64,000 bases of DNA from Eledone cirrhosa. Its lineage: Eukaryota. Numbering within the stretch: position 1 is the stretch's first letter; every line of letters begins with the position of its first letter. Shown here piece after piece: positions 1-64,000 of the stretch. The position numbers were made by a program, and so were the translations under genes. Location: NCBI GenBank assembly GCA_964016885.1, contig OZ024747.1:31186001-31250000 (forward strand). Reading direction: 5' to 3'. Below the pieces are notes generated by a model. The model ran no database searches. It saw only the letters and a list, made by a program, of their open reading frames with translations, and was not told the DNA's origin.

Positions 1-299
1 AATAATTTTTTTAAAAAATACTCCTACATTCTAAAAGTTATATTAAAAAAATCAGAACTTTTCAAATTATATATATATATATATGATTTGAAAAGTTCTG
101 ATTTATATATATATATATATATATATACATTGGACTTTGTATAACACTCTTTGGCAATCATATACTCTCCTATATAGCTCTCTGCATGCAAATAGAGTTA
201 TATTTTTACCCTTGCTATATATATATATATAAGGATAGAACCAGATAAAACTAATTAGATCATTACTCAACAGAGTACTCGATACTTGGGATAGTAGAG

Positions 300-419
<120 letters not shown>

Positions 420-1563
420 CTTTATACCTTGAAATATCAGTGGCAGAGTGGCTAAAGTGTTGAGCTACTAAATTGAAAATTAAAAGTTAGAACACATTTA
501 ATATGTTAAACGAGGATCTTGAATCCACAAGCTATTGAAGAAATAGATATATTTTGTTGGTCATATGCTTTTGTTGCAGTTGTTTAGCTATAGGCCTGTT
601 CTGAGTAAGCAGACCTGTAATCAATAGTAAGTTAGCCATGACCATCCTGATTCAGCAAACTTAGGATCAACTATTTATTAGTACGGTCTGTAAGTAGTAT
701 ATGGATAAAAGCTGGAGGGTAGATTAATTTCAAATTGTATCCATTTTTCTTTGTTCTGTAAAATCAAAGACTCTAAAACGACTTTATAAAAGCTAACACA
801 ATATTGTTAAACCTTCCTATAGATCAAAGGATGTATAGTTTAAGCCGTTTCTAGACTTTCGTGGGACGTTACTCGCTCTCTCTCTCTCTCTCTGAATATC
901 AAACACTTTAATTGTATCTCTCTCTGTATAACGGTCTATCTCTCTTTTTCTGTCTCTCCCTCTGTGTTTCTCTCTCTCTTTAGATGTGTGCATATATATT
1001 TGTGTGTGTGTGTGTAGTGTTTGTGTGATTCAACCTACCAACCAATAAACATCTCTTTTATATATAGAGAGAGATTTCATATAAAGATTGGTCATACTCT
1101 CATATGAATTAGTCAACATATTATAAATGAAAGTTTATACAGTAACTTGCCCAAAATAAAAAATAACAATTGCTCAAAGTAATTAGCAGGAAATTGCTGG
1201 AGAAGTAAGTAGGAAGTCATACACAAGCTACTATTTTGGGAACCAAGTCATGGGAGAAGCAGTAGAGGAAGACCTGCTCAAACATTCATTGATCAATCTT
1301 CAGACAATACAAACCTTCCCTTGATGCCTAAGCTTGTGCTTATTTTGCTTAATAGTTAATACAGCCCTGGTCTTGAAATTAGGTTACATGTATGGCTCAA
1401 TTTCTGTAGGTGGCTCTCAGTCATTGAAACAACTTATTTCACTACATTATACCTCACGAATTATGGCAGCTTTTCACAATAAAAGCAAATTGATATGCAC
1501 ATGAACATACACACATTACATATATATATATACATATATATACAAATATATATATATACAAAT

Positions 1564-1752
1564 ATCATCATCGATTAATGTCTGTCTTCCACGCTAGCAT
1601 GGGTTAGACGGGTTTGTCCCATTTAGAGGCAAGTTGGGTCGGGTGACCATATCTCGCTCATATAGGAGTGATTCTGGCTGAATTCCTATGGCTGGATAAA
1701 TTTCCTAACACCAACCACATTGACAGTGTGGGCTGAGTGCTTTTTGTTGTGA
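1564..1752 (-). mobile_element. RTE-type 3' tail / non-autonomous RTE-derived fragment
   Basis: (CAT)n tail, GTCTTCCACGCTAGCATGGGTTAGACGG and TTCCTAACACCAACCAC motifs shared with the RTE copies at 11065 and 42236. Confidence 0.7.
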
Positions 1753-1827
1753 GAATCCTTTTACAGTCTGAGCTGGATATTTTGTGGTACCAGTATAATA
1801 CACACACACATGCACACAGACACACAG

Positions 1828-1894
<67 letters not shown>

Positions 1895-1910
1895 AGTTTT
1901 AATATAGATG

Positions 1911-1961
1911 AGATTCTACAGGACTAGAACTGTTTCATTCTTTAGAAATCATCAGGAATCT
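1911..1961 (-). ncRNA. Type I hammerhead ribozyme motif (family A)
   Basis: Minus strand reads AGATTC-CTGATGA-TTTCTAAAGAAT-GAAA-CAG-TTCTAGTC-CTG-TA-GAATCT: intact core, 6-bp stem I, stem III CAG/CTG; flanked by (TA)n. Confidence 0.75.
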
Positions 1962-1974
1962 GGGTATATAAAAG

Positions 1975-2016
<42 letters not shown>

Positions 2017-2295
2017 TACATGCACATATCATGGTAATGATATACATATATATTCGCGTGCATGTACATATACCATATATATATGCAATATACATACACA
2101 TATCATATATATACATATGCACTTCATATATATATACACACATAAATATATCATCAACTTTGTTGATTAGCGTCCAGCATTCATGGGTAGGACGGTTTGA
2201 CCCTTAGGAAAAAAAATAGGTCAGGAGACCATGTTTAACTCACCCAGGGCAGATTTTGGCTTGGTTTCGGTGACCTTCCTACTGCCAACCACAAT

Positions 2296-4948
2296 ATACA
2301 GTGTGTGCTGGGAGGGTTTTGTCATAACACCGACATGACCACATTACAGTGTGGACTGGGCACCTTTGTCATGTCACCTACACGACCACATTACAGTGTG
2401 GACTGGACACCTTTGTCATGTCACCTACATGACCACATTAGTGTGGACTGGGCACCTTTGTCATGTCACAGACATGACTATATTACAGTGTAGACTGGAC
2501 ACCTTTGTCATGTCACCAACATGACCATATTACAGTGTGGACTGGGCACCTTTGTCAAGTCACCTACATGACCATATTACAGTGTGGACTGGACACCTTT
2601 GTCATGTCACCTACATGACCACATTACAGTGTGGACTGGACACCTTTGTCATGTCACCGACATGACCACATTACAGTGTGGACTGGACACCTTTGTCATG
2701 TCACCTACATGACCACATTACAGTGTGCATTGGGCACCTTTGTCATGTCACCGACACAACCACTTTACAGTGTGGACTGGGCACCTTTGTCATGTCACCA
2801 ACATGACCATATTACAGTGTAGACTGGGTACCTTTGTCATGTCACAGACATGACCACATTACAGTGTGGACTAGGCAACTTTGTCATGTAACCAACATAA
2901 CCACATTACAGTGTGGAATAGGCACCTTTGTCATGTCACCTACATGACCACATTACAGTGTGGACTGGACACCTTTGTCATGTCACCAACATGACCATAT
3001 AACATTGTAGACTGGGCACTTTTGTCTTGTCGCCAACATGACCACATTACAATGTGGAATAGGCACCTTTGTCATGTCACCTACACGACCACATTACAGT
3101 GTGGACTGGACACCTTTGTCATGGACACCTTTGTCATGTCACCTACATGACCACATTACAGTGTGGACTGGGCACCTTTGTCATGTCACCAACAGACCAC
3201 ATTACAGTGTGGAGTGGACACCTTTGTCATGTCACCGACACGACACCTTTGTCATGTCACCGACACAACCACTTTACAGTGTGGACTGGACACCTTTGTC
3301 ATGACACCAACATGACCACATTACAGTGTGGACTAGGCACCTTTGTCATGTCACCGACATGACCACATTACAGTGTGGACTGGGCTCCTTTGTCATGTCA
3401 CCAACATGACCACATTACAGTGTGGAATAGGCACCTTTGTCATGTCACCTACATGGCCACATTACAATGTGGACTGGGCACCTTGTCATGTCACCGACAC
3501 GACCACATTACAGTATGGACTGGGCACCTTTGTCATGTCAACTACACAACCACTTTACAGTGTGGACAGGACACCTTTGTCATGTCACCTACACGACCAC
3601 TTTACAGTGTGGACTGGACATCTTTGTCATGTTACCGACAGGACCACATTACAGTATGGACTGGACATCTTTGTCATGTCACAGACATGACCACTTTACA
3701 GTGTGGACTGGACACCTTTTTCATGTCACCTACATGACCACATTACAGTGTGGACTGGGTACCTTTGATCATGTCACCGACACGACCACATTACAGTGTG
3801 GACTGGACACCTTTGTCATGTCACCTACATGACCACATTACAGTGTGGACTGGACACCTTTGTCATGTCACCGACAGGACCACATTACAGTGTGGACTGG
3901 ACACCTTTGTCATGTCACCTACATGACCACTTTACAGTGTGGACTGGGCACCTTTGTCATGTCACCAACATGACCACATTACAGTGTGGACTGGACACCT
4001 TTGTCATGTCACCTACATGACCACATTACAGTGTGGACTGGGCACCTTTGTCATGTCACCAACATGACCACATTACAGTGTGGAGTGGACACCTTTGTCA
4101 TGTCACCGACATGACCACATTACCATGTGGGCTTGGCACCTTTGTCATGTCACCTACATGACCATGTTACAGTGTGGACTGGGTACCTTTGTCTTGTCAC
4201 CAACACGACTACATTAGAGTGTGGACTGGACACCTTTCTCATGTCACAGATATGACCACATTACAGTGTGGACTGGACACCTTTGTCATGTCACCTACAT
4301 GACCACATTACAGTGTGGACTGGGGACCTTTGTCATGTCACCGACATGACCACTTTACAGTGTGGACTGGACAACTTTGTCATGACACCGACATGACCAC
4401 ATTACAGTGTGGACTGGAGACCTTTGTCATGTCACCGACACGACCACTTTACAGTGTGGACTGGACACCTTTGTCATGACACCAACATGACCACATTACA
4501 GTGTGGACGAGGCACCTTTGTCATGTCACCAACATGACCACATTACAGTGTGGACTAGGCAACTTTGTCATGTCACCGACATGACCACATTACAGTGTGG
4601 ACTGGGCACCTTTGTCATGTCACCGACATGACCACATTACAGTGTGGACTGGACAACTTTGTCATGACACCGACATGACCACATTACAGTGTGGACTGGG
4701 CACATTTGTCTTGTCACCAACATGACCACATTACAGTGTGGACTGGACACCTTTGTCATGTCACCAATATAACCACATAACAATGTGGACTGGGCACCTT
4801 TGTCATGTCACCGACATGACCACATTACAGTGTGGACTGGACACCTTTGTCATGTCACGTACATGACCACATTATAGTGTGTATTGGACACCTTTGTCAT
4901 GTCACCGACACAACCACATTACAGTGTGGACTGGGCACCTTTGTCTTG
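2296..4948. repeat. 47-bp minisatellite, about 55 copies
   Basis: Unit ACATGACCACATTACAGTGTGGACTGGACACCTTTGTCATGTCACCN repeated in tandem with small variants. Confidence 0.97.
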
Positions 4949-5689
4949 GGACTAGGGAGATGGGGAGAAAGCTTGGGGAAAATGTAGACACGGTAGTAGG
5001 GGAGGTGCGGTTACTGTTAAGGGAGGTGAATGAGAGGGGAGAATGTTGAGGAAGGTGTTGCCTACTAGGTATAAACATCAGCCTGAGAATAATAAAGGGT
5101 GAGTCTTCTGTAAAACTGCATAGCGCCAAAGGGCATGGCCTTGTGTCAATGCCTTTGAGAGATGTAATTGTGCAAGGACAGCTTTTATAAATATACACAT
5201 ATATATGTACAAATATATACATATATAACAATAACTGTTTCAACACACGTTTTCAGATAAGAAATTAGGTAAGAAATCTCAGAAAAAAAAATCAATAACG
5301 AATATATATGTATATATATATATATTTATATATATAGACAATTATATATATATCTTATTTTGTATCATTTATTTTGTTTTGACCTGTTCAGCTTGATTTG
5401 TTTTTTGGCTTGGGTGGTTAATGCTTTCTTGACCACCTTTTCAGTTTTGTATGGCTCCTTAACACATTGTTTAGCTCTGGTTTTTAACTATTGAGCACTT
5501 TGCCAATATCATTTCTGATTTATGCGTTTCGCTTCGCTTTTCCTGCCTGCGGAAAATGCGATTCTCGCTGAATCTTTATTTGTATATATATATGAAGGAA
5601 CGATCGACTTTCGTCAAATCGGACCGAGGGAACAATGTTTCCGTTGGTCTTTCCAATTGCTAATACTATCTATCGGTCGCAACTCCAGG

Positions 5690-5812
5690 TAGAAGGAGCA
5701 ACGTGAAATAAAGTGTCTTGCTCAAGGACATAACGCATCGCCTGGTCCAGGAATCGAACTCACAACCTTACGATTGTGAATCCAATTCTCTAACCACTCA
5801 GCCACACGCCTT
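5690..5812 (-). mobile_element. tRNA-derived SINE head (family 2)
   Basis: Minus strand GGCGTGTGGCTGAGTGGTTAGA (A box), GAGTTCGATTCC (B box), GTCCTTGAGCAAGACACTTTATTTCAC; homologous to 20977-21120. Confidence 0.8.
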
Positions 5813-5817
5813 CACTA

Positions 5818-5858
<41 letters not shown>

Positions 5859-6193
5859 AAAAAATGGGGAGAAGAATACTGCAGGTTGCACATGGATAAC
5901 ATGTAATAAAATAAGTCCCTCATCAGTGATATATATATATATATATATAGTTAAATCTTAGACGGAAACAAAAACAGAGAGGCAGTAGAAATATGAGTTT
6001 ATTAGGTCCCCCCTATTCTTGCTTTCTTCTTATTCTCACTCCATTTTAAGCTACCTTAACTAGCAACTACACAGCCAATCCTATTCTGCATTTATTTTAT
6101 CACGTTTTTCGCTATGACCAGTCTTCTCTCTCCTTCTACCTACCTATTTCGTTACTATCTACTCTTAACCCTCTTTCTTCCTCTCCCTTTCTC

Positions 6194-6238
<45 letters not shown>

Positions 6239-6239
<1 letters not shown>

Positions 6240-6422
6240 GTTTCTACTTTAGGCACAAGGCCAGCAATAACCCAGTTCATTACTGGTACTTTATTTTATC
6301 GACCCCGTAAGGATGAAAGGCAAAGTCAACCTCGGCGGGATTTGAACTCAGACCGTAAAGGGACATAAGTATGCTGGAAAGCATGGCGTCCGACCCTCTA
6401 CCGATACTGCCAATCCACCGCC
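6239..6422 (-). mobile_element. tRNA-derived SINE (family 1)
   Basis: Minus strand GGCGGTGGATTGGCAGTATCGG (A box), GAGTTCAAATCC (B box), GCCTTTCATCCTTACGGGGTCGATAAAATAAAGTACC body. Confidence 0.88.
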
Positions 6423-6534
6423 TATATTTATATATATATCATCATCATCATCATCATCGTTTAACGTCCATCTTACACGCTGTTTATATATATATATATA
6501 TATACATACATATATACGTTCATATATATATAAA

Positions 6535-6612
6535 TATAGTTTCCATTTATTTAATATCATTGAATATTTACTCCAGGAAACTGTTGAGTGCTCTACATCA
6601 GTTATAAACATT
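6535..6612 (-). repeat. Short (TA)n-flanked interspersed repeat, second copy at 12822-12905 (+)
   Basis: ATAACTGAT..AGAGCACTC.ACAGT...CTGGAGTAA.TATTCAATGATATTAAATAAATGGAAACTATA occurs twice. Confidence 0.75.
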
Positions 6613-6700
6613 TATATTTATATTTGTCGGATTTCCAACAAATTAAATACCCCTTCTACTTATATACATATACGTTTATATATATATATATATATATATA

Positions 6701-7241
6701 CTAGCTAAAGTACCCGCCCTTTGGACGGTTCAAGTAGCTTTCGATGTAGCTCATTAAACTAAACAAAGTAAATTTGAATACATAGAAGAAAAACGTACAT
6801 TATGTAAACATGAAAACCTTAGGCACTATTCCAGCGAAATAACTAATATGTGAGCTCGGTGTCATCCATTATCCCATGTAACAACAGAAATCCAGTCTAG
6901 GTATACATTTTTTAAACAGTAAAACCTTTTGTTTCAAGTACAAAGAGTAAAGTAAAATCCGAATGAGCCGAATTGTAATAATCAAAATCAGAAAATAAAT
7001 TTTTGAGAACATCAATAATGAGTTCCTATTGTATTGACGAAAGATAACTCTTTCACGAAAATTGACACAGATAACCGAAACTTTTTTAATGTCACCAAAG
7101 TCTTTGTAGATCATGCACAGGTTTTGTGCAAGGAGAAGCTCTGTAAAACATTTCAGAGAAATCGCATGAATGGTTTAGAATATATGAGCCCTCATTAAAA
7201 ATTGTCCGCACAAACATACACACACATACAGAAAACTAAAT

Positions 7242-7250
<9 letters not shown>
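6701..7250 (-). mobile_element. Non-autonomous Helitron-like element
   Basis: On minus it starts TATATAAAGA...TGTATGTGTGTGTATGTTTGT and ends with a GC-rich subterminal segment then GCTAG; embedded in (TA)n. Confidence 0.6.
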
Positions 7251-7297
<47 letters not shown>

Positions 7298-7407
7298 GTT
7301 TATATATATATATATATATATAGATAGATATATACAGCTCGGAAATATTCCCTTCTTTGAGCTATTTAATTGTAAAAGACTATTTCGAGTTTATAACTCA
7401 ATATTTG

Positions 7408-7441
<34 letters not shown>

Positions 7442-7481
7442 TTCAAAATATTAACAAAATAGATATTCTTGTGATCAATTA

Positions 7482-7548
7482 TATTTTATTATACATATTT
7501 CAGAGGTACTGAGTTAAATTCAACAGTACGTCCTCATCAGATAAAATA
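7482..7548 (-). ncRNA. Minimal type I hammerhead ribozyme motif (family B)
   Basis: Minus strand TATTTTAT-CTGATGA-GGACGTACTG TTGAATTTAACT CAGTACCTCT-GAAA-TATGTA-TA-ATAAAATA; 8-bp stem I, GTACTG/CAGTAC in stem II. Confidence 0.72.
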
Positions 7549-7809
7549 AAATGATACATGACATACCCTGACATAGTACATGTTAAGATTCAATCATGGT
7601 AGTGATTAACTTATGACAAAGCTCAATATTTATACCCAAATATTGAGAACATGAGATAACATAATACAAACAATAGAGAGGGTGCGTGTAATTGAGTTTA
7701 AGAAATACATGGCACCAATATAACAGTTATAACATTTTTTTAATTTTTAAAAATTACTGGTAGTTTTTGAAAATTAAAAATGAAACAGTTCTAGTCCTGC
7801 AGAATCTCA

Positions 7810-7845
<36 letters not shown>

Positions 7846-7850
<5 letters not shown>

Positions 7851-8670
7851 AAAGGATAACAAGGACGATTGTTTACTCCTTCATTACATTTATTGGTAGC
7901 TGACGCGCGTTTCGCCACTGGTGTGTGTGTATGTATATAAGTGTGTATGTATGTATATATATCAGCATATTTGCGCATGTATATATATATACAACGTATT
8001 TGTCAGACTAAGAGTGTCTAGGTATGTATCTCCCCATGGACTCGACACCACCAACACATCCACCACACCACCACAAACGCCACTACCATAAACAACAACA
8101 CCACAACCATACCCCACACACGCCAACCCATCTACCGACAACCCACTACCCCCACACCACAGCCCATCCCAGTCAGCGACCGTCACCACCATATTATCAT
8201 CACAACCACCCCAACATACATAACAGGCCAAAGCCAATCCGCCACCACCACAGCCCATCACAGCCAGCGACCATCACCAACATCTTATCACATCCACCCC
8301 CACATACACTACAGGCCAGTACATCCCTTTGATCCTTCCCACAAATCAAAACAACTCATATTGTCAAACATTTGAACTTCTGTCTTTACCACATAGCATG
8401 TATTTCATTTTCTTATAGCATTTTAAAGGGTCCGTCGAGCTGCCGATCATTGAGTCGGGTAGGATCGATACAGATCGAACCTTGAGCTGTTCAGTGGCGA
8501 AACACGCATCACCTACCAATAAATGTAATAAAGGAGTAACCAATCGTCCTTGTTATCCTTTCAATATATTACACTCTGTATAGATCTACACCTCATCACA
8601 GAAGTGAACCTAAACATCGATTGCTCACCCGGGTGAACCTGCAGTAACTCCAAGTTACACCCACTGGATA
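7846..8670 (+). mobile_element. Penelope-like 3' remnant with inverted terminal copy and degenerate hammerhead
   Basis: 7846-7920 is an inverted copy of 8492-8567. GAAA-CGCGCG-TC 3' half of a hammerhead. About 7990-8050 encodes RLRVSRYVSPHGLDT, similar to the PLE endonuclease C-terminal P-x-G-L-N motif, followed by a CA-rich tract. Confidence 0.5.
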
Positions 8671-8967
8671 TATATATATTTAAATATGTGTTAGGTAATT
8701 CCATAGGAAAAGAAAAGGAAGAAAGAGTGCTCTATGTATAGAACAAAGCTATTTATTTAGAAAGTGAACAACACAAAATATAACTACTCCATTACGTCCG
8801 TAATTGTGGGTGAGTTTGAATGAAATAAATAGTCGTTGACCTAAGTTAGTCCATTTACAACATTCTTACAGACTTTGAGTCGAATCGGTTTGAAATTGTG
8901 CAAATGTATAAACATGGAACATGCACGCACACACACACAACAACAACAATCTGCCTTTTAAGGATAG

Positions 8968-9144
8968 TTGTTTCTACTTTAGGCACAAAGCCAGCAATTA
9001 CCCAGTGCATTACTGGTACTTTATTTTATCGACCCCGTAAGGATGAAAGGCAAAGTCAACCTCGGCGGGATTTGAACTCAGATCGTAAAGGGACGTAACT
9101 ATGTTGGAAAGCATGGCGTCCGACCCTCTACCGATACTGCCAAT
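8968..9144 (-). mobile_element. tRNA-derived SINE (family 1)
   Basis: Near-identical to 6239-6422. Confidence 0.88.
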
Positions 9145-9209
9145 GATATACAAATATATTTATATATATATATACAAACATATTTATATATATATAAATA
9201 TATACAAAT

Positions 9210-9245
<36 letters not shown>

Positions 9246-10118
9246 GAGTTAATAACTCAGAGTAGCCTCTTATAATTAAATAGCTCTAAGAAAAAAGCTT
9301 TTCCAAGCCGTACAATATAATTGGATAAACAAGAGAGATGAACACTAATATAAACATACATGTGTTCGAATCGCAAGGACCAAATTTGCTAGGGTGGAAA
9401 AATACTGCGAAACAGTCTCCAATATTGTCTAATTGTTACCAGGCGTTTTGCCCAATATAGGTCTGTTATTTTTCTTAATTTAATATTTAAAGTTAAGGAT
9501 AACAAACCATATTGCTGTTGTTAGTATTTTTTCACCCTAGCAAATTTTAGTCCTTACAATACGAACACATGTATGTTTATATTAGTGTTCATCTCTCTTG
9601 TTTATTCAATTATATTGTACAGCTCGGAAAAGCTTTTTTTCTCAGAGCTATTTAATTGTAAGAGACTACTATGAGTTCTTAACTCAATATATATTTGAAG
9701 GCTCCATCATGTAGAGCTAATTTTTAATGTCCTGTCAGCCAGGCTGCTATTTTTAGCGGCAGGGAATTTCGAGACAAGCTGGGTTCCGAATGACACGTGC
9801 GATAATTCATATCGTACACAATTCATTCTCTAATATTTTTAGAAGTGAAAGGATCACTAATTTCTCAACAACTACTGAGGAGCAGAGAAACATGAGAACT
9901 TCACTTAATAAGTCGTTGCAAAACAGTCTCCATTACTGTCTAGTTGTTACCAGGCGTTTTGCCCAATATAGGTCTGTTATTTTTCTTAATTTAATATTTA
10001 AAGTTAAGGATAACAAAACCATATTGCTGTAGTTAGTATTTTTTCACCCTAGCAAATTTGGTCCTTACGATTCGAACACATGTATGTTTATATGAGTGTT
10101 CATCTTTCTTTTTTATTC

Positions 10119-10124
<6 letters not shown>
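9246..10124 (+). mobile_element. (TA)n-flanked hammerhead element with inverted plus tandem terminal repeats (PLE pseudo-LTR-like)
   Basis: 9246-9406 is inverted relative to 9523-9685; 9405-9615 is repeated directly at 9917-10124; partial copy at 7334-7404. Confidence 0.7.
9867..9948 (+). ncRNA. Type I hammerhead ribozyme motif (family C)
   Basis: AACAACTA-CTGAGGA-GCAG...TTGC-AAAA-CAGT CTCCATT ACTG-TC-TAGTTGTT; 8-bp stem I. GAAA is mutated to AAAA here, but the partial copy at 9405 retains CTGC-GAAA. Confidence 0.68.
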
Positions 10125-10155
<31 letters not shown>

Positions 10156-10156
10156 T

Positions 10157-10905
10157 CATCATCATCGTTTAACGTCCCTGTTCCACGCTTGCATGGGTTT
10201 GGACGGGGGTTTTCCCACTTGAGGCAAGAGTGGTTGTCTTAACTCGCATAGGACTGTCTGGCGGGTTTTCTACAGCTGGATGCCCTTCCTAACACCAACC
10301 ACATTTACAGTGTGGGACTGGGAGGCTTTTACCGTGTTGCCTAGACGGCCACATTACAGCATGGACTGTGTTTTTTGTCGTGACACCTACACGATCTCAT
10401 TTGTTTCGGCCTGGATGTTGTGGGACCAACATAACTTTGCATTGAAGGGGGCGGTGTGGATGGGGTGGGACGGGGGTGTATTTTGTTACAGATGCCTACT
10501 GACTAGTAGGTTTTACTTTGTATTTAGGTAAGGCGGGTCTTCTCTGTTACTGAGTACCGCCAAAGGTCTCGGTCCAGTGACATTTTCTTGGAGAGGTGTA
10601 AGTGTGTGAGGTCGGAATTTATCAGCTCGTCCCAGGTTTTCCTGGGTCTGCCTACTCCGTGGCTACCATCTATCTTTATTGCCCTGCACTTTTTTATACA
10701 GCTGTCGTCTTTCATGCGCATCAGGTGACCGTACCAACGTAGCCTTCTCTCGAGTAAACAACATCTGATCCCTCTTATTTCTAATTTTTTCCTTAGTTCG
10801 TTTATGCTTTGCCGTTCACGTATATTACTATTACACATCCAGCGGAGCATGCAAGCTTCGTTCCTCTCTAGTCTGCGTATATCCTCTGCACACAATGCCC
10901 AGATA
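10157..10905 (-). mobile_element. 5'-truncated RTE-clade LINE
   Basis: RT C-terminus RRLERNEACMLRWMC...RRLRWYGH...GRPRKTW; 3' UTR with GGATGCCCTTCCTAACACCAACC and (ATG)n tail. Confidence 0.9.
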
Positions 10906-11064
10906 GATATATAAATATATACAAATATATATATATAAATATATGCAAATATATTTACATATATATAAAATCGTGTGTCGAAACAAATATTTTTATTCTT
11001 GTGGAGGGTCATATTGTTGTAATATTGCCAGAAATATATAAACAACTACAAATATATATATATA

Positions 11065-12472
11065 TCATCATCACCGTTTTACGTCCGTTCTTCCATGCTA
11101 GCATGGGATAGACGGGTTGTCCTGTTGTAGGCAGTGTCCAGTTGGCTGACCTTATCTTGCTCATAGTGGAAGTGATTCTGGCTTAATTTCTACAGCTGGA
11201 TGCCCTTCCTAAAACCAACTTCCTTTACAGTGAGTGCTGGCTGCTTCTTTTCCGTGGCGCCTACAAGTCCACTTTACAGTGTGCGCTGGGTGCTTTTTTG
11301 CCGTGGCACCTCCACGACCACTTTGCAGTGGGAGGGCGCTGGGCATATTGTCTATATGCTTCAGCTTGTACCCGTGGGAAGTTGGGTCTTCTGTATTACT
11401 GCCTGACGCCAGAAGTCACGGTCGTGTCATCGCCTTTGAAAGGAGCAATTCGGTAAGGTCGACTTTTATCACCTCATGCCAGGTCTTCTTGTGTCTCCCC
11501 ACTCCATGGCTTCCATCGACTTCTAGTGCTCTGCATCTTTTTATGCAGCTGTCATCCTTCATACGCATCGCATGTCCATACCAACGCAACCTCCTCTCCT
11601 GCACACAGCATTTAATTCCTCTTATGCTCAATCTCTCTCTCAATTTGTTTATGCTTTGCTGTGTGCATATATTACTATTACACATCCATCGGAGTATGCA
11701 AGCTTCATTTCTTTCTAATCTAAGCAAGTCTCCTACACGCAACACCCAGGTAGCATTGGTGTTCGTATACATGCATCATACAGTCTGCCTTTCATTTTGA
11801 GGGAAAAGCCTTTTGCAGCTAGCAGTGGCAGTAGATCCCTAAACTTCTTCCACCCCATTCATAACCTGGTTACTGTACTTTCCGAACATTCACCTCCACT
11901 GTTAATTCAGTCACCTTGGTAGAAAAAGCTATCTACTATTTCTACAGAGCCCTCCCAGAGTTTAGTGGTGCATGTTTCCTGCAGCCATTTCCTGCTTACT
12001 GTCCCGGTGCAGCTGCTACATATGAAGCCTACATTGCTAACTAAGCTTCCTGAGATCCCACTACATCTCTTGTGTACACATAGTTTGCATTTGGGGCAGC
12101 GGATGCAATACCTACCTACACCTTCCCTACATACTGAGCAAGACCATTTCCCGGAGGGGATCAGGGTTCTGTTTTCTCGTCTACTTACGAGAATCTTAGT
12201 CTTTATCAGGTTGACTGTGAGACCCCTTCTTTCTAATCCCTGATTACATGTTTCGAATTTCTTCTTTAGTTCCGCCATAGATTCAGCTATAAGTGTAAGA
12301 TCCTCCACATACCGAAGTTCCCATAGGGATCCGGTCTTAAATTCCTCTGTTATAGCCCGCAATACTAAAATAAACAGGAGAGGGTTAAGAACAGCGTCCT
12401 GGTGGAGACCAACCTGTATGCTAAATTCCTTGCTATAGTTATTGTTAACATTAACTTAGCTGACTGCTCCTC
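11065..12472 (-). mobile_element. 5'-truncated RTE-clade LINE, frameshifted
   Basis: ORFs 11907-12362 (WELRYVEDL, Cys-rich insert) and 11416-11772 (RLRWYGH); RTE tail. Confidence 0.9.
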
Positions 12473-12508
12473 TATATATGTACAAATATATATATATGTA
12501 GAAATTTA

Positions 12509-12592
<84 letters not shown>

Positions 12593-12595
<3 letters not shown>

Positions 12596-12763
12596 TGTAA
12601 AGGTGGTTGGTGTTAGGAAGGGCATCCATCCATAGAAAACCTGCCAGATAGTCATATACGAGCGAAACACGGTCACCCAACCAATCTTGCCTCAAGTTGG
12701 ACAATTCCCATCTAACTCATCCAAGTGTGGAAGATAAATTCAACGATGATGATGATGATGATG
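12593..12763 (+). mobile_element. RTE-type tail fragment
   Basis: GGTTGGTGTTAGGAAGGGCATCC followed by an (ATG)n tail. Confidence 0.7.
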
Positions 12764-12932
12764 ATATATATATGTATAAATATATATATATTTATATATA
12801 AATATATATATATATATGTAGAAGTATTTATAACTGATTCAGAGCACTCGACAGTAATCTGGAGTAAGTATTCAATGATATTAAATAAATGGAAACTATA
12901 TTTATAAAACCATATTTATTCTATTATATATA

Positions 12933-13748
12933 TTTCCAGTTTCAAGCATATTAGCTATCGTCAGCAACGTATGCTGCCAGATGGTTGAACATCTGAAAGT
13001 ATATACTTTCCTTATGCATATTAACGGCTGAGCAGCCTAATTTGCATACCGAGTGAGTTAATCGGCCGGGTGCACCGAAAACGATAAACGGAAAGAATGA
13101 AACAAAATTCCATTTCTCACTCTTAGTGCGGCTGTTACTTAAATATAAGTATGTATACATACATACATATATGTACACAGACGTACAGTAGAATGTATAT
13201 ATATATATACATACATGCACACATATATACATTTACATATGGATTCAAACATCCGTACTAAGAGTAAACAAACATCCGTACTAAGAGTGAGAAATGAAAT
13301 TTCATTTCATTTTTTACGTTTATCGTTTTCGGTACCCCGGCCGATTAACTCACTCGATATGCAAATTAGGCTACTCAGCCGTTAATATGCATAAGGAAAG
13401 TATATACTTTCAGACGTTCAACCATCTGGCAGGAAGGTATACGTTGCTGACGATAGCTAATAAGCTTGAAACTAGTACAGCGTTCCTTTGTCAGTGTTGA
13501 ACAAATAAGCAACGATGGTTGCTAGACACTCTACGGCTTAATTCGGGATGTTTGTTTACAAACACACCGAGCATTATAATAAATGTTCGGTGAATCCATA
13601 CGTACATGTATATATGTGTGCATGTATGTATTTATATATATACATACTACTGTACGTCTGTATACATATATGTATGTACGTATACATACTTATATTTAAG
13701 TAACAGCCGTACTAAGAGTGAGAAATGAAATTTTGTTTCATTTTTTCC

Positions 13749-13750
<2 letters not shown>
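12933..13750 (+). mobile_element. (TA)n-flanked hammerhead element (family D) with inverted copy
   Basis: 12936-13130 is an inverted copy of 13275-13475; 13100-13250 is inverted relative to 13590-13745; homologous to 45165-45690. Confidence 0.75.
13441..13483 (+). ncRNA. Minimal type I hammerhead ribozyme motif (family D)
   Basis: ACGTTG-CTGACGA-TAGCT AATA AGCTT-GAAA-CTAG-TA-CAGCGT; intact core, palindromic CTAG stem III. Confidence 0.85.
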
Positions 13751-13786
<36 letters not shown>

Positions 13787-13801
13787 ATATATATATAGAT
13801 G

Positions 13802-13852
13802 AGATTCTACAGGACTAGAACTGTTTCATTCTTTAGAAATCACCAGGAATCT
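13802..13852 (-). ncRNA. Hammerhead motif, family A copy (core CTGGTGA mutated)
   Basis: Nearly identical to 1911-1961 with one core substitution; degenerate third copy near 7757-7812 (+). Confidence 0.6.
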
Positions 13853-14610
13853 GGGTATCAAAAAATAAATATGGTATTTATAGGCCTCTTCAGGTGGTAG
13901 GTGAGGGTGGGGATTGGGATGGGTAGAGGTCATTGGTTGATAGAAAAGGGAATTCATTAAAAGCTAATTCTTTAAAGCTATAATTTATATTTAGAATAAC
14001 AAAGGCAGAAAGAATTCTATAAACATGTTCAGAATGGGGTGCCACTCCTTATTTTTAAGTTTCTCTTAAGCTAACAATGCCTATATTTCAGGTGTCTATA
14101 AGATCATTGGGGGTCCGTCATGGTTTATGGATTTAAAGAAAAGGGAAATTTTTAAAAGCTAATTCTTTAAAGTTCTATTTAGAGTGACAAAGGCCTAGAG
14201 AATTCTATAGACCGGTTCAAAATATTGAGTGCCTATCATACCATTATCTTCAAGTTTCTCTTAAATTATATTCCAGGTGTCAACATACACATTCACCCCC
14301 CCCCCCCCCCCACACACACACATACATATTTATACTCTGCTATGTATTGAGTACCTTACTTACTGTGGTTACCTCCGATTCAACCCGGAACAACGTATAT
14401 ATATATATATTTCTTTAGGTTTGTTGGTTCACCACTGGATAAAATTGGTCATTCCGTATGGTCAATCCTGGTGTAATATTGTGAAGAGTACTCAATGCAG
14501 TGCAGTTCACCCATCTTCATTTGTGTAGTTGGTGGTGCGAATACGGAGTTAATTATAAATGAAATAACAGGAGGCTGAATATAACAAAGGAATATGTATG
14601 TTATATTCCA

Positions 14611-14668
14611 ATACCTGATGATATCACAAGATTCATATGGAACCCAGTCATTGAAATGATCATAGTAT
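14611..14668 (+). ncRNA. Minimal type I hammerhead ribozyme motif (family E)
   Basis: ATAC-CTGATGA-...-GAAA-TGATCA-TA-GTAT; palindromic TGATCA stem III; lies within a (TA)n-flanked element at 14411-14720. Confidence 0.72.
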
Positions 14669-14787
14669 ATAAACCTTTCAAGGATTTACACCAGTCCAGC
14701 CTCCTGTTATTTCATTTATATATATATATATATATAAATATATATACAAATATATATATGTTGTTGTATCTATCTATTTGAACATAG

Positions 14788-16295
14788 CTAAAGACTGGTG
14801 CAGCACTATTCTCATAAATTGCTACAAAGGTAAAGGGGATGCTCTGGAGAGGAGCAATTATAGGGGTATAAAACTGATGGATCAGGTTATGAAAGTGGCA
14901 GAAAGGATATTAGCACAACTAATTAGAGAAAGGGTCAAACTAGATGAGATACAGTTTGGTTTTGTGCCTGGGAAGAGCACAACAGATGCCCTCTTCTTTG
15001 TGAGACAATTGCAAGAGAGGTTCTAAGAGAAAAATAAGCCACTATACTTAACCTTTGTTGGCCTAGAGATGGCCTTTGATAGGGTACCCCGATCTGTCAT
15101 CTGGTGGTCCCTAAGGAAACTAGGTGTGGAGGAATGGCTTGTGAGGACAGTGCAAACTTTGTACAGAGGTACTGTCAGTAAAGTCAGGGTAGGAATGGAG
15201 TTTAGTGAGAAATTCCAGATACAAGTAGGAGTACATCAAGGTTCGGTCCTCAGCCCGCTCTTGTTCATTATAGTCCTCCAAGCCATAACAGAGGAGTTTA
15301 AGATTGGCTGTCCATGGGAACTTCTCTATGCTGACGATCTGGTTCTTATAGCAGAATCAGTAGAGGAGCTAAAGAATAAATTCTGGCTATGGAAACAGCA
15401 GTTGGAAGCAAGAGGACTGAGAGTGAACCTAGCTAAGACAAAAGTGTTGATGGTAGAAAAGAGGACAAAACTGTGATTCCATCAGGAAATGGCCATGTTC
15501 GATATGCAGAAAAGGAACTGGCATAAATTCTATAAAATGCACACAATGCAGATCCTGGGCACACAAGAGATGTCGCGGGATAGCAGGTAAACTAACAGGT
15601 AGGGAGAAATATGTATGCAGTAGATGTACAGGGAAATTAGACAGTAGAAGTCGCATTGATAGACACATTTTTCAAATGCAGGCGGGTGCTATAGAAAAGG
15701 TGGATAGCTTCCGGTACCTAGGAGATCAGATTAGCATGGAGGGGGGGGGGGGGTCTGAGGCCATAGTATCTAGAATAAGGATGGGTTGGAAGAAGTTTAG
15801 GGAGCTGCTTCCTCTGCTGATGAAGAAGGGTTACTCCCTGCGTACGAAAGGCCGGTTATATGATGCCTGTGTGAGGAGCGCGATGCTGCATGGTAGTGAG
15901 ACATGGGCAGCAACTGCAGAGGATATTCGATGGCTGGAGAGAAATGAGGCAAGCATGCTCTTTTGGATGTGCAGTGTCAATGTGCGTGAACGACCCAGCA
16001 TGAATGCGTTGAGAGAGAAACTGTGTCTGAGAGGGATAGAATGTAGTGTACGGGAGGAGACTGAGGTGGTATGGATATGTGATGCACATGGAGGATGACC
16101 GATGGGTGAAGAAGTGCCAGGAAATGCCAGTTGAAGGAAGACGTGGTAGAGGTAGACCACAAAAAACATGGGCAGAGTGGTGAGAACAGACCTCAGATCG
16201 CTGAAACCCACGGTGGAGATGACGAAGGACCGTGACAAGTGGAGAGATGGTGTGCTGAATAAGACCCATCCCACCCTTGCAAGCAGGGAAGATGA
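14788..16295 (+). mobile_element. 5'-truncated RTE-clade LINE (RT domain, decayed)
   Basis: YKGKGDALERSNYRGIKL, QFGFVPGKSTTDA, GVHQGSVLSPLLF, LLYADDLVL; stops and frameshifts. Confidence 0.93.
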
Positions 16296-16330
16296 TATAT
16301 ATACATACAAATATATATGTATATATAGAT

Positions 16331-16522
16331 ATAGGAAAATGTTTATTCCCGACGGCAAAGCTCAAACTGTTTCGACGGGTATTTCTGTTCAGAAATAGCC
16401 GTCGGAACGGCTTGAGCTCTGCCGTCGGGGCCAAACATTTTCCTGTTATCCATTCTACTACCCTAAGTATTGAGTACTCTGGTGCGTTATGGTCCATCTG
16501 GTTCCTTACCACTCAGCCTTCG

Positions 16523-16524
<2 letters not shown>
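16331..16524 (+). mobile_element. Fold-back hammerhead-half element (family F)
   Basis: Imperfect palindrome 16331-16445 containing G(G)AA-CGGC TTGAGCTCT GCCG-TC; homologous to 27983-28170. Confidence 0.65.
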
Positions 16525-16567
<43 letters not shown>

Positions 16568-16570
<3 letters not shown>

Positions 16571-16708
16571 TCATCACCGTTTTACGTCCGTTCTTCCACG
16601 CTAGCATGGGTTAGACGGGTTGTCCTGTTGTGGGCAGTGTCTGGTCGGCTGACCATGCCTTGCTCATACAGGAACTGATCTGGCTTGATTTCTACAGCTG
16701 GATGCCCT
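16568..16708 (-). mobile_element. RTE-type 3' tail fragment
   Basis: Matches 42250-42390. Confidence 0.8.
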
Positions 16709-16760
<52 letters not shown>

Positions 16761-16770
16761 TGTATGTATG

Positions 16771-16906
16771 TTTTCTCCTCTTAATTTCGAGTATATTTTT
16801 TTGACCGGCCACCTTCCTGGTGGCAAGGTTGTAAAAGAAAAGAAATTGTCATCCCTTGAATCGGAAGAATGTTTTGCAAATTTTGAAGGTGCCAGCTATC
16901 GCAGCC

Positions 16907-16908
<2 letters not shown>
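16771..16908 (-). mobile_element. R4/Dong-like element, short 3' fragment (copy 1)
   Basis: Matches the 3' end of 18348-20933; flanked by (TATG)n. Confidence 0.9.
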
Positions 16909-16937
<29 letters not shown>

Positions 16938-16975
16938 TGTATGTATGTATGTATGTATGTATGTATGTATGTATG

Positions 16976-17122
16976 TTTTCTCTTTCTCTTTCTCTTAATT
17001 TCGAGTATATTTTTTTTTGACCGGCCACCTTCCTGGTGGCAAGGTTGTAAAAGAAAAGAAATTGTCATCCCTTGAATCGGAAGAATGTTTTGCAAATTTT
17101 GAAGGTGCCAGCTATCGCAGCC

Positions 17123-17124
<2 letters not shown>
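16976..17124 (-). mobile_element. R4/Dong-like element, short 3' fragment (copy 2)
   Basis: Same truncation point and same variants as copy 1. Confidence 0.9.
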
Positions 17125-17153
<29 letters not shown>

Positions 17154-17899
17154 TGTATGTATGTATGTATGTATGTATGTATGTATGTATGTATGTATGT
17201 ATGTATGTATGTATGTATGTATGTATGTATGTATGTATGTATGTATGTATGTATGTATGTATGTATGTATGTATGTATGTATGTATGTATGTATGTATGT
17301 ATGTATGTATGTATGTATGTATGTATGTATGTATGTATGTATGTATGTATGTATGTATGTATGTATGTATGTATGTATGTATGTATGTATGTATGTATGT
17401 ATGTATGTATGTATGTATGTATGTATGTATGTATGTATGTATGTATGTATGTATGTATGTATGTATGTATGTATGTATGTATGTATGTATGTATGTATGT
17501 ATGTATGTATGTATGTATGTATGTATGTATGTATGTATGTATGTATGTATGTATGTATGTATGTATGTATGTATGTATGTATGTATGTATGTATGTATGT
17601 ATGTATGTATGTATGTATGTATGTATGTATGTATGTATGTATGTATGTATGTATGTATGTATGTATGTATGTATGTATGTATGTATGTATGTATGTATGT
17701 ATGTATGTATGTATGTATGTATGTATGTATGTATGTATGTATGTATGTATGTATGTATGTATGTATGTATGTATGTATGTATGTATGTATGTATGTATGT
17801 ATGTATGTATGTATGTATGTATGTATGTATGTATGTATGTATGTATGTATGTATGTATGTATGTATGTATGTATGTATGTATGTATGTATGTATGTATG
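17125..17899. repeat. Pure (TATG)n microsatellite, about 775 bp
   Basis: Uninterrupted tetranucleotide run. Confidence 0.99.
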
Positions 17900-18303
17900 T
17901 TTTCTCTTTCTCTTTCTCTTAATTTCGAGTATATTTTTTTTTGACCGGCCACCTTCCTGGTGGCAAGGTTGTAAAAGAAAAGAAATTGTCATCCCTTGAA
18001 TCGCAAGAATGTTTTGCATATTTTGAAGGTGCCAGCTATCGCAGCCATTTGTAGACTATGAATTAGGGAGCTGCGCTTTTTGTCCGCAAATCCAAGTTCG
18101 GTCATACTTTGGTCCAAGCGGGTTGGTATATAGCCCGTAGCACCAATAATGATGGATATGAAGCTAAAGGTGTATCTTGGATACTGGATTTGTAAGCTCC
18201 TCATCAATGGTCCGTAGATGTCCTCCTTCTCCTGTATTTTTCTGACAACGTTTACATCAAGTGGGCAGCTGATCTCCACAACAGAACACGTTTTCAATGT
18301 GTG
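17900..18303 (-). mobile_element. R4/Dong-like element, 400-bp 3' fragment (copy 3)
   Basis: Nearly identical to 18348-18743; flanked by (TATG)n. Confidence 0.92.
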
Positions 18304-18347
18304 TATGTATGTATGTATGTATGTATGTATGTATGTATGTATGTATG

Positions 18348-20933
18348 TTTTCTCTTTCTCTTAATTTTGAGTATATTTCTTTGACCGGCCACCTTCCTGG
18401 TGGCAAGGTTGTAAAAGAAAAGAAATTGTCATCCCTTGAATCGCAAGAATGTTTTGCATATTTTGAAGGTGCCAGCTATCGCAGCCATTTGTAGACTATG
18501 AATTAGGGAGCTGCGCTTTTTGTCCGCAAATCCAAGTTCGGTCATACTTTGGTCCAAGCGGGTTGGTATATAACCCGTAGCACCAATAATGATGGGTATG
18601 AAGCTAAAGGTGTATCTTGGATACTGGATTTGTAAGCTCCTCATCAATGGTCCGTAGATGTCCTCCTTCTCCTGTATTTTTCTGACAACGTTTACATCAA
18701 GTGGGCAGCTGATCTCCACAACAGAACACGTTTTCAATGTGTGGTCCCAAACTACAATATCAGGCCGGTTGTGCTTTAATTTGGTGGCAGTTTTTATTTT
18801 CAGGTTCCACCAGTATTCCTTAGTGCCATCTGTCTCAATATATTCTTCCTCGTTTGTTGTTAATTTTGTTTTCCGAAGTGCGTTCCAGATAGTTCTAGCT
18901 ATCCCATCGTGTCTCATGGGGAGGTAGTAGCGAGATGACATTCTTTCGCAGCTGGCAACAATGTGGCTTACATCCTCGATCTTTGTTTTACATAGCCTAC
19001 ATTTATTGTCAGCTGCTGGCTCTCCTCTTTTGTGCAGCAGATATTTGGTAGGGAGTTCTTGTTCCTGTATTGCATAGAGATATCCCTCAAGGTGTGATGT
19101 CATAAACTTGTCGGAACTCCATGCCAGGCTTTTTGAGTGGTTTATCCCCTCTATGGTCTGTGTTTTACGCCTCAAGTATCCATGCACAACTTTCTCTGTA
19201 AATTGGTCAATTTTTTTCTCTTGTTTGAACATTGAATAGGATCTTCCGATTTCTCTGGGTGAGAGATTTATATCAGGCTTTATTCCATATCTCTCCTCCA
19301 GATCAGTCACTATTCTAATGATATTTCTTTTTTCATGCTCATAAACCTGAGCAAGATGGTCGCCAACCTTTTTCCTCTGTTGAAGGTGTTGCTTCAGTGT
19401 TACTATCCGGGTCTCATATGTTGTTAATATTGATTTTAGACCCCGGCCACCTTCCTTGCGTGAGAAGTATAGCCTATCCACATCACCATTGATGTTAAAG
19501 TTCCCAGTAACACTGAGAAGTTTTCGAGTTCTAACATCCATCTCACTTAGTTCTTGCAATGACCAGTTCAGTAGGCCAAATGTTGGCGTTAGAATTGGCA
19601 CAGCATAGGTATTGTGGGCAATGTATTTGTTGTATGCTGACAGTTCTGATGACCATATTTTTTTTACTCTTCTGAGGTATTCAGTTCTGGTTCTCTCCTT
19701 ATTTATGGGTCCATCATATCTGACATTCTCATCCTGTCCAAGATATCTGTAGTTGTCACCTGACTGCAGAGGTTGTATTGTCAGGCCGTTCATATCTAGA
19801 TTTCTAGAGGAGGGCACAGCTCTTCCACGTTTTACTGCCAAATATGCACACTTGGACTCACCAAATTTCATTTTGATGTCGGTTGAAAATTGTGTAATGA
19901 GGTCCAATTGTTTCTTGATGTCATTGATATTTGGCCCATACAACTTCAGGTCATCAACAAAGAAAAGATGGGAGATACTTCTGGGCCCACTTCTTTGTCC
20001 ACCTTGTTTCCTGAGTAGGTAAGATAGTGGATTCAGTGAGAGAACGAAGAGTAGTACTGACAAGCTATCACCCTGAAAGATGCCCTTCTGGTAATGTATC
20101 CTATCAGTCTTAACCTGCTCCTTCTCACCTCTAAGGATCAAATTGGTGTACCAGTTCTTGGTCAGGCATTCAACAGCAGCTACTAATGGTTGTGGGACTT
20201 TAGCTAACTGTAAAGCCTTAATAATCCACCCATGAGGTACACTATCAAATGCTTTTTGATAGTCCAGCCACACGACAGTCATGTTTCTGCGATTCTTTGT
20301 TGTTTTTTCCTGAATCATTTTGTTAGTTAGTAGGTGATCTATGCAACCCCACACCTCCGTCTTTCCACCAGCTTGCTCAGGTGTTATGATGTTGTTGGTA
20401 GCACAGTGATCCTGTAAGAACAGGTTAAGGCACCCAGTATATAATTTATACATGATGTTTTGGCAGGCAATTGGGCGGTAATTTTTAGCAAGGGTGGTTT
20501 GGCTATTTTGGGGAATGAGGAGAGTAGTGGCAGTTGATAACCATCTGGGCAGTTCTTGTGTGCCCTTAATGGTTTCTGTAAACAGCCGTATGAGATCTTG
20601 CCGATAGAAAGTGAAATTCTTCAACCAGTATCCTGTAATGAGGTCTGGGCCTGGCGATTTCCTATTCGACATTTTCTGTAGAGCTGTTTCCAGTATTGAC
20701 CCATCTATGTCATATTGTTTTGTCTGGACATGTTGGCAGTAGTCCTGTTCCAGTTGTTTTAGCCAATTAGCTTGTCTGTTGAATCCGTCATCCGTTTCCC
20801 ATACAGATCTCCAGTAGTTCTCAACCTGTTCTTTTGAAGGGGTGTCGTTTACAGGGATTGAGCTTTTGCCACCGAAGCTGCGATAAACTGATTTAGGATC
20901 TCTGGCAAACAATCTATTTAGCACTTGTCGTTT
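18348..20933 (-). mobile_element. R4/Dong-like RLE non-LTR retrotransposon, 5'-truncated (copy 4)
   Basis: Contains an uninterrupted RT + CCHC + RLE ORF; both ends abut (CATA)n. Confidence 0.9.
18429..20933 (-). CDS. Reverse transcriptase, zinc knuckle and restriction-like endonuclease (R4 clade), no native start
   Basis: KSPGPD, NYRPIAC, WLDYQKAFDSVPH, GIFQGDSLS, HLFFVDDLKLY, CRLC...HIVASC, RHD, RPDIVVWD...VVEISCP. The first ~16 aa of the tracked ORF are microsatellite. Confidence 0.92.
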   Translation of the reverse strand, partial: KRQVLNRLFARDPKSVYRSFGGKSSIPVNDTPSKEQVENYWRSVWETDDGFNRQANWLKQLEQDYCQHVQTKQYDIDGSILETALQKMSNRKSPGPDLITGYWLKNFTFYRQDLIRLFTETIKGTQELPRWLSTATTLLIPQNSQTTLAKNYRPIACQNIMYKLYTGCLNLFLQDHCATNNIITPEQAGGKTEVWGCIDHLLTNKMIQEKTTKNRRNMTVVWLDYQKAFDSVPHGWIIKALQLAKVPQPLVAAVECLTKNWYTNLILRGEKEQVKTDRIHYQKGIFQGDSLSVLLFVLSLNPLSYLLRKQGGQRSGPRSISHLFFVDDLKLYGPNINDIKKQLDLITQFSTDIKMKFGESKCAYLAVKRGRAVPSSRNLDMNGLTIQPLQSGDNYRYLGQDENVRYDGPINKERTRTEYLRRVKKIWSSELSAYNKYIAHNTYAVPILTPTFGLLNWSLQELSEMDVRTRKLLSVTGNFNINGDVDRLYFSRKEGGRGLKSILTTYETRIVTLKQHLQQRKKVGDHLAQVYEHEKRNIIRIVTDLEERYGIKPDINLSPREIGRSYSMFKQEKKIDQFTEKVVHGYLRRKTQTIEGINHSKSLAWSSDKFMTSHLEGYLYAIQEQELPTKYLLHKRGEPAADNKCRLCKTKIEDVSHIVASCERMSSRYYLPMRHDGIARTIWNALRKTKLTTNEEEYIETDGTKEYWWNLKIKTATKLKHNRPDIVVWDHTLKTCSVVEISCPLDVNVVRKIQEKEDIYGPLMRSLQIQYPRYTFSFIPIIIGATGYIPTRLDQSMTELGFADKKRSSLIHSLQMAAIAGTFKICKTFLRFKG

Positions 20934-20976
20934 ATGTATGTATGTATGTATGTATGTATATATATATATATATATA

Positions 20977-21310
20977 GGCACATGGCTTTGTGGTTAAAGC
21001 ATTGGCCTTTCAATCGAAAGGTTGTGAGTTCAATTCTCAGACCGGGTGATGTGTTGTTTCCTTGAGCAAGACACTTTATTTCACATTGCTCCAGTTTACT
21101 CAGCTGTAGAAATGAGATGATAGGGACTGGGGTCCCTATCATTCCACTGCAAAGTGGTCGTGGAGGTGCCACGGCAAAAAAGCTCCCAGCACTCACTGTA
21201 AATGAGGTTGGTGTTAGGAAGGGCATCCAGCTGTAGAAATCAAGCCAGAATTAGTTCCCGTCCTACCCTTGCAAGCAGGGAAAAGCGGACGTAAAATGAA
21301 GGAAGGAAGG
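20977..21310 (+). mobile_element. tRNA-derived SINE (family 2) with RTE-derived tail
   Basis: TGGCTTTGTGG A box, GAGTTCAATTC B box, CCTTGAGCAAGACACTT core, then GGTTGGTGTTAGGAAGGGCATCC and CCCTTGCAAGCAGGGAAAAGCGGACGTAAAATGA shared with RTE ends. Confidence 0.82.
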
Positions 21311-21533
21311 AATATAAATATATATATACAAATATATATATATATATATTTATTTAGGTTTGTTTGTACACCACTGGATAGAACTGGTCATTCCGTATAG
21401 TCAAGCTCGATGTAATCTTAGGGAGAGCACTCAACATAATGTAACTCACCCGTCTTCGTTTGTGTAGAGTACGGAGTTAATTATTATAAAATAACAAGAG
21501 GCTGGACAGGTGTAAATCCTTGAAAGGTTTATT

Positions 21534-21591
21534 ATACTATGATCATTTCAATGACCGGGTTCAGTATGAATCCGGTGATATCATCAGGTAT
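21534..21591 (-). ncRNA. Minimal hammerhead motif (family E)
   Basis: ATAC-CTGATGA-TATCACCGG ATTCATACTGAAC CCGGTCATT-GAAA-TGATCA-TA-GTAT. Confidence 0.78.
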
Positions 21592-21788
21592 TTGAAATAT
21601 AACAAAGGAATAATATAGACAAAATCCATGGGGCTGAAAATCAGAGACATGAGGGTGACCGGACATTTAGCAGCTTCTATGCCTGTTATGCCAACCAGGG
21701 TAGAATCTGCTAAATGTCCGGTCGCCCACATGTCTCTGATTTTCAGCCCCATGGATTTTGTCTATTATATTCCTTTGTTATATTTCGA

Positions 21789-21846
21789 ATACCTGATGAT
21801 GTCACCGGATTCATACTGAGCCCGGTCATTGAAAAGATCACAGTAT
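21789..21846 (+). ncRNA. Hammerhead motif (family E), cleavage site mutated
   Basis: ATAC-CTGATGA...GAAA-AGATCA-CA-GTAT. Confidence 0.55.
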
Positions 21847-21941
21847 AATAAACATTTTAAGGAATTACACCAGTCCAACCTGTTATTATTATGTATATAT
21901 ATATATATAAATATACAAATATATATTTGTATATATATATA

Positions 21942-22666
21942 TATGAATAAAGTTAGTCCTTCATCAGTAATCTTCCAACCTTCATTGGTATTTCATCGCT
22001 TTAAAGACCATATACCTTCGGTTGGTGCGAGCAACGGCTAAAGAAAGTCGTTGGGACACATAAATAAGGGGAATGAGCGAGACTGTAAACAATCAAAGAT
22101 GGTAATGCAACAAAAAGTGAGGAAGAAAGAGTCCCAGATTTCTATGAATATAAGTTCAGTGAAATCGTGAACGAGAGAGAATAAAGACCATCAAACCTAG
22201 TCGAAATGTGAGCAAGGAAGGAATTCCGCACAGGTCAAACGGAAGGAAGAAGGAGTCTAGTCCCTGAATTTGGTGAACATAAGTTCTGTGAAATCGTAGA
22301 CAAGAGAGAAAATAGGAACAACCAGCCTGGTCAAGCGTGCGCGAGAAAAGAATTACGCACAGGTCAAATGGGAGGAAGTAGGAGAGGTAATAGCAGAGAG
22401 TAAGTGAGTGAAGGGTGAAGAAGAGGCTAACAGAGAGAGTGACCGTTAGAGAAGGTAAAGGGAGGTGAAAGATACAGAGAAAAAGGAAGCAGTAAGAACG
22501 AAATAGACGGGTCACAGCGGAGGAAAATATATGTGTGAATATGAAAAGAAACGTGCTGCCTGGTTGCAAATAGGTTACATATGAATAAAGTTAGTCCTTC
22601 ATCAGTGATCTTCCAACCTTTTATTCATATGTAAACCATTTGCAACCACGCAGCACGTTTGTTTTT
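21942..22666 (-). mobile_element. Element with 40-bp terminal direct repeat and terminal inversion (PLE-like architecture)
   Basis: ATGAATAAAGTTAGTCCTTCATCAGT.ATCTTCCAACCTT at 21943 and 22581; 22620-22660 inverts 22548-22589; related fragment at 5856-5930. Confidence 0.55.
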
Positions 22667-22669
22667 ATA

Positions 22670-25173
22670 TCTATATATATAAAGGGAAGATGGACATTGT
22701 TTAGTGTACCGAACTTGCCTGCTACACTGTTCATCCAATTTTCATGAAACCTCACACATATATAAAACTCAACGCGTAGAGTGGAATAGGCTACTTGAAA
22801 TTTTCGAAAAATCGATAATCGGGCCCTATGACAGAATGTTTTTCGATTCCAATGAAATTTTATGTGAATTCGAACACAAGAACTCTTAGTTTACATCTGG
22901 CGCAATAAAAATAAATTTCATATGCCCATATAAGGACGTGCGTTATTGATTGGACGGCCAGCTGCATGTCTTCCCAGCTGTCTCAGTAAACGACCGACCA
23001 TTAAAGAGTTTCTTTTCATATTCCACCTTATTCAAGTGGAAATACAGTATTATCCCTATCTGAAAAGGGAACCAAATTTAATGGTGTCTTTTGTGAACCT
23101 AAAAGCTGTGAGTAAATTTTCAAACAGTCTTAAATAATCATGCTTTTTGAAAAAAAAATTACTAAATAATACCTTGACCAAGTTGTGTTGTACACATACA
23201 ATACAAGTAAAAAAATTTACGTCGTACCAATGTTTTCCTTTTTTAAACAAAAGATTCTAAAAAATTACTTAATTTATAATACAGTCTTTTGCACAGGAAG
23301 TGAGTAACTTTTCGGGTGTTTAAACGTAAGTTCACCAGGGTTTGTGTCTTCATTATTAGCCCACCTCTAATAGCATTTTTTGTTCTGCTTACGACTAAAT
23401 GTTATGAGTGTATTTGCAATTAATTGCGCACACGTGAACACCTGCATGCAGATAGACACTGACAGCCAATAAAAAATCGATAACTTGCTTATTAAGATAT
23501 CGGTCAAAAAGAGAGATTGAATGTACTTTAGAACATTTTTTGAATATATTGTTCTTTTTGGCATGATATGTCAGAAATATAGGTACTATACACTTTGGTT
23601 ATTTTTTGTAACTAAAAAACGGTTCCTTTTGGGTGGATACTTAACGAGAAAAATCCTAGGGTTTGGGACAAGTTTGTTTCAGGCGCTGTATAGACGCCTA
23701 TTTTGTCACACCTTGGTCATGAATTCGTATTCTTTTCCAATAGATAGTTTCCGCTCTATAAGGCTCACCAGGATATAAGGCGTATCATTTAAAATCAGGT
23801 CTGCGCAACGGCGTGTAAGAATGCTATCTTCTTTACTTTTAGTCTAGATCTATTACTTCTGTTAGAGCCGTGATTGATTACCATTGTATTATTTATACAT
23901 AAGGCTCACCGGAGTATAAAGCGCAGAGCTGTTTTTTGATTAAATTTAATTATTTTAAGTGCAATTTATAGACGGGAAAATTCGGTAAGTTATTGTAATC
24001 ATATTTCCAAACCTTCCCATTCACCAGTAACCATGCTAACGAATCTGGTGTCATCTCTCTCTGTATTTAATCACTTCTCTCTAACCTAACAGCTTCGTTA
24101 CACGTCGTTATGCCCACACGGAAACGTTGAAGTCTTACCTCCAAAAAAGGTACAGCTATTGCTTTGACACAACGAATTAGGCGTTCTCAGGTATGAGTTC
24201 ATTCACAATTGATTAATCCTTTATGCAATATTCTCCCTTAATGTTAGCAAGTACTGCGTTTATCCTAACTGTCACCACTTTTAAGCAACTACAACATTCT
24301 AATCGTAGTTATATTAAATTTATTGTCTTACCTTGATTCCCTTTTGTTCATGTTAGACTTTTCTCATTTACTATTGACACTGCCATTGGCTTAACTAACC
24401 AGTAGAATTAATTAATTTTCTCTAGGAAACACCTGCTGAGCGCGAATCTCGACTCGCTGATAGACGTCTTTCCCGGCTGTTTGAGTCACCAACATCACGT
24501 ACGACAAGGCTTGCTGATGTTCGCCTTCATCGCCAACAAGCGCTGACGGAGGAATCACCAACATCCCGTCAGACGAGGCTTGAGGCTGTGGCAAAGGGCA
24601 ATAACCCTAGATACAATTTTGATCGACTTTTTTTCACCTATAGCAAATTTACCGGGACAGGTTTTTAGCTACTCAAATCTACTTCCGAGATCACGCATTG
24701 ATGTAAAAAATCAATAAAACTGAAGCGGGGCTCGACTTTGCGCAAAAAAACAAGGCAAAGTTACACATGGGAAAACTTTTTACAGGAACGTCCTATATTC
24801 TTGAAAACTGTCACAAAAGACTCACCATTATGCCGCGGTTAAGATAAAGGCCCTTTTAATTCTTCTTCTGCACATGTGAGCGCAAAAATTGTAAAAAAAA
24901 AAAACCCTGAAAGTAATCGACATTTTCATCCTGCTTTAAATTAACTGAACATTCAATATCAAGCGATTTTGACTTCCGTCAGTCGTGCAGAGAACAATTT
25001 CAACGATACACTGTGTAACTACAATTAATAAATTACACACCTGTGTCTACTAACCTATTTTTTTCCATTGAAGTTCGAAGTTTTGAACCTGTGATGCGCG
25101 GGAAGTAACTTTCACACATTCTAACAGACCAAAGGTCGACTTACACCCGAGCAACGCCGGGTACTTCTGCTAG
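22670..25173 (+). mobile_element. Internally deleted Helitron
   Basis: 5' TCTATATATATAAAG; 3' CCCGAGCAACGCCGGG hairpin then CTAG; about 24427-24590 encodes ETPAERESRLADRR-type repeats typical of RepHel N-termini. Confidence 0.7.
23742..23987. mobile_element. pogo/Tigger-like MITE nested in the Helitron
   Basis: Decayed TIRs TTTCCGCTCTATAAGGCTCACC and TTATAGACGGGAAAATTCGGTA, with internal ATAAGGCTCACC repeats. Confidence 0.5.
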
Positions 25174-25201
25174 TATATATATATATATATATATATATAT
25201 A

Positions 25202-26430
25202 CTAGCAGTTTAGCCCGGCGTTGCTTGGGTTTGTTCATTTGCTATAAAAAGTTACATACAGGTAAACGTAGCTTGAAAGCGAATAAGCTTATCAATTAAG
25301 TGCATAAAGCAGTTGAACCGGTTATTAATACTTACGAACCAATTAGCATTTTGGACAATCAATGATGGGTTAATAATCTTCCAATAGCGAATTTAGCAGA
25401 CCAAAGTTGCAAGATAGTGGCCCTGATGCTGCTGGGTGTCAGATCTGTCTGCCATGGGTGACCCTACCAGGAAATAATTTTACAGACAGCATAGCTCTAA
25501 CACCTCCAACACCTGCACCAACACCTATAGCACCTCTTTGTAGACGATATTGCGTGTCATCCCTTGAGGAGTGTAAGCAAAAAGTCCATTCCTGCTCCCT
25601 ATGCGGGAACAGGCAACATAAAGTTGGCCATGGGAGAAGCATGGCTCCCCCAAATGGATGCCCACCACCAACAATGTTTGCCCTTGTGACTTGTTAATGT
25701 ACATGGCAAAACATGGTCTCATCGGGAATTGGGATCGCCGAAAATCGAACGGGATATCTGATGCCGAGGGGAAAGGTTCATCCTTGGCAGTGTATTCGGC
25801 AGAATTGCCAGAAGTACAACACTATGGGTGTTGTCATATTAATATTTAACCAATTAAAGTCGTAAAAAATAAATAATTTAAACATTCCGATTCATATGTC
25901 TATAGCATTAATCTGTTATATGAAGTGTTATTTTGCGGGTTGTTATTTGCAATAAGCCGATTTAAAATGCCCCAGAAAAGCCGTATGTCAATACGGAACT
26001 CCAATGACTCCCCCAGCAGTTAAATTATAGAGAGGGGGAATAATCTATTATAGAGAGAGGGAAGAGCGCCGGAGAGAGTAAAGCTAAGAAACTATAGGGA
26101 GGTGTGTAAAACAGTGTTGTCATATAGAGAGTGAAGGGCAACAGAGAGAGTAAAGCAGTTAAGTTATAGAGAGGGTGAATAATCTATTATAGAGAGAGGG
26201 AAGAGCGATGGAGAGAGTAAAGCTATGTTTGTTGTTGTATAAATTGATGTGTTACTTAGTTTTCAAAGTTTATGTCGCGTTCCACAATGAAGTTTTGTCG
26301 CTGTTATAAACTGTAATGGTGATAGGGTAGTAGAGAGAGGCATTAACCTTTTAAAGAGAGTTGCAGAGGAGATTGAGAGGGGAGTAGATGGAGGGATGAA
26401 CCTTTTAAAGAGAGTTGCAACATGTATGTA
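25202..26430 (-). mobile_element. Helitron fragment with helicase C-terminus
   Basis: 3' end on minus CCCAAGCAACGCCGGG...CTAG; the left boundary is clear, the right boundary approximate. Confidence 0.75.
25525..25780 (-). pseudogene. Helitron RepHel Pif1-like helicase C-terminal fragment
   Basis: DIPFDFRRSQFPMRPCFAMYINKSQGQTL...FSHGQLYVACSR...TRNIVYKEVL. Confidence 0.9.
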
Positions 26431-26447
26431 GTTTCATAGATTATTAA

Positions 26448-27124
26448 ACTATCAAACTACCTTACTCTACTGCAGCCAACATAGAATCACACATACATAA
26501 AATCAACTACAAAAAAAATCTCTAAAGAAAATAACCTACCAACATACACCATAGCACCAAATAGAAAACGCAAACACATAACAACATCACAACCACACAC
26601 ACATCAGGGCGCGTCATAACAAAACATTAATAGGCCAAAATCTCAATCCACCCATAACAACATACAAAACCACAATGGAAAACCTGCACACAGAAAAGCC
26701 TCCAACTGTAACTGCCACCTACCGGATAAGTGCCCACTACAAAATAGATGCCTGGATTCAAGTATGGTGTACCTGTGTACTATAAATTCAGTCAACTTTA
26801 CTTGGCACTACATACATTCCACGGCTGGGGAGTTAAGAAAAAGATGGTATGTTCACAGACATTCCATGAAGAACCGTAGACTGGAGAACGCTGGCCAATA
26901 AAATCTGGCAGCTTAAGAACACAAACCAGGAATATAGGATTAGCTGGTCAAAATTATCATGAGCAAGGTCCTACAACAATGGAATGTCCCACTGCAGACT
27001 TTGCAATATGGAGCTATTCCATATTTTAAGGTACGATAATATGCTGCTTAACAGCAAAATAGAAAGATCAATTTTCTGTAGGCATAGAATAGCTACCAAG
27101 TTCACAAATTTCAAACCACAATGA
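26448..27124 (+). pseudogene. PLE linker and GIY-YIG endonuclease remnant
   Basis: Hand translation: TIKLPYSTAANIESHI...NCNCHLPDKCPLQNRCLDSSMVYLCTI...YIHSTAGELRKRWYVHRHS / KIWQLKN...YRISWS...CRLCNME...LLNSKIE...CRHR; one frameshift and stops. Absent from the ORF track. Confidence 0.85.
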
Positions 27125-27748
27125 TTCGACCCAGCAATCCCAAAATTAGAACTGAACCACCTTGATTTTAATGTACGGAATACATACCATCACACCACTA
27201 TTAGCTGTCAAACAGCCGACTGGTCATTAGATCATAAATCTCTTAATATATCTTTCACCCTCTCTCCCTGAAATCACATCAACCCCATTAAGATAAGACA
27301 ATCACCAAAACATTTACCACACTTGTCAAAAACCCCCCTTCATCATCCACCAATAGCCCTTGGGTCTCATACTAGTATCTCCCAATTAATTTCTAATTTA
27401 TTGCTTTTTTCTTTTATCTGTCACTACCTCAGATTCTCTACACATATCTATGTATGTTTCAAATATGGTTTTTTATGTTAGCACTACATCCACCACAGCA
27501 TCCTTATACAGACACTTACTCACCACCACCACTATCATATTCTGTACTTATATGCTCTCATTTATCCTTATTTCTTTATATTTTTATTATTTTTCCATTT
27601 TCTTACTTTTTTATGGTATCTTTTTTCTTACTTTTTAATTTTTACATCTGTAACTTCTTTACCTATTTATCATATATTTTATTATTGCTGTTATTGTTTT
27701 GATTCTAAGCTATTTCTCTATATATATCATGCCATGTATGAATTTTTT

Positions 27749-27859
27749 GTATTCTGAGGATTTGATAAGAGGTAAATAATGTAATGGAGATCGAGTAATG
27801 CAACTCCGAGCGATTAGTCGCCTCTAGACTCACCTGATCAATGAAACAATTGTTAATAC
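27749..27859 (+). ncRNA. Type I hammerhead motif with 82-nt stem II (family G)
   Basis: GTATT-CTGAGGA-TTTGAT(A/C)AG...CTGATCAAT-GAAA-CAATTG-TT-AATAC. Confidence 0.75.
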
Positions 27860-27909
27860 CTGAAATAAAGCCCCTTGTTGTACAGCCAACCATGTTACTC
27901 TTCATTCTT

Positions 27910-27982
<73 letters not shown>

Positions 27983-27987
<5 letters not shown>

Positions 27988-28170
27988 AACCAGTAAGACC
28001 CCGACAGCTGAGCTCAAGCCGTTTCGACGGCTAACCAGAATTAGCCGTCGAAACGGCTTGAGCTCAGCTGTCGGGGTCTTACTGGTTCCTATTACCCACT
28101 CTACTACCTCAAGTATTGAGTACTTTGGTGCGTTATGGTCCACCTGGTTCCTTACCACATTTCCTTCGTT
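27983..28170 (+). mobile_element. Fold-back hammerhead-half element (family F)
   Basis: Perfect 52-bp arms 27983-28034 and 28041-28092 containing GAAA-CGGC TTGAGCTCA GCTG-TC-GGGG; (TA)n on both sides. Confidence 0.75.
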
Positions 28171-28239
28171 ATATATATATATATATATATATACAAATAT
28201 AATGGTATGGAAAGTGTCCCTGAGTGTCCAGTAAGACAT

Positions 28240-30457
28240 CTCTAGTGCTGGTGGCACGAATAAAAGCACCCAGTCTATGCTGTAAAGTGGTGCTGGTGAT
28301 AGTAAGGGCATCCAACCAGTATATTAATGCCAAAGAATTATGAGCACAACAAATATAGCAATAACTGTGTAAACAGCAATAACACTAAACATGTTAGTGC
28401 TGCACACGGTAGTAGGGTGGCTAGTGCGGCTATGTGCGAGAACCCCCCGACGATCATCAAGCAATCGCACAACAACAGAGATAATGATGTTAATGGTTAT
28501 AAATATTTTTCTTTGCAGAAAGGAAAAATTCAACAAAAGATTGGTAGATTTGGTGAGATAGTGGAGATGCTAGAGAGAAGACATGTGGATGTGTGATGCA
28601 TGCAAGAGGTGAGATGAGAGGTGCCTCAGCAAGATTAATCGCAAACAAACAGCTTAGCTATAAGCTTCTCTGTGTAGGAAATCATGATGGATTAGGTGGG
28701 GTAGGCATTTCACTGGCCGAGAGGTGGATCAATAAGATAATAGAGGTAGTTAGAGTAAGTAATAGAATAATAAAGATTAGATTAGTTGTAGGCAATAGAC
28801 TGTTGACAATTATTTCTATCTATGCTCCCCAAGCCGGCCTAGGTAAAGAAGAGGACTGCTTTTACAAGCAACTTCTAGAGAAAACCATAGTGACAGAGGA
28901 CAGAGACATAGTTATACTAGCTGGTGACTTCAATGGTTATGTTGGACAGCTCCAGGATGAATACACTGGGGTACATGATGGTCATGGTTATGGCTCAAGA
29001 AACAAAGAAGGAGTGAGACTTCTTGAATTATGCGATGCAAGTGAACTAACCATTTGGAACACAACTTCTAGAAACCTACCAACCACCTAATATATTTATA
29101 ATATATATGAATAATATATATATAGAGTGAAAGAATGAAGAGTAACATGGTTGGCTGTACAAGGGGCTTTATTTCAGGTATTAACAATTGTTTCATTGAT
29201 CAGGTCAGTCTAGAGGCCGCTAATCGCTCGGAGTTGCATCACTCGATCTCCATTACATTATTTACCTCTGATCAAATCCTCAGAAAACAAATAATTCATA
29301 TATATTTTAAATATATATATACCATATATATTATAAATATATATATATACCAATCAGGCGAACACATAAGCCAGATTGACTTCTTGCTAGTTAGGCAATA
29401 AAACAGACAGATGGTTTTGAATACTAAAGCATACCCTGGGGAAGAATGTACCCCCCAACATAGGTTAGTCGTTAGTGACATCTCAATAAGCAAGAGATAG
29501 AATGAGACACAGGAAGGTGTGGAAAAGGAAGGTCTGGAAGCTAAAAGACCTTTGACTAAAATTTAAATTTAGGAAAGCCCGTCAAGATGTGTATGACGAG
29601 AAAAGATAAATTAGAATTGAATGACATATGTGACAACTTACTGCAAAGACTTGTGGCTGGAGCAAAGCTCCAACCAGACAGAGAGTGACCTGGTAGTGAA
29701 ACAGCACAGTAAATAGAGCCATTAAAGACAAAAGAAAAGTATGGAAGGCTTGGGAAAATGGTGGGAGTAGTGACCGATATTCAGCTGCTAAAACAGAAGC
29801 TAGACGTCAGGTGTACTTAACATGCAGGGAAGCTGAGAATATGAGGTTTGCCAATGTTCTGCAATGAGAAGATCAGAGATGGGTGGTGTTCCGCCTTACA
29901 GGCAGTGTGTCAGTGTAAATCAGGATGTTGTTGGAGATAAGTGTGTACAAAATGATGTTAGTGTACTTGGTGTCACTGATGCTCAGAAAAAGGAGGCCTG
30001 GAAATGTCATTATGAGAGACTGTTGAATGTTGAGAATGAATGGGAGAGAGAGAAATTAGCCCCAGTAGACCCAACAGAGGGACCAGCTATTGAGATTGAT
30101 GACTATAGGGCCAAAGAGGCAATTAAGGAAATGAAAAGTGGTAAGGTTGCTGGACCATCAGAGATAGTTGCTGAGATGCTGAAGGCATCAGGAGAAGTTG
30201 GAGCTAAACTGGTTGCACGCATCGTCAATCAAGCTATATAGGGCGGAGTCATACTCAAAGACTGGTGCAGCAGTATTCTTATAAATTGCTACAAAGCTAA
30301 AGGGTATGCTCTGGAGAGGAGCAATTATAGGGGCATAACATTGATGGATCAGGTTATGAAAGTGGCAGAGAGAATATTAGTGCAACTAATTAGAGAATGG
30401 GTCAAATTACATGAGATGCAGTTTGGTTTTGTGCCTGGGTAAAGTACAACAGAAGCC
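28240..30457 (+). mobile_element. RTE-clade LINE, 5' part (AP endonuclease and start of RT)
   Basis: GVGISLA, RIIKIRL, SIYAPQAG, AGDFNGYVG, SQIDFLLV, GKVAGPSEIVAEMLKA; interrupted at 29090-29345 and by Gypsy. Confidence 0.9.
29125..29295 (-). ncRNA. Family G hammerhead element (core 29178-29288) inserted in the RTE endonuclease
   Basis: Reverse complement of 27745-27913 with intact CTGAGGA and GAAA-CAATTG-TT. Confidence 0.75.
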
Positions 30458-33400
30458 TTTATTGTGGAACTTACGTCATACCTCACTATAGCAACATTTC
30501 ATATGCAATTCGGTAAAACAGACCAATGGTAAGTCGTGTATTGTCACCTTCTCATGAAAACAGATGGAATCATATTTTCTAGCAAATAATATATCTTCGG
30601 TTTCTAGACAGCTCCATCTTTTGCCCAGTGCCATTCCTGCTTCCATAACGTCAAAGGTTAAATACTCAATTACTGACCCGTCTCCTTAAGCTACTTATAA
30701 CAGTAGTTAGAACATTTCGGCGATCATTGACCTACTCAGCTCTTATGTAGACGGAGAGAGCTCGCCGAAGATTCACTGGCCGACAGCTATTTTTCTAAAG
30801 GCTGCCTCCTAATGATGGAAACCAGTTCAGCGGATCAGTTGGCTTCGTCTGCCGATAAGATTATTGACTACACCGGCAACTGTTTCACTTCTACCCCAAT
30901 GCGACTTACGGCAAATTCTTCTTCCTCTTCGCCTGTCACATTGGTTTCTGCTAGCACCACTTCGCCCACTGAGCCAACACTCAAGGCCATTTGTGACTTA
31001 ACAAAAGAGGTACAACTCCTTCGTTTCTCCAGATCACAATCTCCCCGACAACGGTTGCGAAATCGCTCGCAATCTTCACATCGTCGTTTCCAACCTTCAA
31101 CATTGCGATCGTGCTGGCACCATAGGCATTTTGGAACCTCGGCTCATAAATGTATCCAGCCTTGTTCTTTTCCAAACCAAGGAAATGGATCACCAGAGAA
31201 TTAAGCACGGCATCTTCTCCGCAATCTTGTACTAACAGTCGTGCATTTTTTATCATGCACGCATACTGTCTCATTGACAAGGGTGCGTCGTGTAGCATTT
31301 GGCCATTGAAGCTTTTAAAAGAGAAACCTCTTCTCTCACAGATATTGCTACAAGCTATCAACCATTCTGCTATCTCTACGTATGGACAAATCTCTTGCTC
31401 TTTGGACCTGGATTTACGTAGAGATTTATCATGGATTTTCACCATAGCTGATTTGCCATATCCTATACCAGATGCCGATTTTTTGCATCATTATAATCGA
31501 ATGGTTGATATGCGGACACGTCATTTATTAGATGCAACTACAAATATTTCTGCACCTGGACGTACTTCAGTAATCCAGTCCAGCAGTCCAGTCTTCTTCA
31601 TCGCTGCTTCGGATGACCCTTATCATGCGTTTTTACATTCCTTTCCGGAATTAACTAATCTGAACTTTGTGGTAGATACCCCTACTCACTCTACCAAGTA
31701 TTTTATTGAGACTAAGGCTGCTCCAGTTTTTCATGCCCACGTCGCCTTTCTCAAAAATTGAAAGCGGCTAAGGCAGTGTTTAATCATATGCTGCAGTTGG
31801 GTATCGTTCGCCATTCTTCCAGTCCGTGGGCCTCGCCTTTGCATATGGTTCCAAAACTTTGAGGAGACTGGCGTCCCACTGGAGATCTTCGGAGATTAAA
31901 TTCGATCACTGTGCCTGACCGTTATCCGATTCCTCATATCCAGGATTTTGCTTCTCCGCTTCATGTATGTACTATTTTTTTTAAATTGGACTTGATCAGA
32001 GCCTATCATCAAATTCCTGTGAATCCTGCAGACATTCCTAAAACTGCTGTCACTACACCTTTCAGTGCATTCGAGTTTTTAAAAATGCCTTTCGGATTAG
32101 GCAATGCTGCTAGTACCTTCCAGCAATTTATGGACGAATCCGTCCATGACCTAGACTTTGCATGCTGTTACATCAATGTTACATCAATATTACATATTCT
32201 CATCGGAGGATTATATCTTGCACCTCCACCAACTGTTTGAATGATTTAGGCAGTATCATGTTCGTATTAACCCTGCGAAGTGTATTTTCGGCACTGCTTC
32301 ACTCGTCTTTTTGGGCCACGTGATTGACTTTTAGAGAATATCCCCACTTCCTAAGAAAGTGAAGGCTCTTCAGGAATTCCTTCCACCTACTTCCTTGCGA
32401 CAGCTGCAGCAGTTCCTAGGCCTCCTAAATTATTATCACCGGTTTATCCCACATTGTGCAGAACCCTTAGCTCCACTATCTGATCTCCTGCATAACAGAA
32501 AGAAGAAGAATGAACCAATCACTTTGGGACCCATGCAACTCGAAGCATTCTCCAAAGCTAAACAGAATTTAACAAACGCATCTCTGCTTGCACACCCTGT
32601 GTCTGGTGCCCAGTTTTCGCTGGTTGTGGATGCATCAAACACAGCTGTAGGTGCAGAATTGCAACAGCATCATCAGCAGCAGCTTCAATATCTTGCTTTC
32701 TTTTCTGAGCAGCTAAAGCCCGCTGAATCCTACTATAGCACCTTCGGCCACGAACTGTTAGCCATTTTCCTGGCTGTCAAACACTTTTGGCATTCATTGG
32801 AAGGTCGACAATTTATGATCTTTACCGACCATCATCCGCTTATGTTCGCACTTGGTTCCAATCCGGACAAATACTCACCTCGAGAAACTCGTCATTTGAA
32901 CTTCATATCCCAATTTACGAATGACATTGTCATATCCCTGCTGAATCAGTAGCGCGAGCATTGGTTTCAGGATGGATATCGCGCTACGGAGTCCCTATCA
33001 CTATTACTACAGACCGTGTTAGGCAGTTCGAATCTCAACTTTTCACGGATCTATCAAATATCATTGGTGCTCAACGTATCCAGACTACCAGTTACCATCC
33101 TGCATCTAATGGAATGGTGGAGCGTTTTCCTCACCAGCGGAAGGCTGCATTACATGCCTATCTGGATACTCTACATTGGAGCGACTACCTCCCAATAGTA
33201 CTACTCGGCATCCGCACTTCAGTTAAGGAGGACCTTGGATTCTCTCCAGCCGAGCTTTTGTACGGCACTCCTTTGTCTTTGCTAGGACAGATGCTTGCCC
33301 CATTGATCTTTCTACTCAGGACCCTACACTCGATGTGAACCGTTTGCATTCATATTTTCAAGTCCTGCTTTCTATGAACACTAGGTAACAAGGGACATTA

Positions 33401-34370
33401 CCTCGTAGACACATGTTTTTGTCAGAAATGATGCAGTGAGAAGTCCTCTCACTCCATCTTACTCTGTACCCTATCACATACTAGCATGTACAGGCAAACA
33501 TTTCACAATTGACTTTAATGGACATAGAGACACAGTCGCTATTGACAGACTGAAGCAGGCCTACACAGATGCTCTTACACCAGAGCCTCATACTTCCCCC
33601 TCCTACAATGTGTCGATACACACACCACCGCAAGCACCACAATTTCATACACACACTCCTTTACTTCAACATACATCAACAACTCGTAGTGTTCGATATG
33701 GCCCAAGAAACGTTGTAAAACAATTTATGTATGAACTATTCTTTTTTTCTGTTTTTCTTAATTTTTGTATTTTTTTTGCTTGACTTATGTTACCTTTGCA
33801 GACATTTTCTCCACATTTTTATCGACTTCTTTCCAGTCTAAGCAGAGGGTGATGTATTGGAACTACATCATACCTTGCAATAGCAACATTTCATATGCAA
33901 TAAGGTTAAACAGACCAATGGTAAGTTGCGTATGAATACATTGTCACCTTCTCGTGAAAACCATTGCACATGAAAACAGAGATGAAGCAGACCAGGGAGA
34001 TGAAAAGACTTACTACAGGATAACTCCTACTATATTCCTTCCATAATCCTGTTAGAAGGAAAAGAACAGTTATCAACAAACGATGTTCTACATTTCGTCC
34101 ATTGTTCTTCTACAGCCTATCTGCTATTTGAGATATTCTATTGTCTGTACAGAAAATCAGCTTTCGACAATAAATTTATGTTTATAGAGAATTGAGCGTT
34201 AAAGAGACATTTATTTATATCATGGAAGTTAGAAGCATGTCTCTGCAAGTACAAAGCAACATCGGCTAAGTTATTTTCTTATAATCATTTGTAATAACAA
34301 GGTCCTTGAATGTTTCAACTTGTAGTTGTAAAAAGATATAAGTAATTATTTAACTCCTCATTCGTCTTAT
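30458..34370 (+). mobile_element. Decayed Ty3/Gypsy LTR retrotransposon nested in the RTE
   Basis: LTR homology 30458-30560 vs 33853-33980; purine tract before 33853; CWHHRHFGTSAHKCIQPC gag end, protease, RT ([17 protein letters not shown]), RNase H (VDAS, ELLAI, FTDH), partial integrase (HPASNGMVERF). Confidence 0.92.
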
Positions 34371-35586
34371 ACCCTCTTCTTAGTGAGACAACTACAAGAA
34401 AGGTTCTTAGAGAAGAATAAGCCACTATGCTTAGCTTTTGTTAACCTATAGAAGGCCTTTGATAGAGTACTCCGATCTGTCATCTGGTGGTCTGTAAGGA
34501 AACTAACTGTAGAGGAATGGCTTGTGAGGACAGTGCAAGCTATGTACAGAGGAGCTGTCAATAAAGTGAAAGTAGGAATGGAGTTTAGAGAGGAATTCCA
34601 GATACAAGTAGGAGTGTATCAGGGTTTGGTCCTCAGCCCACTCTTATTCATTATAGTCCTCCAAGCCATAACAGAGGAGTTTAAGACTGGCTGCCCTTGG
34701 CGACTTCTCTATGCTGAATCTGGCACTTATCGCAGAATCAGTAGAGATGCTAGAGAATAAATTCTGGCTATGGAAACAACAGTAAGAGGAAAGAGGACAA
34801 AACGCTGATTCCATCAGAGAAACGGCCATGTTTGATATATAGAAATGGAGTTGGCATAAATTCTATAGAATGTACACAATGCAGATCTTGGGTACTCAAG
34901 AGGTGTAGTGGGATAGCAGGCACATTAATAGGTGGGGGAAACTACATATACAGTAGATGTTCAGGGAAATTTGATAGAAGAATTGGCAGTGATAGACACA
35001 TTTTTCAAATGCAGGTAGGATCTATAGAGGTGGTTGATAGTATCAAGAATAAGGATGGGTTGGAAGAAGTTTAGGGAGCGGCTTCGTCTGTTGACAAAGA
35101 AGGGTTTCTCCCTACGAACGAAAGGGCAGTTATATGATGCCTGCGTGAGATGCGTCATGCTGCATGGTAGTGAGACATGGGAAGCAACTGCAGAGGATAT
35201 GCGAATGGCTGGAGAGATATGAAGCAAGCATGCTCCAATGGATATACAATGTCAATGTGCAAGCATAGACGAGTTGAAAGTGAAACTGTGTATAAGAGGG
35301 GAAAATTGTAGTGTGCGGGAGAGAAGAGTGCATTGGAATGGACATGTGATGCACATGGAGGATGACTGCTGGGTAAAGAAGTGCCAAGAAATCCCAGTGG
35401 AAGGAAGATGCAGTACAGGAAGACCACGGAAATCATGGACGGAGGTGGTGAGAGCTGACCTCATTTCGCTGACTCTCACAGAGGAGATGATGAAGGGCCG
35501 TGACAAATGGAGAGATGCTGTGCTGAAAAAGACCCGTCCCACCCTTGCAAGCAGGGAAAAGCGGGAGTAAAATGATGATGATGATG
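34371..35586 (+). mobile_element. RTE-clade LINE, 3' part (continuation of 28240-30457)
   Basis: Resumes the STTDA/LFLVRQLQE sequence; ends CCCTTGCAAGCAGGGAAAAGCGGGAGTAAA(ATG)n. Confidence 0.9.
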
Positions 35587-37286
35587 TATATATATATATA
35601 TATATATATAAATATATACATACATATATACAAATACATAAATACGTATATAGAAATACATACATGCATATACTGATTACTCACTTTCCTGTCTATTTTT
35701 TTATGTCTTCTATATAATGTTTTATATAAATGCCTTATATGTAATTGTAATGTGATTTTCAAAGTCCCAGTTAGAAGAGCTATATTAGGCAGAATATTGA
35801 AGAGACTGTCAAACTTTAAGTAATAAACATTTCACTCTAATTATATATTGACTCTTTTGTTCAGGTAATGTTTTATGTTTTTTTTTTCACAATATATATA
35901 TATACACACATACACACACATATATATATAAATACATATACACAGACGCACATATATATATATGAGTGTGTGTGTGTGTTTGTGCCTGAGTGTGTTTGCT
36001 TTTACCATGAATGGATTTCCTTTTATATAAGTGAATTAAAACATAAAAGCACATTAAAAATATAGCATAGAAAAACATAGAAAAATGGAATATTATAGAT
36101 CAGTGTGAACTATCAAAATATATGGTGTGATGAGAAAAGGAATTTAAATATCTATTTAAATTATTCAATAATTAGATGTTTTCTCAGAAGTATGTATTTA
36201 AATGAATTCTCAACACAGCTTTTTCAAATGTGTACAGTCTTGTTCTTTATGGAGAGTCTTGTCTGATAGTTTACAGAAGTATATTTACAACATGAGAAAG
36301 AGAAAAAAAATATTGATGAAGGCATATAATGCATCTTGCAATGCATCAAGAAATCTGTTTTGAAAGATGAATGTCTTCAAGATATTTTTGGAAGTTTATG
36401 AGAATCTTTAATATTAAATACCATTGATCACTCCAGAGAGAAAAAAAAAAAAAAGTGCCAAGACATTTCCACACATTTTATGATGTTCATGATACATGCT
36501 TACTAAGCTGGCTGGTACATCTAGCCCAAAATTCTATCAAACAACACAAAATAAATGCTGTTGAAGCATTGATAAACTGTTATTAGGCTATTTACAACTA
36601 GATGGAAGATATCATCATCACTGTTTAACATCCATTTGTCCAAACTAGCATGGGTTAGACAAGTTATCCCATTGTGAGAAAACAAGAGCTGTTAAAAGGG
36701 TGATAAACTCTTCAGGGTTAAACTCATCTACCCCAACTATGGATTAACCCTTTAGCATTTACATTACTCTATATATGCTATTGTATTTTCATGGTAAAGG
36801 CTTTATCTCGCATAATTATCTCACATAATATCGAATCTATGAGATTTAAAAAGTATTTATTTTGAGAACAATACCTTAACATCAGTTTGAGCGACCAGTT
36901 ACAGCATGTTTCAACAGAAAGAGGTAGAGAATTCTGGCCGGTTTTGGCCAGTTTAAAGGGATAAATAGCCTCACCAACCCGTAATTGACCAAGTGTGGTG
37001 AGTATGGCTACACACCTGACATGATCAAAACCAAATAGAAAGCAGTAGAAGTCATCTTACAGGAGTGAGATGGCCCTGGATTGGACAAAATGCCTGACAG
37101 TTCTTTACATCCTGAATTCAAATCCTGCTATGTCAAATTTTCTACCCTCTGTGAGTCAATAAAATAAAGTAACAGTCAAGTACTGAGATTAATATAATTG
37201 ACTGTTCTTCAGCCCTGAAATTTCTGTTTTTGAGCATATGTTAGAAATTATCATTTATAAAATAGATTTTTTCTTTCAGTGCATTA

Positions 37287-37460
37287 GGAGTGTTGGTGGA
37301 AAAGTTCACAGGCTCACTAAGATACTCTCATTGAATGACCAAATGAAGTTTATTTTTCAAGTCTCTAGAAATAAACAATGCAGTTAAAAAGAAGAGTTGA
37401 AATTATTGTATGCATCCCTCCTTCATAGTCAGCCTATAAACTTTTCAGCCAACTCGCATA
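37287..37460. mobile_element. Mariner-like MITE
   Basis: TIRs GTTGGTGGAAAAGTTCACAGGCTCAC and GTCAGCCTATAAACTTTTCAGCCAAC. Confidence 0.55.
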
Positions 37461-38149
37461 AAATGATCTCTCTGTATGCCCCTCTCTCTATCTTGTGGCT
37501 AATGAACCAGTCTAGATGTTTTACAGTTTCTAGTTTGATGATTCCTTATTATAATCTCAAATTCAGCTGAGATTACTTTGCATTTTATCCATTCGAGCTC
37601 AATAAAACTGTTTGATACCAGTAATACACATGATGCCACCTGCCAACAAAGGAGATGTTACATGGTTACTTAAACTAAGAGAAATAGCAGCAAAATGTTA
37701 CTTAAATCACATACACCTTAATAGATTTAATTCTAATTACTCTAAAATGATAAGACAGTAAGGATTGAAATATCTTTGATCACAGATCAGCTTGGTCATG
37801 GCTGACCCAGGACTAAACATCATAAACACCTACTACTGGAACAACAACTCGTGTTGCTTTAACCACTCTGTAGAATTATCACTGACTCTCATTAACCTTT
37901 TCATGATCATATTTCTAATGAGATACAATTTCTATGGCATTTAATTATTTCTGAAAATAACGAAGAATAGGGTGACATTAATAAAATAATTAACTTTTCA
38001 TTATTAGTTTAGTGTAACTTAAATATTTCAGACATAAAATTATGTCAGAAAGTTTTAATTTAAATACCAACATTTTAATAAACAAGGTTTATATAACTGT
38101 CATATATGCTCCCTTCTGAATCCTCTTTGGGGTTTCAGGATATGCAATC

Positions 38150-38600
38150 TTAGTGAGTCCATCCCATGCCTCCCAGGAGGCTGAATTAAGAGCAAGAATT
38201 TCAGGAGCTGGTGCAGTAATGTGCCAGCTTCAGCATTCAGTAATCAGAAGGAGGGAGGTAGGTGTAAAAGCCAAACTTGCTCTCTTCAGTTTGGTATTCA
38301 TGCCACCCCTTGGGCAATTCCAGGTAGAGCTGCTACTTCTCCAAATTGAAACATCAAAGCTCTGATATTACAACCATGCTAGAATATCTCAGGAGAGAAT
38401 AGCTTGTCAGATTTTACTGGCAAAACCAACCACCATGGGACCTGGGTGTAGACCTGGAGCAAGATGGTTGGATAACATGAGTTTGGCTGGTATCACTTAG
38501 GGATTCAGCTGAATAAATTAGAGATGGTTGCTTTTGAGAAGACCGACTGCAAGGAGTGTTTGAGGAGTCTGCCCTCATGACCATCTCAAGAATAAGTGGG
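38150..38600 (+). mobile_element. Old Rex3/Expander-like RTE fragment
   Basis: ELRARISGAGAVMCQLQHSVIRRREVGVKAKLALF, VELLLLQIE; related copy at 57230-57630 (-). Confidence 0.6.
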
Positions 38601-41600
38601 CAAAGAAAAAGAGGTTTCATATAGGAACTGAAGGGATTTCAGGTGTATTAGTATTGAAAGAGTTAAAACAAACTGCTAAACCAGGGACTATCCTACTTTC
38701 ATGTAATATTAAACAACTCAGAATAGAGGCTGGTGACCCATCCCCATTTAATCTATTGGCTTAAACTAATTATTTTTCTTTTTCATGTGTGTTTTTGGAG
38801 ATTTCATCTATCAGTTTGAAATTAGAATGTGGGTGAAATTTCACCCACAGGCAAAGAGTTCTCCACTCTTTGAACACACTATCACCTTATATGAATATCA
38901 TAAGAAACTAGATAAATATATCCACTTTCAAAACAACTCATTCTTGTCTAATATTTGAAATATATGTCTAAAGCAAATTAAGATATTAAGAGGCAGTTAG
39001 AAAACCCTGATAAGTTTTAAATTAAGCAAATCCATTTGAAAGTTAAAGACACATCCCAACAAGCTTCCATAATTGAATTTGTAATGATGTGTATCTTTAT
39101 TTAACTGATTATACACATATAACAACTAGGTTGCGTAAGAACCTGGTGACATCATCGGGTGTAAATTGTGTAATAGATGTATACAAACTTTAAGGAAACA
39201 AGCAAAGAAAAAGTAGAGAAGAAAAATGTGTTTATGTTTTTGTTTTTGACTCAGAGGTGAATGAGGCAGCATGTTCTTATCATGCCTCACTGTCTCTGAG
39301 TGAATTATCTGTCCTGTTAGTTTGTTAAGTGAGTAGGGGAAAGTATATCCTACTGGGCAAATTACTACTACCTCTCAATTCTAACAACCTTTGGACAGCA
39401 GGCTAGAGAAGGGGTGAAGAATATCATGTTACAGACAATGGTAAGCTGCTTGGGTCAAGCTAAAGTCTATACATTTACTGGAAGTATATGACAGATGGGG
39501 GGGAAATTTAAAAAACATATCAAGTAGAAAAATTCAGGTTAAAATTGTTTAGAAGTTAAAGCTAAGGTTAATTTTAGGAATTGAAAATTAAAATCAAAAT
39601 TAAAATTGAATGTTTAAAAATATTTAACATTTAAGTAAATAAGTAGTCACATAGTTGGCCAGTGGAGTACCATATTAGAAAGACCAGTTACATTAAAGAT
39701 TCTAATTATAGAGTTGTTTAAATGAGGGACCTTATAAACAAACATAATGTCAGTTAATATCCACTTCGGATTCCTCTTATAGATCAATGTTATATTAAGG
39801 CCCTAGAAAAGGGAAATTTATTCATTTCCAAGCACTGAAGGAGGTGGACAGAACTAGGTGCCCTGGGTGCAGCTAGACAGGTCCCCACTGCCAGCGAGTG
39901 TCATAACATCTGCCATGTATTCCCAGTTACCTATCCTAGTGAGGTTAATACTAAAGTCGAGGAGTATCAAAACAATCTAATAAATATACATATAGTTAAT
40001 GGTGAATATGCGAAAGAGTATTTAATTAAAGGAAAGTATAATGTATCTGAGACATAGAAAAGAATGAGTAAAAAGTCTATCACAAATCTAATTGCAAGCG
40101 TATACAGAATGGAAGTCAAGGGAGTAAAACATATATAAAATAGAATCAAAAATACAAATAAAAATACAAATAAGAATAAAGAATAAAAAGTATAAAATGT
40201 AAGGTATAGAAAGACAAAATAACAAATTGGGTGAAACAGAAAAATGAGTAAACAGCAGAGCTAAAAAAATAGTAAAGCTTAGAAACAGTGAAGTTTAAAA
40301 AGTAAAATTAAAAATTTAGATTCAAAGATACATAGTTTGAGGAGTATAGTTTGAAAAAAATAGAATAAATGATAAGGATATAGGAATAGAGGTGATATCA
40401 GGTGAGAAGTAGTGTATGGTTTGAGTAGTAACCGTTTATGTAAATACCTATAAACCAAGAACCATAATGGTAAAATTCAGTCAGTATAAGGTATAGGATG
40501 TCAGGAAGAGAAGGGGTTGTGTGGGTGCTTCAGATAAATTGTAAGGTCCTACGGAGTTTTGATTGTTCCAAGTGTGGATATGTATAGATTCAGGGTGTGG
40601 TCCAAGTTGTGAGGCAGGCTTGTTTTCATCTGGTACGGCATAAATCCCACGGTGGTAAAAGTCCCGCATCGGTGAAAAAGCCTCTGTTCTCCATTACATC
40701 ATAAAACGCTGAACTGGATAAATGAGCATTATTTGTTTAAATTTGGTGGTTTATACTGGGTAGAATTGGTCATTCTGCAATGTTAACCATGACATAATAT
40801 GAGAAAAGCACTCGACACTGTGCAATTCATGCATCTCTGATGTTGAATTATGTTGGTAAATGTATTACAAAATGAAATAACAAGAGGCCAAAAATGTTGA
40901 ATTTCCTTAAATATTTATTTCTGCAAACACTATGCACATTTCAGTATATAGAATTAATATATTAGGGAACAAAGAATCAGTGTTGCATCATATACATATT
41001 TAAATATTACATATGTTTCACTGTCGACCTGCTCGAGGAGCGATCTATTAATGATCGACCCTGACTCTGGAATCAGAAGCCGCTCAGATATATTTTAACA
41101 TGTAGACTCGCGTCTGAGACTGGTTGAATATTATCCCGATTCCTTATATGCTACCACAAATGCTGTCATAGGGGTGTGTCACTGTATTCAATTGTTCATT
41201 TGTTTTCGGTCAGATCACAGCTGGGGGCTTCCTATAATTTAGTGGCTATTATCACCATCTCTGGTCAAATTGTCATATGTATCAATGCTTGTAGTCCTGT
41301 CTGTTTGACATCCAGTTATATTGTTTGAAGTAGGCATTAAGGAGAAAAGGCAATACAAGAATACATGGGTGAAGGAATATAAAGAGGTAAAAGAATAAAG
41401 ATACAAAATAAAAACCAATCCTAACTATGATACAAAGCCGATAAGAAAATAAATAAAAAAGATATTACGGACATATAATAATGATAAATAAAAAAAACAA
41501 TATCCATATGTAAAAGACAAAACAAAATATAATGTAATAACAGTGCAGATAAAGGATAAACAGTAAAAACAAAATATATACAAATATATATAATCTATAT

Positions 41601-41772
41601 AAATATATACAAATATATATACTGCTTATCATTTATCTGCAGTTATTACATTATATTTTTTTATATATGGATATTGTTTTTTATTTTTCATTATAATATG
41701 TCAGTAATATCTTTTTTTTTATTTTCTTATCGTGTGTATATTATATATATACATACACACAAAAATATATGT

Positions 41773-41803
<31 letters not shown>

Positions 41804-42235
41804 CACATACATATGTACACACACATTTACACATACATACACACACATACACACATATATACACATCCACACACATATATATATAAACATATACTCTCCT
41901 CCATCTTGACCCCCCCCCACACACACACAACCACACATATATATACACACACACACACACATGCACACTTACATATACAGCCACACAGACACCCATATGT
42001 GTAAAAGAAATCATACAAACATACTACTGCGTTAGAAGGAAAACATAATAGTCTTTTTCTAAAAATAAATATAGAGGGAACAGTTGGAGATGTGACAGGA
42101 GTAGGGGAAGTCAAGATGTTTCAAATAGAATCTATTGTCCATAGAGATGAGATAGCCAACCACAAAAAGGGATATTCCAAAAGCAAGGATATATGAACAA
42201 GTCGGATATGTACCCATATATTGTGATTGTATATA

Positions 42236-43058
42236 TCATCATCATCATCATCATCACCGTTTTACGTCCGTTCTTCCACGTTAGCATGGGTTAGACGGGT
42301 TGTCTTGTTGTGGGGAGTGTCTGGTCGGCTGACCATGCCTTGCTCATACAGGAACTGATTTGGCTTGATTTCTACAGCTGGATGCTCTTCCTAACACCAA
42401 CCTCATTTACAGTGAGTGCTGGGTGCTTTTTCGTGGCGCCTACACGTCCACTTTACAGTGTGGGCTGGGTGCTTTTATGCCGTGGCACCTCCACGACCAC
42501 CTTGCGGCGGGGGGGTGTGGGAGCATATTGTCTATATGCTTCAGCTTGTACCCATGGGAGGTCGGGTACTCTGTATTACTGCGTTACGCAAGAGGTCACG
42601 GTCCTGTGTCATTTCCTTTGAGAGGTGTAATTGGGTATGGTCGGCTTTTATCACCTCATCCCAGGTCATCTTGGGTCTCCCCACTCCGCGGTTTCCATCG
42701 ACTTCTAATGCTCTGTACCTTTTTATGCAGCTGTCATCCTTCATACGCATCACATGTCCATACCAGCGCAACCGCCTCTCCTGCACACAGCATTTGATTC
42801 CTCTTATGCTCAGTCTCTCTCTCAATTCATTTATGCTTTGTCATTCACGTATATTACTGTTACACATCCATCAGAGCATGCAGGCTTCGTTTCTCTCTAA
42901 TCTACGTAAGTCTTCCATCTTCAGCGCCCAGGTCTCACTACCATGTAACATCGCTGTTCGGATACACGCATCATACAGTCTGCCTTTCATTCTGAGGGAG
43001 AAGCCTTTTGCAGCTAGCAGTGGTAGTAGTTCCCTAAACTTCTTCCATACCGTTCTTA
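42236..43058 (-). mobile_element. 5'-truncated RTE-clade LINE
   Basis: WKKFRELLPLL, LHGSETW, RLRWYGHVMRM; RTE tail. Confidence 0.9.
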
Positions 43059-43535
43059 TATGTATATATGTGTGTGTATATATATATAAAATAAAGTACC
43101 AGTAATGCACTGGGATAATTGCTGGTCTTGTGCCAAAAGTAGAAACAATTATTATATGTAAATGTGTAACTATGTCTGTGTTGAAAGACATCTAGACATT
43201 AATACATAAGCACTTCACTAAATATGCATGACCAGCAGCTGGTCAACAGATTATAATATATTACAAGATGATATTTATATCCAGACATTGCTAAATTTCC
43301 TATAATTTTCAAGTTGTTTTCTTATTTATTCAACAGTTCTCTTCTACTGGTTTCTTTATTATTAGAACATTGGATAGAATGATTTGCGGTATTTGTTCAG
43401 TCTCTCTGTACTCTGAGTTCCACCTCTCTGTACTCTGAGTTCCACCGAGGTCAACATTGTCTTTCATCATTTTGAGAATGATGAATCAAATAAGAACATA
43501 TTTCATTACTAAACTGATGTTTATAATATATATAT

Positions 43536-43613
43536 AGGAAAATGTATGACCCCGACTGCAGAGCTCAAGCTATTTCTCGAAACAGCTTGAGCTCTGCCGT
43601 CGGGGGTCATACA
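43536..43613. repeat. Family F fold-back hairpin (short)
   Basis: TGTATGACCCCGAC..GAGCTCAAGCT.TTTC TC GAAACAGCTTGAGCTC..GTCGGGGGTCATACA. Confidence 0.65.
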
Positions 43614-43754
43614 AGGGGTAGGCAAAGAATTTCATAGGCTGACTCAAGAGGAGAGGAGATGAGGAAGAAACTGATGAGTGGAGAAATACTGTACTGAAAA
43701 GGACCCATCCAACCCATTTGAGCATGGAAAAACGGATTTTAAAATGTTAATGAT

Positions 43755-44146
43755 ATACAAGGCTCAGCTGAAAAGTTCATAGGCTAACTAAGGACTGACA
43801 TTTTGCATGTATTAATTTCAACGCTCCTTCTTAATAACTGCATCATCTCTTTCCAGGGACTATGATGAAAAATAAATCTCATTTGATCATTATATGAGAG
43901 TATCTTGGTCAGCCTACCATCATATATATATACGCACATATGCAAGGGTAGGCTGAAAAGTTCATTGGATGTCTATGAAGGACTAATGCTAGAGCTGTAA
44001 AAGGTTGCATCCATTAATATCGATGCTTCCTATTAATAAATGCATTGTTTCTTTCCAGAGACTATGTTGAAAAAGAAAGTTCATTTGGTCATTCCATGAG
44101 AGTGTCTTTGTTGGTCAGACAATGAATTTTTATCTGATGCTCACAA
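43755..44146. mobile_element. Two mariner-like MITE copies
   Basis: Repeated TIR GCTGAAAAGTTCATAGGCT; two homologous bodies at 43756-43915 and 43942-44145. Confidence 0.5.
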
Positions 44147-45096
44147 TTATGATGTAAGGATTTAAATATAAGTAGAAACATTTTAAAAATGAGTAGTTTT
44201 GTATCATAAATGCAGGGCAGCGCAGTTTAGTTTCAGGCAGTTTGATATCATATTCAAAGGATTGAGCAAATTAGTACTATGATGGAAGTTCAAACGATGA
44301 TTTTGGAATAATTACCATTCTGGAAGCATTATGTCTCATGGGCCTGTATCAATATCTACACAACTTAGAAACAAAAATAGTTGTTCCTGATATTGTGTAA
44401 ATATAACATAGAATAGAAAAATAATAAATGTTGTTGGGCTCACAGAATTTTGTTGCTGATTTTTATGGAAGCAATAATGTTCTTGGTGATTTGTATAGAG
44501 TGCTATGTATTCAAGTGGTAAACATTGCGATAATCTACAACCAGTAGTGGAATGTAACCCTATACAGAAGTTATGTTCTTTATAACTTCAATTGTGCAGA
44601 TAAATGTCAAACATTTTATAGTAGCCATTAAAATAACATGCCTGTCAGAGAAAATATTCCAATAAACACAATCTTTTCTTTTAAGAAACCAAAATACTTA
44701 ACTAATGTAAGCATGAGAAAATATCCTTGATCAATATAACATCAACCAAATATGATGATTACAAAGAGATGAAATTTGTTGATCATTCCTTTTTTACATG
44801 ATATATGCTTTTTTTTTAATCGGAGAACCAACTTTCCTTGCTTAAGCAAGGATATTGCTCTTATTATGTTTTATCTAGGATTTGATTTTCTTTCCTCTTT
44901 TCTATTTCTTCTCTTTGATATCATATAGATTTTATCTAAAAATATTCTGTCACTAATTTACTATTTATTTCTATACAAAAGTACAAAATGTAACTACTGA
45001 TGCAAGATGGATTTATGAATTATATCAACAGAAGCTATATCATATATATATACAAAACCCATGCTAGCATAGAAAAGTGGACATTAAATGGCAATG

Positions 45097-45136
<40 letters not shown>

Positions 45137-45164
45137 TAAGTCTATGTAAATATATATATATATA

Positions 45165-45685
45165 AACGGAAAAAATGAAACAAAATTTCATTTCCCACCC
45201 TTAGTATGGCTGCTACTTAAATATAAGTATGTACACGTACATACATATATGTATACAGACGTACAGTAGTATGTATATATATATACATACATGCACACAT
45301 ATATATATGTACGTATGGATTCACCAAACATTTATTATAATGCACCCGGCCGATTAACCCACTCGATATGCAAATTGGGCTACTCAGCCGTTAATGTGCA
45401 TAAGGTGAGTATATACGTTCAACAATCTGGCAGGAAGGTGTACGTTGCTGACGATAGCTAATAAGCTTGAAACTAGTACAGCGTTCCTTTGTCAGTGTTG
45501 AACAAACGAGCAACGATGGTTGCTGGACACTGCGGCTTAATACGGGATGTTTGTTTACAAACCCACCGAGCATTATAATAAATGTTCGGTGAATCCATAC
45601 GTACATATATATATGTGTGCATGTATGTATATAGATATACATACTACTGTACGTCTGTATACATATATGTATGTACGTGTACATA

Positions 45686-45690
<5 letters not shown>
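45165..45690 (+). mobile_element. Family D hammerhead element with long terminal inverted arms
   Basis: 45223-45342 inverts 45570-45690; homologous to 12933-13750. Confidence 0.78.
45442..45484 (+). ncRNA. Minimal hammerhead motif (family D)
   Basis: Identical to 13441-13483. Confidence 0.85.
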
Positions 45691-45734
<44 letters not shown>

Positions 45735-46701
45735 AGGAGTTGACGAACCCAGCATATTTATCAATGCCAGTACTGGTTGTATCTCAGCGTACTCAATAGG
45801 CAATGTAAGATACATTCCCAGAGTATACACAGTTATTCGCTTCAATACAACACATGTATATATATATGAGTGTGTGTTTGAAGCATATGATTAATACAAA
45901 TGTGAGTTTTCAAATTGGTGCCTATTCTATTTCATGAATCAACATGTCATGACAATAATTAACTTTCGAAACATACAAAAGACAAAGAAATCAAAAGAAG
46001 TGTAACAAATTCTAATTCGACAAAACTAACATGAATTAGTTTTGATAGCAATAGTAATACTGTGAATACTACATATTTGTAACCAGTCATAAGAGAATTA
46101 TAATAAATTAAAGCAAAATCAAATACAAACTACAAAGTCAGATTTAATGTATTTAAATTATAATTCAGTTTAATATTAATACAATAACTGAGCAATGACA
46201 ATGCCTCAAAGCATTATATTAAAATATGTATACAATAAACTATTACCTTAATGAGCCACCAATAAGGGAGAGTATGTAATTACTGAATCGGCAAGAAATA
46301 GCAGCTGAATATTCATTAATTCACACCCTACCATCTAAAAGACAGTATGCGGAACATAAACAAACGCCATTGCTTGCCTCAAAAGTTTTGTGTTAAAGAT
46401 GTACATAGCATATAACACACACACTTCCAAGTGATAGTGACCTGCTTTTTTCTCCAAGAAAGTTTTTTCTCATTTTTGCTACTGATCACTCTCTTTATCT
46501 TTCTATTTCTTCTTTAATTTCTCATTCTATTTTCTGATGAAGAACTAGTATCCTAAATATTACGGCTCATGTCTTACTATATTAAGCATAAAACTAATAT
46601 ATTTCTTCATTGTATTGTGTCATTTGCTTTGTTATTTCTGTTTACTTATACACACGTACACACACACATATATAAATGCATATATATATATATATATATA
46701 T

Positions 46702-48407
46702 ATCATCATCATCATCGTTTAATGTCCATCTTCCACACTAGCATGGGTTAGGCGGTGTTGTTCCATATGGTGTGGGAATGCTCGGCAGACCGTGTCTCAC
46801 ACGTACGGAAGTGTCTCTGGCAGGTTTTTTAGAGCTGGATGCACTTCCTAACACCAACCACATTTACAGTGTGGCCTGGGAGACTTTTTACCGTGTCTCC
46901 TACCCGGACACCTTACAGTGTGGGCTGTTGTGTCAGAACGAGTAAAGGAGGATGGGGTAGGGTGTGGGGAGTGGGGTGTACAATGGGTTATGAGGTGCCT
47001 ACTGACTAGGTTTGTATGAAATGGCAGTCAGGTCTTCTGTACAACTGCATGACACCAAAGGTCTCAATCCAGTGTCATTGTCATAGAGAGATGTAAGTCC
47101 TGCAATTTTTTATACAGCTGTCGTCCTCTATACACATCCCATGTCTATACCAACACAATCTCCTCTCCAGAACACAACATTTGGTACCTCGTATGCTTAG
47201 TCTCTCTCTCAATTCGTTTATCCTTCACCGTTCACGCACATTACTATTACACATTCATCAGAGCATGCAAGCTTCATTTCTTTCTAATCTATGGAAGTCT
47301 TCAGCACACAACGCTCAGGTCTCACTACCATGTAATATCGCTGTTCGTATACAAGCATCATACAGTCTGCCTCTCACTTTTAGAGAAAAACACCTTATGA
47401 CCAACAGCGGTATTAGCTCTCTGAACTTTTTTCTTCTTGTTCTAACTCTGGCTACTACAATTTCAGAGCACCCTCCTCCACTGCTGATTTTGTCCCCCAG
47501 GTAACAGAAAGTGTCTACTATTTCTATAGAACCATCTGGGCAGTTGAAGAAGATAACATCCAGTGGGTCCTTGCTACTTATTGCACCTGCACATCAGCCA
47601 CATATAAAAATATACATTCTTAGATAGCTTACCTGTGATCCCACTACAACTTTTATGTACCCATAGTTTGCATTTTGGACATAGAATGGAATTTCTACCT
47701 ACTCCTTTCTTACACACTGAGCATAGCCATTTCCAAGAGGTCACCTGTGCCCTATTCTCGTTTTTACATACTAGAACTTTAGTCTTAGACAAATTGATTC
47801 TAAGGCCTTTTGATTCTAGGCCATGCTTCCATGTTTGGAACTTCTTTAGTTCAGTTCAGCCATGGATTCAGCCATGAGAGTTAGATAATCTGCATATAGA
47901 AGTTCCCATGGGCAGCCAGTCTTAAATCCATCTATTATAGCCTGAAGGACAATAATAAATAGGAGGATTCTAAGGGAGCCTTGGTAAACCCCTACTTTTA
48001 TGCCAAATTCTTTATTCATTGTTAATTCTAATCTTTCTGACTGTTCCTCTATACATGGCTTGTATAGCTCTCACAAGCCATTCTTCCACTCCTAGTTTTC
48101 TATGAGCCCACCAGATTAAGGCACATGTGACTCTGTCAAAGGCCTTCTCCAGGTCAACAAAAGCTAAATAGAGGAGTTTACTGTTAGCTAGGTACTTCTC
48201 CTGTACTTGCTTTACAAGGAAAAGAGCATCTGTGGTACTTTTACATGGCACAAACCCAAACTGTATATCATCTAGATCAATTTGGACTCTAATCAGTTGA
48301 ATAATAACTCTTTCTGTGACTTTCATGACCTGGTCAACTAATTTAATGCCCCTATAGTTTACTCTATCCAGGGTGTCTCAGTTGACGATGATGCTGCTAC
48401 GCCAGTC
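46702..48407 (-). mobile_element. Decayed RTE-clade LINE
   Basis: QFGFVPCKSTTDALF, AFVDLEKAFDRV, Cys-rich insert, RTE tail. Confidence 0.9.
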
Positions 48408-48819
48408 ATATATATATATATAAATGCATATATATATATATATATATATAGTAATAATAATAAATTTGAAGACTAAAATCCAAAGAGGGCTCGATAATGA
48501 TAAATATATATCAAATATATAGGAAGAACCCGTTAAGGGTGAAAGCAGCGATTCTTTCCTTAAACTTTAATCTGTTATTTTAATAAATATATATATATAT
48601 CATCATTATCATTTTACGTCTGCTTTTCCCTGCTTGCAAGGGTATATATATATATATTTATATACATATATATGTATATGGGATAACAAGTTATCATTAT
48701 AGGTAATCCAGTTAGAGGTTGTGAGTACTCCGTATTGTGGATAGTTTTAACGTACAGTGTTGTTTGACTCAACAAGAGGTTTCCATCATCAGGTAGCGAG
48801 TTCGCGAGAATTCTCGGAG

Positions 48820-48950
48820 TATTTAAGGTCGAGTGACGCAACTTTGAGTAATTAGCGGCCTTTAGACTCACCTGATCAATAAAACAATTGTTAATACTAG
48901 AAATAAAACCTTTTTGTTCAGCCGACCATGTTATTCTTCAATCTTTCACT
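48820..48950 (+). repeat. Partial family G hammerhead element
   Basis: Matches 27790-27913; GAAA mutated to AAAA. Confidence 0.7.
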
Positions 48951-49345
48951 ATATATATATATGCATTTATCATCCAACCTATGCAAACAGTGGAAAAGCA
49001 GACATAAAAATTATGATGATGACAATATTCATTGAAATATATCGTGTATACCAGAATATTAATGAAGCTGGCAGATGCAAAGAATTAATAGAATGCCTAG
49101 ATTAATATGATCATATGACTCTTGGGTACTTTTAGGTGAGTCCTTGTGACTGTAAGCATTTCGACCAAGTCTGGTTTTATAGCTCAATATCTTTAGCAGC
49201 AACCTATGAAACATAATTTCCTCTCTTTCCTTCACCAGTTTTAAAGATTCTACTTATAAATCATGAGTGTTGTTGTTCTTCCACCAACTAAGCCATAATG
49301 AAAACCAAAATAATTCATCCCTCCATTTATTTATGTAAATACACT

Positions 49346-49565
49346 GATTTCTTATTTTGGCACAAGGCCAGCGAATTTGGGGAAGGGCATAGTTGAATAA
49401 ATCAACCCCAGTACCTAACTAACTGGTACTTTATTTTATCGACCCTAGAAGGATGAAAGGCAAAGTTAACCTTGTGTGATTTGAACTCAGAATGTGAAGA
49501 GCCAGAACAAATACTTCAATGGCATTTTATCTGATGCTCTACCAATTTTGCCAATCTACCACCCT
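49346..49565 (-). mobile_element. tRNA-derived SINE (family 1, diverged)
   Basis: GGTACTTTATTTTATCGACCC...AGGATGAAAGGCAAAG...ATTTGAACTCAG. Confidence 0.78.
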
Positions 49566-50029
49566 AATATATTCATGTAAATATATTAATAATTAATTAT
49601 CTCACAAATATAAACAGAATTTGGGAGAACAATCTGAAAAACAGCATTCTCTATATATCACAACCCACTCTATTTTCTTTTAAGAGGTCTTCTTAAATAA
49701 CCCTAGCTTTGGCAATATTTAAGCAAACGCTGGAAAAAATCTAATTTTGACTGTAATTAAAGATATCCAGGTGCATAATTGGATAATAAAAGCTAATTCT
49801 GAAAAGAATACCTTAAATTTGGTACAAACATCTCAAGGGCAATTGTTTCCCCTCTTTCAAAGCTTGAATAAGAATAAAAATGGAAGCAAAACAAGAAAAC
49901 TATAGATTTATTCATTCACTCAATTTCTATTATCTTGTATAGAAATGAGAACCTATTCATCTGATATTCTTTTGTAGATATCTCACATGTATACTACAGT
50001 GTTGTATGTTCTTGGCATTGGTGTACGAA

Positions 50030-50450
50030 ACACATTCTCACATATCACCTAGTTTGATACACACATACATATATAAACACACACACACACATACATACAC
50101 ATAGCTATAGAAACTCTCTGACATATCACCTAGTTATATATATATATACATACACACATACACACAGCTACAGAAACTCTCTCACATATCACCTAGTTAT
50201 ATATATATATATACATACACACATATATATATACATACACACATACACCTATAGACACATTCTTCCATATTACCTAGTTCAATACACACATGCATACACA
50301 CATTCTCACACACACACATATAACCACATCGCTATAGAAAGTCTCCCATATCACCTAGTTCCACATTCACACACACACGTGACCACAAAGATATAGACAG
50401 TCTCCCATATCACCTAGTTCCACATTCACACACACACACAGACACACACC
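50030..50450. repeat. Minisatellite of CATATCACCTAGTT + (CA/TA)n + GCTATAGAAA units
   Basis: About six units of variable length. Confidence 0.8.
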
Positions 50451-50638
50451 AAGACAATACATAAAATGTTGAAATATGCAGATGTGTAAATACAAGATAG
50501 AGGTGTACAGATATTACATTCTTCTAAAACATCTTGCAGAGTTGGTTCACACAAATTACACCCATTATATATATACATACATAAGTCCTTCCTACCACTC
50601 ATTATTTTATAAAGTGTACTGGGTGTATTTTATCATCT

Positions 50639-50825
50639 GTGGATTGGTCGTATTGGTAGAGGGTCAGATGCCATGCTTTGCAAGCAAAGAGTTATGGGCC
50701 ATTATGGTCTGAGTTCAAATCCCATCGAGGTTAACTTTTTCTTTCATCCTTACGGGGTCGATAAAATAAAGTGCCAGTAATACACTGGGATAAATGGTAG
50801 CCTTGTGCCAAAAGTAGAAACAATT
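50639..50825 (+). mobile_element. tRNA-derived SINE (family 1)
   Basis: GAGTTCAAATCCC B box, CTTTCATCCTTACGGGGTCGATAAAATAAAG. Confidence 0.85.
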
Positions 50826-53504
50826 ATATATACTAGCAGAAAAACCACACGGGTGGTTTGCTGCTAGCATGTGTAGTGTGTATATTGATATTATATGCAA
50901 ATATATATGCATGTAGATATGATACATCAAATAAAATCGTAATTGAGAATATGCACAGAAATTGAATACACTGGTTATTTGCTGGCCTTGTGCCAAAAGT
51001 AGAAACAATTATTTATTCACAGTAATCCAACTTATTTTACAAACGGGATAAGAAAATATATTCAGGATGGAGTAACGTGCTTATACTGTATTTGACTACA
51101 TAGAATTAGTTTGTTAGTTGGGATTTTTATAAAATATCCTCTGAATGGAAAAAGGGATGGGTATAGATGTACATGGGACAAAAACCCACATCTTTGGTTT
51201 GCTGGACCAATGTGTTACCATTACCCCAACACGCTACCCATGCCTCCTTCCATTCAATTAGAAGCTATATAACCAGAGCAGGTATATATATGTATATAAA
51301 TATATATATATACATAATTTGATTAAAATAAGTACTATTACATCATGGTTAACTAAATGGAATGACCAATTCTATCCATTTGTGAACCATAAAACATAAA
51401 TGAATACATATATATATAACAGTTTTAGCATAAAAACAGATTAGTTGTGCTATGTGTTAAATGTATATCTACATATGGAAAAAATTGCATAACAGCACTA
51501 GAGTAAAGAAGGACAAAACAGGACAATAGTGTGGATGTAGGGCTGAATACAAGTGTATCATATCTTGTGTAAGAACGTTTGAGTTGTCCTACAAACTGCA
51601 TGAATAATAACTTGTGAATTTCTAAATAGACACATACATATATGATTACATACATAAATATGCACATATATATTACATGCATACGTACATATATATACAT
51701 ACATGCTTCTTACACAAAAATGCATGATAAATAATAAAGTAATGAAAGCTATCATTATTTTCTTCTAATTGGATCTGAAAAAACCCCACTAGAAACAGTT
51801 TGATAATAATTAATTTTCTGCAATGCATTTTCTCCACAAACTAAAAATGAAGCCTAACAAGTTTTTTCCAGTTTTTTTTAATATTTCTTCCTGTGTTTCT
51901 GTGATATCATTTTTTAAACTTTTATCTGTTTTTTTTTTAAAACAAAATCTAGAAATGAAAACTAACCTCGAATTAAAAGATATTTACATATTTCAATTTT
52001 GTACAAACATTCACACACAAACACTCCCCTGACACACATAAAAATGTGTATGTGCATATATATATATATATACACACACACATATTGAAAATAATCAAGA
52101 GAAAATTTTCAAAATACATAGAAAGAAAACACAAATCAGTTGTTGCTAGTGTGTGATAATTTTTCACAACTAATTGCAACACAGTTCTAGGAAATAGTGA
52201 TATCTATTCACTTGGTTAAAGATACCACATAGGTATAAATATACCAAATGTTAATAAATTTTGAAAACTTACTATTACAAAATAAACACCAAATAAGTAT
52301 ATTACCAATAATGGATTAGGCATAAGATCAGTGATTTTATATTAAACTTAGATTTCTGCTCAATTGAAAGACTTGGGCCATAACAAATGTTTGAATTGGG
52401 TGCAGAAACTTGAATTAAGCATAAAGTTATAAATTCTGTATAAAGCTTTGAATTGCATGTCGAACATTAAATTAGGCAGAAAGTTCTGAATTGAGTGTAG
52501 GTATTTGAATTGGATGTTAGCCTTTCAATCAGGTATAAGACCTAGAATTGGATCTAGGAAACAGCAAATATCATACTCTGAGTCCCAATCACCTACCTCT
52601 ACTGTGCTCCCACTCCATAACTTTTGATTCCAAACTGCCTAAACAAGCCTAGATTTTATGGTTATATTAATCTAAAACATCATAATTTAAAGTAAGAACC
52701 TTTGTTAAGTTATGTGCCAAACATCAGCTTAATAATGAGAAAATCATTTGATTAAAACCCTCCAATTTTTTTCATTATTTGCAAAATTATTTAAAAATCA
52801 TACGGTAACAAAAATGTTAAACAATAGAGTGGAACATGGTGGGATTACATCTCTAAACTCTCACACTGCCACCCCATGCATCTGACCATTACATTTCAGA
52901 GTGTGAACTATAAAACTGTAATCCTCAACTTTGCAGTTCTGTAGGCCATATTTTGTCATACATTAGACTGCTTGCATGCTATAGTTCTAATAGATATTAT
53001 ATGACCAGAATCTACATAATAACTACACTCAGCAGAATTTTAATTCTGAGAACAAAATAATTAAAACAATGATGCAGAAAAACTAAATATTTTAGTTTTT
53101 TTATAGACTATATAAACCTCACTCTTGCCATTAGAAACTTACAAGAAATTAGATTTTCATTTCTTGTTAAAAAAATCTAATCAATTTTATTAGATAAATT
53201 CAACCTCAACTATTCCCAAACTTTGCCAAACAATTCGATAACAAGCTGTTATTTCTAGTTTACCTACATTTACTTTAGTTTCATATTGAGCTAAGCAAAG
53301 TAAAATTGAAAATAAAGAGATAAAATAGTAAGTATTCTTCATGTTAAATTTGAAAGAAACGCTTTGTTAAATTTGAAAGAAACGTTTAATGAATAACTCT
53401 AGTAGAATTTCTAACCTATCTGCCAATAAAAATATTTTTGATAGAGCAGCCCCCTATTACACTAAATGACAGTGGTTTGAAGGAGAAGATTGTTTGTATC
53501 ACTA

Positions 53505-53660
53505 ATAATGGTTTCTGATTTAGATAAAAAGCCAACAATTTTGAAGGAGTGGGCAAGTCTATTAAATCGACGCCAGTACATTACTGGTACTATCATTTTA
53601 TCGACCATGTAAGGATGAAATGCAAAACTAACCTTGGTGGGATCTGAACTCAGAACAACC
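53505..53660 (-). mobile_element. Diverged SINE (family 1 related)
   Basis: CTGGTACTATCATTTTATCGACC...AAGGATGAAA...GAACTCAG. Confidence 0.6.
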
Positions 53661-53892
53661 TTAGAGGAACATAAAAAATATTTCAATTTATGTATTCCCA
53701 ACAAAAGATTAATCCAGAAATGTTCGAAGCAGCCAAATTTGTTGCTAAATGCAGCTTAAAATCTGATAAACAGGAAATGCAGCTTAAAATCTGATAAACT
53801 GACATAAAATGGACCAACAAACTATAGAATATAAATATAGACCTGATAACTTCTTATAATAATAATACTAAATTTCTATCAACAAAAATAAA

Positions 53893-54029
53893 AATATTAG
53901 TTATTGTCAACCATTTTTGTATAGCTTTAGGAGCAGATTAAAAAAATTAACATATCACCCCCATTCTGCAAGATTTTTTAAAATCTGCTCCTACTGCTAT
54001 ACAAAAATGGCTGACAATAACTAATATTT
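53893..54029. repeat. Hairpin / MITE-like inverted repeat, about 55-bp arms
   Basis: AAATATTAGTTATTGTCA.CCATTTTTGTATAGC..TAGGAGCAGATT and its reverse complement. Confidence 0.75.
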
Positions 54030-57000
54030 GACATCTTCTATTATGGCAACCTGGTGCATTCGACTACCAGCCCAGGCTTCACTGCCTGCCAGGCAGAAGA
54101 GGGAAAACTCAAAGTATTGGCCACTCTGTGAGGGTTTTGGTTGAGCCTATGACAGTTGATACTTCCATCATTCTTTGGCCCTGAACCCTATCCCTACTCA
54201 CAGATATTAGAGTGGAGTTGGCTACACAGAAGTGCATGCCTCGTGAGGTGGAATGGCATTTCTAGTGTGTCTCCCTCACGATCCTCTGGGGCAATGTCTT
54301 CCCCATCCTGTCCACCAGGACCACAAGATGGATTGACCCTTAAGTTTCATTTATGACAGTGGCATATGGAATAAAGTTCTTCACTTTAAGTTATCTCAAA
54401 GCTAGGATAACTTGTCACTGGTTTCAGTTTCTTATGGGAGGAATTGTTATTCTACATAAACACCCATGTAAAAAGTGTGTCCCCCCACCCACCCCTCCCT
54501 TATTTTTATGCGTCTGGATCTTCAGGCACGTTAAAAGTGAAGGCAAACATCATCATCATCCTAAATAGTATTCTAACAACAATAATATAAAAATAAATAG
54601 CAGGTTTTATTCTATGTATATAAATATTCATATATATGTGTGTGTGTGTTTTTATGTACATATGTATGTATATATATTTAAAATAAATTATTCTCAGTGC
54701 CTCTCATAATACGTAGATGTTTGCTATTATTTGTATTCTTGATAGCATGATATCCCTATCTATATTATCAATCAATTTTCTAAAGTAGTCATTTCATAGA
54801 GCATTGCAACATTACTGAGAGAAAAAAAATAAGATTGGAGGTATAGGGGTGGAGCATGGTGTTGCCTGCATTATTTTCCTTCATTGCATTGATTCATTAT
54901 GTATATGCACATGTGCAGTTTCTACAGGTGCACTGAGAGGACAAAATAATCACTCTAACATGAATATTTTTTCTTCTTCCTCCAATATAAATGAGCAAAT
55001 ATTTCATATTATATGCTTCATGTGGAGAGTGAAAAATAATCAATAGAAAAAACAATAAAATACTAAAACATATTCTGGTGGCAGCTGATTCAGATGGTTC
55101 TATTGTATCTTCTACAGAAACGATGAAGCTTTCAAAGATATAACTCGATAACATTAAAGATTAAATAATATTTTAACTACTCCGAGGCAAACTTAGAAAT
55201 AAATATTTCTGATAAGGATTTCAGTATCACATTGTGTAAAACGTCTTTCAGTTTTTCAGTACTTTAAAAAAAAATATTTTGTAATAAGATTAGTGTCTAA
55301 AAATCTGTGTAATGAATGAAAGGAGCATGAAGTTTTGTATATATAAATATCATCATCATTTAACATCATTTTTCTAGAATCGGTGTGTATGTATATGTAT
55401 ATGTATATACTGTATTTTCCTTTCTTTCTGATGAAGAATCATCATCATTGTTGTTTTAACATCCGCTTTCCCCGCTAGCAAAGATTGGACAAATCCATAT
55501 AGACCAAGTCAGTACTGAAGTGGAGCCAATGATGTCCCGGTCAGCCCAGGGACTTGTGCACATATGTACAGTCTTACATTCCATGAAGCCCTCAGGAGAG
55601 GTTATCATGCCTTTTACGCAACTGAGAGTCCTCCCAACTCTTTGTTTGGAAAGATTTCTATGACTGGATGTCCTTCCTATTACCAGCCACTTACATGGCT
55701 GAAGGGTCTTCCTGGCCCTTTGTCTGGCAAACTTTCTACAGCTGGAGTCACCAAAGAATGTATGCAAAATGGTTTTATCACTCAATGCCCAGTGGTTTAG
55801 CTAGATTTTGTGCCACCCATAAGCAACCCTGTAAATTGCCTCCACCCCACTTCCACATACAACATACCTGAAAGTAATGCTCCCGTAAAAGTCACACCTG
55901 GGGTAGATCACCCCATCTCCTAGCTATGCTACTACTGATCTTTAAGTGCCTGTAAATTTATCATCAAAGTGTAATTCCCCCAGAGAACACCGCCAGTGAG
56001 GGATATTTAAGAATCATCCTCTGAAATAAGCTGTTTGGTTGATCTTTATCAATGCCTAGAACAGTGGTTCTCAGCCTTTCATGTGTCATTGCCTACTTTC
56101 GCATGGAAAAATCTACTACTGCCTGCAAAAATTTAAAAGTATACCAAAAATGTTCGGTAAAAGTTTGTTCCTGGTTCATAAACTGACTTTTTATGATGTA
56201 GTAAAAATTACTAAAGGGTTGCCTATCTTGAAATACCTTTGTAATACTCAAAATCCTATATCATCCACCAAAACTTCTAATCATCCACCATTATCTGTTC
56301 AATTGCTCATCACCCAACCAATAGTTGAACTTGCCCACCAGTGGGTGATATCACTCTGGTTTGGAAACCCTGGCCTAGAGTCCCCTCAAGAATATTGCCA
56401 TTCTTGTTCACCATAAATTCTCTATAGAGTTCAAAGAATAACAGCAACTGCATTGTCCATCTACTAACAAGTTGTGAGAACATGCTAACCCATGATGATG
56501 ATGATCGTGGTGGTAGTAGAATCAGTAGTGGTGCTGGGTCATCTTTCGATGATTGTGATGATGTGTTATAGATACAGGTACCAGAAAACAACAATACCTG
56601 GATCTGTAAATACAATTTGGGCAACCTCACACAGTATCTTTTAACCATGAACAAACACTATGCATGTTTTCCAAGATGTAACTCATTCTTTTTGATGAAT
56701 GGAAACCAGGAATAATAATTAAAAAAAATTATAATAATGTTATAGGGTTATTTTCTTTCTTTTTTTTTCGGGATATCCAATTGTGACCCTCACTGAATAT
56801 CCTTTCCACTGTAGCTGCATTGGCCAACATGTAGGCAGCTGAATATTTATGATGAAAGATTAAAAAAAAAAATGGAAAAACAAAATAGCATCTACTTCAA
56901 GGTGAGTTGATTGTAGAAAACAACAATGCAGTAATATTTTCTAGGATATGTATAGATTATACACAAATGTATCAGACAAAACTCTTTCAAATTCTCATCA

Positions 57001-57229
57001 AAGATGAAAAAGGCTGAAATTGGACACTGGTCAAAATGTAGACATATCAAATAAACAAAAGAAAAAAAAAAAGAGAGAGATGAGATAATCTACATGCTTA
57101 CACGATACTTATAATACTAAAACTTGAAAATGGTGATAACAAAAATATGAAGAATAGAATTTGGAACTGTTCTTGAGATAATAAACTCAGGCATTGTAGT
57201 AAAAAGAAAAAGGAGGCAAAGCAGAGGTA

Positions 57230-57630
57230 TGAAGAGCTATCACTTCTTCACCCATTTATTCCCGAGAAGGTTGTCCGTAAACACATCTTCCAGTAGGTTC
57301 TGTCAGAAGCAACCATTTCTAACTGATCCAGCGAGACCAGCCAAGCTCATGGCTGTTATCCAACTATCTTGCTCAGAGTCTACCCCTGGGTCACCTGCCA
57401 TTTGGTTTTCCCTGTAAAATCTGTCCAGCAATTCTTACCTAAGACATTCTAACCACATCTCCGTAGTATCGGAGCTATGAACTCTCAATTAGGAGAAGTA
57501 GCAGCTCTACTTAGTGTGACCCTTGGATCTCTGAGTTATGCACTCTATTGAGTAACCTTACTTTAAAGACCCTTCAGAGGAACCCTATTTTGGATGCTTC
57601 TATTTGTGATCATATTATTTCGATCACAAA
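57230..57630 (-). mobile_element. Old Rex3/Expander-like RTE fragment
   Basis: GTAGAGCTGCTACTTCTCC on minus; homologous to 38320-38600. Confidence 0.55.
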
Positions 57631-58449
57631 TACAAAAAGCAAATTACATTCTAATACTAAAACTTGGAAATGTTGAAAAGAAAGATATGAAAAATAGAAT
57701 TTGGAACTTTGCTTGAGATAATAAACAGATGCAGATAGTAGAAATAAGAAGAGAGAGAGAGGGGAAAAGTTAAAGGAGAGATATGAAGAGCTAACTCTAT
57801 AGATAAAATATACTAAACAGAGTGATCTTTGGAAAGGAAAACAAGATGATGATTAAAATGCTTTATTTAGTTCGGAAATAAAGGTTCTTTATTCAAAGAA
57901 TCCTATCTGGTTTTATGTAAACAGGTAAGAATATACATCTGGTAATAAGGTAGCTGAATTCCTATGTCAGCTTATTTTTCTATTTGTCTCTAGGTTTATT
58001 GAGGAAATTTTTCTATGATTTTCTAGATTTATTGGCTGGAAAAAAAATTTTTTTACAGTCATTTTTGTATTCTTTTTTAGACTTATTGGGAAAAACATTT
58101 TTAAAGGTCACTTTTCTATGCTTCTCTAGATTTATTTTGAAAAATTTTTCTTTTAATTCCAAATATGAAAACATATATGTCAGAATAAACAACCTGGACA
58201 TAAAAGGAATAAAAATAATCTTAACAACATAAACTGTAGAAAGTATTAATAAAATAGAAACTGGTGAGGAGTTGGCACAATTGTTGGAATGTCATACAAA
58301 ATGATTTGCAGTATTTATTCCAGCTATATGTGGGAGATTTAGCTGCTATTTCTAGAAGGTGAAGCAAGTGGCTCACTTGATGGTGGATAATTTTTCATAG
58401 AATTTTCTGATTAGGACAATGGGATTGATGAGTTAATATCTGTATACAA

Positions 58450-59047
58450 CAACTACAATGGTACGCGATGGGGCCCACCCACAGAATGGAGAAGGCGTAG
58501 TCCCCGGAGGACGGCAAGAGAGACGTGCTGGAAAAGCCACTCCAACTCGCGGGGCTCACACCTGCGGCTGTCCAGCTCAGCGCCTATGGTGGTGAGTAAG
58601 GAGGCAGCCCTGGGGCTGAGGACACCAGAAGTCTCCACTGCCAGGGGTACGACCACAAACCTGTCAGAGAACGACCAGTATTTGAGGAGTTTGGCCCCCT
58701 CAACCCGACGTGCAGCAGAACCTGGGTCAGTCACAGACTGCACCAGGTTGTGGCTACAGAAAGTGTCGGTGCAAGTGACATCCCAGACGATGGGTTTGCC
58801 ACCGCGGAACGGGAAGATGGTCATGCCATCTGGCCTTTTGCCGTCCACTCGATCCAGCCCCACCGGCTCAAGCTGGGAAGGGAAGCCTGCAGCGTCCAAG
58901 CCATGCTTAATGACCTCATTGAGGGCAGCATGGCATGGAATGCGGCCGGCACTGTGGTCACAGGAAAGCGGGTCGAGACCAAAAGAGTCCACGGTGGAAC
59001 TGCAGCGACATTGGTGTGGCTGGCAGATCCGGAGGCCGAGCCTCAGG
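58450..59047 (-). mobile_element. CRE-like non-LTR retrotransposon 3' fragment (zinc finger and RLE)
   Basis: LRLGLRICQPHQCRC...LSC...HAALNEVI...EPVGLDRVDGKRPDG...WDVTC...KY...PLAVETSG...SLAVLRG; GC-rich island. Confidence 0.82.
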
Positions 59048-60539
59048 GAAACTGAGTCAAATCCTTCTAAGATGAACTTTGCTTCCAGGGTCGATAAAAT
59101 AAAGTACTAGTGCAATAATAGGGTCAACGTAATAAACTTATGCTAATTACCTAACAAATTGCTGAATGCTCCTAAATTCATAAGGGTTGGATAGGCAGAA
59201 TTGTTAGAATGCCAGACAAATTACATCATAGTATTTGGTTATGGCTTTTTACCTGCTGCGTTGATAAAATATCAGTCAAGTACTGGGGTTGATATAATCA
59301 ACTTATCCCACACCCATCTCCCAACATATTGCTGGCCTTGTGCCACTAGACATAGTTTTGTATTTTATTTTATTTTATTTGTGATTTATTCTGTAAAGTG
59401 GTTAGTGATAGGAGGTGTATCCAGCTGTAGCAAACTTGCCTAGCAAAGGATTGGGAGAATTCTTCAGTTGTCTCAAAGACATGATAACCTCCTTAGTGTG
59501 GGTGTCATGATAAAATGCACTCAGTGCAGGAAATTATATGTAAGTAAGTTGTCAGCAGCTAGCCCACCTAAGTGCTTGGTAGAAGGCAGGATCATATGAA
59601 AGTGAGATGCAGGCTTCTGGCCCATCTGTGGAGTCAGTACCTGCATTTGAGTAATGACATGGTTTGCAGGCAACCCATCCAACCTTTACTAGCAGGCAAA
59701 GCAGATGTTAAATGATGATGGTGATTTAGACAAAAGAGGACACAGTTTACTGAATTATATTTAGTATATTACTATTACTGGAGAGGCTTTCACTAGGCTT
59801 AGAATGCCCAAGCAACTCTGTGTCAATATGGTGCCCCCACAACTCAGGAGGTATGGGACCATACCATACCTATTACTGACAACTAAATCTCATGATGGTA
59901 ATGGTACAATAGCCATAACAAAAAAGACCTGTCCACCAGTACAAGCACTGTGACACGAAAAGTAAACATGGTGAGAGACCAGGAGCTATAGTATTTGGCA
60001 AATTGAACAAAGGAAATGTAGGGTTTAGGAGAACCCTTCAGTCTGGCCCCTCTAGTGCTGGTGCCAAGATAAAATACACCCAGTACTCCCTGTAATCCGT
60101 TAGTGTTGGTACTATGATAAATGCACCCAGTTCACTCTGTAACTTGGTAGAAAAAAACACACCCAGTAGACCCTGTGAAGTGGTTGGCAGAAGGAAAGGC
60201 ATCCAGCTATAGAAATCAAACTAAATATGGAATGTAACTAGCAACATTTTTCACACTGACTTATCAGGTCTCAGACTGACATGCCAAAGTGTAAATTGGA
60301 CATAAAATGATGATGGTAATAATAATGACTTCATTAATCACTAGATGGTTTTTTTTTTAAATGCCCCCAAAATCAACCCCTTCACACACCTGCACACCGA
60401 GTAAGATTTGAACCGGGAAGACTGAGGTATGAAACTAGTTCAGCTAGCAGCTACACCAGCAGCATGCATTTTACAGTTTCAACTATCCTTTTTAGCAGGA
60501 GTAGAAAGATACATACCGCACCATTAGATCAGAAAATGT

Positions 60540-60638
60540 CTAGTAGTAGTAGTGGTGGTGGTGGTGGTGGTGGTGGTGGTGGTGGTGGTGGTGGTGGTGG
60601 TAGTAGTAGTGATGGTGGTGGTGGTGGTGGTGGTAGTA

Positions 60639-60704
<66 letters not shown>

Positions 60705-60724
60705 ATGATGGTGGTGGTGGTGGC

Positions 60725-60779
<55 letters not shown>

Positions 60780-61120
60780 AAAGCTATAGAAATGTAAAAC
60801 AGACAGACAGCAGCAGTGAGGGTGGTGGCAGCAGCATTTAGAGATAGGATAGTTAACAGCATTAGCAATAGTAGTAGATATAGTAGTCATATCACAAGAG
60901 TAACTACAACAGCAGCAGCAGCAGTAGTAGTAATAATATTAACAACTGTAGTGACAAGACTAACAACAACAGCAGTGATGATGATGATGATGGCGGCGTT
61001 GATGAAGATGACGCTGATGTTGGTGATGATGATGATGGGTGATGATGGCAATGGGGGATGACGATGATAATGGTGACAATGTTGGGGATGATAATGGTGA
61101 TAATGAATGTGATGATGATG
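60540..61120. repeat. Compound (TAG)n/(TGG)n/(ATG)n trinucleotide tract
   Basis: Seen directly. Confidence 0.95.
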
Positions 61121-61224
61121 GTTAAGAGTGACTCCACCAAAGATAATTAAAATAACAGTAGTAAAACAAACCTATACAGAGTAACATCAGTTAGTAGCAG
61201 ACAGAAGGAAAGCAACAGTGATCA

Positions 61225-61642
61225 ACATAAAAACAAAGCTATCAATTTCTTTATTATTATTATTGTTATCATTTGAAAAGGAAAATCAGGGTAGAGAGGG
61301 AAGTGCTCTCTTCCCAGCATTTTGTTGAAAGATGGGTGAGAGAGGCAAGAATGGCTCGAGTGAATGGGCCTACTCTGAGTATATGCCTGTAAATTGAAGG
61401 TGGAAAACTGGGAGAGGGCACTTGCCCTGGTGGTCAGGGTCACCGTGGCTTTTTTAATGGGCTTTCTCCATGAATGTCCCTCGGAAATCTCCACCCTATT
61501 GGGGAACTTTTCATTGTTTCTTTTTTGGTTACATCCTCTGTTTTTTTTTACACGCTGAAATGCCCATCTGTACCATCCTGTATTGTCCTGTACTGTCCTT
61601 AATGTCTTACTTTGTGTAAACCATTGTGGTTAATAAAGAAAG
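61225..61642 (+). mobile_element. 3' end of an L1/Tx1-like LINE
   Basis: KRKIRVEREVLSSQHFVERW-type ORF2 terminus, pyrimidine-rich 3' UTR, AATAAA at about 61632. Confidence 0.5.
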
Positions 61643-61681
61643 CATTATTCTTCATACATGTGCATCCATTATTATTATTAT

Positions 61682-61870
61682 GGGGCGGTGGATTGGCAGT
61701 ATTGGTAAAGGGTCGGACGCCATGCTTTAACGCATAGAGTTACGGCCCTTGCCATTCTGAGTTCAAATCCCGCCACGGTTAACTTTGCCTTTCATCCTTA
61801 CGGGATCGATAAAATAAAGTACCAGTAATGTACTGGGTAATTGCTGGCCTTGTGCCAAAAGTAGAAACAC
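61682..61870 (+). mobile_element. tRNA-derived SINE (family 1), full length
   Basis: GGCGGTGGATTGGCAGTATTGG, GAGTTCAAATCCC, GCCTTTCATCCTTACGGGATCGATAAAATAAAGTACC; TTATTATTA on both flanks. Confidence 0.9.
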
Positions 61871-62102
61871 TTATTATTAATGGATGCACATGTATGAAGA
61901 CGTACAAGTCTGCGGGGAAAAGGTTTGTAACTTTAAGCTGTTTTAAAGTATCATTTTTTGTATTATTTGTCGTTAACGAAACATAAGGTACCCACCTTGG
62001 TTCCAAGTAAGGGAGACCTCTCAATATTCGGGCTTTAAGCCCAAATATTCAGATTTATTTTTAAAAACATCGAAAAAAATCGCTTCCACACAGAAAAAAA
62101 AA

Positions 62103-64000
62103 ATGGAAATTTTCGACCTTGAAACGGTAAACAACGTTCAGGTCAAAAGCAGCCACTGTAGATCTCACCACAACTACGACTACTACAGACATGTCTGTCG
62201 ACCATTCCACTGAATGTGAAGGCAAAACTCAAAAGCTGCCATCACAACCGCTCCCTTCTTTGTTAGCAGCAGTATCATCTCAAAACGACATTACTACCAC
62301 AACAACAACGACAATAACACCGACAGCTTCAATGTAAACACGGATGGCGGTGGCAACAGCAATAAAAACAAAACAACAACAACACCAACAACATCAGCAA
62401 GAACGACAACATCAACAACAAGAGCAACAGAGGCACCACCTTTGCTGCAGCAGCAGCAAAATCAAAGCGCTTATTGAATATTGATATTAGCGATAAAGAC
62501 GAACAGTTGGCCCAGGCGTGGAGGCTAATTAAACGGGAGAAGTCCTGGGCAAACCTGACCATCCCGGACGGGGCAATAGTGGCCATGCAAAGGAGGACGG
62601 TGTACTTTCGATGCATTTCAGTGCAGACACGCAAAGTGGAACTTGCCAGCCAAACAGAGGTCGAGGCTTCTTTGGAGTGCATCTGAAGTGACATAGAGTA
62701 TAAAGCAAGGGCCAAACAGTTCGGTACCATCTCGATACTGTTCAAAACCGAGGCCCTTGCTATTAAGCACTCGGTGACCCCCTTCAGAATGGAACGCATT
62801 ATCATGCACCTGTCCTACGTGGGCAAAAGGAGAGTAAAGGTCTGCATTCACAGGATCCCACCAGGAATGAACATATGGTGGCTCCGGGAATGCGTAATCG
62901 AGGAGGAGACTGACACTACTCTCCTAGATATTAAAAAGACAGAGAGAGAGAGGACTGGTCCGGAAGGATTTGGAGATTCTTCTCCAAATGAAACCTTAGG
63001 ACATGAACAACATCCCGGATTTTTCCCACCTGCAGGACGGGACAACAATCCAACTGGTCACTGAGGGAAGAAGGCTGCACTGCTTCCTCTGCAGGGAAGC
63101 AACGCATCTGCAAGCCTTCTGCCCTCAGCGCAAAAATGCAAGGGGTCACAAACCTTCTTTGTTGCCAACGCCAATGTCAGCACGGAAAGCTGCACCACCA
63201 CCACCAAAAACAACACCAACAAAGACACGGACACCAACATCAACAACAGCCAGACCACCATCAACACCAAAACCAATCCAAGGGGAAAACGAGGAAACTC
63301 TCCCCCTCCCCCCCCCCAATTATACACATAGACAAAACAATAAATGCACACACAGACACAGAGACACTCACAGCCACAGACCCTTTGTCTTCCAGCAGCG
63401 AAGATGAAGGAAAACCCAAAAGTGCAAAAGAACAGAGAAAACTCACCAAAAAAAGCCCCAACAAAACACAAAAACATACACAACGAAAATACAGACACCA
63501 CTAACGCAAAGACTTCCCCAATAACATCAGCACTAACAGCAACATCGACACCACCCCCACAATCCCCGAAACGCAAACAACCTAAACAAACACAAGTACA
63601 TACCCAAAACAACACCACCAAAACCATCACCACCACAGTCACCAAAACGAAAACAAATAAAACCCCGCCAACAAAATGTTAAAAACTTCGTGCTTGTCAG
63701 AAGGGCCAATGATAAACTGATGGCCCTCTTAGCACAAAGTGAGGACATTCAAATAGAGGGGCGGATCTTTGAAAAGAGCACATTTTGTGTGCCAGAAGAT
63801 TTGCTTCTGGTCCGAATGTCACTCGATTCCATCAAAGAAATTCGGGAGAGCTTTCCTCAAGACGAGGGAACCCTGAATGTGAAACCCACATCGAGACTTT
63901 TAAAAGGGTTCCCAAAAGAAACTCCACCAACCATGGAGGTCGAACCACCCGACCTTCACAAGACCCCGGGAGGTAAGTAAACCTTCCCTCTCTCTTTTAG
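62103..64000 (+). pseudogene. Disrupted ORF1 (gag-like) of an L1/Tx1-like non-LTR element
   Basis: TFAAAAAK motif, RVKVCIHRIPP, IQLVTEGRRLH-CFLCREATHLQAFC (CX2CX4HX4C knuckle), long Thr/Pro/Lys low-complexity tail; stops and frameshifts. Confidence 0.62.

What the first reader, a model, noticed from the sequence alone, without database searches (positions are those of the whole stretch)
16731..20960. Young R4/Dong-like retrotransposon apparently specific for (CATA)n, stacked four times
Seen: four same-orientation copies (about 138, 149, 400 and 2590 bp), each ending GAGAAAA|CATACATAC on minus and each 5' junction joined to (CATA)n. The long copy keeps ~830 aa of open RT-CCHC-RLE, and the copies are nearly identical. 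Established: R4-clade RLE elements are target-specific (R4 at rDNA, Dong at TAA repeats). Inference: an active lineage whose RLE recognises the tetranucleotide (CATA)n, a target I do not recognise as described. It could be a new site-specific insertion enzyme.
Basis: partly seen in the sequence, partly recalled or inferred. Interest (0 to 1): 0.75.

Follow-up and report, generated by a model that had tools for sequence, protein, structure and literature searches.

The report
Retrotransposon lineage targeting CATA microsatellites
This is a young jumping gene with over 4,000 copies that sits inside CATA-repeat DNA at about nine in ten sampled sites and faces one way, likely because its own protein picks that repeat, whereas its best-known relatives use TAA repeats, so it would offer a natural comparison for how such enzymes change landing site.

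Summary
Observation confirmed: four minus-strand, 5'-truncated copies (2584, 398, 147, 136 bp) separated by (CATA)n; the long one keeps 833 open codons (RT, CCHC, RLE). The stack is not four independent insertions: two copies share a 5' breakpoint and a private substitution.

The family has 4,420 exact 3'-end matches and intact 4.2-kb copies (1,169-aa ORF). In 87 consecutive copies, 78 have a perfect CATA run of at least 12 nt at the 5' junction (window background 0.0005); none has a (TA)n run that long. So CATA is not merely a tail. A sister family here and relatives from other organisms, flanked by CATA or CTTA, form one branch apart from TAA-flanked Dong-like elements.

Caveats: no empty allele found, no biochemistry, no named R4/Dong sequence in the tree; some 5' CATA may be added at insertion. 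The repeat is already a known target class (ACAY, APE-type Waldo); for R4/Dong I found no report in 10 searches, but Repbase and key papers were unreadable. The scan noted this family before on other DNA of this genome. Verdict: new target variant of Dong-like elements.

The parts
18349..20932 (-). Copy 1: 5'-truncated R4/Dong-like non-LTR retrotransposon, element bases 1640-4223
   Evidence: 99.57% to natural full-length copy L035:2778-7000; 4-nt CATA microhomology at the 5' break
18429..20930 (-). Open reading frame remnant of 833 codons plus stop, lacking the N-terminal 336 aa
19740..20504 (-). Reverse transcriptase domain (FVDD)
   Evidence: Pfam RVT_1 residues 143-397, E=1e-23; best PDB sequence matches are R2 proteins
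18948..19001 (-). CCHC zinc knuckle
   Evidence: read from sequence; zf-RVT E=7e-6, below curated cut-off
18432..18800 (-). Restriction-like endonuclease region: PD at full-length 1059-1060, E1075, K1091, I1094-Y1095
   Evidence: alignments; K..KY motif defined in PMC4838377
17901..18298 (-). Copy 2: 398 bp, element bases 3834-4223, extra terminal GAGAAA
16977..17123 (-). Copy 3: 147 bp, element bases 4085-4223, extra terminal GAGAAA
16772..16907 (-). Copy 4: 136 bp, same 5' break and private substitution as copy 3 (likely duplicate)
20933..20975 (-). Upstream compound microsatellite: (TA)n then about 6 CATA units
18299..18348 (-). (CATA)n spacer, about 12 units
17124..17900 (-). Perfect (CATA)n spacer, 194 units
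   Evidence: 100% matches
16908..16976 (-). (CATA)n spacer, 17 units
16711..16771 (-). Downstream compound microsatellite: about 10 CATA units then (TA)n

Best explanation
This is a stack of truncated copies of a young R4/Dong-like retrotransposon family that lies in (CATA)n arrays in one orientation, likely because its single protein recognises pre-existing CATA repeats and inserts there by target-primed reverse transcription. Inferred steps: the protein binds its 4.2-kb RNA; the N-terminal three-helix (Myb-like by literature) domain and the RLE engage a CATA array, with more repeat needed upstream than downstream; the RLE nicks the TATG strand; the freed 3' end primes cDNA at the fixed RNA end (GAGAAA, possibly plus a few CAUA bases that pair with the primer); synthesis mostly stops early and the 5' end joins within CATA, often through short microhomology. 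Each insertion leaves CATA on both sides, so this family, a sister family and duplications pile up in the same arrays. Shown: anatomy, flanks, polarity, copy number, intact ORFs. Inferred: cleavage, which domain reads the repeat, present-day activity.
For: 78 of 87 5' junctions have a perfect CATA run of at least 12 nt within 25 nt, against 0.0005 of 16,830 window positions; 24 of the 25 youngest copies. 28 of 30 full-length 5' ends. Polarity: CATA 4-mer fraction 0.77 versus TATG 0.014 in the 40 nt upstream. 0 of 87 have a (TA)n run of 12 nt or more at the 5' junction although (TA)n dominates the window, 63 runs versus 2. Control: an unrelated 609-bp repeat of the same genome sits mostly in (TA)n-type repeats, with CATA at 6 of 30 constant ends. 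Arrays often pre-exist: variant repeat 10-mers shared between the 5' and 3' flank of the same copy number 187 versus 89 +/- 19 (maximum 159 in 1,000 shuffles). The downstream match falls to 83% at base 5, so any encoded tail is short. A Dong-like family in the same genome shows the same anatomy on TAA, 12 of 14 5' junctions. All CATA- and CTTA-flanked rows fall in one 23-row branch (SH-like 100, length 0.54) with no TAA-flanked row. The catalytic K of K..KY is kept. 7 of 18 full-length copies held have an intact ORF.
Against: No empty allele was seen, so pre-existence is statistical. 5' runs are longer than 3' runs (median 46 versus 17, p=6.5e-5), and two copies look like a duplicated target followed by extra pure CATA; both also fit repeat addition. 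9 of 87 junctions lack the run, 4 of them in non-repeat DNA and 1 in the opposite orientation. The older sister family has the run at only 10 of 20 5' junctions. The 18 full-length copies are biased toward young ones: only 1 of the 10 in the positional sample is intact. The Myb identity of the N-terminal domain was not confirmed here.
Confidence: 0.75

Rival explanations
1. The element needs only a short CATA or AT-rich seed and writes much of the 5' (CATA)n itself during insertion (reiterative copying or slippage), so it builds the arrays as well as using them.
For: 5' runs are longer and purer than 3' runs. At C1:3059226 and C1:44521822 an 18-nt and an 8-9-nt stretch recurs on both sides with pure CATA between it and the element; 10 of 62 informative copies show such matches versus 5.3 +/- 1.75 in shuffles (3 of 300). 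A 194-unit perfect array lies inside the stack.
Against: The excess is not significant at stricter thresholds (4 versus 2.3, 58 of 300). Many 5' flanks are degenerate right at the junction and share variant repeats with the 3' flank. An upstream protein footprint explains the asymmetry equally well (inference from R2, recalled).
Confidence: 0.15
2. Targeting comes from RNA-DNA pairing rather than protein reading: a loosely specific nick is productive only where a CAUA tail on the RNA pairs with the TATG primer.
For: Fixed phase at the 3' junction, CATA at 95-100% for the first four bases. A similar role for 3' repeats is proposed for RTE elements (PMC6007223 abstract).
Against: Pairing constrains only the downstream side, yet the upstream side carries the longer, more conserved repeat.
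Confidence: 0.08
3. CATA is only the element's tail, or copies survive passively in microsatellite-rich DNA.
For: The genome is rich in microsatellites and other repeats cluster in them.
Against: 5' junctions of truncated and full-length copies are in CATA at 90-93%, in one orientation, and not in the commoner (TA)n.
Confidence: 0.02

Closest known systems
Dong (R4 clade; Bombyx mori Dong, DongAg, DongBg, ostracod Dong1/2)
   Same: Single ORF with RT, CCHC and RLE, no N-terminal zinc finger, Trp-containing N-terminal helical domain, insertion into a microsatellite with repeat on both sides (PMC3812793; PMC7998251).
   Different: Target is CATA, not TAA; separate long branch from all TAA-flanked relatives, including a TAA family in the same genome; the second K of K..KY is replaced in 19 of 19 branch rows scored; no 5' HDV-like ribozyme detected (inconclusive).
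Waldo (WaldoAg1, WaldoAg2, WaldoFs1; R1 clade)
   Same: Target class ACAY includes ACAT, the same repeat as CATA (PMC3812793 passage).
   Different: Waldo uses an APE endonuclease and belongs to R1; this element has a C-terminal RLE, so the shared repeat would be convergent.
R4 of Ascaris and Rex6
   Same: Same clade-level architecture (PMC7998251 passages; Rex6 from recall).
   Different: R4 targets rDNA; Rex6 is recalled as not site-specific; neither sequence was available for alignment.
Cephalopod 'Dong-R4' repeats in genome annotations
   Same: Recently active Dong-R4 families are reported in Octopus vulgaris (5 families, 1,129 recent insertions; PMC13282606); the best named homologue here is from Argonauta hians, 53-55%.
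   Different: The passages read give no target site; whether those families are this one was not tested.

Membership tests
R4/Dong clade | Single ORF with RT followed by CCHC knuckle and C-terminal PD-(D/E)..K restriction-like endonuclease | tested here: met
   1,169-aa ORF; RVT_1 and zf-RVT; motifs; AlphaFold model pLDDT 84.9 matches R2 structures best
R4/Dong clade | No N-terminal zinc fingers (unlike R2) | tested here: met
   Residues 1-400 of P0002 hold no CCHH/CCHC pattern; none conserved in alignment A1
R4/Dong clade | Divergent N-terminal SANT/Myb-like domain (PMC7998251) | tested here: inconclusive
   Residues 17-75 form three helices at pLDDT about 90 with conserved Trp, aligned across relatives; no Pfam Myb hit; the isolated model was poor (pLDDT 66) and gave no Z above 6.7
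R4/Dong clade | RT phylogeny groups it with named R4, Dong and Rex6 | not testable with these tools
   No named reference sequence was returned; the tree uses unnamed relatives, of which TAA-flanked ones are the proxy for Dong; midpoint root, SH-like support only
R4/Dong clade | HDV-like ribozyme at the 5' end (PMC3774820) | tested here: inconclusive
   No such Rfam match in L035 or L055; a home-made descriptor found none but had no positive control
Dong in the narrow sense | Insertion into a microsatellite, repeat on both sides, fixed orientation | tested here: met
Dong in the narrow sense | (TAA)n target | tested here: not met
   Flanks are CATA; a separate family in this genome uses TAA
Waldo (R1 clade) | N-terminal APE endonuclease | tested here: not met
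   No endonuclease/exonuclease/phosphatase family among Pfam hits of 24 aligned proteins; C-terminal RLE instead
Waldo (R1 clade) | ACAY microsatellite target | tested here: met
   CATA is ACAT

The most novel reading that the evidence does not exclude
A deep, unnamed branch of R4/Dong retrotransposons has moved from TAA to four-letter repeats (CATA here and in another organism, CTTA in others), and the CATA member also lays down fresh CATA at its 5' junction, so it manufactures its own landing sites and drives growth of this microsatellite. The target-switch half is likely (about 0.7); the probability given is for both halves together.
Probability: 0.15. Interest if true: 0.7.

Novelty: new variant of a known kind. 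Interest (0 to 1): 0.42.

Why it matters
Microsatellite targeting by Dong-like elements is known, so the principle is not new. The value is comparative: intact, recently amplified RLE proteins with CATA, CTTA and TAA flanks, two of these types in one genome, make the open question of which domain sets specificity in R4-clade enzymes testable by domain swaps. It also widens the set of natural site-preferring insertion enzymes beyond rDNA-targeting R2, though a dispersed microsatellite is a poor safe harbour. If the element adds repeats, it would also be a source of microsatellites.

Tried and rejected
Empty-site search among held loci: the apparent empty sites were the sister family's 3' end next to the 609-bp repeat, so the order of events is unknown; rejected as evidence. 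overran its output limit and only part was seen. Searching the 3' flank of C1:44521822 showed it is a truncated piece of another LINE, not an interrupted one. Laying contigs of four runs on L061 gave no cover of the unique flank and no empty allele. No RNA holder was listed. The isolated N-terminal fold and its search were uninformative; the protein atlas gave no answer. The slower tree search did not finish, so FastTree was used. Two tree rows are unreliable and were left out of the motif count: L005 picked up the main family instead of the divergent neighbour, and L117 is under half filled; L257 and P0009 lack the motif region. The idea that the K-to-I change in K..KY sets specificity was dropped, because R2Bm mutants in that helix did not change cleavage specificity (PMC4838377 passage). 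The idea that the 609-bp repeat supplies CATA tails was dropped: 6 of 30 constant ends are in CATA. The 3' count printed for the TAA family (9 of 30) comes from a pattern too strict for its AAC/AAT start and is not used. Literature: 10 searches found no report of a CATA target for R4/Dong. Not held: Fell 2025, Burke 1995, Xiong 1993. Not attempted: Kojima and Fujiwara 2003/2004. Repbase was not available and no supplements were read; any of these may already list this target.
Full report
Observation. On the minus strand, window 16711-20975 reads (TA)n, (CATA)6, copy 1 (2584 bp), (CATA)12, copy 2 (398 bp), (CATA)194, copy 3 (147 bp), (CATA)17, copy 4 (136 bp), (CATA)10, (TA)n. Copy 1 holds 833 open codons with RVT_1 at E=1e-23, a CCHC knuckle and RLE motifs; its best solved relatives are R2 proteins. 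Copies 3 and 4 begin at the same element base and share a substitution seen in 2 of 106 copies held; copies 2 and 3 share an extra terminal GAGAAA that none of the 89 sampled 3' ends shows. The stack therefore records at most three 5' junctions plus local duplication or conversion, and is weak evidence by itself.

The family. A 26-nt 3'-end pattern matches 4,420 places, reversed control 0. A 5'-end pattern matches 324. A natural full-length copy (L035:2778-7000) is 4,223 bp with a 1,169-aa ORF. Of 18 full-length copies held with both ends, 7 have an intact frame. That set is biased toward young copies; in the positional sample it is 1 of 10. Several copies are over 99.7% identical to L035. The element is covered in all 30 bins in four public runs under four organism labels. 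In one raw-read run a 5' truncation point is preceded by CATA letters (447 reads, possibly one locus). The best named homologue is an Argonauta hians protein at 53-55%, so the host is probably an octopod (inference).

Target or tail. I took the first 89 3'-end matches along contig C1, chosen without regard to flanks, and dropped 2 whose 5' end lay outside the fetched DNA. Of 87, 78 have a perfect CATA run of at least 12 nt within 25 nt of the 5' junction and 63 have at least 20 nt; the same test passes at 0.0005 of 16,830 window positions. Among the 25 youngest it is 24; among the first 30 full-length 5' ends, 28. The orientation is fixed (CATA 0.77, TATG 0.014; one exception). None of the 87 has a (TA)n run of 12 nt at the 5' junction, although (TA)n is far commoner in the window outside the stack, 63 runs against 2. 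The nine failures are four non-repeat flanks, one inverted array, one (GACA)n, two degenerate CA/TA arrays and one local duplication. Two internal controls: a 609-bp repeat with 25,394 matches sits mostly in (TA)n-type repeats and has CATA at 6 of 30 constant ends, and a Dong-like family with 4,530 matches has TAA at 12 of 14 visible 5' junctions. A tail-only or passive explanation does not fit.

Pre-existing or added. Variant repeat 10-mers are shared between the two flanks of the same copy twice as often as between shuffled pairs (187 versus 89 +/- 19, maximum 159 of 1,000), so many copies sit inside an older microsatellite. Downstream conservation is 95-100% for four bases and 83% at base 5 in 75 anchored copies, so an encoded tail is short at most. 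Against this, 5' runs are longer than 3' runs (median 46 versus 17), and two copies look like a target duplication with extra pure CATA inserted. The excess of such matches is weak (10 of 62 versus 5.3, and not significant at stricter cut-offs). Three attempts to find an empty allele failed. I put pure targeting at 0.75 and substantial repeat addition at 0.15.

The lineage. A sister family in this genome, about 50% identical in protein, has 6,003 3'-end matches; by eye all 30 sampled ends run into CATA-type repeat, and 10 of 20 visible 5' junctions pass the 12-nt test. Among 80 metagenome loci, L256 (45%) has CATA at both ends, L254 has CTTA at both ends, and L253 and L259 have CTTA at one end. 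In a 67-row FastTree tree all of these fall in one 23-row branch (SH-like 100, length 0.54) with no TAA-flanked row; the TAA-flanked rows, including this genome's, lie outside. The root is a midpoint, most rows in the branch have no flank label, and no named R4, Dong or Rex6 is in the tree. In the branch the second lysine of the RLE K..KY motif is replaced in 19 of 19 rows scored, while 38 of 42 scorable rows outside have K or R. The first, catalytic lysine is kept; R2Bm mutants in this helix did not alter cleavage specificity (PMC4838377, abstract and passages), so this is a clade marker only. The CTTA lead came from earlier scan notes and I checked it here.

Protein. The AlphaFold model (pLDDT 84.9) matches R2 structures best. 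Residues 17-75 form a confident three-helix domain. PMC7998251 (passages) reports a divergent SANT/Myb domain at this place in R4/Dong, suggests it directs targeting, and gives (TAA)n as the Dong target in most insects, molluscs and cnidarians. I could not confirm the Myb identity. No 5' HDV-like ribozyme, reported for R4 and Dong (PMC3774820 passages), was detected (inconclusive).

Mechanism. Most likely standard target-primed reverse transcription with protein recognition of upstream CATA, a nick on the TATG strand, priming at the fixed 3' end, frequent 5' truncation with short microhomology, and CATA left on both sides for later insertions. Flanks, polarity and anatomy are shown; cleavage, the reading domain and current activity are inferred.

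Comparison and novelty. Known microsatellite targets are TAA for Dong, ACAY for Waldo, AC for Mino, TC for Kibi and TTC for Koshi (PMC3812793 passages), and TG for Togen, with some HERO families also microsatellite-specific (PMC4640811 passages). CATA equals ACAT, so the repeat is a known target class, but for an APE enzyme. Cephalopod papers list active Dong-R4 families without a target in the passages read (PMC13282606, PMC8967140, PMC9115989, PMC10294476). I also read passages of PMC5035012, PMC13580325 and PMC5786205 and the abstract of PMC6007223. Ten searches found no CATA report for this clade; Repbase, Fell 2025 and the Kojima and Fujiwara papers were not seen, nor any supplements. Earlier notes of this scan describe the same family at other places in this genome; they are not independent support.

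Verdict. Real feature; a Dong-like element with a different, four-letter target, belonging to a distinct branch. New variant of a known kind, interest 0.42.

Noticed in passing
L055:7023-7631 and 25,394 genome matches: A 609-bp non-coding repeat with one constant end and one variably truncated end lies in TA- and CATA-type microsatellites, with polarity apparently opposite to the R4 element; its reverse strand resembles an RTE 5' UTR (motif recalled), so it is likely a bipartite non-autonomous RTE derivative.
   Followed up: partly
L119:about 95-4208; 6,003 genome matches: Older sister R4-like family, about 50% protein identity, also ending in CATA; its own 3' UTR contains CA/CATA-like degenerate repeats.
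   Followed up: partly
L363-L367; 4,530 genome matches: TAA-targeting Dong-like family in the same genome.
   Followed up: partly
L005:1896-2751: A third, more divergent R4-like fragment (about 71% DNA identity) also ends in GAGAAAGAGA followed by CATA-type repeat.
   Followed up: no
L294, L288, L289 (metagenome loci): Distant relatives with (GATA)n at the contig's 5' end, or CT/GA repeats at the 3' end; further possible targets.
   Followed up: no
L035:2778-2790 and L178-L207: Full-length copies start with a variable number of A before ATGGCG, resembling a YY1 site (recalled), which hints at an internal Pol II promoter rather than a ribozyme-cut 5' end.
   Followed up: no
L239-L252: Another high-copy LINE with a YLDDATL RT motif, CRE-like by recall, 1,713 candidates; two truncated copies abut AT-rich repeat.
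   Followed up: no
window 14673-16098: Decayed RTE-type LINE on the plus strand (YADD frame at 15027-15476).
   Followed up: no
window 2318-4945: 47-bp minisatellite, about 55 copies.
   Followed up: no
window 21485-21895 and 16333-16444: Near-perfect long inverted repeats (195-nt arms, 90%; 55-nt arms, 85%), possibly MITE-like.
   Followed up: no
window 17124-17900: 194 perfect CATA units, far longer than other arrays seen; recent slippage or an assembly effect.
   Followed up: no
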